Below, piece after piece: positions 1 through 64,000 of a DNA stretch of 64,000 nt. A program made the position numbers and the translations under genes. Source of the stretch: Spirochaetota bacterium (GTDB taxonomy: Bacteria; Spirochaetota; UBA6919; CBDBPB01); the NCBI GenBank assembly GCA_965208615.1, contig CBDBPB010000007.1, positions 96,001 through 160,000 of the forward strand. Reading direction: 5' to 3'. The stretch's first letter is position 1. Every line of letters starts with the position of its first letter. The notes under the pieces were generated by a model. It was given only the letters and a program-made list of their open reading frames with translations, was not told where the DNA came from and did not search any database.

Positions 1-1
1 T

Positions 2-358
2 ATACATACAAATAAGACTGCCGCATTAATTAGGGCATCTGTTGTAGTTGGGGCATATTCTGCTGGTGCTGAAGAGGATGACGTTAAAATCTGTAGGATA
101 TTTGGTTCATTAATTGGTTTAGCATTTCAGATTGCTGATGATATTTTAGATATTGAAGGGGATATAGAGGGCTTAGGTAAGGCTGTTGGAAAGGATCATG
201 AACATAATAAGCTTACCTATCCTGCATTATATGGTTTAGATAGTTCTAAGGAAAAGGCAAAGGAATTGATATTAGAGGCTAAGGATGTTATAAGCTCATT
301 TGATAATAGTTTATTGCTTAGTCAGTTAGCCGATTTGATAATAAACAGAGCTAATTAA
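2..358 (+). CDS. ispA: Polyprenyl (farnesyl/geranylgeranyl) diphosphate synthase, 3' part; start lies outside the window
   Basis: Hand translation of frame 2: IHTNKTAALI...GLAFQIADDILDIEG..LGKAVGKD...KLTYP (second Asp-rich motif); TAA at 356-358; lies upstream of dxs. Confidence 0.9.
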   Translation: MHTNKTAALIRASVVVGAYSAGAEEDDVKICRIFGSLIGLAFQIADDILDIEGDIEGLGKAVGKDHEHNKLTYPALYGLDSSKEKAKELILEAKDVISSFDNSLLLSQLADLIINRAN

Positions 359-421
359 TATTTTATAATATAGAAATATTTTTATTAGATTTATAATGGC
401 AGTTTAACTTGGAGTTTATTT

Positions 422-2302
422 ATGGGGTTATTAAATCAGATAGATAATCCGCAGGACTTAAAAAGGTTTAATCCAAAAGATTTACCTATTCTGAGTAAAG
501 AAATTAGAGAATTTATTAAGTTAATCGTATTCGAAAATGGTGGTCATCTTGCATCCAATCTTGGAGTAGTAGAGCTTACCATTGCACTACATTACGTTTT
601 TGACTTCTTAGTGGATAGTTTAATTTTTGATGTTAGTCATCAATGTTATACGCATAAAATATTGACTGGCAGAAGAAAGGTATTTAATACCTTAAGACAA
701 TTAAATGGTATTACAGGATTTACTAGTAAAAAAGAGAGTCCTTATGATATGTTTACTACTGGTCATGCAGGGACATCTATATCTACTGCACTTGGTATAT
801 CAGCCGCAAAGCGTCTTAGGGGTGATAATAGTAAAACTATTGTTATTATAGGGGATGCCTCTATTGGTACAGGAATGGCTTTTGAGGCTCTTAATCATGC
901 AGGACATATTGGGGAAAACTTAATTGTTATATTAAATGATAATGAGATGTCTATTGCAGAGACTGTTGGATCATTATCTACATATTTAGCTAAGGTACGC
1001 CTAGCACCTGTTTATAAGGACATGAAGCGTGAGTTTATACATTTAATTGATAAGATACCAAAATCAATGCGTAATCTTGTAAGGGATAAAATCCTTTTTT
1101 TAACTGAGTCTGTAAAAAGGCATATACACGAAGGACACTTATTTCAAGAGTTAAACTTTAATTATTATGGTCCTTTTGACGGCCATGATATACCAGTATT
1201 ACTAAAGGTTTTTAATACTGCTAATGACGTTAAAGGCCCTATACTACTCCATATCCTCACTGAGAAAGGAAGGGGATGTAATAGAGCAGTGAGTGATCCC
1301 GAAAAATATCATGGTATATCTCCTTCGGTTATTGATAAAGGTGGTACTACTAAAGTCTCTTTTACGGATGCATTTAGTAATTCTTTGATAGAGCTTGCTA
1401 ATAAGGATGAGAGAATTGTAGCTATTACTGCCGCTATGCCTGGGGGGACAGGCTTATCTAATTTTCAGAAAGTATTTCCTGATAGATATTTTGATACTGG
1501 AATCTGTGAACAGCATGCCATAGGATTAGCATCTGGATTAAGTATTATGGGTCAGAAGGTGGTATGTGCTATATACTCTACTTTTTTGCAAAGGGCTTAT
1601 GATCAGGTTTTTCAGGAGTTATGTCTTAATAATATTAATGTGGTATTGGTAATGGATCGTGCAGGGGTTGTTGGAGAGGATGGTGCAACACATTCTGGTG
1701 TTTTTGACATTGCTTATTTACGAACATTACCAAATATTGTTTTGATGTCGCCTAAGGATGGCTATGAGCTTAAAGAAATGCTTAAGTTTGCCCTTAGGAT
1801 TAATTATCCTGTTGGTATACGTTTTCCTCGTGGATATTGTAGTAATGCCTTTAAGGATATGGGTTTTAAGCCTATTGAGCTGGGAAAGGCAGAGCTATTA
1901 AGGGAGGGAGATGACCTTATACTAATTGGATATGGAACAATGACTGAGATTTGTTTTGAGGTTGCTAATAGGCTTACAGAGTTTAATATTGAGTCTAGTG
2001 TAATTAATCCTAGATTTGCAAAGCCTCTTGATAAAGAATTAATTTATGAGTTACTTGATAAAGAAAAGCCTATTTTGCTTGTGGAAGAGCATAGTATTGT
2101 TGGTGGCTTTGGTTCGGCTGTTTTAGAGATTGCTAATAGTATTGGTAAGGATACTTCAAATATTCATATAATAGGTATACCTGATCAATTTACTGATCAC
2201 GGAAATAGAGAACAACTTCTTTCAAGGCTTGGTTTGGATGTGGATGGTATTATATCATTTGTTAAGTCTATTTTGTCTATTGAAGAGTCAGTAAGGGTTT
2301 AA
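422..2302 (+). CDS. dxs: 1-deoxy-D-xylulose-5-phosphate synthase
   Basis: GGHLASNLGVVELT, GHAGTSIS, GDASIGTGMAFEALN, ILNDNEMSI, YSTFLQRAYDQ, DRAGVVGEDGATH. Confidence 0.97.
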   Translation: MGLLNQIDNPQDLKRFNPKDLPILSKEIREFIKLIVFENGGHLASNLGVVELTIALHYVFDFLVDSLIFDVSHQCYTHKILTGRRKVFNTLRQLNGITGFTSKKESPYDMFTTGHAGTSISTALGISAAKRLRGDNSKTIVIIGDASIGTGMAFEALNHAGHIGENLIVILNDNEMSIAETVGSLSTYLAKVRLAPVYKDMKREFIHLIDKIPKSMRNLVRDKILFLTESVKRHIHEGHLFQELNFNYYGPFDGHDIPVLLKVFNTANDVKGPILLHILTEKGRGCNRAVSDPEKYHGISPSVIDKGGTTKVSFTDAFSNSLIELANKDERIVAITAAMPGGTGLSNFQKVFPDRYFDTGICEQHAIGLASGLSIMGQKVVCAIYSTFLQRAYDQVFQELCLNNINVVLVMDRAGVVGEDGATHSGVFDIAYLRTLPNIVLMSPKDGYELKEMLKFALRINYPVGIRFPRGYCSNAFKDMGFKPIELGKAELLREGDDLILIGYGTMTEICFEVANRLTEFNIESSVINPRFAKPLDKELIYELLDKEKPILLVEEHSIVGGFGSAVLEIANSIGKDTSNIHIIGIPDQFTDHGNREQLLSRLGLDVDGIISFVKSILSIEESVRV

Positions 2303-2320
2303 TAAGTTAAAGAGAGGTTT

Positions 2321-4384
2321 ATGGGTTTATTCCAAAAGCAATTAGGGTTATATTTAATTGAGAGCAAACTATTTAATAAGATAGTTTTATGGAAGCATTA
2401 TTATACTAAAGAGAAGGAGTTATATAATGCTAAGGTTAACAGGTTTTTGTCATCTTTGGGTAGTAGGTTAGCTATTAAAAAAGATAAGGCTAGTTTGTTT
2501 AATCATAAATCAATGGATAAGCTAAGTCGCTCTATAGATAAAGGAAAGGACTTTTTATTATCTATTAGGGAACATGGATTATATTGGAATGGTAAGTTAG
2601 AGTCTAATGTTGGGTTAAATGCACAATATATACTGTTAAAGAGGTTTATGGCTATTGACAGGGATATTTGTGAAGATGAAAAAATCATTAACTATATTAT
2701 TAAAAACCAAAACAAGGACGGAAGTTGGAGTATTTATAAAGGTGGAAAAGGTCATATTAGCTATAGTATTCTATCATATTTTGCTTTAAAGGTATTTGGC
2801 TATTCAAAAGATAGTCCTATTATGAAAAGGGCTAAAGATTACATTATCAATAGTGGCGGTATTATAAAAGCGAATGTAGAAACAAGATTTTGGCTTGCTA
2901 TATATGGACAATACCCTTGGAAAGGTTTACCTCCTATTCCTGTTCAGATTATGTTAGCGCCCCTTAGTTTTACTTTTTCTATTTATAACATATCTTATTG
3001 GTGTAGAACGTCTTTAGTGCCTATGTCTATTATTTATAATAAGAAAACCACTGTTGATATTGATATTTCTATTGATGAGCTTTATACCTATGATGTTGAT
3101 ATACATAAGATTACCTTTGATGCTAAGATATCAAGGTTATTTAGTCTTGAAAGCATACTTCTTCAGATGAGCAAGGTGGCAAAGGTTTTAGAAAAGGTAT
3201 CTATTGACATATTGGATAATATATCTATAAAAAAGGCTAAGGATTGGATTTTAAACCATCAAGATGAACAAGGTGATTGGGGGGGAATATATCCCGCTAT
3301 TCAGTATTCTGTTATGGCGCTTAAGGTTTTAGGTTATGATAATACTTATGGTCCTATAAAAAGGGGTTTAGAGGCTTTAAAGAGGCTTCAAATTGAGAGT
3401 AAGGATGATATTATGTTGTCCCCTTGCACCTCTCCTGTTTGGGATACTGCCTGGAGCTTAATAGCATTAAATAATATTCCTTATTCTGTTTGTGGTATTG
3501 ATAGTTCTGTTGAATGGTTATTTAGTAAGCAGATTTTTCGTGAGGGTGATTGGTGTATACGTAATCCTAATATCTTACCTGGAGGCTGGTCTTTTCAGTT
3601 TAACAATGATTTTTACCCCGATGTGGATGATACTGCTGTTGTACTCATGGCTATATTGCCAAACATAAAAAATGATAAACATAAAAATAGTGTTAAGGTT
3701 GGTATAAACTGGGTTTTGTCAATGCAGAACAGTGATGGTGGGTGGGGTGCTTTTGAGCGAAACGTAAATAAAGAAATTATGAATTATTTACCTATTAATG
3801 ATATTAAAAACTTCCTTGATCAGAGTACTTCTGATGTTACTGGTAGAGTGATAGAGCTTTTGGGAAAGTTAGACTTCTCTATTGAAGAGCCTATTATAAG
3901 AAGGGCTATAAACTTTATCAAAACTGAGCAGGAAAACTTTGGTGCATGGTATGGTAGATGGGGAGTTAATTATATTTATGGTACGTGGAGTGTAATTAGG
4001 GGATTAGTTAGTATTAAGGAGAATATCAATAGTGATTATATACAAAAGGCTATTGCTTGGTTAAAGGGCTGTCAAAACCCTGATGGGGGTTGGGGAGAGA
4101 GTTGTTTATCCTATGAGGATATTCGTTATGCTGGAAAAGGAGAGAGTACTCCAAGTCAGACTGCATGGGCATTGATGACCTTAGTTGATACTAATGAGGC
4201 TTATAGTGAATCTGTTAATAGGGCTATTGCTTATCTTTTATCTACTCAAAATAAAGAGGGCGGATGGGATGAAGAGTTATATACTGGAACAGGTTTTGAA
4301 AAGGCTTTTTATTTGAGATATGATTATTATTCATATTATTTTCCTATACTTGCTCTTGTTAGTTATTACAATAAAGTTAGTTAG
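2321..4384 (+). CDS. shc: Squalene-hopene cyclase
   Basis: Catalytic YPDVDDTA (DXDD), SPVWDTA, QW repeats (QNSDGGWG, QNPDGGWGE), WYGRWGVNYIYGT. Confidence 0.93.
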   Translation: MGLFQKQLGLYLIESKLFNKIVLWKHYYTKEKELYNAKVNRFLSSLGSRLAIKKDKASLFNHKSMDKLSRSIDKGKDFLLSIREHGLYWNGKLESNVGLNAQYILLKRFMAIDRDICEDEKIINYIIKNQNKDGSWSIYKGGKGHISYSILSYFALKVFGYSKDSPIMKRAKDYIINSGGIIKANVETRFWLAIYGQYPWKGLPPIPVQIMLAPLSFTFSIYNISYWCRTSLVPMSIIYNKKTTVDIDISIDELYTYDVDIHKITFDAKISRLFSLESILLQMSKVAKVLEKVSIDILDNISIKKAKDWILNHQDEQGDWGGIYPAIQYSVMALKVLGYDNTYGPIKRGLEALKRLQIESKDDIMLSPCTSPVWDTAWSLIALNNIPYSVCGIDSSVEWLFSKQIFREGDWCIRNPNILPGGWSFQFNNDFYPDVDDTAVVLMAILPNIKNDKHKNSVKVGINWVLSMQNSDGGWGAFERNVNKEIMNYLPINDIKNFLDQSTSDVTGRVIELLGKLDFSIEEPIIRRAINFIKTEQENFGAWYGRWGVNYIYGTWSVIRGLVSIKENINSDYIQKAIAWLKGCQNPDGGWGESCLSYEDIRYAGKGESTPSQTAWALMTLVDTNEAYSESVNRAIAYLLSTQNKEGGWDEELYTGTGFEKAFYLRYDYYSYYFPILALVSYYNKVS

Positions 4385-4402
4385 TTTAAATCTTTATTTA
4401 GG

Positions 4403-6832
4403 TTATGCAGTTTTTGTTTTTTTTAAGAAGTCATCTGACTCTGAAAGATTTAGTGGATGACTAAAAAAATAGCCTTGTCCGTTATTGCAGTCCTTATTTA
4501 CTAAGTAATTAAGTTGATTTTTGTTTTCTATTCCCTCTGCCACTATATTTAGTGATAGATCGTGTCCTAAAGATATAATAGCAGTAACTATAGCCTTATT
4601 ATCAATATCCTTATCTATGTTTTTTAGGAATATCTTATCAATTTTTAGAGTGTCAATTGGGAACTTCTTTAGATAATTTAATGATGAATAACCAGTACCA
4701 AAGTCATCAATGGCGATTTTAATACCCATAGCCTTTAGCTCATTGAGATATTTAATAGTAGTGTCGACGTTTTTCATGATTACGCTTTCAGTAATTTCTA
4801 GTTCTAAGAACTTTCCATCAATGTGTTCATCGGCGAGTATCTTTTTTATTCTTTTTACAAGGTTCTTTTGTCTAAACTGCACTGCTGATAAATTAACTGC
4901 TATTGTTAAATTATTATATCCTTGTTTATGCCATGAAGCAAGTTGTCTACAAGCATTTCTTAATGTCCACTCGCCAATGGCAACGATAAAGCCTGACTCT
5001 TCAGCAAGGGGAATGAATACATTTGGTAAGATCAAGCCATATTTTGGTGAGTTCCATCGTAAAAGTGCCTCCATTCCAACAATTTTATTTGTTTTACAAT
5101 CAAACTGAGGCTGATAATATAGCTCTAGCTCCTTATTTTTCAAAACCTTATAGAGCTCTATTATTATAGTCATATGCTCTCGTGTTTTGCTATTTATCTC
5201 TTCAGAATAAAACTGATACTCATTTTTACCAGAATTCTTTGAATAATACATTGCTATATCTGACTTTTGCATAAGGACAGTTTTATTAGTACCATCAATA
5301 GGGTAGAGTGCTATTCCCACACAACAAGTAATAAACATTTCATATTTGTCTATGGTAAGAGAAGTGGATACATTTTTAATTATTTTACTTGCGATCTTTG
5401 CAACAGTCTTGGGATTATTAACATTAGTTATTATAATTGCAAACTCGTCTCCAGATAGCCTTGCTACGGTATCTGTTTCTCTAAATAGATTTTGTAGCCT
5501 ATATGCAGTTGTTTTCAAGAGCTGATCACCAACTGGATGTCCATAGGTATCATTAACTTTCTTAAAGTTATCGAGGTCAATTAGCATTAGTGCAACCATT
5601 CCATTTGTTCTTGAGGCATTTAATACTGCCTGATTGATTCGCTCATTGAATAAAGTTCTATTTGCTAATCCGGTTAGTGAGTCGTGGTATGCCAGGAAGT
5701 GAAGCTTTTTTTCAGCACTTTTTAAATGAGAAATATTTTTGATAATACCCTGATAACCAACAAGACAATGATTTTCATCAAATTGTGTACTTGACGTTAA
5801 AAGACATTGAACAATAGAATCGTTTCTTCTTTTCATATCAACTGCAAAGCCATTAACAACATCTTCTTTTTCTAGGGTATCTTTAAATTTTATCCAGTCT
5901 TCATTATTAAAAAATAACTTTTCAAGTTTTAATCCTAACATCTCATCATGACTATAACTAAAAAGTTTGACTCCAGCTTTGTTTATGTCATATATAACCT
6001 TATCTGGAGTGGTTAAATATATTACATCTTGCGAGTTTTCAAATAGCGTTCTATAACGTTTTTCGCTTTTTTTTAACTCTTCTTCGGCCTGCTTTCTTAG
6101 AGTAACATCTCTGGATATAACCAAAGCATGGGTAACTAAGTTGTTTTCATTAAAATATGGATAATAAATAATCTCGAAGCATCTTTTATCGTTACTGGCA
6201 AACTCAAACCATGCAAAATCATAAATTTCTTTTCCGCTAAAGCACTCATCTAAACACTTTTTAATAAATTTATAGGCTCTTTTCTTACCCCAAACCTCAA
6301 CTATGGTCTTACCTATAATCTCTTCTCTAGCTTTATTGGAGCCGATACAATAAGTATCATTAACAACTTCGTAAATATAATCCCGGTTTATTAATGACAT
6401 ACGTTCTTTTGAGTTGTTGATTAAAAATTCATAACGCTTCCAATTATTTTCTTGTTCTATATTTTTTGTTCTATCCAGCAGTACAACTAAATATACAGCC
6501 TTAGAGTTATTTTGATCTAGCTTAGAAAAAAGTAACTCTACCCATAAAGTTTCGTTGTTAGTCTTATTTATGCAGGTTTTTAAGTGATAATAGTTTCTTG
6601 GATTTTTTTCAAGTTCTGAAGTGAATTTGTACATCTTTTTAAAATAGTCAGTAGAAACTATATCCAAAATAGACAAGCTAGTTAACACATCAGAACTATA
6701 AGAGAGCTTAGTAATAAGCTTATCATTAAATGAGATAAACTTGCTTTTTTCATTAATAATAAACATTGGGATATGAGATTTCTCAACTATACTCTGATAT
6801 GGGTCTATAAAATCATACTTTAAAGGCTCCAC
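4403..6832 (-). CDS. Multi-PAS diguanylate cyclase/phosphodiesterase (GGDEF-EAL)
   Basis: HDSLTGLANR, DLDNFKKVNDTYGH, RLSGDEF, MEALLRW, IDDFGTGYSSL; PAS-like N-terminal domains. Confidence 0.93.
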   Translation of the reverse strand: MEPLKYDFIDPYQSIVEKSHIPMFIINEKSKFISFNDKLITKLSYSSDVLTSLSILDIVSTDYFKKMYKFTSELEKNPRNYYHLKTCINKTNNETLWVELLFSKLDQNNSKAVYLVVLLDRTKNIEQENNWKRYEFLINNSKERMSLINRDYIYEVVNDTYCIGSNKAREEIIGKTIVEVWGKKRAYKFIKKCLDECFSGKEIYDFAWFEFASNDKRCFEIIYYPYFNENNLVTHALVISRDVTLRKQAEEELKKSEKRYRTLFENSQDVIYLTTPDKVIYDINKAGVKLFSYSHDEMLGLKLEKLFFNNEDWIKFKDTLEKEDVVNGFAVDMKRRNDSIVQCLLTSSTQFDENHCLVGYQGIIKNISHLKSAEKKLHFLAYHDSLTGLANRTLFNERINQAVLNASRTNGMVALMLIDLDNFKKVNDTYGHPVGDQLLKTTAYRLQNLFRETDTVARLSGDEFAIIITNVNNPKTVAKIASKIIKNVSTSLTIDKYEMFITCCVGIALYPIDGTNKTVLMQKSDIAMYYSKNSGKNEYQFYSEEINSKTREHMTIIIELYKVLKNKELELYYQPQFDCKTNKIVGMEALLRWNSPKYGLILPNVFIPLAEESGFIVAIGEWTLRNACRQLASWHKQGYNNLTIAVNLSAVQFRQKNLVKRIKKILADEHIDGKFLELEITESVIMKNVDTTIKYLNELKAMGIKIAIDDFGTGYSSLNYLKKFPIDTLKIDKIFLKNIDKDIDNKAIVTAIISLGHDLSLNIVAEGIENKNQLNYLVNKDCNNGQGYFFSHPLNLSESDDFLKKTKTA

Positions 6833-7045
6833 TATAATACTTGTCTCCTGAACATGGATAGTTTATTTTACTACTATCGTATGCAGAATAAAACACTTGT
6901 ATTAATACTAGGCAATTTATTTTAGTTAACTTTTTTCTATTTTTGATAAATTGTAGTATATTTATATAAAATTTATAAAGGTTACATAGACTGACTTATT
7001 GTTTAGTAGTCTTTTGCAAAAACTATAAAGTTAAAGGAGTATACT

Positions 7046-7222
7046 ATGAGTCAAGAGGATCAAATAATAGAAGCAATGAAAAATGCTGGCAAACCTCTAA
7101 AAAACGCTGAAATAGCCCAGCTAACAGGTATTGATAGCAAAGCTATTACCAAATTAATGAAATCCCTAAAGGATAATGGTAAAATTACATCTCCGAAAAG
7201 ATGTTATTATCAGCCTGTATAA
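7046..7222 (+). CDS. Small (58 aa) winged helix-turn-helix protein, below the ORF-track size cut-off
   Basis: RBS AAAGGAG then MSQEDQIIEAMKNAGKPLKNAEIAQLTGIDSKAITKLMKSLKDNGKITSPKRCYYQPV. Confidence 0.8.
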   Translation: MSQEDQIIEAMKNAGKPLKNAEIAQLTGIDSKAITKLMKSLKDNGKITSPKRCYYQPV

Positions 7223-7260
7223 AAAATAAGTTTCTAATAACTAAAAAACTAATATTATTA

Positions 7261-7280
7261 GCTTGAGGCAAGTCTCAGGC
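7261..7280 (+). terminator. Hairpin after the small HTH gene
   Basis: GCTTGAGG-CAAG-TCTCAGGC stem with G-U pairs, followed by T-rich sequence. Confidence 0.4.
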
Positions 7281-7294
7281 TATTAAATCTTTGT

Positions 7295-7900
7295 TTGTTA
7301 ATGGAGGATACTATCTCAAACTTTAATGGTATACATCATATAGCCTTAGCTACAAACGATATGGACAAAACTATAAGGTTCTGGAGAGACTTCCTAAAAC
7401 TTAAAATTGTTTTAACTAGCGGTAAACCAGGTGAAAAACAATATTTCTTTGAACTATCAAAAAATAATATGATAGCCTTTTTTGAGTGGCCTAATATAAA
7501 TAAATTTCCGTATAAGCGTCATGGAGAAAAATCGGATAAGCCGTTTATATTTGACCATTTATCTATTGGAGTTAATAGTTATAAAGAGTTAACCGAATTA
7601 CAAGATAGGCTAATAGAGGCTGAAATGCCAGTATCTAACATAATTGATCACGGATTTATATACTCTATTTATAGTTATGATCCGAATGCCATTCCCATAG
7701 AGTTTACCTACTCTAAAGAGAGTATCAATATTAGAGAAAACCCTGTTATGGGTGACCCTAATCCAAGTGGGATAACTCTAGAAGGTAATGTTCCACAAAA
7801 TAATATGTGGCCCACTCCAGAATATAGCTATAATGAAGAGGATCATCCCATTATAAAAGGCGAAGGGAGTGAGCTTTTTTCTAAAAATAAAACCAAATAA
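7295..7900 (+). CDS. VOC (glyoxalase-like) family protein
   Basis: GIHHIALATNDMDKTIRFW, FDHLSIGV, SIYSYDPNAIPIEF. Confidence 0.85.
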   Translation: MLMEDTISNFNGIHHIALATNDMDKTIRFWRDFLKLKIVLTSGKPGEKQYFFELSKNNMIAFFEWPNINKFPYKRHGEKSDKPFIFDHLSIGVNSYKELTELQDRLIEAEMPVSNIIDHGFIYSIYSYDPNAIPIEFTYSKESINIRENPVMGDPNPSGITLEGNVPQNNMWPTPEYSYNEEDHPIIKGEGSELFSKNKTK

Positions 7901-7907
7901 ATAATAA

Positions 7908-8336
7908 CTATGTTCCTATCATAGCACTGGACTTAATTCTATTAAGCTCATCCATAAATAGGTCATGTTTTCGTTCATCCTCGAGTAAATACTTTAATAA
8001 CATCCTTGGTATTGGTAATTTTGTTTTGTTAACTGCATTTTCAGCTGTCTCAACCGCTGTTTTTTCGATGATTGAGTGCCTTTCTATAAAGCTGTCTATG
8101 ATTTTCATATCATCTTGATCAAAGGTAATAGTAGACTCAATATGTAGTCTAATACCCTCCAATATATGCTTATGTTTTACAGAATCCCTTTTTAAAAGAT
8201 CAATTAGGATTTGTACCATAGGATTTTTAGCTTGTTTAATAAGGTCATCAGCCATATTAATAGTGTTATCTTCTATGGTTATCCATCTTTGGATTAGGGT
8301 TTTAAACTCTTCTCTTTCTTGGGAAGCCTTATTCAT
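7908..8336 (-). CDS. Ferritin-like/rubrerythrin-type four-helix protein
   Basis: Paired (D/E)xxKH motifs (DSVKH, DERKH) in a helical 142-aa protein. Confidence 0.6.
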   Translation of the reverse strand: MNKASQEREEFKTLIQRWITIEDNTINMADDLIKQAKNPMVQILIDLLKRDSVKHKHILEGIRLHIESTITFDQDDMKIIDSFIERHSIIEKTAVETAENAVNKTKLPIPRMLLKYLLEDERKHDLFMDELNRIKSSAMIGT

Positions 8337-8485
8337 ATTATATACTCCTATTAGATTATATAAGTATATAGTATAACAAATAAAAAGCTAACACAGTTCC
8401 AGCATTTATCTTTGGGGACTTTTTATAGTATAAGAACTAAATAAATCCCATAATGATCTACTGATGTTAAGCCTAGAAGGATAAC

Positions 8486-10443
8486 TTAGTAAAATAAATA
8501 TAACATACCAACCATAACCACCAAAAAAATAATAGTCATACCAGACCCCGCTTTAACATAGTCTATGGTTCTATATCCCCCAGGCCTCATAACAAGGGCA
8601 TTAACCTGATGAGTGGGTATAATAAACGTATTGGACGCAGATAAAGCAACAACTAATGCGGCCATTCTGGGGTCTACACCAGCTTTAACAGCCATGCTTA
8701 TAGCAAGAGGTACTAATAATACGGTTGCTCCAACGTTTGATACCACCAGAGTAAAGAATGACGTCATTAAACCAATAACTAAAAGAAAAATAATAGGTGA
8801 AACAGCTCCAATTATACTCATAATATTATTAGCAATATAACCAGCCGCTCCAGTCTCTGCAAAAGCCTTTCCTAAAGGAATAAGTCCCGCTAATAAAAAT
8901 ACAGTCATCCAGTCAACGGACTTATAAGCCTCGTCAACGCTCATAACCTTTGTTACAATCATGCCTAAAGCACCAGTCAATAAGGCAATGGATAACTTAA
9001 TATCAGTTGCCATAACCAAAATTAATGCAATAACTAACCATGCAAAAGCTAATGGAGCCTTCTCAGTTCTAACTACATCACCTTTTATATCAGTGGTAAA
9101 GGTAAATGTATCCTGATTCTTTAGAAAGTGAAACTTCTCCCATCTACCAAATAACAAAAAAGCATCTCCAACGTTAACCTTAGTCTTAGATAGATCACTA
9201 AATATACTACCACCTTGTCTGGATAAAACTATAGGATTAACCTCATAGGTTTTTCTAAAGTTAAAGTCAATCATACGCTTGCCAACTAGATCAGACCTAG
9301 GAGTGATTATACCTTCAATCATACCCGCATTATTGGGGGATAAATCTTCAGCAAAAACATTAAGATCATCCTTTAGATTAAAACCGAAGTCATTTGCTAA
9401 GTTTCTAATTTTATCAGAAAAAGCAATAACAGCGATATCATTTCCCGGTTTAAGAGTGTCATACTTACTTGGATGAAAGTTCTTACGCCTTTTACTAGCT
9501 ATTGCCACAATAGTAAGACCATATTTCTCCCTTAGTCCAAAATCTTTTAACTCCCTTTTATCACTAAAACCCTCAGGAACACCTAAGCTCATAAATGCCG
9601 GAGAACTCTTGATAAGTATCCGAAATAGACTTTGGTAATAAATCAGCAGAATCATCATCGCCCTGTTTTTTGGGTAGAATAAACTTTCCAAAAATAACAA
9701 AATATAATATAGCACTAACAGCTAATGCCAAACCTATTGGTGTTTGTTCGAATAAGTTAAAATGCTCTAACTCTTTACCATCAAAAACTAAAAGCTCGTT
9801 CAACAGTATAGTAGGACTAGCACCAACTAATGTAATAGTACCCCCAACAATAGCACAAAAGCCCATAGGCATTAATATACGGGATACAGGTATTTTAACT
9901 TGTTTACTTATCCTAATGGCGGCAGGCATAAATAGTGCCGCAGCACCAATGTTCTGCATAAAGCTAGATATAATAGCTACAGTACCAGATATTACAGAAA
10001 TTATACGACTCTCTGACTTGCCAGCAATAGATAACACTTTTCTAGCCAGTATATTAATAACTCCAGTTTTATCTAGCCCTGCACCAATAATAATAACAGC
10101 AATAATGGATACTACCGCATTACTACTTAATCCACTAATGGCATCAGCCGCACTCAAAAATGGTTTATCGCTACCCTGAATCAGCATCATAACATAAGCT
10201 ACAATGGGTATAAATACCATCATAATAATTCCAACAACATCGACCCTAACCCATTCAAAAATAAAAAGGGCTATAGCAAAAATAAGTATACATATGAACA
10301 ACAGCCATCTCAGTAGTTAAACCAAGAGCATTGCTATTAGACCCACTGGACGTAGCAAAAACAATGTTAACAATACATAACAAAATACCCACTAAAGCAA
10401 TAGGCAATACTAACTTTCTCCTTATTCTGAACATATTGAACAT
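8486..10443 (-). CDS. SLC13/CitM-type permease with TrkA-C (RCK-C) domains, split into three ORFs by two +1 indels (~10297, ~9581)
   Basis: RVDVVGI, SSFMQNIGA, GGTITLVGASPTI, SNVGATVLLVP, PTHQVNALVMRPGGY; removing two bases gives one 651-aa frame. Confidence 0.85.
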
Positions 10444-10633
10444 ATCTTCTCCTTAAATATTAATGTATCTATAAATAAAAAGTTTATAAGCTTAATAAAA
10501 TATAACAGATAGTGGTAAATGATTGTAATGATGGTTTAGATCTTTTATACTTAGAAACAAAACAAAAAAGGATAAAGTTCCCTTGGTATAGAAAGTTGGA
10601 GAGAATAGATTATGCGGATAATCTAATGGAAAA

Positions 10634-10876
10634 CTATTTAATCTTATTAGTAAAAATTACCACATTGTTATCCTTAACCTCAGAAAAGCCTTTTTCAATT
10701 TGATATTGTGTTAATTTTCCAGCGGAGTCTATTTCTAGTCTACCCTTCCTAAGAAGGGTTATAATAGGGGCATGATCCTCTAATATACCAAGATCACCGT
10801 CTAATCCAGGCATTATAATAGAATCAACCTGTCCTTCAAAAAATAAAGATTCAGGAGTTACAATCTTACACCTCAT
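10634..10876 (-). CDS. atpC: ATP synthase F1 epsilon subunit (short, N-terminal domain only)
   Basis: IVTPE, MPGLDGDLGILEDHAP; last gene of the atp operon. Confidence 0.92.
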   Translation of the reverse strand: MRCKIVTPESLFFEGQVDSIIMPGLDGDLGILEDHAPIITLLRKGRLEIDSAGKLTQYQIEKGFSEVKDNNVVIFTNKIK

Positions 10877-10879
10877 AAC

Positions 10880-12302
<1,423 letters not shown>

Positions 12303-12386
12303 TTACTATAAAAAAAGCAATACTTTTCTCAATTTTAAACACTATGTGCATAAAAAATAATTTATTATAAATGTTAATAAGTTTAA

Positions 12387-13280
12387 TTAACTCGTTAACA
12401 CCTTAGCCGCACCAACAATCTCAATAAGCTCTTTTGTAATTTTACTCTGTCTGGCACGATTATACTCTAATGTCAAGCTTTTTATCATATCACCAGCAGA
12501 ATCAGACGCCTGCTTCATGGCTATCTTTCTAGCTATCTGCTCGGATAAAGTAGCCTCTAAAACAGTATTAAATACCTTCACCCTGATAGAAGTAGGTAAA
12601 ATCTCTTCCAAAACCTTTTTTTTATCAGGCTCAAAAATGTATATAGATCGATAATCTTCCTCTACTTCAACATCTTCTTCTTTTTCGATCTCAAAAGGTA
12701 AAATCTTTTCAACAATAGCCTTTTGCTGAGCCGCTGAAAAATAACTGGTATATACAAGATATATTTCATCAGCCTTTTCTTTGGTGTATAAGTCAACAAG
12801 TTCATCAGCAACTTCTGTTATTCGTTCATAGTTAACGTTTTCATCAATATCAGTAAATGCCTTATCAACAGATAGTTTAAGATATTTAAAATAGCTTATT
12901 GCCTTATTACCAGAAGCATATATCTTTATATTGTTCTTCTTTTCTTCAAGAGATAAATAAAGATTCTTGGCAAGACGGTTTACACTATTATTATATCCAC
13001 CACATAGACCACGATTGGATGTTAATACAAAGATAATACTATTTTTGTTACTTTTGTGGGGAGTAGTTAATGGATGTAGGAAATCCCACTTTTCTTCTTG
13101 AGAAAACAAAATTATATGCCTTGTTAACTTAAGAAGATTATAATAATAATCCCTTGACGCAATTAGTCTGTTAGTAGCCTTTCTGGACTTAGCCGTAGCA
13201 ATTTTTTCCATTGTTTCTGTTATTTTTTTGATGTTCTTAACAGCTCCAATTCTATTTTTGATATCCTTGGCGTTTGCCAT
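12387..13280 (-). CDS. atpG: ATP synthase F1 gamma subunit
   Basis: KKITETME, TSNRGLCGGYN, YNRARQSKITKELIEIVGAA. Confidence 0.96.
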   Translation of the reverse strand: MANAKDIKNRIGAVKNIKKITETMEKIATAKSRKATNRLIASRDYYYNLLKLTRHIILFSQEEKWDFLHPLTTPHKSNKNSIIFVLTSNRGLCGGYNNSVNRLAKNLYLSLEEKKNNIKIYASGNKAISYFKYLKLSVDKAFTDIDENVNYERITEVADELVDLYTKEKADEIYLVYTSYFSAAQQKAIVEKILPFEIEKEEDVEVEEDYRSIYIFEPDKKKVLEEILPTSIRVKVFNTVLEATLSEQIARKIAMKQASDSAGDMIKSLTLEYNRARQSKITKELIEIVGAAKVLTS

Positions 13281-13293
13281 AGTTTATATTCCT

Positions 13294-14817
13294 TTAAGTT
13301 AGTCCCTTTTGCTTTTTAAAGTCATTAACGTATTCCTCAATAATAGACCTAAGCTTAGTTTCATTTTCAATAACTTTAGCTTCTCTAATCATTTTTAAAA
13401 TATTACTTTGTTCTTTTTGCATATAGTCTAAGAATCTATTTTCAAAACTCCTAATCATATCAATAGGGATAGAATCAAGATAGCCTTGAGTACCAGCAAA
13501 TATAATAATCATTTGTTTTTCAACAGACATAGGAGAATACTGTCCTTGTTTTAGTATTTCAACAAGTATTGCACCACGATCGAGCTGTTTTTTAGTAGCC
13601 TTATCAAGGTCAGTTCCGAGTTGAGCAAAAGCCTCGAGCTCTCTATATTGAGCTAAGTCAAGACGGAGTGATCCAGCTACTTTTTTCATACCCTTTATCT
13701 GAGCATTACCCCCAACCCTAGATACTGATATACCAACATCCACAGCGGGTCTAACACCACCAGCAAATAAATTAGGTGTTAAATATATTTGTCCATCGGT
13801 AATGGATATAACATTAGTTGGGATATATGCAGATACTTCACCTTCTTGAGTCTCAATAATAGGAAGTGCAGTTAATGATCCACCACCAAGTTTATCATTC
13901 AATTTTGCAGAACGCTCCAATAACCGTGAGTGGAGATAGAATACATCACCTGGATAAGCCTCTCTACCTGGAGGTCTTTGTAATAAAAGAGATAATTGCC
14001 TATAGGCATTGGCATGCTTTGACAGATCGTCAGAAATTACAAGGGTATCCTTACCCTCAGCGATACATAAACTCCTCAGCCATTGTACAACCAGCAAAAG
14101 GTGCAATATATAGCATAGGAGCAGGCTCACTGGCACTTGTGGATATAACAATTGTATGATCCATAGCACCATTGTCTTTAAGCCTCTCTACCACTGCGGA
14201 AACAGTGGAGGCTTTTTGTCCTACTGCAACATATACACAAATTACTCCAGGTTCCTTTTTGGTTTATAATAGTATCAATTGCGATTGCAGTTTTACCAGT
14301 TTGTCTATCACCAATAATAAGTTCTCTCTGCCCTCTACCAATAGGGATCATAGAGTCTATAGCCTTAATACCTGTTTGAAGAGGTACTTTAACAGGCTGT
14401 CTTTTAGCAATACCGGGAGCCATTATCTCAAGGGAGCGTTTTTTAGTTGTTTTAATAGGAGGTCCGCCATCAATAGCCTCACCAAGAGGATTAACTACCC
14501 TGACCTATTAATTCAGCACCTACAGGAACAGATAGTAAACGTTTTAATCTCTTTACACTAACTCCTTCTTTAAGATGAAGATAATTACCTAAAATAACTG
14601 TACCTACAGAGTTCTCCTCAAGATTAAGAGCTAAACCAGTTGTTCCATCCTCAAACTCGACCATCTCACCAGCCATAATATTATTTAAACCATGTATTTT
14701 AGCAATACCATCTCCAACATCAAGAACAGTACCCACTTCTTCTTCTGACAGGACAGCTTTATATCCCTCAATTTCCTTTTTTATAAGAGTGTTGATCTCT
14801 TCAACATTGATCTTCAC
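13294..14817 (-). CDS. atpA: ATP synthase F1 alpha subunit; three +1 indels (~14502, ~14250, ~14062)
   Basis: [36 protein letters not shown]; removing three bases restores GRVVNPLG, KGTGVICVYV and MYAEGKD (506 aa). Confidence 0.95.
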
Positions 14818-15374
14818 TGTATAGCTCCTTTTAATTTTATAGACTCTATATTGCTCTGGAATATCTTTAGCGATTTTAAAATAGAAATATCTACTCTAAT
14901 ATCCCCAACCTTAAAAACTAAGCCGCCAATAATCTTTTTATCAATCACATTGGTTAAAGCGATCTTTTTATTAAATCTTTTAGTTAAGGTATTAGTAATC
15001 TCAGCCATCATCTTATCGCTAATAGCCTGAGTAGAAAGTACTTTAGCACGTAATATATTTTTATGTTTATCAACCAATAACCGAAAATCATCATGAATAT
15101 CAACTAACAGATATTGACATTTTTTAACTATAATAACAGCTAAAAATCCTAAGAACTCTTTTGAAAAGGAATTATTAAAAACTTTATTAATAAACTCTTT
15201 TTTCATTTTACGATTTATCCTAGGGGATAACATAAATTTCTTAAAAGTTTTATTTGTTTTATAGACTTCGATAAATTGGCTAAAGTCTTCCGAATAAACA
15301 TCTAATTTATTAGCCGCAAGACCCATCTTAAATAATGTATTGGAGAATACACTAATATCATGTTCTTTGGTCAT
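14814..15374 (-). CDS. atpH: ATP synthase delta subunit
   Basis: IDKKIIGGLVFKVGD; sits between atpF and atpA. Confidence 0.9.
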   Translation of the reverse strand: MTKEHDISVFSNTLFKMGLAANKLDVYSEDFSQFIEVYKTNKTFKKFMLSPRINRKMKKEFINKVFNNSFSKEFLGFLAVIIVKKCQYLLVDIHDDFRLLVDKHKNILRAKVLSTQAISDKMMAEITNTLTKRFNKKIALTNVIDKKIIGGLVFKVGDIRVDISILKSLKIFQSNIESIKLKGAIQ

Positions 15375-15387
15375 AATCTTAACAATA

Positions 15388-15903
15388 CTAATTCAAATTT
15401 TGATATTGATCTAAAGAGCGATTGATTAACTCTTCATGATCTTTATAGCTTAATGACTTGTTAATAATCTTAGAAGCAATATCTAGAGATATTATAGCAA
15501 TTTCTTTTTTGAGCTCATCTAATGCTTTGTTTTTAGCAGTCTCAACCTCTTTTTTAGCCTTATCAATAATATCCTTTGCTTGTAGGTTAACCTTATCAAG
15601 TTCTTCTTTTTTAACTATAATAGCCTCTGACCTTGCATTTACTATTATATTTTCAGCTTCTTTTCTACTTTCTTCTAAAAGTTTTTTTTGTTCTTCTAAA
15701 ATCTTTTGGGCTTGATCCTTATTATCTTTAGCATTTTTAATATCTTCTTTAATACGTTCTCGTCTTGCATCTAAAGCATTAATAATTGGCTTCCAGGCGT
15801 ATTTACCTATAATTAAAACAAGAAGACCAAAAGTAATAAGAGTCCAAAATATAATGCCCCCCGTTAACTTTAGAAATGATCCATCACCAAATAAATCAGC
15901 CAT
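15388..15903 (-). CDS. atpF: ATP synthase Fo b subunit
   Basis: FWTLITF..KYAWKPIINALDARRE plus coiled coil. Confidence 0.95.
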   Translation of the reverse strand: MADLFGDGSFLKLTGGIIFWTLITFGLLVLIIGKYAWKPIINALDARRERIKEDIKNAKDNKDQAQKILEEQKKLLEESRKEAENIIVNARSEAIIVKKEELDKVNLQAKDIIDKAKKEVETAKNKALDELKKEIAIISLDIASKIINKSLSYKDHEELINRSLDQYQNLN

Positions 15904-15997
15904 AACTTGCTCCTGTAAACCAACTAAATAAAATATATATATTTTACTTGTTAGTTCAATATCTTATATATCAGCGAACCTATATATCCTTTTTAAC

Positions 15998-16312
<315 letters not shown>

Positions 16313-16335
16313 CTAATTAAACCCACATACCCCTT

Positions 16336-17104
16336 TTAATGCTCCTCTCCAGCAGAGGCTATAAAAATAGCCGATAAAAATGTAAATATAAATGCCTGAA
16401 TAACCGCAATTAAAATCTCAAGTAAGTCGACTAGTACAGAGCCTACTACAGCAAAAGGTGCAACTAATATTTTATTCCACCCGACCGCAGATGCCGCCAA
16501 AAATAAAAGAACCGTAAATAACTATATGTCCAGCAATCATATTAGCAAAAAGTCGAATCATCAATGCAAATGGCTTAGTAAAAAGTCCTACGAACTCAAT
16601 CACAAACATAAGAGGCCATAATGCCAGCGGAACACCCTCAGGTACAATCTTTATCCAATATCTAAAAATGCCTTTCTTTGTCATACCGTATATTTGAGTA
16701 GCGATAAACGTTATAGTAGCTAATGTCATTGTAACCGCAAGATTACCAGTTACAGTAGCACTACCTGGTATAAGACCAAATAGATTACACAGCATAATAA
16801 AAAAGAATAACGTAGCAAAAAACGGTAAGTATTTCTTTGCCTCAGTATGATTATGGAATGTTGGTTTAACAATATCATTATTGAGAAAATCTAAAAGTAC
16901 CTGAACTAAAATAGATAGTCTATTACCAGAAGCGCTCTTATCCTTCTTTATAGACCTTGCCGCCAAAATAGTAACCAATGCAAAAATTAATGCAACACCC
17001 CACATTATAAGAACATGTTTTGTGATAGATATGTCAATTCCAAAAAGGCTTGGCAAAGCAATAAATGCTTCTGAATCACCGATATGGTGGAGAAGAGTAT
17101 CCAT
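16336..17104 (-). CDS. atpB: ATP synthase Fo a subunit; +1 indel at ~16517
   Basis: KPFALMIRLFANMIAGH; the C-terminus LLEILIAVIQAFIFTFLSAIFI continues in the shifted frame to TAA at 16336. Confidence 0.92.
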
Positions 17105-17166
17105 AATAGAATTACTCCCCTCTTTTGCACTAATAAAAAAATTGTGTTAAATAATCCATAGTAAAC

Positions 17167-17543
17167 CTATTTTTTATTAACTAGCTTTTTGTAAATCATA
17201 ATAACTTCGATCATCTGTAAAGCAATAAAAAAACCTATATATGATAGTAAATAACTTATTATACGGTCTTTGTCTATCAAATAAATAACTAAGGTTAAAA
17301 TTAAAATTATAAAAAGACGAACCCCTATTCCTCCGTAAAATACAAAAAAAAAGAATTTTTATTAATAACAGCATTTGTAATAAAGTAGCTAATCTTAAAT
17401 ACGAGTAAACTAAGTAGTCCAGTTACTAAAAAGGGTATATAAATCTTAATCTCAGAAAAATATATCAAACTAAAAAGCATATAAATAATAATTGTTGTAA
17501 TTAAACTTAATATTATATAATATATATCAATTTTTTTTATCAT
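17167..17543 (-). CDS. atpI: AtpI-like membrane protein; one base missing in the run at 17344-17352
   Basis: Adding one T joins the frames (NSFFFVFYGGIGVRLFIILIL...IEVIMIYKKL); four hydrophobic segments; lies upstream of atpB. Confidence 0.6.
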
Positions 17544-17715
17544 TTTTTTGTTCTGTAGCCTTAACAATGGTATATAAAGCTATACCAAAACCTATAAATA
17601 CAAATACAATTAAAAATATAGGAAATGTGTTAATCTTAGAATCCAACCAATATCCAATACCTAAAAATAAAAAAATAATTATAACAAACTGAATACCTAT
17701 AGAAAGAGCATCCAA
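17527..17715 (-). CDS. AtpZ/AtpI (ATPase gene 1) family small membrane protein
   Basis: GIGYWLDSKINTFPIFLIVFVFIGF; first gene of the atp operon. Confidence 0.8.
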   Translation of the reverse strand: MDALSIGIQFVIIIFLFLGIGYWLDSKINTFPIFLIVFVFIGFGIALYTIVKATEQKNDKKN

Positions 17716-17876
17716 AATTAAAATCCAATAATATAGTACAACATAGAAAAATCAATAACTAAACAATATAGAAAATAATATAAGGTTAGTCAATAAAAAA
17801 AATAATATTATTATATTAGCTTTAAATTATAGTTTTCCAGTCTAAAGGGCTTATGATTATAGAGATAGTTAATGCT

Positions 17877-18737
17877 TTAAACATATCTTACAAGTTTTAA
17901 GTCTTTTTGTAGAAGTAGTTTTACACGAAAATCGGAATGATATTCTTTTAGCTTATTCTTTATCCGACTTTTAATTTTCTTAGAAAATGGAGTAGATTCT
18001 CTATGAGCCTTAGTTAGAATAAGGTCTTCATATTCTAGTGTAATGGCTTTTACCTCGTGATAATTTATTTGAGGATTATCTTTATAATGCTTATAAAGGT
18101 TTATAAGCAAAGGAATAACTCTTGTATTATTTATTCTTAAAATAGATAAACATATTTTATATCTTTCCAGTTCACTTATGGGCATTGTAAGATAGTTTGT
18201 TAACAATAACCAAACAGTTTTGTTGCCAAGATAAACTAATGCCTTAAATATTTCTGGAAAAAAGTTATTTTGCTTTAAGCTTTCTTTAAAGTTGTCAAGA
18301 AGAATAAGTTCACCGGATGAGTCTGGGAAATACGCTAATGATATTGCACAACGATATGCTATTCTTTTGTTTTTAAGGTTTTTACGTAAAAAAGTTTTTG
18401 ATAAATCAGTCTTAAACTTTCCAATGGTATTACAAATATCTTCCATATAGGCAGAAACTTTTTCGTCTTCGGCTAGCGTAATTAGCTCAGGGACACAAAT
18501 AGGATCATTATAATGTTCTAGTATTAATAGCATATGGGTTATACGTATATCAACTGTAGTTTTGAGATAACGTTTATCCCTTATGTATTTTAGGAAGTGT
18601 TTTACTACATAAGAGGCGTTTATTTTAATAATGGAATCAGTTAGTTGATTTAGCCTTCTATAGCTAGAGAAATCACTAATATAAACTTTTAGTTTTTCAA
18701 ATTCGTTTAGTATAGGTATTAGTGATTTTTTCATCAT
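17877..18737 (-). CDS. Hypothetical protein, HEAT-repeat-like
   Basis: 286-aa helical ORF with VPELITL, CAISLAY, VIPLLINL patterns. Confidence 0.5.
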   Translation of the reverse strand: MMKKSLIPILNEFEKLKVYISDFSSYRRLNQLTDSIIKINASYVVKHFLKYIRDKRYLKTTVDIRITHMLLILEHYNDPICVPELITLAEDEKVSAYMEDICNTIGKFKTDLSKTFLRKNLKNKRIAYRCAISLAYFPDSSGELILLDNFKESLKQNNFFPEIFKALVYLGNKTVWLLLTNYLTMPISELERYKICLSILRINNTRVIPLLINLYKHYKDNPQINYHEVKAITLEYEDLILTKAHRESTPFSKKIKSRIKNKLKEYHSDFRVKLLLQKDLKLVRYV

Positions 18738-18878
18738 TATATACCAACTTTATAAACTGCCTTAACTAGCTTTGGGATAACTGAGATATAGTCATTTTTA
18801 AATTAATATTATAGTACTATATTGTATTCGACATTATTTTAAATTACTTAATGGCGCATTTTTTTATATTAAATATTA

Positions 18879-19232
18879 TTAAAAGCGGTATAACATTTTA
18901 AGTGTAGGCTTACTAGGGTTAATTAGTCTAAGTTCTAATTTTAGCTTAGAAGATTTATATATGTCTATTACGATTATTTTATTTGTTATGGTTAGAGTTT
19001 CTGACAGCATACTCCTGAATTTATAATTATGAGGTAATCTATTGTTAATTAAAGAAATCATATTGAGTTGTTTATTACTACTAGTTATTATATGCTTACT
19101 TTTAGTCCTAGAGGCTAATTTACTAGCCTTATGAGCTAATCTAGTAGTTAATGCAAACTTATAGCCATAAGAAGGCTTTAAAAAAATTAATATAATAGTA
19201 ATAGCTAATATTAAAATACTATATAGCTTCAT
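18879..19232 (-). CDS. Hypothetical exported protein
   Basis: 117-aa ORF with a signal-peptide-like N-terminus. Confidence 0.4.
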   Translation of the reverse strand: MKLYSILILAITIILIFLKPSYGYKFALTTRLAHKASKLASRTKSKHIITSSNKQLNMISLINNRLPHNYKFRSMLSETLTITNKIIVIDIYKSSKLKLELRLINPSKPTLKMLYRF

Positions 19233-19527
19233 AAATTAAAGTTATCCATAGTTTTTTTTTTTTTTATATATTGATTTAACTAATCTTGTTATAACTCTAA
19301 ATTTAACACAGCTTATAAAAAAATCAACTTTTATTTACAAGTAAGAATATATAGTTAAGACTATCTATTTTGTTATGTCTTAAGGTAAAAGAGGCTAATA
19401 CAATAAAGGTTTTAGCCAGGCTAATGTAAAATGAAAGCTAAAATAAATTAAAAAGACTTGATTTTTTACTTATTTTTTTATTTAATTTTAATACTATTTT
19501 ACTGTTTTAGTTAGAGTTAAATATTTT

Positions 19528-20352
19528 ATGATTAGATTTTCTTATAATAAATTATATATATTTTGCTTTATAAGTTTTTTGCTTTCTAGTAGTTATATAT
19601 ATGGTAAAGAATTTACTATTAAATGGAATAAAAATCCTAATAGTATAAAATATGTTGTTGAGCTATCCAAAACCAAAGACTTTAAAGTAATTAATAAAAG
19701 GCTTACTATAAAAGGCCTTAGGACGCAATTAGAACTTGATGTTGGTATTTATTATGTTCGTGTTTACGGTATAAACAGGGATAAGTCTAAGACTAAATAT
19801 AGTAGTATACGTAGGATTGTTATAAGATATAGTGCTAATAAATATAGCTATAAGAAAAATAATAAAATATATGTTTCAGCTTATCCTAATATAGACTTTC
19901 TTTTTAAAAGTGGAAAAGGATCTTTATACTATGCAATAGATAGCCAAAAGTTTAAAAAATACAGAAAAAAAGATCTTATAAAGATTAACCAAGAAAAGGA
20001 ATATATACTACATTACTATTTTATTAAAAATGCTAAGAAAACGGCTATACAAAAAGTCAACCTTATTGTTGATAAAACTTTTCCGGCATATAGTATTTTA
20101 GTAAATGGTACTCATAAAAAAAGTAGAAATATTAAGATTTCAAAGAATAGAGAAATAAGAATTACTGCCAAAGATAAAGGATCTGGGGTAAAGGAAATCC
20201 TTTATGCATACAAAGATGACCATGTTTACTACCTCTATAAGGGCTATATACCATTACTTAATAAAAAGGTTTTTAGGATATACTTTAAGCTTGTAGACAA
20301 TGTTGGGAATACTAGTCCGGTTTATTATAGAAATATTAGTTTGTTAAAGTAA
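19528..20352 (+). CDS. Exported beta-rich protein (FN3/Ig-like, OmpL47-type C-terminal module)
   Basis: Signal peptide; W...YVVELS...GIYYVRVYG; DKGSGVKEILY...VDNVGN. Confidence 0.55.
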   Translation: MIRFSYNKLYIFCFISFLLSSSYIYGKEFTIKWNKNPNSIKYVVELSKTKDFKVINKRLTIKGLRTQLELDVGIYYVRVYGINRDKSKTKYSSIRRIVIRYSANKYSYKKNNKIYVSAYPNIDFLFKSGKGSLYYAIDSQKFKKYRKKDLIKINQEKEYILHYYFIKNAKKTAIQKVNLIVDKTFPAYSILVNGTHKKSRNIKISKNREIRITAKDKGSGVKEILYAYKDDHVYYLYKGYIPLLNKKVFRIYFKLVDNVGNTSPVYYRNISLLK

Positions 20353-20404
20353 CTGTATTTTATATAATTTATGGTATTGTAAAACATTAAGGAGATATTC
20401 TTTT

Positions 20405-21346
20405 TTGATTAAGAGGCATTGGTTTACCTTGGGAATGATTATAGCTATTCCTATGGGATTATATTTTTATAAAGCTGGAGAGTTTCTTTTTCCTAATTCT
20501 AGTTATATTACTTTTTTAGCAATGTACTTTACTGGTCTAAACCTTGATTTAAAATACTTTAGTTTTAAAAAGAATATTATACTATCTATAGCTTTAAGTA
20601 GTTTAATTAATTGTTTACTATCTCCCATAATATTTTATTTTTTTGGAAAGCTTTTTCTTCATAGTAATAGTGATATATTTGTAGGACTTATTGTTCTAAG
20701 TGTTCTTCCTACAACACTTATAAGTCATATAGTAATTTGTCAAGAGGCAGGAGGCAACAGTTTACTATCTGCGTTTTGTACAATTAGTTCTAATATATTA
20801 TCGATTTTATTTATTCCGTTTTTTCTTAACATCTTTTTAGATGTATATATTCAACTATCCTATATGGAACTTTTTATAAGGTTAGTTTTGGTAGTGATAC
20901 TGCCTGTAGCTATAGCACAGATAATCAAGCGTTTTTTTAAAAAGGTTATTTTACGTTATAAGTGGTTATATCCAAAGGCAGCTCAGACTTTTGTTTTAAT
21001 TTTTGTATTTATTAGTATTTCTATAAACCAATCCCATTTTATGAGAATATACTATTTTGCTTATGAGTTTATTATTTTAATATTTACAGTAATACTTCTT
21101 CATTTTATATTGTTGATATTATCATATCTTACTGCTAAAATTATTAAGCTTTCCAAGGAGGATAGTATATCTCTTTTATTTTCTGCTTCTCAGAAAACCT
21201 TAGCCGTTGGGATAGCTATATTGGCTGATGCTATTCCAAATGGAGAAAAGGGTGCCTTAGCAATTATATCATATCATTTTTTTCAGATACTTTTTGATAA
21301 TTATATAGCAACAAGGATATCGATAATGAAAAGTAGATTTTTATAA
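20405..21346 (+). CDS. Bile acid:sodium symporter (SBF-like) family transporter
   Basis: LPTTLISH..AGGN, SNILSILFIP, FSASQKTLAVG; many TM segments. Confidence 0.85.
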   Translation: MIKRHWFTLGMIIAIPMGLYFYKAGEFLFPNSSYITFLAMYFTGLNLDLKYFSFKKNIILSIALSSLINCLLSPIIFYFFGKLFLHSNSDIFVGLIVLSVLPTTLISHIVICQEAGGNSLLSAFCTISSNILSILFIPFFLNIFLDVYIQLSYMELFIRLVLVVILPVAIAQIIKRFFKKVILRYKWLYPKAAQTFVLIFVFISISINQSHFMRIYYFAYEFIILIFTVILLHFILLILSYLTAKIIKLSKEDSISLLFSASQKTLAVGIAILADAIPNGEKGALAIISYHFFQILFDNYIATRISIMKSRFL

Positions 21347-21360
21347 AAATGAAAACTTTT

Positions 21361-22292
21361 CTACACTTCTTAACTCATCAATAGTTTTTTTATAAGTACT
21401 AGCATTATTTTTCATAGCTTCTGTTTCGCTATCAGAAAGGCTTAGCTCTATTATATCTTCTATACCGCTTAGTACCAAGTTTAGCGGGAACGCCGATATA
21501 TACGTCATTAATTCCATATTCGCCTTCTAAGTAGCATGAGCTTGGTAATATACGTTTTTGTCCTTTTAGAATGGATTCTACCATAGCCACTACAGATGCA
21601 CCTGGAGCATAATATGCACTACCAGTTTTAAGCAGGTCTACTATTTCTGCTCCACCTTTTTGAGTACGATTAACAATTTTTTCAATTTTGTTTTTAGTCA
21701 TAAGTTCGGTAATAGGTATACCGCTAACTGTGGTATATTTTGGCAGGGGTACCATATTATCTCCGTGTCCGCCTAAAACCATAGGGGATATATCTTTTAT
21801 TGATACATCTAACTCTAGAGCAATAAATGCGGCGAGTCTTGCTGAGTCTAATACTCCAGCCATGCCTATTACTCTATTTTTTGTAAACTTGCTAACTTTA
21901 TAAACGAGGTAACTCATTATATCTACGGGGTTTGAGACTACTACGATAGTGGAGTTAGGAGCATATTTCACAATATTATTGGTAATCTCGGTTAAGATGG
22001 TTGCATTTTTTTTAAGTAGGTCTAGTCTATCCATACCTGGTTTTCGTGCTAGTCCAGCGGTAACTATTACAATGTCGGAGTTCTCCATGAGAGAGGGGTC
22101 AGTAGATCCTCTAAAGTGGCAGTCAAAATGTTGTATAGGTGAAGCTTGTAATATATCCAGGCTTAAGCCTTGTGGAAATCCTTCAATTATGTCGACTAGT
22201 ACGATTTCGGCCAATTCTTTTTGTGCAAGGTATAATGCAGTTGTAGCTCCTACATGTCCTGAACCGACAACTGTTATTTTTTTTTCTCTCAT
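21361..22292 (-). CDS. mdh: Malate dehydrogenase (LDH-like type); +1 indel(s) near the 3' end
   Basis: [46 protein letters not shown]; tail [10 protein letters not shown] is in a shifted frame; the 3' end is approximate. Confidence 0.92.
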
Positions 22293-22304
22293 ATAAATCT
22301 CCTT

Positions 22305-22556
22305 TAAGTAATATATTTATTATTTTATAGATGGATTAAACGTTCTAACACCCAGAAGGCGGGCAAGGGTAAATATAATAAAAAGTGATATAGTGGTTAT
22401 TTTTATTTACTATTTATTGTTATTTTATTAAGTATTCTTGTTTATAGTTTAATTTTTCATTTTATTATTTACAATAATCTATTTTAGGCGAGTCTGAGAA
22501 GTGTATTTTAATTTATAAGTAATATATTTATTATTTTAGTGATATAGTGGTTATTT
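22305..22556. repeat. Two short direct-repeat pairs upstream of mdh
   Basis: TAAGTAATATATTTATTATTTTA at 22305-22327 and 22516-22538; AGTGATATAGTGGTTATTT at 22384-22402 and 22538-22556. Confidence 0.7.
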
Positions 22557-23220
22557 ATTCATAGAGGATTAGGCATACTTTTTGAAGTTTTACATATAAA
22601 GTCAATATAAGATATTTGAATAATTCGCTCTACGTCTTTGTGGAACTGCAAATCCTTTAACACTTAATAAATGTCTATAATTCTTAGTCTCAGTAAGGGA
22701 TTCTTAACAGCTCTCGTAGTGATGACTACTTGCATAAAAAGTGATATTTTGTGTTCATTGCTAAGGCATTTAAACAGTACTTAAAGAGCATAGTGGGATA
22801 AGCTGTTTGATACAAGAAAATAACTTTTTCATAAATATTTTAACTTTTCTGTTCTACAAAGAAATCTAAAATATATCTACCTTTACGTTATATGTCTTTT
22901 TTTGTGTAAAACTTGTTATAAAATAATAGCCCTTTTTAATAATTCAATTATCATGAAATATCATTTTATTATAATTGTATCTGATAAAAAGTATTTATAC
23001 ATTAAATATCCCTTCTACCTCAATATTAAAAAATATAATAACAAAATTGACTTTGTTATTATATTTAGTTATTAATTATTATGTTTGATTATTAACATAT
23101 TACAATGAATATGCCTATTAGATTGTTAAAAAGCTTTTTTAGTATAAAATCTTTCTAATCGTAAATGGCATTTAAAGTATTATCTAAGATTAAAATAAAA
23201 CTTGCGGGATAATTAAAACA

Positions 23221-24598
23221 TTGAAACTAATCCCTATACCTTTGTATGTCTTTTTGCTTATATATGTTATAATATTTTCATCTTCAAGTTTTGCTGAAAA
23301 TTATACTAACTCGAAAACTAAAGATAAGTTAAGCCTTGATAAATGTATATCCATGGCCCTAGTTCAAAGTCCAAATTATAAAAGTGCTTACTATAGCGTA
23401 AAAGCTAAAAAAATCCTCACTTCTATGTCTGCCCTCCTAATCCCAGATATAACCTTCACTACTAAATATGCCTATACTGAATCAAGCCCTGCTTTAGCAT
23501 TTCCTGTACCCCCAGGGAGCCTGTCCAACTCTCTTAGCATTAATAAAGTTCTATATAATTTTGGCCAAATGGAAGCTCAACTCGTAATGGCAAGAAAAGA
23601 CCATAGAATTGCTATTCTAAAAGCAAAACAAGTGAAAAATGACCTTGTTAGAAATGTAACAATTGCTTTTTTTTACAGTATTACTAAGCCAAGAAAATCT
23701 TAAAGTCGTATATGAAGGACATAAAATATTAAAAGAAAATGTCGAATATCAAAAAAAGAACTTCTTAAGGGGTAATACTCCAAAGTTCGAATACTTAAGA
23801 GTACTAGTGCAATACGAAAATGATAAAGTCCAAGTTCAAGGAGCTAGAAAAAAATATATTAATTCTATTAATAATTTATATACTCTAATCGGAGTAAAGC
23901 TTATTAGTAAGTTGGAAGATGTTAACCATAACATAGTAGGAGATTTGCTTACTAAAATAACTGATTTTGACATATCTAATATTTCTTTGTTCAGAGCAAA
24001 AAATATGGGGCTTTCTAATAGAATCGATATAAGAGAGTTATATATACAAAAAAGAATGCTAGAGTTAAAAAAAGAAATAACCGGAGCAGGCTGGAAACCA
24101 ACTATTAGTATTTTTGGCAAAATAAGTTATGACTATGCACAAGATAGAGAACTATCCCCACTGGGAGGAATTACTATTGGCCCCTATAAAGGTATATTTA
24201 ACTGGATGGTAGGTGTACAGATGCAAATTACTATTTCTGATGCTATACCAGGTTCGGTGGGTTATAATATGAGGACTAGCCTTGGGTATGATATAAAAGC
24301 TCTTAGATATAATATAAAAAGCCTAAAGGATAGGGTTAAACAAGAAATTACACAAAACTATCTTACACTAAAAGAAGCTGAAAAAAATATAGAAAAAAGA
24401 AAGTCCGTTATGAAAATGGCAAAAGAAAATTTTAAAATAGCAAGAAGACTCTTTTATACTGGCGGAATGGACTATCTTAATTATAGAGATGTTGACTTGC
24501 AGGCACGTCAAGCCAAAATTGGATATTATAGAGAATTATATGCCTATAATGTTGCATATTTAAACTTTGCTAATTCAATAGGCAAATATAAATACTAG
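23221..24598 (+). CDS. TolC-family outer-membrane efflux protein; +1 indel in T8 at 23667-23674
   Basis: LSLDKCISMALVQSP, helical OEP repeats; two overlapping ORFs join into 458 aa; upstream of MFP and RND genes. Confidence 0.8.
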
Positions 24599-24604
24599 CA
24601 AAGA

Positions 24605-25501
24605 GTGATAAATAAAATGAAGCTTTTAACTACTGTACTTTTAATAATCCTTTTTACTATAGGATGCGAGAAAACTAAAAAAAAAGTTTATGTTAGACCT
24701 AATACTCGTGTTAAAGTAGAAAGTATAAAACTAGAGGAATCATATGATAAACTTATTTTGGTGGGTCAGCTCGAAGGTATAAAAGAAATTAATATCTTTC
24801 CCGACGGCAAGGTTACCGGAATTGTAAAAAATATAAGAATATCCGAAGGAAATAAAGTTAAATACGGTTCCCCCCTTATGGAGATAGATCAGGGTAGTTT
24901 TACTGGCTATCAGTTTAAAAACTTTATTGTTAAATCTAAAATTAGTGGAACAGTTACTAATGTTTATGTTAAAGATGGTGCATTGGCAACTCCTAAAACT
25001 ATACTATGTAAAATTGTTAAAATGAAAAAACTAAAGCTTGTAGTGGATGTCTCTGAGGCAGATATTAGTAAAGTTGAAGTAGGACAATTAGTTCATTTTT
25101 ATGTTAAAACCTATCCCAATGAAAGATTTACTGGAAGATTTAGTAATATTTTTCCTGCACTAGACCCTAATACCCTTACACTAAGAGCTGAGGTAATAGT
25201 TAATAATAAATCTTATAGGTTAAAGCCTGGTATGTTTGCAAGAGCAGAAGCAGTTATTAGTAAGGCTATGAAGATTTTAATACCTTTAAATTCCATGATG
25301 ATAGAAGATAATATTCGTTATGTATATGTTTATGATAAAAAAACAAAAAAAGTTAATTATAGAACTATTGTTACCGGAAATTACTATGATAAAAAAATAG
25401 AGGTTATTTCTGGTTTAAAGGCCGGTGATCTTATTGTTGTAGACGGTAATTATCAAGTTACTGATAATGAGAAGGTTCGAGTTGAGGGTTTAGAAAACTA
25501 G
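24605..25501 (+). CDS. RND efflux periplasmic adaptor (MFP) lipoprotein
   Basis: Lipobox TIGC; VKSKISGTV, LKPGMFARA, VISGLKAGDLIVVDG. Confidence 0.9.
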   Translation: MINKMKLLTTVLLIILFTIGCEKTKKKVYVRPNTRVKVESIKLEESYDKLILVGQLEGIKEINIFPDGKVTGIVKNIRISEGNKVKYGSPLMEIDQGSFTGYQFKNFIVKSKISGTVTNVYVKDGALATPKTILCKIVKMKKLKLVVDVSEADISKVEVGQLVHFYVKTYPNERFTGRFSNIFPALDPNTLTLRAEVIVNNKSYRLKPGMFARAEAVISKAMKILIPLNSMMIEDNIRYVYVYDKKTKKVNYRTIVTGNYYDKKIEVISGLKAGDLIVVDGNYQVTDNEKVRVEGLEN

Positions 25502-25697
25502 AATTAATAAAATATGACTAAACTAAACTGTCTATTATAACTAATAGTAAAGCTTTATATGCCTGTTAGCCAGAGTATAATATATAAATTAAATATTATT
25601 TTTTATCTTCTGTACTTTTGCTTATCTTACGAAAAAGTTTGTATGATATAAAAAACTTCAAATAAATATACATAAATGCGTACTAATAGGAAAAGGC

Positions 25698-28600
25698 ATG
25701 AAAATATCTATTAAGGCTATTGATAACCCTCTTAATTCTATGCTTTTCATTATTACTATAGTGGTAGTGGGTATAATCTCTCTTAGATTACTGCCTTTGG
25801 AACTATTTCCAGAGGTTGAACCGCCTATAATATTTGTTACTGTTATTTATCACGGTGCATCTCCAACGGAAATAGAGTTTCAGGTCAACAAAAAGATAGA
25901 GACTGAAGTTAAAAATCTCGACGATATAAAGAAAATACAGTCTATAGCTACAGTTGGCGTTGGAACTACTATAATTGAGTTTACTAGCGGCTCTGACTCT
26001 GATGAAAAGAAAAGAGAGGTTAGGGATGCTGTGAATCAGATGGAACACGACTTACCTGACGATATTGAGGCTCCTATTGTTAAGTCATTAGGTTTTACTA
26101 ACATACCCGTTATGAATATTTTGCTTTATGCCAAAGAAATGGACTATGTTAAATTAAAAGATATAGCTAAAATAGTTAAAGAAAAGTTTGAAACTGTATC
26201 AGATGTATCTACGGTAAATATTTTTGGTGGATTGGATAGAGAAATATCTATATCTGTTGATCCAATTTCTCTATGGGCTAACAAAGTTGTATTGAGAGAC
26301 GTTATAAACTTCTTTAATAAGGGTAACCTTAATACTCCTGGAGGAAAGGTTTCTATTGATAAAAGAGATTATTATATTAGGGTTCTTGCAAAGTTTATTG
26401 ATGCCGGCGATGTTAATAAGGTTGTACTAGCTTATAGAAATGGAAAACCTTTATACCTAAAGGATTTGGGTACTATTAAGGCTGGTACAGCAGAAGTGGA
26501 TAGCTTTGCAAGATTTAATGGTTATCCTTCAATATCATTGGCTATTAACAAACAAAGTGGTAGTAACTTAATTGACATATCTGACAAGATTTATAAAATG
26601 ATTGATCAGGTTAAAAAATCTAAATTATTACCAAAGGGCGTTGGCATAGCTGTTGTAGGTGATCAGGCTGATGAGGTTAAGATAAGGGTTAACGAGCTTA
26701 CCACTAACGCTGTTCAGGGTATTATAATAGTATTTATTTTATTAGCTCTTACTATGGGTATTAGAAATGCTCTTATTGCTAGCATGGGTATTCCTTTTGC
26801 TATAGTATTTACTATGGTTGGTTTTTTGATTTTTGATGAGACTATTAATAATATATCTCAATTTGGACTTATTTTGATAGTTGGAATTGTTGTTGATGGT
26901 GCTATTGTGGTATTAGAAAATAGCTATAGGCATCTTGAGCTAGGAGAAAATCCTATTTCTTCGTCTAAGATTGCTATTGAAGAAGTTGGATCAGCTGTTA
27001 TATCCTCTGGACTTACTACTATGGCCGCATTTGCTCCTATGCTGTTTATGACAGGTATTGTTGGTAGGTTTATGGGCGTTATACCAAAAACTGTTATTAT
27101 TGCTATTTTTGGCTCTTTGGTATTTGATCATATTGTTATACCTGTTTTATGTAGTAAGTTTATAAGGGTTGGTGATCAGCGTAAAGATTCTATTTTTGTT
27201 AAGCTTCTAAAAAAGACTAGATGGAAGAATAAAGTTGAGAATATACACCCTTTTAAGGTTATATTTGCTGGTTATAAAAAGATTTTTTTATGGTCTATTA
27301 ATAATCGCTTTAAGGTTCTTATTATTGCTGGTGTTGCTTTTATATCCGGCATTACTATTTTAAGGTCTATACCTGGAGAGTTCTTTCCAGAGATGGATTT
27401 CGGAAAAGTTTATATTGATATTGAATTACCAAGAGGGAGTACTGTTAAGTCTACTGATCGTATTGCAAAGCAGATTGAGGCTTTTGTTAATAAGCACTTA
27501 AGAACTAAGGATAATCAAAATGGACCAGTAGAGATGTATTCTTCAAGTATTGGTTCTATTGGTGCCTCTACAATGGGTAATGTCAGTAGTAGTGCTGGAC
27601 CTCATATTGCAAAGATAACCATTGATATGGTTGACGTTAGTGAAAGGGGTATTGGGGTTAATGAGTTTATTTCTAATCTAAGGCATACTATATTAACTAA
27701 TTCTGTAGGAGCAAAGTTTAGAGTTACTAAGCCTAAGGGTGGTCCTCCTACTGGTGATCCTATTAATGCTGTTATTTTTGGTGATGATGTTAGGGTTTTA
27801 AAGAGATTATCCAAAAGGGTTCAGTCTATTGCTAAGAATGTGCCTGGAACTATTGAGATTATTGATAACTATGGTGTTGGAAGGCCTGAAATTCAGATGC
27901 CTATTAATAGGGTAAAGGCTGAGAGATATGGTATTAGTGTTCAGGAAATACAGAATCTTATTTTTGTATTGTATAACGGATTTGATGTTGCTAAATATCA
28001 GTTTGGTCAGGACGAATACGAAATTAGATTAAAGCTTAGTGATGACTATAAAAAGAATATTGGGGATTTAAAAAAGCTAACTATTTATAGTAATAGGCTT
28101 AGAAAGTCTATTCCTATTTCTGAGTTGGTGGATATTAAACTAAATGAGGGGCTTTCTGTTATACGAAGAGAAGATTTAAAACGGGCTATTACTATTGGCG
28201 GTGAGGTTGACAGAAGTCGTTATACTACCTCTGACGTTGCTAAAGAGTTTATGACTTCCATTAGTGACCTTAGTCTTCCTCCTGGATACTCTATTAGGTT
28301 CCGCGGAGAGAATGAAGATAGGGATGAGTCATTTGAGGGGCTTAAAATGGCATTTGTTGTGGGAGTTATGTTAATTTATTTTATTGTGGTTATGCAGTTA
28401 AGGTCTTTTTTACAGCCTATTTCTATTATGGTCTCAGTTATACTTTCGGTATTTGGTATAGCTTTGGGATTAGTTGTGAGCGGTAGTAATTTAGGGGTTA
28501 TGGCTATGTTTGGAGCTGTTGCTCTAACAGGGATTGTTGTAAATGGAGCTATTGTCTTAGTTACATATATTAATCTTCTTAGAGATAAGGGTAAAGATGT

Positions 28601-28877
28601 TAGAGAAGCTGTAATAGAGGCGAGTGAGACTAGACTTAGACCTATATTATTAACTACATTTAGTACTATTGGCGGTTTATTACCGTTAGCTTTGGCTTTA
28701 GGCGGTGCAAGGGATTTCTGGACTCCTTTAGGCTGGTCAATTATTGGGGGATTATTAATTGCTACATTCCAGACTTTAATTGTTGTGCCTGTTGTTTATT
28801 CCTTATTAGAAGACCTAAAGGCTAAGTATACCCTTAAAAAGCATAAGGAGCTAAATAGAACTAAGGATTTTTTATAA
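25698..28877 (+). CDS. RND efflux permease (AcrB/AcrD/AcrF family)
   Basis: GIVVDGAIVVLEN, GIVVNGAIV, RLRPILLTT; 1059 aa. Confidence 0.95.
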   Translation: MKISIKAIDNPLNSMLFIITIVVVGIISLRLLPLELFPEVEPPIIFVTVIYHGASPTEIEFQVNKKIETEVKNLDDIKKIQSIATVGVGTTIIEFTSGSDSDEKKREVRDAVNQMEHDLPDDIEAPIVKSLGFTNIPVMNILLYAKEMDYVKLKDIAKIVKEKFETVSDVSTVNIFGGLDREISISVDPISLWANKVVLRDVINFFNKGNLNTPGGKVSIDKRDYYIRVLAKFIDAGDVNKVVLAYRNGKPLYLKDLGTIKAGTAEVDSFARFNGYPSISLAINKQSGSNLIDISDKIYKMIDQVKKSKLLPKGVGIAVVGDQADEVKIRVNELTTNAVQGIIIVFILLALTMGIRNALIASMGIPFAIVFTMVGFLIFDETINNISQFGLILIVGIVVDGAIVVLENSYRHLELGENPISSSKIAIEEVGSAVISSGLTTMAAFAPMLFMTGIVGRFMGVIPKTVIIAIFGSLVFDHIVIPVLCSKFIRVGDQRKDSIFVKLLKKTRWKNKVENIHPFKVIFAGYKKIFLWSINNRFKVLIIAGVAFISGITILRSIPGEFFPEMDFGKVYIDIELPRGSTVKSTDRIAKQIEAFVNKHLRTKDNQNGPVEMYSSSIGSIGASTMGNVSSSAGPHIAKITIDMVDVSERGIGVNEFISNLRHTILTNSVGAKFRVTKPKGGPPTGDPINAVIFGDDVRVLKRLSKRVQSIAKNVPGTIEIIDNYGVGRPEIQMPINRVKAERYGISVQEIQNLIFVLYNGFDVAKYQFGQDEYEIRLKLSDDYKKNIGDLKKLTIYSNRLRKSIPISELVDIKLNEGLSVIRREDLKRAITIGGEVDRSRYTTSDVAKEFMTSISDLSLPPGYSIRFRGENEDRDESFEGLKMAFVVGVMLIYFIVVMQLRSFLQPISIMVSVILSVFGIALGLVVSGSNLGVMAMFGAVALTGIVVNGAIVLVTYINLLRDKGKDVREAVIEASETRLRPILLTTFSTIGGLLPLALALGGARDFWTPLGWSIIGGLLIATFQTLIVVPVVYSLLEDLKAKYTLKKHKELNRTKDFL

Positions 28878-28912
28878 CTTAATACATACCAATACAGTTA
28901 TATAAAACAAAT

Positions 28913-29842
28913 ATGAAAAAAAAGAAGATTATTATTGCTACAAGGGGTTCTGAGCTTGCTCTTATCCAGAGTAATTTTGTTAAAAGTTGGATTATAGATA
29001 GACACCCTGATATTGTTGTGGAACTTACTATTATAAAGACCACAGGGGATAAGATATTAGATTCACCACTTTCAAAGGTTGGTGAAAAAGGACTTTTTGT
29101 TAAAGAAATTGAAGAGGCTTTGTTGGATAAAAAGGCTGATATAGCTGTACATAGTATGAAGGATGTGCCTACTGCTTTGCCTGAGGGCTTACATATTACT
29201 GCTATTGGCGAAAGAGAGCCTGCTAATGATGTTTTTATTTCTAATAAGTATAGTTCATTAAAAGATTTACCTCCTAACGCTAAAATAGCTACTAGTAGTT
29301 TAAGAAGGCGAGTTCAATTGCTATACCATTTTTCTAACCTAAATATTGTGGATATACGGGGTAATTTAAATACCAGGCTTAAAAAGCTCAAAACTAACGA
29401 TCTCGATGGTATAATACTTGCCTATGCTGGCATTAACAGGATAGGACTTAATAATTTGATTACTGAGATTATACCTACTAATATTTTTATACCTGCTGTT
29501 GGACAGGGGGCTTTGGGTATAGAGAGTCGTTGTGATGACCATTGGATTAATGATATTTTATTATCTTTTAATCATAAACAGACTCACAGGTGTTTGATTA
29601 GTGAAAGGGCTTTTATGAGGCGTTTAGAAGGTGGATGTCAGGTGCCTATAGGCGGATATGCTTATTATGAGGGTGATAATATAATATTAGAGGGTATGGT
29701 ATCTTCGCTAGATGGCAAAGATATGATAATTGATAGTATTAAGGCAAAACCTTATGAGGCCGAGGATATGGGTTTAATATTAGCGAATAAGCTGTTAGAC
29801 AGGGGTGCTAAGGATATTCTTAGTTCTATTAGCAGGTTATAG
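28913..29842 (+). CDS. hemC: Hydroxymethylbilane synthase
   Basis: ATRGSELALIQ, KGLFVKEIE, AVHSMKD, TSSLRR, IRGNLNTRL, LEGGCQVP. Confidence 0.97.
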   Translation: MKKKKIIIATRGSELALIQSNFVKSWIIDRHPDIVVELTIIKTTGDKILDSPLSKVGEKGLFVKEIEEALLDKKADIAVHSMKDVPTALPEGLHITAIGEREPANDVFISNKYSSLKDLPPNAKIATSSLRRRVQLLYHFSNLNIVDIRGNLNTRLKKLKTNDLDGIILAYAGINRIGLNNLITEIIPTNIFIPAVGQGALGIESRCDDHWINDILLSFNHKQTHRCLISERAFMRRLEGGCQVPIGGYAYYEGDNIILEGMVSSLDGKDMIIDSIKAKPYEAEDMGLILANKLLDRGAKDILSSISRL

Positions 29843-29847
29843 TTTTA

Positions 29848-30525
29848 TTATTCTATGTGATTATGTAAGTTTAACTTAGTTGCTGAGTATACTTTATCTT
29901 TAAAGAAGTTATTAATTTCGGATTTAAACTTTTTATAAGGAAATTGTTTTCCAGGACAATCAGTTTCATTAGCGTCTTTATGTAAGATAACATTTTCAGG
30001 CATAATATCAAATCTATTCATTAGGAACTTTGTTAGTTTTATTAGCATTTCTATTTGCTTTTTAGTAGGGGGATTATTATTAAAGTTACCCACAAGGCAT
30101 ATTCCAATTCCGTATTGGTTGTACTTATCTACTTTAGCAACAACATGTCCACCTGCTTTTTGTGTTTTCCAGCGATAACCTATTTCTGGTTTACCATCAG
30201 GTGAACCCTTACCATTCCCTATCACAAAGTGGTATAGCAGTTTATTATTATATTTATGTTTATGAAAACGATTAAATGCTTTAGCATTACCCTCTTTAGT
30301 TGCACTATGGTGGATAACAATATACTTCCATTTTTTAGTTATTTTTGTTTTAATAGGTTTTTTATGTTTATTAGGGATAGTATTAGGAGTTGTAGAGTTA
30401 AATAATATATAGATGCCAGCCACTATAAGCAGAATAAAGTATAGTTTTTTGTTGTAATACTTTTTCTTTTTTTTGCAACTGACTTTATTCTTATATACTT
30501 TTTTTTTGTAGTCTTTATAGTACAT
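29848..30525 (-). CDS. N-acetylmuramoyl-L-alanine amidase (Amidase_2), membrane-anchored
   Basis: WKYIVIHHSAT, YHFVIGNG, GIGICLVGNF, H...TDCPG. Confidence 0.9.
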   Translation of the reverse strand: MYYKDYKKKVYKNKVSCKKKKKYYNKKLYFILLIVAGIYILFNSTTPNTIPNKHKKPIKTKITKKWKYIVIHHSATKEGNAKAFNRFHKHKYNNKLLYHFVIGNGKGSPDGKPEIGYRWKTQKAGGHVVAKVDKYNQYGIGICLVGNFNNNPPTKKQIEMLIKLTKFLMNRFDIMPENVILHKDANETDCPGKQFPYKKFKSEINNFFKDKVYSATKLNLHNHIE

Positions 30526-30642
30526 TGTTATTTTTTCGGAGAATATTTATATTTTATTATTAGTTTTATATATTTTAACTCGACGTTATCAGGGTTATTA
30601 TACTGCAAAGTCATAAAATAGCCTTAACTTAGGGATAATTAT

Positions 30643-31611
30643 TTGTATAGATATATATTTGGTCCAGTAAACTCTCGTAGATTAGGTAGTTCACTGGGTA
30701 TAGACTTATTTGATGAAAAGGTGTGCAGTCATAATTGTGTATATTGTGAGGCTAAAAAAACCCAACTACTTACCATAAAGAGAAGGGCCTTTGTAAAAGC
30801 AAAACTAATTAATAACGAAATAGATAGCTTTATAAAGAATAATAATATAAACCTTGACTATATAACCTTTTCTGGAAAAGGAGAGCCTACATTAAGTAGT
30901 GAGATTAGAAAAGTAATAAGGCATATAAAAAGGTATTATTTGTATAACGTTTGTGTGTTGACTAATGGATCATTATTACATTTAAAAAGTGTAAGAAGGG
31001 ACTTATTGGAAGCTGATTTAATAATATCATCCATTGATGCTGTTTCTGATAAGGTATTTAGGATTATTAATCGTCCTTATGGTCTTTTGGATAGCAAAAA
31101 AATGTTTGATGGTATAAAAGCTCTTAGACTGGAGTTTAATAAGGAACTCTGGATAGAAATCCTTTTTGTTAAGGGGATAAATGATAGTAAAAATGAGATA
31201 GACTTATTAAAAAGTAAGATTATGGAGATTAACCCTAATAGAGTTTATATAAATACAATATATAGGCCTCCTGCATTTGATGGTTACTTAGCAATTGATA
31301 GTTCTACTCTTGAAGAGCTACAGTTTGAGTTTGACTCTATTTTAGGTATTACATCTAAAGATATATGTACTAAAAATACAAATATCTTTACCACTACAGA
31401 TAATCTTTTGGATAAGTTAATACCCATGTTAAGGATACGTCCTTGTACTCTTGAGGATATTTATAACATATTTTACCTTAATTCTTCTATAACAAAGGAT
31501 GTTCTTAAGGATATGTTAACTGATTTAGTTAAAAATAAAAAACTTTTTATTAGTAATTTTAATAGTAATACGTTTTACTATTGTAATCAGAAGGCTTATA
31601 CCAGTCAGTAA
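30643..31611 (+). CDS. Radical SAM protein
   Basis: FGPVNSRRLGSSLGIDL, CSHNCVYC (CxxxCxxC), FSGKGEPTL. Confidence 0.9.
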   Translation: MYRYIFGPVNSRRLGSSLGIDLFDEKVCSHNCVYCEAKKTQLLTIKRRAFVKAKLINNEIDSFIKNNNINLDYITFSGKGEPTLSSEIRKVIRHIKRYYLYNVCVLTNGSLLHLKSVRRDLLEADLIISSIDAVSDKVFRIINRPYGLLDSKKMFDGIKALRLEFNKELWIEILFVKGINDSKNEIDLLKSKIMEINPNRVYINTIYRPPAFDGYLAIDSSTLEELQFEFDSILGITSKDICTKNTNIFTTTDNLLDKLIPMLRIRPCTLEDIYNIFYLNSSITKDVLKDMLTDLVKNKKLFISNFNSNTFYYCNQKAYTSQ

Positions 31612-31637
31612 TTTACTAGTCTATAATAGAATTTAAA

Positions 31638-32144
31638 TTATGATGCTATAGCATGGTTATGCTCTAAGGCAAGGTTAATGACAAAGTAGCCGTGATCTGT
31701 TTCCAGCTCAATAACAAAAGTAGTATCAAAAAAAGGAATTAGTGGAACGTCTTTTCCAATATAGAATTTTGGAGGAGTTATACTACAATTACATCCATTT
31801 TTCATTAAATAGGTAATGGCTCTAGCGGAAATAAGATTTCCAAGTTCTGCAATGCCGGACTTTAATAGTTTTAAGAAATTCTCTTTTTGTTCAAGATAAA
31901 TTTTACTTTTTTTAATCATTTTCAATGATAGCTGCATAGTCATACTTCTTGAGAACTCGTATACTACTTTGCCGGATAGTTCACCGTTAATATCAAGGAT
32001 AATCCCTACACCCCCTAAACTAACCTTACCTTTACGTGCATAAATATTTTTCTTAACTACTTTTACTCCCGTTGTTTTTTTTATAATGTTTATGGCCGCA
32101 GTTACAAATGGATTAATAAAAAATGGTTTCATTTTTAATATCAT
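31638..32144 (-). CDS. cheX: Chemotaxis phosphatase CheX family
   Basis: INPFV, SGIAELGNLISARA (ExxN), ITPP. Confidence 0.8.
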   Translation of the reverse strand: MILKMKPFFINPFVTAAINIIKKTTGVKVVKKNIYARKGKVSLGGVGIILDINGELSGKVVYEFSRSMTMQLSLKMIKKSKIYLEQKENFLKLLKSGIAELGNLISARAITYLMKNGCNCSITPPKFYIGKDVPLIPFFDTTFVIELETDHGYFVINLALEHNHAIAS

Positions 32145-32290
32145 AGATTTTTTTAATATAGACTTAACTTAACCTTCGGATAAAATTAAAATTATTATAG
32201 TGTGTTTTTTTTATATTGTCGATAATAGAAAAATCTTGAGAAAATGTTAAATAGATAAATATTTTAAACTTTTTTATAAAAAGTCATAGG

Positions 32291-32323
32291 TTTTTATAAA
32301 TATATAGAGTATATTTATAAAAA
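32291..32323. promoter_or_regulatory. 14-bp-arm inverted repeat between divergent genes (possible operator)
   Basis: TTTTTATAAATATA-tagag-TATATTTATAAAAA. Confidence 0.35.
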
Positions 32324-32489
32324 AAATAATATAATAAAAACCGTTTTAACAACTTTTAAGTCTTCTATACGCAGAATAAAGAGTTTTCTATTAAGTATAT
32401 ATTAGTTTAATTGTCAAGGAAAAGTTTATCATAAGCTTTAAATACAAGTGTTTAGTATGCTTTAACATACAAATAGTGGGATAAAATAT

Positions 32490-33878
32490 ATGATTAAAAG
32501 GTTTAGTATATTTTTTATACTGTTTTTTTTAATATTGGTATCATGCTCTAAGGACGTAAAAAAATCAGAATCCTTGAAGGAATCGCCCTTTATTACATTG
32601 ATAAAACAAAAAGCGAATACCATTGTAAGGGAATTTGATTTATCTGTTAAAATTAATAAAAGTGATGCACTACATTTGATGTGGAGCGGGAATGGACTTG
32701 TAAAAACTCAAAAAACGAAAAAACATAAATTAATAAAACATTTTACACATCCAATTAATTTTGCTAATATGCTAAAAGTATATTATGTGGATAAAAATGG
32801 TATTTATCGTTATAACTATAATAAAAGTAATATAGAACTTGTCAAAAAGGGAGATTATCTTTCTTTTTTAAAGGTGCCAAAGTGGATTAGATATGATACT
32901 CCAGCCCATATTTTTATCTCTATAAGGCCTGATAAAGAGAAAATGTTAAAAGGACTCTCTAATTATGAAGGAATATATAAGCAAAAATTATTAAATAAAA
33001 TTAAGAATACCATAGTTGATATATACTCTGATGACAGGATTAAAGAGTCGTCTCTTCTTGAGTTGGGAATGGCAGCTCAAAACATTATGCTGTTATCAAC
33101 TGCTTATAATTTTTCTTATTATCCAATTAGTTTTCAAGGTTCTTCAGAAAGACTAAAAAGTTATTTTAAATTAGATAAAAACGAAAAGCTGTTTTTGGCT
33201 ATTTCATTGGCATCCAAAAAAGATAAAAAGAAAAATAGTCTTTTTATTAACTATGTAACTAAATTAATAAAAAATGCTAAAAATCATTCTCCAACAAAGG
33301 CATTCAATAATTTAGCTCCTGTTAAGCTTGAGAATATTAAAAAACTATTATGGGTTGGTAATGGTATTATTAAAAAAACTATAGGAAATAAAAAAACATT
33401 TTTGTTTACTCATAGCACCCTGCTAAACTCGTTAATAGACCTTTATTACATAACTGATAAGAAACTTTATAAATATGATCCTATAGCTAATAAACTGCTA
33501 ACTAAAAAACATGGTGATTTTAGATATAGGCTAGGGCGTATGGTAACTAAATATAAGGCTCCTGGTGCAATTATTATTACAATAAAAAATAAGGTGCCAG
33601 AAGTAAAAAATCTTGTAGTACCCTCAAAAAGGACTATTAGGTATTATCAAAGGCTTTTTAAATATTCAAATGGCTTATATTATTCATCGATAATCCAGGC
33701 AGGTGGAGCTATTGAAAATATAAGGCTCCTGGCAACTGACTTTAATCTAGCTTATCAACTAATAGAAATACGTTTTAATGCTGCTAGAGAGAAAATGAGA
33801 AGGTTTTTGTCATTAGATGAGAATAACTTGCCGATTTTTATAATTCCCATAGGAAATAAGAAAAAACTAAATAATTAA
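32490..33878 (+). CDS. Lipoprotein with two tandem nitroreductase/SagB-like domains
   Basis: Lipobox LVSC; duplicated L(M/L)W(S/V)GNG...YY...Y(R/K)Y...GD and (E/Q)xGxxx(Q/E)NIxLLxT motifs. Confidence 0.6.
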   Translation: MIKRFSIFFILFFLILVSCSKDVKKSESLKESPFITLIKQKANTIVREFDLSVKINKSDALHLMWSGNGLVKTQKTKKHKLIKHFTHPINFANMLKVYYVDKNGIYRYNYNKSNIELVKKGDYLSFLKVPKWIRYDTPAHIFISIRPDKEKMLKGLSNYEGIYKQKLLNKIKNTIVDIYSDDRIKESSLLELGMAAQNIMLLSTAYNFSYYPISFQGSSERLKSYFKLDKNEKLFLAISLASKKDKKKNSLFINYVTKLIKNAKNHSPTKAFNNLAPVKLENIKKLLWVGNGIIKKTIGNKKTFLFTHSTLLNSLIDLYYITDKKLYKYDPIANKLLTKKHGDFRYRLGRMVTKYKAPGAIIITIKNKVPEVKNLVVPSKRTIRYYQRLFKYSNGLYYSSIIQAGGAIENIRLLATDFNLAYQLIEIRFNAAREKMRRFLSLDENNLPIFIIPIGNKKKLNN

Positions 33879-33888
33879 GAGATAAATT

Positions 33889-34851
33889 ATGCATAGGTTA
33901 ATTACATTTATATTATCTATTTGTTTTTTTATAACAGCTATAGAGCTTAGTTATTCTCAAACTGATACAGAAAAAGCAAATGATGGCTTAATAGAAATAC
34001 GAGAAAAAGAAGTAAAAGAAGTAGAAAAAATACTTAATCTTAGAAAAAAAGACTTAATAAATAATACTATTATGCCTTTATCCAAAATTGATAAGGGGAT
34101 TGCAAGAATAAAACAAGGGGATGGCAATTTCTTAAAAAAGATAACTTATATAAAATATCGCCTGTTTTTAAGAGGAGTAAATATTTACGCTCAGGCACTT
34201 AAAGTTCACCCTGTTGAGATCTTAAGTATAGATGATAAATTCGATACTGCTAACAGGTTAAATAATACTAAAAGGAATGATAATATTATTAAGGCTTTGA
34301 TTGGAGGTATTAAAAATAAAGATCCTAGGGTTCGCCTTAGTATTTCTTATTTTCTTAAAGAGATAGAATTTGATTATTATATAGAAGAAAAATTGTTTAA
34401 AATATTCAAAGAAGAAACAGTAGAAACTGGATATTATGTTTTTGTTGATCCAGAACTAAATGTTAGTGAAGCTAATCCACAGTTTGAGGTAGCATTAATA
34501 CAAAAATACCTTGAGAGAAAGAGATTAACTTTATTAATTAAAAGAAATGTTCTAAAGCCAAGTGATATGTCTAATATAAAGCGTTATTTTTTTATTCTTT
34601 TAACTGAGCGTATTGCTAATGAACCAAGTAATGAGATTCCATTAATATCTTTTGGAGCCAAAAAGATTGACTATTTTATTGCAGGGCTATTCAATAAAGA
34701 CTCATATATAAAAGGGAAGTGTGCTGAACATATATATTTATTATTTCCAAAGCTAAATAGTAAAAAGCAAAAAGAAATTAAAAAACTAATAGATAGGTTT
34801 TATGTATTAAAATTAATTTTTAGACAAAAAAGTAGAGAACGTTATGAATAA
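33889..34851 (+). CDS. Exported hypothetical protein with HEAT-like repeats
   Basis: Signal peptide; [14 protein letters not shown] and [13 protein letters not shown] repeats. Confidence 0.55.
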
Positions 34852-35221
34852 AAGTCCTAACTTTGCTAAGTATAAGTTAATTCCGGTGATAATACAAGAT
34901 TTTAAAAGCTTAAAGGTTTTGATGTTGGCATATATGAATAGTGAAGCTTTTGAAAAAACTGTTAAAGAGAATATTGTTCATTTTTTTAGTAGGAGTAGGA
35001 ATGCCTTATGGAAAAAAGGTGAACAGTCTGGTAATATCCAAAAAGTTAAGCGTATTCTTTTTGATTGTGATGATGATACCTTAGTTATTCAGGTTGAGCA
35101 GATAGGGGATGCCTCATGTCATACAGGTCATTTAAGCTGTTTTTATAGAGAGCTAAAAGGTGATTCTTTTGAAGTTGTTGAACCTAAAATATTTGATCCT
35201 AATACGGTATATCGTAGTTAG
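34844..35221 (+). CDS. hisI: Phosphoribosyl-AMP cyclohydrolase
   Basis: [39 protein letters not shown]. Confidence 0.95.
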
Positions 35222-35239
35222 AGTTTTTGGAACGGCTAA

Positions 35240-35809
35240 ATGAATAACTTTGGTACAGAATATATAGAAGAACTCGATAGCGAACAGCGAAAGATAATAC
35301 TTCCTGCAAAGGAAATACTTAAAAAAACTGGTCTTAAGCCAAATATGACTATTGCAGATATGGGCTGTGGAACCGGATTCTTTACTATTCCTGCTGCAAA
35401 TATCCTTGGAAATGAAGGTAAAGTTTATGCTTTTGATATTGAAAGAAAAATGCTTACTCGTCTTAGGATGAAAATTGAAAAACCAAATATTGTACCTATT
35501 TTAATAAATGGTGATAGCCTGCCTTTGAAAGATAAACTTTTAGATTATGTTCTTGTAGCGTTTGTTCTGAACGAGGTTGAGGATTTATCATTATTATTAG
35601 CTGAAATAAAAAGAGTTATAAAGCATAGTGGAATAATAACTATTATTGATTGGGTTACACTGCCTGAAGATGATAAAGCCCTTAAAAAAAAGCAAATAGA
35701 TCAAAATGATTTAGTATATTTGTTTAATGAAGGAAATATTAAAATCGAGCAAACTTATTTGCTGAATCCATCTCATTATCTTATTCAAGGCAAGGTTCAA
35801 CACTCTTAG
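35240..35809 (+). CDS. Class I SAM-dependent methyltransferase
   Basis: ADMGCGTGFF, GKVYAFDI. Confidence 0.85.
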   Translation: MNNFGTEYIEELDSEQRKIILPAKEILKKTGLKPNMTIADMGCGTGFFTIPAANILGNEGKVYAFDIERKMLTRLRMKIEKPNIVPILINGDSLPLKDKLLDYVLVAFVLNEVEDLSLLLAEIKRVIKHSGIITIIDWVTLPEDDKALKKKQIDQNDLVYLFNEGNIKIEQTYLLNPSHYLIQGKVQHS

Positions 35810-35875
35810 ACTAAAAAATAATAGAATAATGGGGATTTATAATAATTTGTTAATAGCTAAAATAAATACACTGAT

Positions 35876-36889
35876 TTGGAGGTAGTTATGGCTGATAATA
35901 GATTTAAAGCTATGAAGGTGTTTGAAAGCGACGATGGAAAGTTTAATAGAGAGATTGTTACTAAAGAAATAGATGAGTTACCCCAAAATGATGTTCTAAT
36001 TAAGGTGTGTTATTCTTCATTAAATTATAAGGATGCACTTTCTGCAACAGGACATAAGGGGATTACTAGGAACTTTCCACATACACCGGGCATTGATGCG
36101 GCTGGTACGGTCGTTGATAGCAAAAATAATAGCTTTAGAGTTGGTGATGAGGTTATAGTAATTGGTTTTGATTTAGGTATGAATACATCGGGTGGATTTG
36201 CACAGTATATTAGGGTTCCGTCTTCGTGGATAGTTAAGCTTCCTGAAAACTTATCCCTAAAAGAGAGTATGATTTATGGTACAGCAGGTTTTACTGCTGC
36301 TTTATCCATTTACAAGTTAGAGTTGAATGGTGTTAGGCCGGGAACAGGAGAAATATTAGTAACTGGGGCTACTGGCGGAGTAGGATCTATGGCTGTTGCT
36401 ATGCTTAGTCATATAGGGTATGAGGTAGTAGCTGTAACTGGAAAACACTCAGAAAAAGACTTTTTAAGAAAAATAGGAGCCAAAACTATTATAAGTAGAG
36501 AAGAGGCAGATGATACAAAAGAAAAACCTCTACTAAAAGAGAGATGGGCAGGAGTAATAGATACTGTAGGAGGAAGGATACTTTCTACTGCCATAAAGTC
36601 TACTAAATATGGAGCTAGTGTAACCTGTTGTGGTATGATTACTTCTACAGAGCTAAAATCTACAATATTTCCGTTTATTTTGAGGGGAGTTAATTTATTA
36701 GGTATAGCGTCATCAGACTCTACTTTAGAAGAAAAAAGAGAAATATGGTCAAAGATTTCATCTGAATGGAAGTTAAATAATTTAGATTATATTCATAGGG
36801 AGTGTGCATTAGAGAGCGTTATAGATGAAATACCAGTAATCTTAGACGGCAAGTTAAGAGGGAGGATAGTTATAAATTTATTAAGCTAA
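35876..36889 (+). CDS. YhdH/YhfP (AcuI-like) quinone oxidoreductase, MDR family
   Basis: YSSLNYKDAL, PGIDAAG, GTAGFTAA, VTGATGGVGS, FPFILRGVNLLGI. Confidence 0.92.
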   Translation: MEVVMADNRFKAMKVFESDDGKFNREIVTKEIDELPQNDVLIKVCYSSLNYKDALSATGHKGITRNFPHTPGIDAAGTVVDSKNNSFRVGDEVIVIGFDLGMNTSGGFAQYIRVPSSWIVKLPENLSLKESMIYGTAGFTAALSIYKLELNGVRPGTGEILVTGATGGVGSMAVAMLSHIGYEVVAVTGKHSEKDFLRKIGAKTIISREEADDTKEKPLLKERWAGVIDTVGGRILSTAIKSTKYGASVTCCGMITSTELKSTIFPFILRGVNLLGIASSDSTLEEKREIWSKISSEWKLNNLDYIHRECALESVIDEIPVILDGKLRGRIVINLLS

Positions 36890-36968
36890 CTAATATTAAT
36901 CAACTATTTTATATTTTTACTTTAGCTATTTGCTGACTTTAAAATACGTTAGTTAGCTCTAAAAGTTA

Positions 36969-37328
36969 TTATATAATATATAGCTCGGGTTTTTCAAAGA
37001 AAATGGATGTTCCTTTAAGACAGCCAATAAACTTATTGTCTTTATCAAATATTTTACCAGAACTTATAATATATCCTTTAAGTTTTTCGAATTTATTATA
37101 AATAAGTCCTATTTCATTGATATATCCACCATAGTTGTGGTTGATGTCAAAAATAGTACCATCATTAAGGGTATATCCAAAGTAATTTAGTTTTTCGTCT
37201 TCAAAAAAGCAATTGGATGCTTTGTCGTGACAAATATCTTTTTGTTCATTAAGGTTATTATCAATTAGCATGCTACTAAAACTGAAGTCGCTATAAGTAA
37301 TATCCATTAAATATGTCTCCGCTAACAA
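36969..37328 (-). CDS. Hypothetical protein with short beta-flower-like repeats
   Basis: Repeated G.I(F/Y)D....GY units; start uncertain. Confidence 0.4.
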   Translation of the reverse strand: MLAETYLMDITYSDFSFSSMLIDNNLNEQKDICHDKASNCFFEDEKLNYFGYTLNDGTIFDINHNYGGYINEIGLIYNKFEKLKGYIISSGKIFDKDNKFIGCLKGTSIFFEKPELYII

Positions 37329-37748
37329 ATAAAATATATTAAGTAATATATACTCTTATTTTAAAGATGGCAAAAACAAGCCTATTAGTCAATATAAATT
37401 TATTTTTATATAGATTTAGCTATCTTTTGGTATATTATGTCAATATATAATAAATCTAAGAAGTTAGTCTAGTGTTTTGCGGAATAGCAAATAATATTAC
37501 TAATACGTTTCAGCATAATACTTTACTTTTTTTGTTCTAAAAAGGAATGAAAACATATCTTAACATTATATGTTAATTAGCATATTATAAAATTATAATC
37601 TTTTTTAACTAGTTAAAGTTATGCTTAAGCTTTTTATTATATTCTAATTGGTTATACCTTCTGGATATTTGTTCGAAGTTATATTTTTGCTAACTCTATG
37701 TTGTATATAAGTGAGAATCTTTGTATTAAATAATATAAAAATTAATGT

Positions 37749-40153
<2,405 letters not shown>

Positions 40154-40183
40154 AGCTAAAGATTTTATACTTGTAGTTTTGGT

Positions 40184-41572
40184 TTAGAATTGGGTTGCAA
40201 AGTATTCTTTTAGGTTATTTATTGCTATTCGTTCTTGATTCATTGAGTCTCTTTCTCTTATGGTAACTTTTTGATCGTCTTCTATTGTTTGGAAGTCTAC
40301 GGTTATACAAAATGGAGTACCTATTTCATCTTGTCGTCTATAGAGCTTGCCTATACTACCTGTATCGTCGTATTGAACATGATAATCATCTTTTAACATG
40401 TTGAATATTTCTCTAGCTTTAGCTTTGATACGTTGTTCATTGCGTTTTAGGGGTAGGATAGCTATTTTGATTGGTGCTAAACGGCGATCTAGCTTTAGTA
40501 AGTTTCTAGTACCCTTTTCAAGTTTCTCTTCTTCGAATGCGGCCGATAAGAAAGCTAAGAATGCTCTATCTGCACCAAAAGACGGCTCAATTACATATGG
40601 TATATATTTTTCATTTGTATCTGTATCATGGTAGTTTAGTTCATCGTTACTAAAGTTTGAATGTTGAGTTAGGTCAAAGCTGGTACGAGAGGCTATTCCT
40701 TCGAGTTCTCCCCAGCCAAAGGGAAAGTTAAATTCTATATCAACGGTTTTGTTGGAGTAGTGTGATAGTTCATCTTTGCTGTGTTCTCTTAGTCTCAATT
40801 TATTTTTGTTAATGCCAAGCCCAACAAACCAGTTCATAGACTCTTCTACAAGGTGATCAAGGGTAGTAAACTCTGTTCCTGGTTTGACAAAGTATTCTAT
40901 TTCCATTTGTTCAAATTCTCTTGTTCTAAATATGAAGTTACCTGGAGTGATTTCGTTTCTAAATGATTTTCCTATTTGTGCTATTCCAAAGGGTATCTTT
41001 TTTCTTGATGTTCTTAATATGTTTTTAAAGTTTACGAATATGCCTTGTGCGGTTTCTGGACGTAGATATAATTCAGTACTTTTATCTTCTATTACGCCTT
41101 GGAAGGTTTTAAACATAAGGTTAAACTCTCTTAGTTCAGTAAAGTTGTGGTTACCGCAGCTAGGACATGGTATTTTATTATCTTTAATGATGTTGGATAA
41201 TTCATCTATGGTTTTACCTGCCATATCTATTTTTAGTTTTTGTTCAATTAGGTGATCGGCTCTAAAGCGTTCTTTACAGTTTTTGCAGTCTATTAGGGGA
41301 TCAGAAAATGAGCCAATATGTCCACTTGCCTCCCATACTTTTGGATGCATTAATATTGCACAGTCCAGTCCTACCATATCCTCTTTATTTTGTACAAAGT
41401 CTTTCCACCACTGATTTTTGATATTATTTTTTAGTTCAACTCCAAGGGGACCATAGTCCCAAGTATTTGCTAGTCCGCCGTATATCTCAGAGCCTGGGAA
41501 TATAATTCCTCTTTGTTTACAAATAGAAATCATTTTTTTCATAATGTCTTCAGTCATCAGAACCTCATTCAT
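40184..41572 (-). CDS. glyQS: Glycine-tRNA ligase (alpha2, GlyQS type)
   Basis: YLRPETAQGIF, FRNEITPGNFIFRTREFEQME, VIEPSFG, YRRQDEIGTP. Confidence 0.96.
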   Translation of the reverse strand: MNEVLMTEDIMKKMISICKQRGIIFPGSEIYGGLANTWDYGPLGVELKNNIKNQWWKDFVQNKEDMVGLDCAILMHPKVWEASGHIGSFSDPLIDCKNCKERFRADHLIEQKLKIDMAGKTIDELSNIIKDNKIPCPSCGNHNFTELREFNLMFKTFQGVIEDKSTELYLRPETAQGIFVNFKNILRTSRKKIPFGIAQIGKSFRNEITPGNFIFRTREFEQMEIEYFVKPGTEFTTLDHLVEESMNWFVGLGINKNKLRLREHSKDELSHYSNKTVDIEFNFPFGWGELEGIASRTSFDLTQHSNFSNDELNYHDTDTNEKYIPYVIEPSFGADRAFLAFLSAAFEEEKLEKGTRNLLKLDRRLAPIKIAILPLKRNEQRIKAKAREIFNMLKDDYHVQYDDTGSIGKLYRRQDEIGTPFCITVDFQTIEDDQKVTIRERDSMNQERIAINNLKEYFATQF

Positions 41573-41792
41573 AAGTTAGTTAATCTTAGAGATATGTGTT
41601 ATAATAAGATTATATAATCGTAGTAACAGGTTATGGTAAAAGCTTTATTGTTTGCCGTAATTGTTAGGATAAAATATAACAATTTTGAGCATAATTAGCA
41701 AAATGATAAGTTAAAATCTCAAAGATTAAAGTATAACCACAGATCATTTTTAGTAATGTTTTTTTGCTATTTGAATATTATTCTTAAAAGGG

Positions 41793-42062
41793 CTAATTCT
41801 TAGATATACGGTTTGCCAAAAAGTTATATAGCCATGCAAATATAGCTCCACTGATTGCACCATCAACGAGTCCCCATATTAGCCCGTATATACTACCCAT
41901 AGGACTAATATTATAACCTCTATATATTTTAGCAATAATAGTAGGTTCATTGGTTATGCCGTCAAATAGGATTATCCACCATGTTATACCGAATATGGTT
42001 AATCCTAGTGTTATACCAAAGGTTATGCTAAAAGCTTTAATATTTAGTTTCATATTAATCAC
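41793..42062 (-). CDS. Small two-TM protein of a family often labelled 'bacteriophage holin'
   Basis: LNIKAF...IYRGY..SPMGS..GLIWGLVDGAISGAIFAWLYN. Confidence 0.55.
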   Translation of the reverse strand: MINMKLNIKAFSITFGITLGLTIFGITWWIILFDGITNEPTIIAKIYRGYNISPMGSIYGLIWGLVDGAISGAIFAWLYNFLANRISKN

Positions 42063-42162
42063 CTATTAATAGTGGATTAATAAAAATAGCCTTATAAGTA
42101 TGTTGCTAATTTATTGTTATATATAACGGTTATATTTTTTGGTTTTAGATCATAATTTAATG

Positions 42163-43101
42163 CTAATAGTTTTCTTCAATAAACTTCTCTGCATCCAAAG
42201 CAGCCATACATCCAGTACCAGCGGCGGTAATAGCCTGCTTATATAGTGTATCTTGAACATCACCACAGGCAAATACACCTGGTATAGAGGTTTCAGTGAG
42301 TTTAGTTGGATTTTTTTTAGTAATAATAAATCCTTTATTATCGAGGTCAATTTGTCCTTTGAATATTGAGGTGTTTGGAGTATGTCCTATTGCAAGAAAG
42401 ATGCCGTCACACTTTTCTATAAAGGTATTATTGGTTTTAACGTTTTTTAATAATGCACCTGTAACTTTTTGCTGTTTAATGTCTAGCACATCTTCTACAA
42501 CAGTATCCCAAATAACGGAGGCTTTATTAGTTTTAAACAATCTGTTCTGCATAATATGTGATGCTCTAAGTTTATTTCTTCTGTGTACTAGTTTAACCTC
42601 ACTTGCAAACTTAGTTAAGAATATAGCTTCTTCAATGGCAGAGTCTCCTCCACCAATCACTATAACCTTTTTATTTTTAAAAAAGAAGCCATCACAGGTT
42701 GCACATGCGGATACTCCTCTACCTATTAGTTTTAGTTCATTTTCTAGTCCTAGATAGTTAGCAGAGGCTCCGGTAGCTATAATTATAGTTTTAGTTTCAA
42801 TTTGTTCACGGTTGTCTATTTTTAGTGTAAAAGGATTTGTATTAAGGTTGACTTGTGTAACATCACCTGCTTTAGTTTTGGTACCGAATTTTATAGCTTG
42901 ATTTTTCATTTTATCAATGATTTCAGGCCCCATAACACCATCAGGAAAGCCAGGGAAGTTTTCCACATCATTAGTTGTCATAAGCTGTCCACCACTTGCT
43001 ATGCCTTCAATCAAAAGTGGATTAAGACTAGCTCGGGCGGTATAGATAGCGGCTGTATATCCAGCTGGACCAGAGCCAATAATGACAACTTCTTTTTTCA
43101 T
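42163..43101 (-). CDS. trxB: Thioredoxin-disulfide reductase (likely start MKKEVV after GGAGG)
   Basis: IGSGPAGYTAA, CATCDG, GGGDSAIEEA, GVFACGDV, QAITAAGTG. Confidence 0.96.
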   Translation of the reverse strand: MKKEVVIIGSGPAGYTAAIYTARASLNPLLIEGIASGGQLMTTNDVENFPGFPDGVMGPEIIDKMKNQAIKFGTKTKAGDVTQVNLNTNPFTLKIDNREQIETKTIIIATGASANYLGLENELKLIGRGVSACATCDGFFFKNKKVIVIGGGDSAIEEAIFLTKFASEVKLVHRRNKLRASHIMQNRLFKTNKASVIWDTVVEDVLDIKQQKVTGALLKNVKTNNTFIEKCDGIFLAIGHTPNTSIFKGQIDLDNKGFIITKKNPTKLTETSIPGVFACGDVQDTLYKQAITAAGTGCMAALDAEKFIEENY

Positions 43102-43430
43102 TCTTCCTCCAAAAGCTTTTTGTATACTTGTTAGCAAACGTTCTAATAAATATAATAAAAAGCGTTCTATGATAATTTAACAAAATTAGATTGAAAAGTA
43201 TACTAATATTTGCGGTTTATTAGTTGGTACGGTTTTTGATGGCATAATCTATTTTTATTAATAGTCCGTTTTGATTAGTATGAAAAAAGGTTATAGGATA
43301 ACGTTTTAAGTTAGGATGGCTTATTATACGCGGGGATTTTACTGAAATATGCCTAATCAATTAGTTATTAATTTTATAATAGCTTTAAGAAAATTAATAA
43401 TATCATATTAAGATATTTAAAGGCTAACAC

Positions 43431-43466
43431 AGGAGTCTTAGATTATCCATCATGACTCCTTTTTTT
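43431..43466. terminator. Hairpin with T-tract at the distal end of the tail cluster
   Basis: AGGAGTC...GACTCCT followed by TTTTTT on the + strand. Confidence 0.5.
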
Positions 43467-43526
43467 GAACTTGGCTTTGATGCTTGTCTTAAGCTGGATT
43501 ACTTACACAACCTTTGCATTATATAA

Positions 43527-44936
43527 CTAACCCACCTTCTCAATGAAGATTTGAGCATAGATAGCCTTAAGACCAGTGGGAGGTGTACGTCTATTAGAGG
43601 ATGCTACGCCTAACGTTTCTTTGGGATTTGGAGCTTCCTTTAGAACATAGTGCTCTAGTTTAAAGTTGTCATCTGAAGAGATATTCAATACCCCTATCAA
43701 ATGCGATCTTGTTTGTACACTTTCAATATCAGAATACTCCCATGAGCCGTTTATTGTTTTTCCTCTATCGCTTTTAATTCTAAAAGTGTGCTTTTGTACT
43801 CGAATAGCTGGTGCAGAAGCTCGAATTTTATATATCCCTTTTGGTAATGTAAATTCGTTTTTAGGCTTATCTAATTTTAATCCTGCTATGTTAGTGTCTA
43901 TTTTGTTTAGCTCTCTAGTTGTCCAGGCATTATCTTTAGCTTCACCACCACCTATTCCCATGTGTCTATTTACATCAAGTTCATGCCATATTTTAGCGTA
44001 TTCATATTTTAGCTTTGGTGGAGTGATGGCACCATTAGCTATCTTAGCCGTTTTGATAGCATTATCAGCTACCTTAGTCTTTGTGATGGCACCATTAGCT
44101 ATTTTAGGCGTTGTGATGGCCTCACTATCTACCTTATCCTTTGTGATGGCACCATTAGCTATCTTATTCGTTGTGATGGCATCATCAGCTACCTTAGCCC
44201 TTATGATGGTATTATCAGGTATCTTATCCGTTGTGATGGCACCATTAGCTATTTTAGGCGTTGTGATGGCACCATCAGCTACCTTAGCCGTTTTGATGGC
44301 TTCATTAGCTATTTTAGGCGTTGTGATGGCACCATCAGCTACCTTAGCCGTTTTGATGGCTTCATCAGGGATCTTACTTTCTATAACAGTATCGTCTGCT
44401 ATCTCATAAACGCCTTTTTTTAGCGTTGACTTTTGTCTGGTGATTTCTATTTTTTTATAAGTCCCGTCTGATATGGCTTTTATGATTATCTTTCCGCATA
44501 AAACGCCATGTTCACTTTTATGCTCGTGATCATTAGTATCTTTAACAAGGCTTATTTCAGCAGCAAAACTGCTGTACTCATGCTCTTTAGTAAAAGGGTC
44601 TTCTGATATTTCAGTAGTCTTTACGTCCTCAACAGCTTTTAGGTATACATAGTACTCACCGTACTCAGAGGGCATTGAATGGGTTTTATCCTTGTCTAAA
44701 GAGGCATAATTTCCATTGTAATAAAATCCGTTAGGACAGCTTGTTATTTTTATTTTATCGGTACCTACGGTTTCTATTAATCCGTGATCAGTACCAAGGG
44801 GAGTGCAAAAGCCATCGGTCATATACTTTTCTACATTTCTTTTGATACGACTGCTAAGCTCATCCATAGTGTTAGTCCAATCTGTATCGAAAAACTTTAT
44901 AGGCTTATCCAGATTCCCAAGTTTTAAATATCCCAT
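43527..44936 (-). CDS. Tail fibre 3: shared N-terminal adaptor, decapeptide repeat shaft, beta-sandwich-like tip
   Basis: N-terminus near-identical to 45551..48058 and 49068..50507; ITTxKIAxGA repeats; distinct C-terminal domain. Confidence 0.75.
   Translation of the reverse strand: MGYLKLGNLDKPIKFFDTDWTNTMDELSSRIKRNVEKYMTDGFCTPLGTDHGLIETVGTDKIKITSCPNGFYYNGNYASLDKDKTHSMPSEYGEYYVYLKAVEDVKTTEISEDPFTKEHEYSSFAAEISLVKDTNDHEHKSEHGVLCGKIIIKAISDGTYKKIEITRQKSTLKKGVYEIADDTVIESKIPDEAIKTAKVADGAITTPKIANEAIKTAKVADGAITTPKIANGAITTDKIPDNTIIRAKVADDAITTNKIANGAITKDKVDSEAITTPKIANGAITKTKVADNAIKTAKIANGAITPPKLKYEYAKIWHELDVNRHMGIGGGEAKDNAWTTRELNKIDTNIAGLKLDKPKNEFTLPKGIYKIRASAPAIRVQKHTFRIKSDRGKTINGSWEYSDIESVQTRSHLIGVLNISSDDNFKLEHYVLKEAPNPKETLGVASSNRRTPPTGLKAIYAQIFIEKVG
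44021..44380 (-). repeat. 30-bp tandem repeat (~12 units) encoding AITTxK(I/V)AxG/D
   Basis: Units like TTGTGATGGCACCATTAGCTATCTTA every 30 nt; related arrays at ~47400-47490 and ~49630-49920. Confidence 0.9.
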
Positions 44937-44962
44937 GTTATATCCTTTAATGAATAAAATTT

Positions 44963-45532
44963 CTAATCCATGTTTATAATGTTTTTAATTTTGTTGTTAT
45001 ATGTGATCCACTTGCTTAAATTAGAATTGGGATCACGAGTTAAAGTTTTTAGCTTTCTCTTTAAGGATGACATTGTAAGAGAGTGCATTATTGTATTAAT
45101 GAGGGTATCCATAGCCTTACGGTTTAGAGATAGTTCTTTGGATGTCTCAAAAGCCTCAGCTATATTAGTTTTAGCCCTTAACTTTTTCTGATCAACATAG
45201 TCAGGATGATTTTTGATTTCTTGATCACTTCGTTTTTTTACGGTTACCTTCATGTTAGGTAGTTCTGAATGATATTTCTTTCTTCGATGATATTTTTCGT
45301 AATCATCTATATGGTGATATTCCTTTCTTAGTCTTGGATCATATTTTTCATAATCCTCATGATCAAGGTTTTCCATAGTATTTGGGTCTATGTAGTACAC
45401 ATATACGTCGTCTTTTATTGGATTAAATTGTTCGTCAAAGACATCTGGATTATTAACTAAAATATAATCCCCATACCGTCCTCTATGATCAATGTCAACA
45501 ACGTTGTTATTATTATCTATTCTTACAAACAT
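44963..45532 (-). CDS. Hypothetical protein, possible tail-fibre chaperone
   Basis: 189 aa between two fibre genes, beta-rich N-terminus MFVRIDNNNNV. Confidence 0.45.
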   Translation of the reverse strand: MFVRIDNNNNVVDIDHRGRYGDYILVNNPDVFDEQFNPIKDDVYVYYIDPNTMENLDHEDYEKYDPRLRKEYHHIDDYEKYHRRKKYHSELPNMKVTVKKRSDQEIKNHPDYVDQKKLRAKTNIAEAFETSKELSLNRKAMDTLINTIMHSLTMSSLKRKLKTLTRDPNSNLSKWITYNNKIKNIINMD

Positions 45533-45550
45533 AATTCCCTCTTTTTATAT

Positions 45551-48058
45551 TTAATAGTCTATAATGTGGGACTTAGCAACTACTGCCCTAAGGTCAGAGC
45601 TATATTTGCCCCATCTTTGTGTTTCCCACTTTTCGCCTTTAGAGGAGCTAAGGATATTGTCATAATCTCCCACAGCTATGAACTTATTATTACCGTATGC
45701 AACTCCCGCTAAGCCACGAAGCGTATCGTTTGTTTTAACCCATGTTATGCCATCATTAGAGCTAAAGATATAGCCATACACTCCTCCCACAGCTATGAAC
45801 TTATTATTTGCATAGGCAACTCCCCTTAAGTATTTATAAGTGAAGTTTTCGTTATTATCCTTTTCATTCACTATTTTAGTCCAGCTTTCGCCGTCAGAGG
45901 AGCTAAGGATAGTGCCATACGTTCCCACAGCTATGAACTTATTATTTGCATAGGCAACTCCCTCTAAGTATTTATCAGTGAAGTTTTTGTTATTATCCTT
46001 TTCATTCACTATTTTAGTCCAGCTTTCGCCGTCAGAGGAGCTAAGGATAGTGCCACCACTTCCCACAGCTATGAACTTATTGTTACCGTATGCAACTCCA
46101 TTTAAGTAATTAGTAGTTTCACTTGTTTGTTTAGTCCAGCTTTTGCCATCATAGGAGCTAAGGATAGTGCCATTTTCTCCCACAGCTATGAACTTATTAT
46201 TTGCATAGACAACTCCACTTAAACCGTCACATTTTTCAATTATCTCCCACTTTTCATTATCAGAGGAGCTAAGGATAGTGCCATCCCACCCCACAGCTAT
46301 GAACTTATTATTTGCATAGGCAACTCCACTTAAACCGTCACATTTTTCAATTATCTCCCACTTTTCATTATCAGAGGAGCTAAGGATAGTGCCATCCCAC
46401 CCCACAGCTATGAACTTATTATTTGCATAGACAACTCCACTTAAACTGTCACATTTTTCAATTATCTCCCACTTTTCATTATCAGAGGAGCTAAGGATAG
46501 TGCCATTTTCTCCCACAGCTATGAACTTATTATTTACATAGGCAACTCCCTCTAAGTCATAACTCGTACCGCTTGTTTGTTTAGTCCAGCTTGTGCCATC
46601 AGAGGAGCTAAGGATAGTGCCATACGTTCCCACAGCTATGAACTTATTATTTGCATAGGCAACTCCCTCTAAGTATTTATCAGTGAAGTTTTTGTTATTA
46701 TCCTTTTCATTCACTATTTTAGTCCAGCTTTCGCCGTCAGAGGAGCTAAGGATAGTGCCATTATTACCCACAGCTATGAACTTATTATTAATATATGCAA
46801 CTCCATATAAGCTATTAGTAGTTTCACTTGTTTGTTTAGTCCAAGTTTTTTCATCATCAGAGGAGCTAAGGATAGTGCCACCACTTCCCACAGCTATGAA
46901 CTTATTATTACCGTATGCAACTCCCTGTAACCATTCAGTAGTTTTACTTGTTTGTTCAGTCCAGCTTTCGCCGTTATTAGATGAGCTAAGGATAGCGCCA
47001 CTTGATCCCACAGCTATGAACTTATTATTACCGTATGCAACTCCATATAAGCTATTACTCGCATCGTATGTTTCAACCCATGTTATGCCATCATAGGAGC
47101 TAAGGATATCGCTATACTTTCCCACAGCTATGAACTTATTATTACCATAGGCAACTCCATTTAAATTGTTATATTGTTTAGCTCTCTCCCACTTTTCTCC
47201 ATCATAGGAGCTGAGGGTAGTGCCTTCTCCCACTATTATATAATTTACTCCAGTTACAGCTTTAATCCTTGATAGGAGATAGTTCATTTGTTCTTCTATT
47301 GTTTTATGGTCTATACTACCTTTTAAGTGTTTCTGCTTAGTCCTACTAAAATAAATGTCTTCACCTGTTAGAGAGGTTTTGTCAGTGTCACGTTTTACTT
47401 TATTCGTTGTGATGGCTTTATCGTTTACCTTATCCGTTGTGATGGCATCATTAGCTATCTTAGCCCTTGTGATGGCATTATTGACTATCTGAGGGGTGTT
47501 AACGGTTTTGTCCTTTAGGGTTGACTTTTGTCTGTCAGTGTTTAGTATTTCTATCTTTCCGCTAGAAAGCTTTATCTTCCCGCATAAAACTCCATATTCA
47601 CTTTTATGCTTGTGATCATTAACAGCTTTAAGAAAATGTATCTCAGGCTTAAAACTGCTATACTCATGATCCTTAGTAAGAGGGTCTTCTGGTATTTTAA
47701 TGGCTTCTACGTTTTCAACAGCTTTTAGGTATACGTAATAATCCCCATCCTTAGGGGGTTCACCGTCCTTAGAGGGTATTGAGGAGGTTGTATCCTCGTT
47801 TAAAGAGGCATAATTTCCATTGTGATAGAATCCATTTGGACATTTGCTTATTTTGATCGTATTCGGTTGATCAGTCTTTATTATTTTGCCCTCGTTATCC
47901 CCAAGGGGAGTGCAAAAGCCATCGGTCATATACTTTTCTACATTTCTTTTGATACGACCGCTAAGCTCATCCATAGTGTTAGTCCAGTCGGTGTCGAAAA
48001 ACTTTATAGGCTTATCCAACTCATCAAGTTTTAGATATCCCCTTTTTGTATCTCCCAT
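45551..48058 (-). CDS. Tail fibre 2: shared adaptor plus BNR/Asp-box-like beta-propeller repeat array (likely start MGDTK at 48058)
   Basis: AAGGAG RBS before 48058; about 13 repeats of LxGVAYxNNKFIAVGxxGTILSSSDGxxW. Confidence 0.8.
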   Translation of the reverse strand: MGDTKRGYLKLDELDKPIKFFDTDWTNTMDELSGRIKRNVEKYMTDGFCTPLGDNEGKIIKTDQPNTIKISKCPNGFYHNGNYASLNEDTTSSIPSKDGEPPKDGDYYVYLKAVENVEAIKIPEDPLTKDHEYSSFKPEIHFLKAVNDHKHKSEYGVLCGKIKLSSGKIEILNTDRQKSTLKDKTVNTPQIVNNAITRAKIANDAITTDKVNDKAITTNKVKRDTDKTSLTGEDIYFSRTKQKHLKGSIDHKTIEEQMNYLLSRIKAVTGVNYIIVGEGTTLSSYDGEKWERAKQYNNLNGVAYGNNKFIAVGKYSDILSSYDGITWVETYDASNSLYGVAYGNNKFIAVGSSGAILSSSNNGESWTEQTSKTTEWLQGVAYGNNKFIAVGSGGTILSSSDDEKTWTKQTSETTNSLYGVAYINNKFIAVGNNGTILSSSDGESWTKIVNEKDNNKNFTDKYLEGVAYANNKFIAVGTYGTILSSSDGTSWTKQTSGTSYDLEGVAYVNNKFIAVGENGTILSSSDNEKWEIIEKCDSLSGVVYANNKFIAVGWDGTILSSSDNEKWEIIEKCDGLSGVAYANNKFIAVGWDGTILSSSDNEKWEIIEKCDGLSGVVYANNKFIAVGENGTILSSYDGKSWTKQTSETTNYLNGVAYGNNKFIAVGSGGTILSSSDGESWTKIVNEKDNNKNFTDKYLEGVAYANNKFIAVGTYGTILSSSDGESWTKIVNEKDNNENFTYKYLRGVAYANNKFIAVGGVYGYIFSSNDGITWVKTNDTLRGLAGVAYGNNKFIAVGDYDNILSSSKGEKWETQRWGKYSSDLRAVVAKSHIIDY
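45600..47240 (-). repeat. Beta-propeller blade repeats (111-141 bp), including three near-identical 111-bp units at ~46153-46540
   Basis: Core CCCACAGCTATGAACTTATTATT and GAGCTAAGGATAGTGCC recur in nearly every unit. Confidence 0.9.
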
Positions 48059-48154
48059 TTTTGTCTCCTTGAACAAAATAGTTAACTTTTCTGGTTTTAT
48101 TGTTATACCCCTTGCTAAGGTATAACCAGTATCCAAAAGGCTATGCCGATCTAA

Positions 48155-49057
48155 CTAAATGGATATGTTTATCTTAGCTAAAGTATTCAACTTTTTAGCC
48201 CTCAATAAGGATTTTTTAAGTTTATCAGCCTTTTCATCGAGATCAAGTTTTTGTTTAATCTCCTCAAAAGACTGCTTTAGCATGTTGGAGTCTATATCTT
48301 TCTTTTTACTTTTGTCTAGCTTTAACTCATCCACTAAATTATTATGTTCCCTAATGGCTATAACCCTTTGGGATGCCAATTGTAATTCATTACTAAGGCT
48401 AATCTGCTTATCCTTTAAGGCATTAAGCCTTTCTTTGCGTAACTCTTCAATATCCTTTGCCTCAATAAAGGTCTTTTTGTCCTTGTCATATTTAGGCTTT
48501 AATAATTTATCATCAGGATTAATATCAACCCATTTCTGATCAGTAAAATATATGTCGGATAAGTCTATATCCTTAGTCGTTACAAATCCATCATTGTCCA
48601 AAACCGTAACCTTTTTATTAGCCTCTTCCCATTCGCTCTTCGTTTTATTCCATTTTGCTAACTTTAAATCCTTATTAGGCTCTTTAAAAGGCAGATCAGG
48701 CACCTTATCAAAGCATCCACCCTCATTAAGGTCATTTAAGAAGTATCCGTCTTTGTCGATCTTATAAGACGGCTCAGGGATATAATAAGCCTGATCCCAA
48801 TGGCCTTCTATCGCCATATAGTTGTCCCATATCCATCTGTCAACCTTATTAGCCATTCGCCAATCAAGACTTTTTAGTTTAGACTCATATTCGTCACTAT
48901 GCTCAAAAGGGGAATTGTTAAGCTTAGGCTCAAGTTCTGTAGCATCAGACGGCACCTGAGGATCGTTAGAGTTAGGTAATGGCAAAGCCTTACTAGAGTG
49001 TTTATATACCCCATTTTCAGCATCAAAAAAGTATATCGTTGTGTTAGACATATTCAT
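48155..49057 (-). CDS. Tail fibre assembly chaperone-like protein (Tfa-type N-terminus)
   Basis: IYFFDAENGVY....VPSDATELEP; immediately downstream of the collar-domain fibre. Confidence 0.6.
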   Translation of the reverse strand: MNMSNTTIYFFDAENGVYKHSSKALPLPNSNDPQVPSDATELEPKLNNSPFEHSDEYESKLKSLDWRMANKVDRWIWDNYMAIEGHWDQAYYIPEPSYKIDKDGYFLNDLNEGGCFDKVPDLPFKEPNKDLKLAKWNKTKSEWEEANKKVTVLDNDGFVTTKDIDLSDIYFTDQKWVDINPDDKLLKPKYDKDKKTFIEAKDIEELRKERLNALKDKQISLSNELQLASQRVIAIREHNNLVDELKLDKSKKKDIDSNMLKQSFEEIKQKLDLDEKADKLKKSLLRAKKLNTLAKINISI

Positions 49058-49067
49058 ATCAATCTCC

Positions 49068-50507
49068 TTAACCTAATTTAATAAAACAATTAAAAGCAAT
49101 ATTCTTCATACGAGTCTCAGACGCAGTACGAACAGTGCCATAGGTTGATGAGTAGGTTACTGCGTTGCCAAGATTGGCTTTGCCTGACCTTGTGTTAAGA
49201 TTAAAAACCCTAAAAGCCGTTCGAGATCGACGTGTTGCAGTATACCCACCCCCTGTTTGCCATCTCCAGCCAGTAAGTTCATAATCACCTTTACTATGGT
49301 TTATAACCTCATGCCTATGCCCAGGGTCATGATGCTTATGTCCTTGAAGGGCGTCGTCTTGTCTTGAGCCTAATTCTCTTCTTGAATCAGGACCAGTACT
49401 TTCCGTATTAGTAAACCTTATACCATATCCCCTTGTGTCTGGTAAACGAAACTGAGTACTATTAGAGCCAAACTTAGTACCTATTCTATCGTAAGTTTTA
49501 CGATAGGTTGACTTTGAAACAGGCTGGCCATGACATGGAACAAAGGTTGGATCAGGGTGGCTTACGTCAAAAGTCATTATAATATCACCTGGCCTAAAAG
49601 CTGACGTATCCTTGTGTAGTTTGTCAAAGGTGATAGTGTTGTCAGCTATCTTGCTTTCTGTAATGGCACTATTGTTTATCTTACTCGTTGTGATGGCATT
49701 ATTGTCTATTTTATCCGTTGTGATAGCATCACTAGCTACCTTATACGTTGTGATGGCATCATTAGCTATCTTATTCGTTGTGATGGCATCATTAGCTACC
49801 TTAGCCCTTGTGATGGCATCATTAGCTATCTTATTCGTTGTGATGGCATTATCAAGTATCTTAGGCGTTGTGATAGCACCATTAGCTATCTTATCTGTTG
49901 TGATGGAATTATTAAGGATCTTACTTGCTATAACAGTTTTGTCTGCTATCTCATAAACGCCTTTTTTTAGCGTTGACTTTTGTCTGTTGATTTCTATTTC
50001 TTTATAAGTCCCGTCTGATATGGCTATCTTCCCGCATAAAACTCCATATTCACTTTTATGCTTGTGATCATTAGTACCTTCAACAAGGTTTATTTCAGCA
50101 GCAAAACTGCTATACTCATGCTTTTTAGTAAAAGGGTCTTCTTGTATTTCAGTAGTCTTTACGTCCTCAACAGCTTTTAGGTATGCGTAATAATCCCCAT
50201 CACTTTTGCCGTCTATGCTGAACTCTTTATCTTCTTTTAAGTCAGCGTAGTTACCATTGTGATAAAATCCGTTAGGACAGCTTGTTATTTTTATTTTATC
50301 GGTACTTACGGTTTCTATTAATCCGTCATCAGTACCAAGGGGAGTGCAAAAGCCATCGGTCATATACTTTTCTACATTTTTTTTAATACGACCACTAAGC
50401 TCATCCATAGTGTTAGTCCAGTCGGTATCGAAAAACTTAATAGGCTTATCCAGCTCTCCAAGTTTTAGATATCCCATTTTTGTATCTCCCATGTTTGTAT
50501 CTCCCAT
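49068..50507 (-). CDS. Tail fibre 1: shared adaptor, decapeptide shaft, tail-collar domain and HxH tip
   Basis: PGDIIM...CHGQPVSKSTY...IGTKFG...FRLPDTRG..R, QDDALQGHKH, GHRH, ETRMKNIAFNCFIK. Confidence 0.85.
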   Translation of the reverse strand: MGDTNMGDTKMGYLKLGELDKPIKFFDTDWTNTMDELSGRIKKNVEKYMTDGFCTPLGTDDGLIETVSTDKIKITSCPNGFYHNGNYADLKEDKEFSIDGKSDGDYYAYLKAVEDVKTTEIQEDPFTKKHEYSSFAAEINLVEGTNDHKHKSEYGVLCGKIAISDGTYKEIEINRQKSTLKKGVYEIADKTVIASKILNNSITTDKIANGAITTPKILDNAITTNKIANDAITRAKVANDAITTNKIANDAITTYKVASDAITTDKIDNNAITTSKINNSAITESKIADNTITFDKLHKDTSAFRPGDIIMTFDVSHPDPTFVPCHGQPVSKSTYRKTYDRIGTKFGSNSTQFRLPDTRGYGIRFTNTESTGPDSRRELGSRQDDALQGHKHHDPGHRHEVINHSKGDYELTGWRWQTGGGYTATRRSRTAFRVFNLNTRSGKANLGNAVTYSSTYGTVRTASETRMKNIAFNCFIKLG

Positions 50508-50543
50508 TTTTGTCTCCTTACTTTTTGCTGCAGATTAAACAAT

Positions 50544-52344
50544 CTAGGACCTAATAGCCACTCCGTAAAGTTCATCTCCATTTTCTACGTCTCTTTGTAT
50601 TTCCCAGTTTTCGCCGTCAGAGGAACTAAGTATAGTCTCTTTATCCCCCACAGCTATGAACTTATTATTTGCATAGGCAACTTTGTATAACCGTTTATCA
50701 GTGAAGTTTTTGTTATTATCCTTATCTATTATTTTAGTCCAATCTTTGTCGTCATTAGATGAGCTAAGGATAGTGCCACTCTTTCCCACAGCTATGAACT
50801 TATTATTACCGTATGAAACTCCCTCTAAGTCTTTATCAGTGAAGTTTTTGTTATTATCCTTTTCATTCACTATTTTAGTCCAGCTTTCGCCGTTATTAGA
50901 TGAGCTAAGGATAGTGCCATCCGCTCCCACAGCTATGAACTTATTATTACCGTATGAAACTCCCTCTAACTGATTAGTAGTTTCACTTGTTTGTTTAGTC
51001 CAAGTTTTTTCATTATCAGAGGAGCTAAGGATAGTGCCACTCTTTCCCACAGCTATAAACTTATTATTACCGTATGCAACTCCATATAAGTACTTCTCAG
51101 TGAACTTTTTGTTATCCTTATCTAGTATTTTAGTCCATATTTTTTCATTATCAGAGGAGCTAAGGATCCTACCCCAGTCTCCCACAGCTATGAACTTATT
51201 ATTTCCATAGGCAACTTCATTTAAGTAATTAGTAGTTCCACTTGTTTGTTCAGTCCAGCTTTCGCCGTCAGAGGAGCTAAGGATAGTGCCACCCGCTCCC
51301 ACAGCTATGAACTTATTATTACCGTATGCAACTTCATGTAAGGCTTTATCAGTAAAGTTTTTGTTACCATCATCTTTATTTACTATTTTAGTCCAATCTT
51401 TGCCATCATTAGAGCCAAGGATAGAACCACTTTTTCCCACAACTATATAGTTTATTTCAGTAATAGATTCAATATAGTACTCATATCCAGGGACTCTTTT
51501 CTTTAATATAGATTTAAGCTCATCTATAGATTTAAGTTCCTTATTAGTAGACGGGTTGGGTTTAGATTTAAGTTTATATTCATGTGAATCTTTTTAGTTT
51601 TCTTTATTCCGTTTACGTTCTAATTGGTTGTACTTAAGTTTATAGTGGTCCAATATCTTTTTTATAGCCTTTTTACCTGTATAAGGCATGAGGTAAACAC
51701 CTTGATAAGGCTCAACAATATCATCAAGGGTTCTTTTAATGAGGTCTATATTTATACCAGGCATATTGAAGAAGCGTATATAAGCTCTGGACCAAGTTCT
51801 CTTATGTGAGGTAATAAAGCTAAGTTTTTCGCTTTTGTCTTCGTCACTATTTTCGCTTTTGTTTTTAAGAATTCTAATGGTAAGATCGTGTTCATCATCA
51901 ATTGAATTTATATTTAAGTTTTTACTATAAAACTCTAAAAACTTTTTAATAGCCTCTCTTGGTATACCAGGGCTATTAGCACTATTAATCATTATCTCCT
52001 TGATTTTCTCTATATGTTTTCTAAAGTCACTATCTGATTCTTCTTTAACCTCTTTATTTTTAACCTCATCCTTACGACTAACTCCGTATAACTGGCCTAT
52101 AAGGTCTAAAAACCTTTTCTCAGCAGTATTCAAAAATAGTTGTTTGGCAAGGTAGTTTATCTTTTTTAGTGAGCGATCCTTAATTAGAATATCAAATATG
52201 GTATTATGGAACTTATAGATATTCGATTTCTTAGTAAGGCTGGTTATAGTAGGGGGGACAGTTACTCCAAACGTCTTTGTCAAAAGTTATATCCACCTCT
52301 GGAGCTGTTTTCTCAGTATCATCTGAATTAGCTGGATTACTCAT
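50544..52344 (-). CDS. gpI-like baseplate wedge protein apparently fused to a beta-propeller; interrupted by a +1 indel (~52240) and an in-frame TAA (51594-51596)
   Basis: ATG at 52344 overlaps the gpJ TGA; LFLNTAEKRFLDLIGQLYGVSR..ESDSDFR; the 229-aa and 298-aa ORFs share a frame with 51 open codons between them. Confidence 0.65.
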
Positions 52345-53670
52345 CTTGGAACCTCATTAAAATCTTCAAACTTTAACTTAGGCCAACCTTTATCTTTATA
52401 ATAATCTATTATAATATTAGGCTTAGGATCAATAATCCCTTTATTAATATCAATATCCTTCCAAGGCTGACCAGTATCGCTATCATTATTAGGAATCTTT
52501 ATGGAACCAGTCTTAATATTAAAAACATTAGGAGCGTTTATAATAAAGCTTTCCATTTTTTCTTTAACAAAGACATCTCCTGGATTAAACTTATTAAAAT
52601 ATTGATCAAGTGCATCTTTAATATCTTTTTCAAGGGGTTTAGTTTTTCTATAGTATATAGTAAGTTCAATTTTAATTGGTTGTACTTCAGCAAGACTTAC
52701 AAAAGCTCTCCAGTTAGCTAATGGCTTATGCTCTTTAGCATTAATCTTATTTTCGATATCTTTAGGATTAATACTAGCATTACTAGAGTCCTTATATCCT
52801 CTTACAATAATCCCAACAGAACCTTCACCATGCATTCGTGGTACAATCTTTGCTTCTTTTACTAATTCTTGTGATTCAGCTTTAGCTTTAAACCATCCAA
52901 TAGATCCCTCTACTGAACCGCTAGCACTATGTATGATTCTTTGTCTAAAATCGTCATCGCTTTCTTTGTCTATACCTCCTCCGATAATGCTTTTATTTCT
53001 TACATAATCAAAATGTTGAACAGCGGTTGATATTTCTGTTATCATTGCCCCATTTATACTTATCCCCGCCTTTTAAGGCTATTACAGGCACTTCTACACG
53101 ATATACCTTTTTATCATCGTCATCAATGGTATTATCCTCATAAGGCTTGGTTTCTTCATTAATTTCAACATCATTTAGTGTTTTAAACTTCAAAGGCTCA
53201 TTGTTAATAGTACTTTTAGCAGCCACAATATTACCTTTCTTAAATGTATAAGTGATTTTAGGCTTAGTGGTAGCACCAACATACACCTTTCCAACGGCAT
53301 TAGTTAGGATTTTACGCTCTATACTATATCTTTGTGCATGTAGGTCAAGCCATTCGTCTTCAGCGGTCTGTACAAGCATTTGTTTTTTAAGCTCTTCAAT
53401 ACCCTTATCTAAGACTTCATACTGCATGAGGGCGAATATCTTTAACACTCTCATTATTTTACCTTGTGGTCTTAAGTTAGAGATACTTTTATCATCACTT
53501 TCATTATCAGGTTTAACAACATTATTATAAAAACGAGTAATTAAGTCCTCTAACAAGTCGTTAAACTCGGGTTCTTTTTCGATTATACTATCTAACAACA
53601 AGTTATAATCGCTTCGTGATAACTTCTTATCTTCGATAAGCTTTACTATTTCTTTTACACTTTCATTCAT
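52341..53670 (-). CDS. Baseplate J/gp47-family protein; +1 indel at ~53054
   Basis: QTAEDEWLDLHAQRYSIER, VIALKGGDKYN, GGGIDKESDDDFRQRI, PRMHGEGSVGI; two ORFs join into 442 aa. Confidence 0.85.
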
Positions 53671-54080
53671 TAATATTCCTCCAAAGCATTATTAATAATA
53701 TTGACTTTCAAAGTGCTAATGTTAATCCTGTCATCCATGCTAAGCCAATTTTCTATATTTTGTTTAAGCTCAATAGCGGTTCCTTTAGTATAAGTCCGAT
53801 TTTTAAACTTCCAAATATCATTACCCTCTTGGACGTCGATAATATCATCGAAATATTTAAGTCTAAATCCCTCTATTAAGTCCTGTTCCAGAGCCTTTTT
53901 TCCATCAGCTATCTGCCAATCGTTTGTATATTCATTCGGAGCTATCACAAAGCTCCAGTCTTCTGGAATCTTTCTACTATATTTGTCAGCCTCAGTATAG
54001 CATAGAATGTCATTATCTAGGTTATCATCAACAACGTCGAATGATAACTCAATTTTATAATCTCCAATATTAAACTCCAT
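53670..54080 (-). CDS. Putative gpW/gp25/gp46-like baseplate protein
   Basis: Lies between spike and gpJ; DW..ADG..ALEQDL and L.MDDRI motifs. Confidence 0.55.
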   Translation of the reverse strand: MEFNIGDYKIELSFDVVDDNLDNDILCYTEADKYSRKIPEDWSFVIAPNEYTNDWQIADGKKALEQDLIEGFRLKYFDDIIDVQEGNDIWKFKNRTYTKGTAIELKQNIENWLSMDDRINISTLKVNIINNALEEY

Positions 54081-54089
54081 ATAATTCTC

Positions 54090-54707
54090 CTACTCTAAAA
54101 CAACTTTTTTAGATTCAACTTCATTAGAAGTGACAAAAATAGGTTTCTCAGGGATCTTTACAGCACCATTCCCAATAAAAAAATGAGAATGACTATTAAA
54201 CTCCTTGACAATTTTATCAATAATCTTTTTAAGAGGTCCAGCAAGAACAGCCTTCTCACTGTCACCAGCAAGTTTAATCTTGTCTGCCTCTAGGACAATG
54301 TTATCCTTAGCCTTAATGTTAATATCCTTTTCTTTTGCGGTAATGGCTATTCCATCTTTTTTTGCCGTTATATTTACGGTTTTTTCAGCGAGGATAATAT
54401 ACTCCTCCACCTCTGAAAACTGTATAACAGCCCAGTCATTCTCTTCTTCAGATTCAAAATGAAGGGGTATAACGCTTACCATGGAGTCTTTTTTAGGGAT
54501 AACCAATATACCGCTTTTATTAATGGGAGTTAATTTAGCCTCTACTATCGGAGCCGATTGATCCTCTGGGTCAACATCACATACGTATATGCCTTTGTCA
54601 TCATCTTTTTTAACAGACTTAACAATTCCCCTCTTTCCACCTTTTTGATGGATTACCACATTAACTAAGTCCGTAAAAACATCTGTAAAACTACGATTAC
54701 CTGTCAT
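54090..54707 (-). CDS. Baseplate spike (gpV/gp45-like); likely start MTGNR at 54707
   Basis: OB-fold-like IPKKDSMVSV, beta-helix repeats (ITAK/IKAK), C-terminal FNSHSH (HxH metal tip). Confidence 0.75.
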   Translation of the reverse strand: MTGNRSFTDVFTDLVNVVIHQKGGKRGIVKSVKKDDDKGIYVCDVDPEDQSAPIVEAKLTPINKSGILVIPKKDSMVSVIPLHFESEEENDWAVIQFSEVEEYIILAEKTVNITAKKDGIAITAKEKDINIKAKDNIVLEADKIKLAGDSEKAVLAGPLKKIIDKIVKEFNSHSHFFIGNGAVKIPEKPIFVTSNEVESKKVVLE

Positions 54708-54744
54708 GGAATAACCTCTATTATGAAAAGCCATAGTGATTTAT

Positions 54745-54823
54745 ATAAAAGCTAATGTAGAAACCTGATAAGGCAAGTACACTTATGCTATATATGCTAT
54801 ATATGCTACCTTTCTAAAAAAGT
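54745..54823 (-). promoter_or_regulatory. 79-bp conserved intergenic element, copy 1 (upstream of the spike gene)
   Basis: Near-identical to 57883-57961; contains three tandem TAGCATA(TA/AG) 9-mers. Confidence 0.7.
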
Positions 54824-54977
54824 GATAAAAATCTATGATATTTTAAAAGGCTAATAGTCTTTTCAGCAAAATAACACTGTCTTTTTTGTACAAAAGCTAA
54901 AATGTGATAAGTTAAAACAATAGGTTAAAAGAGAGATTAACAGCAGTATAGGGTTAAAATCAAAGGCTAAAACCTCA

Positions 54978-56834
54978 TCAGCTTTCAGTTCTAATTTGTC
55001 GAGCATCTCTTCTAATTTGTTCAACATCTCTTCTAATACTTTCTTCGAGACAATTCTTAGCATCCCACCCCTCGTATGAGCCTATCCAGTTGGGGTTTTG
55101 CTTATATGCATTAATATTATGTAGATTATTAAAAAGTTGCCAACCCCATTCAATAGCTCTACCAGAATGGGGATTCATGCCATAATAAGGCTTATTTTCA
55201 CATTCATCATGAGCAGCATAATTAAAAATAGCCTTGACTAACGCTATATCTATACCGCCGGATAGTTGGAATGCAGCAGCCAATAATATAGTCTTCCTCA
55301 AATCTAAGGTTATACCTAAGGTTTCCCCACGTGTAGCCATATGCATACCAAAGAAAAAGTTTCCTAACTCTTTGACTGTCATATAATAGTTATAACAATG
55401 AACGCCGTTAAAGTGTTTACCAGAGCCTCCGCCGTATTCTTTTAAATTTTTAAAGTCATAGATTTGGTTAGTTCGAGAATTCATGATTGTTGTAACTATA
55501 TTATCACTAACTGCAGGACTAAGAAAACCGCTTATCTTATCGCTATAATCGTATATTTTTATAGTGCCTTTTGTATTACTTTCCCTATCCATAAAGGAGT
55601 CCCAAAATATAGTTTCACCTATATACATACCCGTATGATCATATACTTCATTAGAACCCTCATTCACAGCTATAACCTTACGATCCTTATCAATATAGGT
55701 GCCAGGTTTAGAGGTATCAACCTTTTTATTTTGTTCATCTTTTTTATCTTGCTCATCTTTTTTATCTTGGTCATCTTTTTTAGGCTGTGCTGGCTTTTTA
55801 TTTTGTGTTGCCTTAGTTAGGGCACTAGGTTTTTTAGGTATATAGCCGGATTTTTTACCTACTATAACCTCAGTACCTGGTTTTGGGAAATAATGGTTAA
55901 CTCCGTCTAGGGGTACGTTATAGCTATCTTCATCGAGTTTTTGATTTAGTAAGTCAGAGCCCTTTTGTTTTAGGATAACCTCGGATAATAAGTTAATTGT
56001 TGGATCTAGTCCTGTTTTAACGGATCCCACTAAACCTGATGAGCTTAGGTTTTTATATATTTTATTGGCAAGAAGAGGTAGTTCATTTTTGCTTAATCCT
56101 GGTTCAAAGTAGTTATAAGCGTTTTTACCGCTACCTTTTTTAGCAATATTGACTTTTCTTTTTTCATCTTTGCCAATGACGGATACTTCTAAATCCGATA
56201 TACCCTTATCCATCTTAAGATCGTTTGTATTGGTGGATAGGTCTATATTATTGGAACTTATAATTTGTCCCTTTTTCCCATACTTTTTAATACTAGGTTT
56301 TATAAAGCTGTACTTATTGCCGTAATAAAGTTGTTTGCCTATTAGAAACCATTCTCCAAAGGCTTTAGTGGCCAACCTATTTATTATATACCTAACTGAT
56401 CTGTTTGTAAAGGATAATACCTTATACTTATTTATCTTTTTCACATTGGAGGTAATAATACTAACGCCTTTAACCTCGGATATTATATTTTTAATAATTT
56501 CGTCATCACTCATATCCTTAAAGGTTTTGGTAATTTTGTTTTGAGCAAATTTATAACTATAGTCCTCGCATTCTATACGTATAGAGTCTTGGAGAATATT
56601 AACATCCGTAATTACTCCCTCAAAGACCTCTTCAATGTTATTGTTATGTCCAAGGGATACTATAATAGTATTTTCTTTTTCATAGGGATAGCTATCCCTT
56701 CCGCCTTTTTTAAAGAGTTCCACAACGCAGCTATTAGGACGGTTAAGCCTTGTATTTTGAACATGTAGAGATTTTATAATATCTTGTTCAACGCTGTTAT
56801 TAGCGATTTTTATTTTTGCTTTAAAGACTAACAT
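54978..56834 (-). CDS. gpD/gp27-like baseplate hub with low-complexity linker and C-terminal polymorphic-toxin-like domain
   Basis: IVSLGH...VFEGVITDV...IECED hub motif; KKDDQD/KKDEQD/KKDEQN linker; YDFK and GNFFFG motifs. Confidence 0.7.
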   Translation of the reverse strand: MLVFKAKIKIANNSVEQDIIKSLHVQNTRLNRPNSCVVELFKKGGRDSYPYEKENTIIVSLGHNNNIEEVFEGVITDVNILQDSIRIECEDYSYKFAQNKITKTFKDMSDDEIIKNIISEVKGVSIITSNVKKINKYKVLSFTNRSVRYIINRLATKAFGEWFLIGKQLYYGNKYSFIKPSIKKYGKKGQIISSNNIDLSTNTNDLKMDKGISDLEVSVIGKDEKRKVNIAKKGSGKNAYNYFEPGLSKNELPLLANKIYKNLSSSGLVGSVKTGLDPTINLLSEVILKQKGSDLLNQKLDEDSYNVPLDGVNHYFPKPGTEVIVGKKSGYIPKKPSALTKATQNKKPAQPKKDDQDKKDEQDKKDEQNKKVDTSKPGTYIDKDRKVIAVNEGSNEVYDHTGMYIGETIFWDSFMDRESNTKGTIKIYDYSDKISGFLSPAVSDNIVTTIMNSRTNQIYDFKNLKEYGGGSGKHFNGVHCYNYYMTVKELGNFFFGMHMATRGETLGITLDLRKTILLAAAFQLSGGIDIALVKAIFNYAAHDECENKPYYGMNPHSGRAIEWGWQLFNNLHNINAYKQNPNWIGSYEGWDAKNCLEESIRRDVEQIRRDARQIRTES

Positions 56835-56837
56835 TTT

Positions 56838-57842
56838 TTATATCTCTTTGTTTTTAGCAAGGGCGGGTAGTGTTATTATAATGCCCTCGATTAGTTTAAT
56901 GTAATTATTTGCTTTTCTAATTTTTTTAGCATGTCTTGTGTCATTATAATATGCGTTAGCTATGCTAAAATATGTATCGCCTTTTTTTACAACATATTCC
57001 TTGTCTTTCTTGGGGATTATTGGTATTTTAGCGGTTTTACCTGTATTACCAAGATCTTTAGCCTTTTTCATATCACCGTCTTGTATGGCCTTAAGGATTT
57101 TTTTTAATTCTGTTACCTTATTTTCTTCTAGTCCGAGTGTGTCTTTTGCAAATCCTAGAATTTCAGTAACGCCTTCAAAGCCTTTAACAGCCTTATTAAC
57201 GTATTTATTAAGTTCATCAACTTCTTCTTTGCTAGATGTTTTTCCTTGTAGGATAGAGAGTAATGGATGAGCTCCCATATCTTTATTAATTTTTAAGAAC
57301 TCTTTTTCTAAAGTATGATCTCCGAATACGTCAGCGGCTATTTTTGCAAAGTCATCGCCTTTTTTCAGTATCAGTTTTGAATATTTATTAGCTTTTTTTA
57401 TGCCGTTTATTACTTTTACAATTCCACCTATGGATTCGCTTAGGAATGAGGGAGTACTAGTCTTAGATTTATCTTCCACACACTCGATTCTCATGTCTCT
57501 TGCCGAGTCTATCCCCTCTACGGTGGATATATAATGATTTTCTATAATAACTTTTTTAATATCGTGATTTTCGGTTTCTATTGATACCATAGATAAAGAC
57601 TCTAGTTTTTTAGCCAGATCCCTTATCAATTTAATTTGTTTATTTAGGGATAGGTTATCTGTAGATATAAGACGTCCTGTAATGGTAACTTTAAAGTCGT
57701 TCCATCCTGTTTGACGTTTTACACCATTTTGAGTAGTTATTATTTTACCTCCGCCATGAACCTTAACATCGCATGGACAGGGGATGTCTACTCCACCAAG
57801 CTTAACTTTATTTTGAGGATCTATTTTATAATATTTACCCAT
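56838..57842 (-). CDS. Tail tube-initiator/gpU-X-like protein with two LysM-like domains (likely start MGKYY)
   Basis: YVVKKGDTYFSIANAYY and ILKKGDDFAKIAADVFGD; DFKVTITGRL. Confidence 0.75.
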   Translation of the reverse strand: MGKYYKIDPQNKVKLGGVDIPCPCDVKVHGGGKIITTQNGVKRQTGWNDFKVTITGRLISTDNLSLNKQIKLIRDLAKKLESLSMVSIETENHDIKKVIIENHYISTVEGIDSARDMRIECVEDKSKTSTPSFLSESIGGIVKVINGIKKANKYSKLILKKGDDFAKIAADVFGDHTLEKEFLKINKDMGAHPLLSILQGKTSSKEEVDELNKYVNKAVKGFEGVTEILGFAKDTLGLEENKVTELKKILKAIQDGDMKKAKDLGNTGKTAKIPIIPKKDKEYVVKKGDTYFSIANAYYNDTRHAKKIRKANNYIKLIEGIIITLPALAKNKEI

Positions 57843-57882
57843 GGTGTTTTTCCTTTTATTTTGCAGGATTTGATGATAATAC

Positions 57883-57961
57883 ATAAAAGCTAATGTAGAA
57901 AATTGATAAGACAAGCACACTTATGCTATATATGCTATATATGCTACCTTTCAGAAAAAGT
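57883..57961 (-). promoter_or_regulatory. 79-bp conserved intergenic element, copy 2 (upstream of the LysM gene)
   Basis: Near-identical to 54745-54823. Confidence 0.7.
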
Positions 57962-58054
57962 ACGAGTTTTTTTTTTAAGAAGATAATCTTCAAAATGACA
58001 AAATTTATCATTTTCGATTTTATAGTCTAAATGCGGTTCAGTTGATATATTGTA

Positions 58055-58070
58055 GGGGGGGGGGGGAGGG
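58055..58070. repeat. G12AGGG homopolymeric tract
   Basis: GGGGGGGGGGGGAGGG immediately after the stop of 58071..58949. Confidence 0.85.

Positions 58071-64000: not shown

Follow-up and report, generated by a model that had tools for sequence, protein, structure and literature searches.

A phage-tail baseplate hub extended by a domain homologous to Rhs and CdiA toxin tips in a tail-only gene cluster of a Spirochaetota bacterium

Can the baseplate hub of a contractile phage tail serve as the carrier of a toxin domain? This question is raised by a long open reading frame (ORF) in a Spirochaetota bacterium (GenBank assembly GCA_965208615.1, contig CBDBPB010000007.1). The window, which is the whole stretch of DNA that was analysed, comprises 64,000 nucleotides (contig positions 96,001 to 160,000), and coordinates are given as positions within it. 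The original prediction, made from the letters alone, was that this ORF encodes a gpD-like hub carrying a polymorphic-toxin-like C-terminal domain. The ORF can be divided as follows.

54978..56834, minus strand: whole ORF of 618 aa with baseplate hub, linker, toxin-derived domain and tail (stop codon 54978-54980)
55875..56834, minus strand: hub domain, residues 1-320, gpD/gp27-like, PHROG 4930 "baseplate hub"
55707..55874, minus strand: linker, residues 321-376, rich in Lys, Pro, Asp, Glu and Gln, containing an 18-bp tandem repeat
55131..55706, minus strand: toxin-derived domain of ~190 aa, residues 377-568, homologous to Rhs and CdiA C-terminal domains
55176..55178, minus strand: ATG codon of Met553, a position that is Glu in 58/58 other family members
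54981..55130, minus strand: extra C-terminal tail of 50 aa, residues 569-618, absent from most relatives of the domain

The product is a baseplate hub of the gpD type (phage P2 gpD, T4 gp27) with a fused C-terminal domain, as had been predicted. Residues 1-289 match PHROG 4930 (E 1.9e-16, profile positions 1-279 of 319), and no Pfam model matches the hub part. Two hub relatives align with it as far as about residue 320, and the 326-aa hub of a prophage paralog shares 39% identity with it. Related hubs stop at the position of the linker, with short Lys/Arg-rich tails. The region 54978-55850 corresponds to residues ~329-618 and holds linker, domain, tail and stop codon. All of the motifs originally quoted for it (GTYID, VIAV, VY, IGET, WDSF, YDFK, LGNFFFG, PYYG, and SGR) are present in the 618-aa translation. 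The ORF is uninterrupted in a region of ~34% G+C. Over 54785-57000, a contig from another assembly, made from a public run, agrees with the present sequence at every position; this run is probably from the same source and is not an independent sample. Thus, the junction between hub and toxin-derived domain is not an artefact of the present assembly.

The repeat in the linker, also part of the original prediction, was recovered by Tandem Repeats Finder at 55723-55782 (period 18, 3.3 copies, 92% matches, score 99). It codes for DKKDEQ-type units and is direct-repeat family D2. The C-terminal tail is predicted to be helical (helix 224-249 of the first structure model) and contains a 21-bp repeat at 54989-55037 that codes for EQIRRD units (Tandem Repeats Finder, period 21, 2.3 copies).

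By sequence homology, the domain behind the linker is a polymorphic-toxin C-terminal domain of an unnamed family that is shared with Rhs and CdiA tips. A profile of 58 relatives, from which the hub was left out, scores 80.6 bits against the 618-aa protein, and the best of 500 shuffled C-terminal parts scores 4.5 bits. The resemblance to RHS tips noted in the original prediction was therefore correct, and it extends to CdiA tips. A search of 1.84 billion representatives returned seven matches, six of which are the toxin-derived domain. In a 1928-aa RHS protein, the domain occupies residues 1769-1926, directly past the DPxG motif. The top match of this search, a Big_1/invasin repeat protein (P0002), was rejected as a repeat artefact, consisting of six short stretches only. 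Profile searches brought in 14 further relatives among proteins of 89-599 aa, including RHS-core fragments and DUF637/PT-VENN (CdiA) fragments. Among proteins of 759-2165 aa, they found a 2075-aa protein with haemagglutinin repeats and PT-VENN and two RHS proteins. In Rhs and CdiA proteins, the relatives of the domain form the very C-terminus. In IMG/VR, the domain profile found one locus (L099), an Rhs-type C-terminus in which the domain is truncated, and not a hub.

Neither Pfam nor NCBIfam contains a match to the C-terminal domain at E <= 10, and a phmmer search of PDB sequences returned nothing above noise (best E 0.02, a streptavidin hybrid). The AlphaFold model of the domain has a pLDDT of 80.8 and a pTM of 0.80. 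It is predicted to have a helical core (domain residues ~63-204), with five short strands ahead of it and a beta-hairpin inserted in it. Foldseek found no match at E <= 0.001 in the PDB, and neither did a fold search of BFVD. VIA-align compared two models with 48,161 chains, and its best Z scores, 4.5 and 4.4, were to unrelated helical proteins. Thus, no solved structure appears to resemble the predicted model, although null fold searches do not make the fold new.

The domain had been likened to Ntox44 (PF15607), which Pfam describes as an all-alpha "predicted RNase toxin" with the motifs DxK, GNxxxG, and DxxxD. Zhang et al. (2012; PMC3482391) print the motifs as the original prediction gives them. 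Two of the three are kept. DxK is D460-F-K462, where D and K each occur in 57 of the 59 family members, and it aligns with WDHK/WDFK of Ntox44. GNxxxG is G491-N492-FFF-G496, with G and N in 59/59 members, and it aligns in register with (G/S)NIHYG. The third motif is not kept. At the column of its first Asp, the family has a single Glu (Met in the hub), and there is no conserved acid at +4. No match to PF15607 was found at E <= 10 for the domain and seven members of an alignment of the family (gathering cut-off 24 bits), or at E <= 0.001 in genome G000, and none of three family-carrying Bacteroidota genomes matches it. Profile comparison by hhalign gave a probability of 67.3% in local mode (E 5.1e-5, 100 columns) and 74.1% in global mode. 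These larger alignments supersede a first run with thinner ones (18 rows versus seven Ntox44 sequences), which gave 3.7%. The family HMM gives three of nine Ntox44 sequences scores (26.8, 14.1, and 10.5 bits) that exceed the maximum of 900 shuffles (6.4). In the reverse direction, the Ntox44 HMM places six of 59 family members, including the hub (11.5 bits), beyond the maximum of 1180 shuffles (7.7). An Atlas feature search of the domain had Ntox44 clusters as its top matches, with a score of 0.92 and recognition below the threshold of the tool. The domain family thus looks like a distant relative of Ntox44. Membership is supported in part: there is no Pfam match and DxxxD is lost, but two motifs are kept and the profile scores in both directions suggest remote homology. 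The strands at the N-terminus of the domain model are also unlike the all-alpha description of Ntox44. Of the check proposed originally, the profile comparison supported RHS C-termini and gave Ntox44 a probability of 67-74% by hhalign; the fold comparison with the PDB was empty.

The conserved positions of the family are S, D-x-K, G-N-x-x-x-G, G, P-x-Y-G-E, R, and G. Residues were counted by column in 59 family sequences, including the hub copy. The hub keeps D460, K462, G491, N492, G496, P549, Y551, G552, R559, and G564. It departs from the family at two positions that are unique to it. One is Met553, which has the same codon in the other assembly, and the other is Ala520, where 58/58 other members have Gly. 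Since the invariant Glu lost at residue 553 falls, in the hhalign register, on the first Asp of the Ntox44 DxxxD motif, the hub copy may be catalytically dead. The loss of this Glu was not covered by the original prediction.

The genes next to relatives of the domain can indicate where it acts. For 47 of the 79 genome loci of the family, the downstream genes were inspected, and 45 of these have an ORF of 60 aa or more whose start lies between -30 and +400 nt from the toxin stop. A single family accounts for 23 of the 45. Four are pieces of split toxins and were left out. Among the 41 that remained, a strongly hydrophobic N-terminus is seen in 34 and a lipobox-like motif in 17. The usual downstream gene in Rhs loci encodes ~150 aa with a signal or lipoprotein N-terminus. 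Exported or membrane-anchored immunity proteins suggest that the target of the family lies in the envelope (periplasm or membrane) and not in the cytoplasm, which argues against an RNase. The RNase activity that had been predicted is therefore not supported, and the "RNase" label of Ntox44 and its relatives is itself brought into question.

At the hub locus, the prediction that no convincing immunity ORF follows was accurate. The gap between hub and spike (spike start 54734) is 243 nt, and its sole ORF, of 66 aa, overlaps the 3' end of the hub gene. The profile of the immunity family (A4) had 0 matches at E <= 1 in all six frames of the genome, in a search that had no positive control.

The extension was also looked for in other hubs, as had been proposed. 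It is present in the 618-aa hub and absent from the six other hubs recovered, including that of the complete prophage. A search of IMG/VR with the single hub sequence found no extended hub. A search with a three-hub alignment found three distant viral hubs and one metagenome hub, identical to that of relative G002, and none of them is extended. Residues 370-618 had no relatives in a word-indexed search of proteins of 339-1082 aa. No other hub-toxin fusion was found; the profile searches cover 89-599 and 759-2165 aa, and 600-758 aa is covered by the single-sequence search. With no second fusion, selection for the fusion is without comparative support. In the literature found on Ntox44 and on baseplate hubs with toxins, neither a hub-toxin fusion nor an assay of Ntox44 came up.

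The genes around the hub indicate what kind of particle it could belong to.

56838..57920, minus strand: LysM/DUF6046 protein (Pfam), gpX-like glue or tube-initiator region, gene before the hub
54090..54734, minus strand: separate spike, gpV-like, 214 aa, gene after the hub, 52% identity to the prophage spike
51594..54080, minus strand: baseplate wedge genes, gp25-like (53670-54080), gpJ-like (52341-53670), and gpI-like (51594-52283)
43527..51440, minus strand: fibre and receptor-binding genes (Pfam Collar, DUF6242, PSII_BNR)

The hub gene stands between the LysM gene and the spike gene, which is followed by gp25, gpJ, gpI, and the fibres. This order is, gene for gene, that of a complete myovirus prophage that lies 300 kb off on the same contig and possesses terminase, portal, protease, and major head genes. 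The spike has a weak match to DUF2345 (E 0.004, below the cut-off). As it is a separate gene, the fusion is to the hub and not to the spike, in agreement with the original prediction. Upstream of the hub region, there are a sheath gene (PHROG 907), an endolysin-like gene (PHROG 894), and a repressor. The ORF between the sheath gene and the window has 81% identity to the ORF at the tube position of the prophage. No terminase, portal, or capsid genes are present between the repressor and the host genes trxB/glyS/gyrB. By its gene content, the cluster is a tail-only, head-less paralog of the prophage in the same contig.

The preferred reading, to which a probability of about 0.5 can be given, is that of an "evolved hub", in which a toxin-family domain is held by a linker at the end of a tailocin-like hub, is delivered with the tip, and acts in the envelope. 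In phage P2, the hub that sits over the gpV spike consists of three copies of gpD, and the tube crosses the outer membrane, according to the text of a preprint (bioRxiv 10.64898/2026.09.14.750843). Similarly, a hub trimer between tube and spike would put three copies of the domain at the tube tip of each particle. Contraction of the sheath would drive the tip through the outer layers of the target and release or expose the domain in the target envelope, with the periplasm or membrane as its target. The producer would synthesize the hub in the cytoplasm, apart from a periplasmic target, and this would explain the absence of an immunity gene. Of the unusual delivery route in the original prediction, the hub fusion and the missing immunity gene stood; the delivery itself we infer, like the assembly into particles and the position at the tip. 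Any remaining toxicity of this copy of the domain is putative, and it may be disarmed. A wider proposal is tentative and rather unlikely. In it, the phage-tail hub would be a further carrier of polymorphic toxins, in addition to the delivery routes named in the abstract of Zhang et al. (2012), a tailocin-like particle with three envelope toxins would kill by enzyme as well as by puncture with no immunity needed, and the Ntox44 superfamily would act in the envelope, include no RNase, and have a fold without a solved relative.

The strongest alternative, still rather unlikely, is that the domain is a captured toxin that has lost catalysis and has taken on a binding or structural role at the tip, for example by holding a component of the target envelope, so that any killing would be by puncture alone. 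The substitutions of the invariant Glu and Gly favor this, and the change from GAA or GAG to ATG takes two bases and is identical in the other assembly. In addition, no immunity gene was found nearby or in the genome search, and the other conserved positions are kept, which suggests that the fold is under constraint. Loss of the Glu in the sole copy without an immunity gene may reflect detoxification after capture. However, a catalytic role of this Glu is putative, and no assayed member of the family was found in the literature consulted. Cytoplasmic synthesis with a periplasmic target explains the absent immunity gene equally well.

It is improbable that the domain is a penetration enzyme that degrades the envelope locally for passage of the tube and is not a lethal cargo. 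Phages do place such enzymes on the hub beside the spike. The Tal proteins of siphophages have a gp27-like N-terminus and a C-terminal enzymatic extension, and T4 gp5 carries a lysozyme. The 618-aa protein is likewise a gp27-like hub or tip protein extended by a domain, which sits at the position typical of these enzymes. Action in the envelope is predicted here, and the exported immunity proteins of the relatives do indicate an envelope substrate. Unlike the tail-associated lysins, the domain comes from toxin-immunity systems, where all of its relatives are found. A tblastn search of 50,697 phage records gave no match, BFVD also gave none, and 0/6 other hubs, that of the complete prophage included, have the domain. 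No known lysin or solved peptidoglycan hydrolase matched it in sequence or fold (PDB, 48,161 chains), which does not count as a negative.

The genes of the cluster were also compared with those of the prophage. The LysM gene matches Pfam LysM (E 3.1e-6) and, below the cut-off, DUF6046 (E 1.4e-5). It has 38% identity to its paralog from residue 27 on, and residue 27 of the listed ORF is probably the true start. The wedge genes match Pfam Baseplate_J (E 2.1e-14) and PHROG 6 and others, with 47-69% identity to the prophage paralogs. The gpJ-like gene is two ORFs here. In another assembly, it is one ORF of 442 codons, with one letter fewer in a homopolymer at 53053, and the cluster therefore need not be decaying. 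The fibre region encodes a 298-aa propeller, a 479-aa collar fibre, a protein of 300 aa, an 861-aa propeller-repeat fibre, a protein of 189 aa, and a 469-aa fibre; the N-termini of the fibre genes have 55-73% identity to the 544-aa fibre of the prophage. The tail ORFs other than gpJ are all open, including those of 618 and 861 aa, in a window of 25-39% G+C. No tape measure was identified by BLAST with the 919-aa protein of the prophage or by PHROG, searches that a very diverged one could escape. Its place is held by four unrelated paralogous ORFs with no assigned family. Lacking a recognisable tape measure, the cluster may be unable to build a working tail. A decaying remnant of a prophage, with a fusion that arose by accidental recombination and has gone out of use, would fit the absent head genes and tape measure, the split gpJ, the lost Glu, and the divergence of hub and LysM (38-39% identity to the prophage, against 52-81% for the others). 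This reading is hardly likely, however. All compared tail ORFs apart from gpJ are open, the gpJ break comes down to one homopolymer letter, three tail operons are preceded by a conserved 82-nt element, and the cluster is flanked by an endolysin-like gene and a repressor in the manner of tailocins.

Evolved VgrG proteins of type VI secretion systems join a gp27-like part and a gp5-like spike in one chain with a C-terminal effector. The evolved hub would be similar in that it is a puncturing-tip protein of a contractile machine with a fused C-terminal effector, and its hub domain is the gp27/gpD homolog of the upper half of VgrG. It differs in that hub and spike are separate genes with the effector domain on the hub alone, in that the 618-aa hub lacks an immunity gene, and in its setting, a prophage-derived tail with sheath, tube, fibres, endolysin-like gene, and repressor and no type VI secretion system.

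Zhang et al. (2012; PMC3482391) describe the Rhs and CdiA polymorphic toxins as having C-terminal toxin domains and downstream immunity genes, and also MuF-toxin fusions in temperate phages, for which delivery by the phage machinery is presumed. With the Rhs and CdiA toxins, the hub domain has whole-length homology to RHS and PT-VENN/DUF637 C-termini, and it has the same start as after DPxG. The carrier, however, is a tail hub and neither an Rhs shell nor a CdiA filament. The hub also lacks the DPxG or VENN pre-toxin motif, the immunity gene, and the invariant Glu, and it adds the helical tail of 50 aa. The MuF fusions likewise place a polymorphic-toxin domain at the C-terminal end of a virion protein of a phage. 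MuF, however, is part of the head and is packaged into the capsid, whereas the hub belongs to the tail of a head-less cluster.

The cluster resembles R-type tailocins and extracellular contractile injection systems (eCIS; Afp/PVC) in being head-less and contractile, with fibres, an endolysin-like gene, and a repressor nearby. To our knowledge, no toxin domains are known from R-type tailocins. The eCIS have separate cargo proteins, a VgrG-type spike, and an AAA+ ATPase, and none of these was noticed in a general, not family-by-family, scan of 21 ORFs.

Contractile machines are known to be armed either by fusion to the spike (evolved VgrG, PAAR) or by cargo loaded in the tube. If functional, a toxin borne by a phage-derived tail on its hub would add a third route. 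A hub as toxin carrier is described nowhere else in the literature found, and fusion of a polymorphic toxin to a virion protein is already known from MuF. If the reading is true, polymorphic-toxin cassettes can recombine onto phage structural genes beyond the MuF head protein. Tailocins are being engineered as narrow-spectrum antibacterials, and if the fusion works, the hub could be a natural scaffold for an enzymatic payload on them. The structure and substrate of the domain family would be new biology because no solved structure corresponds to its predicted fold.

A repeated element occupies the position at which an immunity gene would be expected.

54742..54823, no strand assigned: 82-nt repeated element in the hub-spike gap, 8 nt upstream of the spike start, direct repeat D1
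57880..57961, no strand assigned: second 82-nt copy, upstream of LysM, the gene before the hub, 91% identity to 54742-54823

Rfam gave two matches on 54600-58200, both under the gathering scores, and a promoter and terminator scan of the gap found no more than chance. More copies are present in the genome, one of them just upstream of a 216-aa ORF that precedes the sheath gene and another on another contig. The element appears to be promoter- or operator-like. That the gap is a decayed immunity gene was rejected, as this operon-linked element lies there and the immunity profile found nothing in six frames. That the repeats are footprints of a mobile cassette was also rejected, given the copies before other operons and on another contig. 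The copy at 57880-57961 coincides with a "goes back" joint in the contig of the other assembly.

The hub gene is a single reading frame, and all of the motifs quoted in the original prediction are present in its translation. Its parts are as follows.

Parts of the hub gene
54978-56834, minus strand: the whole ORF, 618 codons
From after about residue 320, minus strand: linker, rich in Lys, Pro, Asp, Glu and Gln
Residues 377-568, minus strand: toxin-derived domain of about 190 residues, next after the linker
Last 50 residues, minus strand: C-terminal tail, predicted to be helical, holding a 21-bp repeat

PHROG 4930 'baseplate hub' matches residues 1-289 (E 1.9e-16), and a Pfam scan of the hub part found no matching model. 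The core of the linker is an 18-bp tandem repeat (55723-55782; 3.3 copies, 92% matches, score 99). The stretch 54785-57000 is identical (0 differences) in a contig from another assembly of a public run, so the fusion is not peculiar to this assembly. The run behind that other assembly is probably the window's own source.

The C-terminal domain had been likened to the tips of RHS proteins, and the searches bear this out. A single-sequence search of 1.84 billion representatives gave seven proteins at E <= 0.001. One of these is a repeat artefact. The other six are about 30% identical across the whole domain; two are fragments of RHS ends, and in a third, an RHS-repeat protein of 1928 aa, the domain occupies 1769-1926 and follows the DPxG motif directly. 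A profile search brought in 14 more. They include one partial protein of the 'RHS repeat-associated core domain' kind, as well as fragments that carry DUF637 and PT-VENN, which are pre-toxin modules in CdiA. Among longer proteins, the matches were a 2075-aa haemagglutinin-repeat and PT-VENN protein, two RHS proteins (1974 and 1809 aa) and a further, weak one. Scanning one genome per species yielded 79 loci, most of them in Bacteroidota. In a non-circular test, the profile of the 58 family members without the hub scored the hub at 80.6 bits, and the best of 500 shuffles of the C-terminal part reached 4.5. The domain also begins exactly where Rhs C-terminal domains begin. The Rhs and CdiA matches, the profile score and the shared start point indicate that this is a polymorphic-toxin C-terminal domain. 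A search of 60 relatives of the organism gave no copy, and no second copy was found in the organism's own genome. A truncated copy of the same domain is present at an Rhs-type C-terminus on L099, an IMG/VR contig of 39.8 kb that is classed as viral.

According to Zhang et al. (2012), Ntox44 is all-alpha and is marked by the motifs DxK, GNxxxG and DxxxD. The suggested link to Ntox44 probably holds as remote homology, but not as membership by the Pfam model. The hub keeps D460-x-K462 and G491-N-x-x-x-G496, and the Pfam Ntox44 model matched neither the hub, nor seven family members, nor three family-carrying Bacteroidota genomes. When the 59 family sequences were aligned by hhalign to nine true Ntox44 sequences, the probability was 67% in local mode (E 5.1e-5, 100 columns) and 74% in global mode, with all motifs in register. 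A first attempt with thinner alignments gave 3.7%. The family HMM places three Ntox44 sequences above all 900 shuffles, and the Ntox44 HMM places six family members, the hub included, above all 1180. A protein-language-model search ranked Ntox44 clusters at the top (0.92, 27 of 30 hits), which the tool flags as weak evidence at this level of recognition. From these sequence comparisons the family is concluded to be a putative sister of Ntox44 that falls outside it by the Pfam criterion.

The genes downstream of the toxins can indicate where the family acts. They were surveyed at the 47 of 79 loci in which the match reaches the domain end. At 45 of these, the toxin stop is accompanied by an ORF of 60 aa or more whose start lies between -30 and +400 nt from it, mostly within about 15 nt. 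One BLAST family of about 140-160 aa, not in Pfam, accounts for 23 of the 45, and the rest form small groups. Four ORFs that are the second half of a split toxin were dropped. Among the 41 kept, 34 have a hydrophobic N-terminus (15 residues whose mean hydropathy is 1.8 or higher), and 17 have a lipobox-like motif. For T6SS and CDI effectors, an exported immunity protein is the mark of a toxin that acts in the periplasm or on the membrane. By this analogy the family would act there. At bona fide Ntox44 loci (among L085-L098), an ORF overlapping or following the toxin has a strongly hydrophobic N-terminus in eight of the nine examined, several of which are close relatives of one another. The hydrophobic N-termini argue against the RNase label of Ntox44, which is itself a prediction. 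No assay of Ntox44 was found in excerpts of the literature on it. The label 'predicted RNase' may be wrong for Ntox44, and an envelope target fits better.

As had been noted, no immunity ORF follows the hub itself. The 243-nt gap before the spike gene holds only a hub-overlapping ORF of 66 aa and an 82-nt element. This small ORF (54863-55063, minus strand) lies in another frame, shares 86 nt with the 3' end of the hub gene and has a hydrophobic stretch at its own end; it is the sole small-protein candidate in the gap and is probably not a gene. The immunity profile had no match at E <= 1 in the organism's genome, in a search run without a positive control.

Two AlphaFold models of the domain agree (pLDDT 74.8 and 80.8, pTM 0.70 and 0.80), and predict five short strands and, after them, a helical core that includes one beta-hairpin. 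PDB and BFVD gave no convincing structural likeness (best Z 4.5 and 4.4; no Foldseek match at E <= 0.001), so an activity cannot be read from the predicted structure. Across the 59 aligned sequences, P-x-Y-G is followed by Glu in all but the hub, which has Met, and one column that is Gly in the other 58 is Ala in the hub. All remaining conserved positions are kept. In the hhalign register this Glu falls on the first of the two Asp residues of DxxxD in Ntox44. The hub's Met codon, ATG, is two changes from any Glu codon and is the same in the other assembly. The sole copy without an immunity gene is therefore the sole copy without the invariant acid, which fits a disarmed domain and is not proof of one.

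The extension is absent from all other hubs recovered. The prophage on the same contig has a hub of 326 aa, whose stop overlaps the spike start, and the only relative with a hub among 40 genomes has one of 347 aa. The three distant viral hubs measure about 310-330 aa, and a hub from a metagenome is equal to that of the relative. A Lys- or Arg-rich tail closes three of the hubs, those of the window, the prophage and the relative. In the related hubs (L003:522-1565 and L004:1501-2481) these tails reach about 40 residues, KKKAKKK...RRGRRRGRRKRK, in the relative. Because of these basic ends and the lack of an extension elsewhere, the linker appears to have grown out of an ancestral basic tail.

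The surrounding genes were also explored. On the minus strand they run LysM/DUF6046 protein, hub, spike, gp25-like, gpJ-like, gpI-like, and several fibre and propeller genes. Past the window's end are the following.

Genes past the window's end
Tube-position ORF, 135 aa
Sheath gene, PHROG 907
Endolysin-like gene, PHROG 894
Repressor

No terminase, portal or capsid gene was found between the repressor and the bounding host genes (trxB, glyS, gyrB). About 300 kb along the same contig, at ~438,600-459,500 of contig C7 of the organism's genome (L104, L105), there is a complete prophage of the myovirus type. Its genes encode terminase, portal, protease and major head protein, as well as sheath, a 919-aa tape measure, LysM protein, hub, spike, gp25, gpJ, gpI and one fibre. 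Judged from the identities, the window's cluster is a paralog of this prophage.

Identity to the prophage paralog
Tube-position ORF: 81%
143-aa ORF: 76%
gp25: 69%
gpI: 68%
Sheath: 67%
Spike: 52%
gpJ: 47-52%
Hub: 39%
LysM protein: 38%

The gpJ-like gene (52341-53670, minus strand) is split into two overlapping ORFs of 220 and 234 aa (site 53008-53053). In the other assembly (depth 3.6) a short homopolymer run is one letter shorter at 53053, which makes gpJ one 442-codon frame; the prophage's gpJ is likewise a single frame, of 409 aa. The apparent frameshift thus probably reflects a difference in homopolymer length, with one of the assemblies likely in error. In the place of the tape-measure gene are four paralogous ORFs of 552, 212, 566 and 292 aa (58071-63357, minus strand), which belong to no known family and are 23-75% identical to one another. 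By eye, each has one hydrophobic segment and then a conserved YHGM-type region. A diverged tape measure and its duplicates is one possible reading of them, lumen cargo another.

Effector fusions to VgrG and PAAR and lysin fusions to Tal and gp5 are known. MuF-effector fusions are described in excerpts of PMC3482391. Here, in contrast, the toxin domain is on a phage-tail hub. No other hub-toxin fusion was found in the databases, where the profile searches covered proteins of 89-599 aa and 759-2165 aa, or in excerpts of the literature on baseplate hubs with toxins. Extracts of a preprint on P2 (bioRxiv 10.64898/2026.09.14.750843) place three gpD copies as the hub above the gpV spike, and have the tube pass the outer membrane and stop short of the inner one. 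By analogy, the tube tip of each particle would hold three copies of the domain and deliver them to the target's envelope, where the immunity data place the family's action. The producer would be spared by synthesis in the cytoplasm. We infer this delivery, and it could be undone by assembly without a recognisable tape measure, by the position of the domain, by its release or by the lost Glu.

The 82-nt element recurs at the following places.

Copies of the 82-nt element
54742-54823: hub-spike gap, just upstream of the spike gene
57880-57961: just upstream of the LysM gene
L005:2409-2486 (G000:C7:162409-162486): just upstream of the 216-aa ORF preceding the sheath gene
G000:C2:135909-135988: on another contig of the genome

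The element contains three TAGCATATA units (minus strand), and the copies are 78-91% identical. Since copies precede the LysM gene and the pre-sheath ORF, it probably serves the tail cluster as a shared late promoter or operator.

Fibre genes of 469, 479 and 861 aa (43527-51440, minus strand) have N-termini that are 56-72% identical and different C-termini, and look like a diversified receptor-binding set. The 861-aa and a 298-aa ORF contain long arrays of GVAYGNNKFIAVG-type propeller repeats (DUF6242/YCF48-like). Between the tail cluster and the lysis/regulatory genes are five tandem paralogous genes of 106-132 aa (L005:2981-5193, plus strand; G000:C7:162981-165193). Their products have identical N-termini, vary in their number of 11-residue repeats (DNKISDVENRL type) and carry a hydrophobic segment at the C-terminal end.
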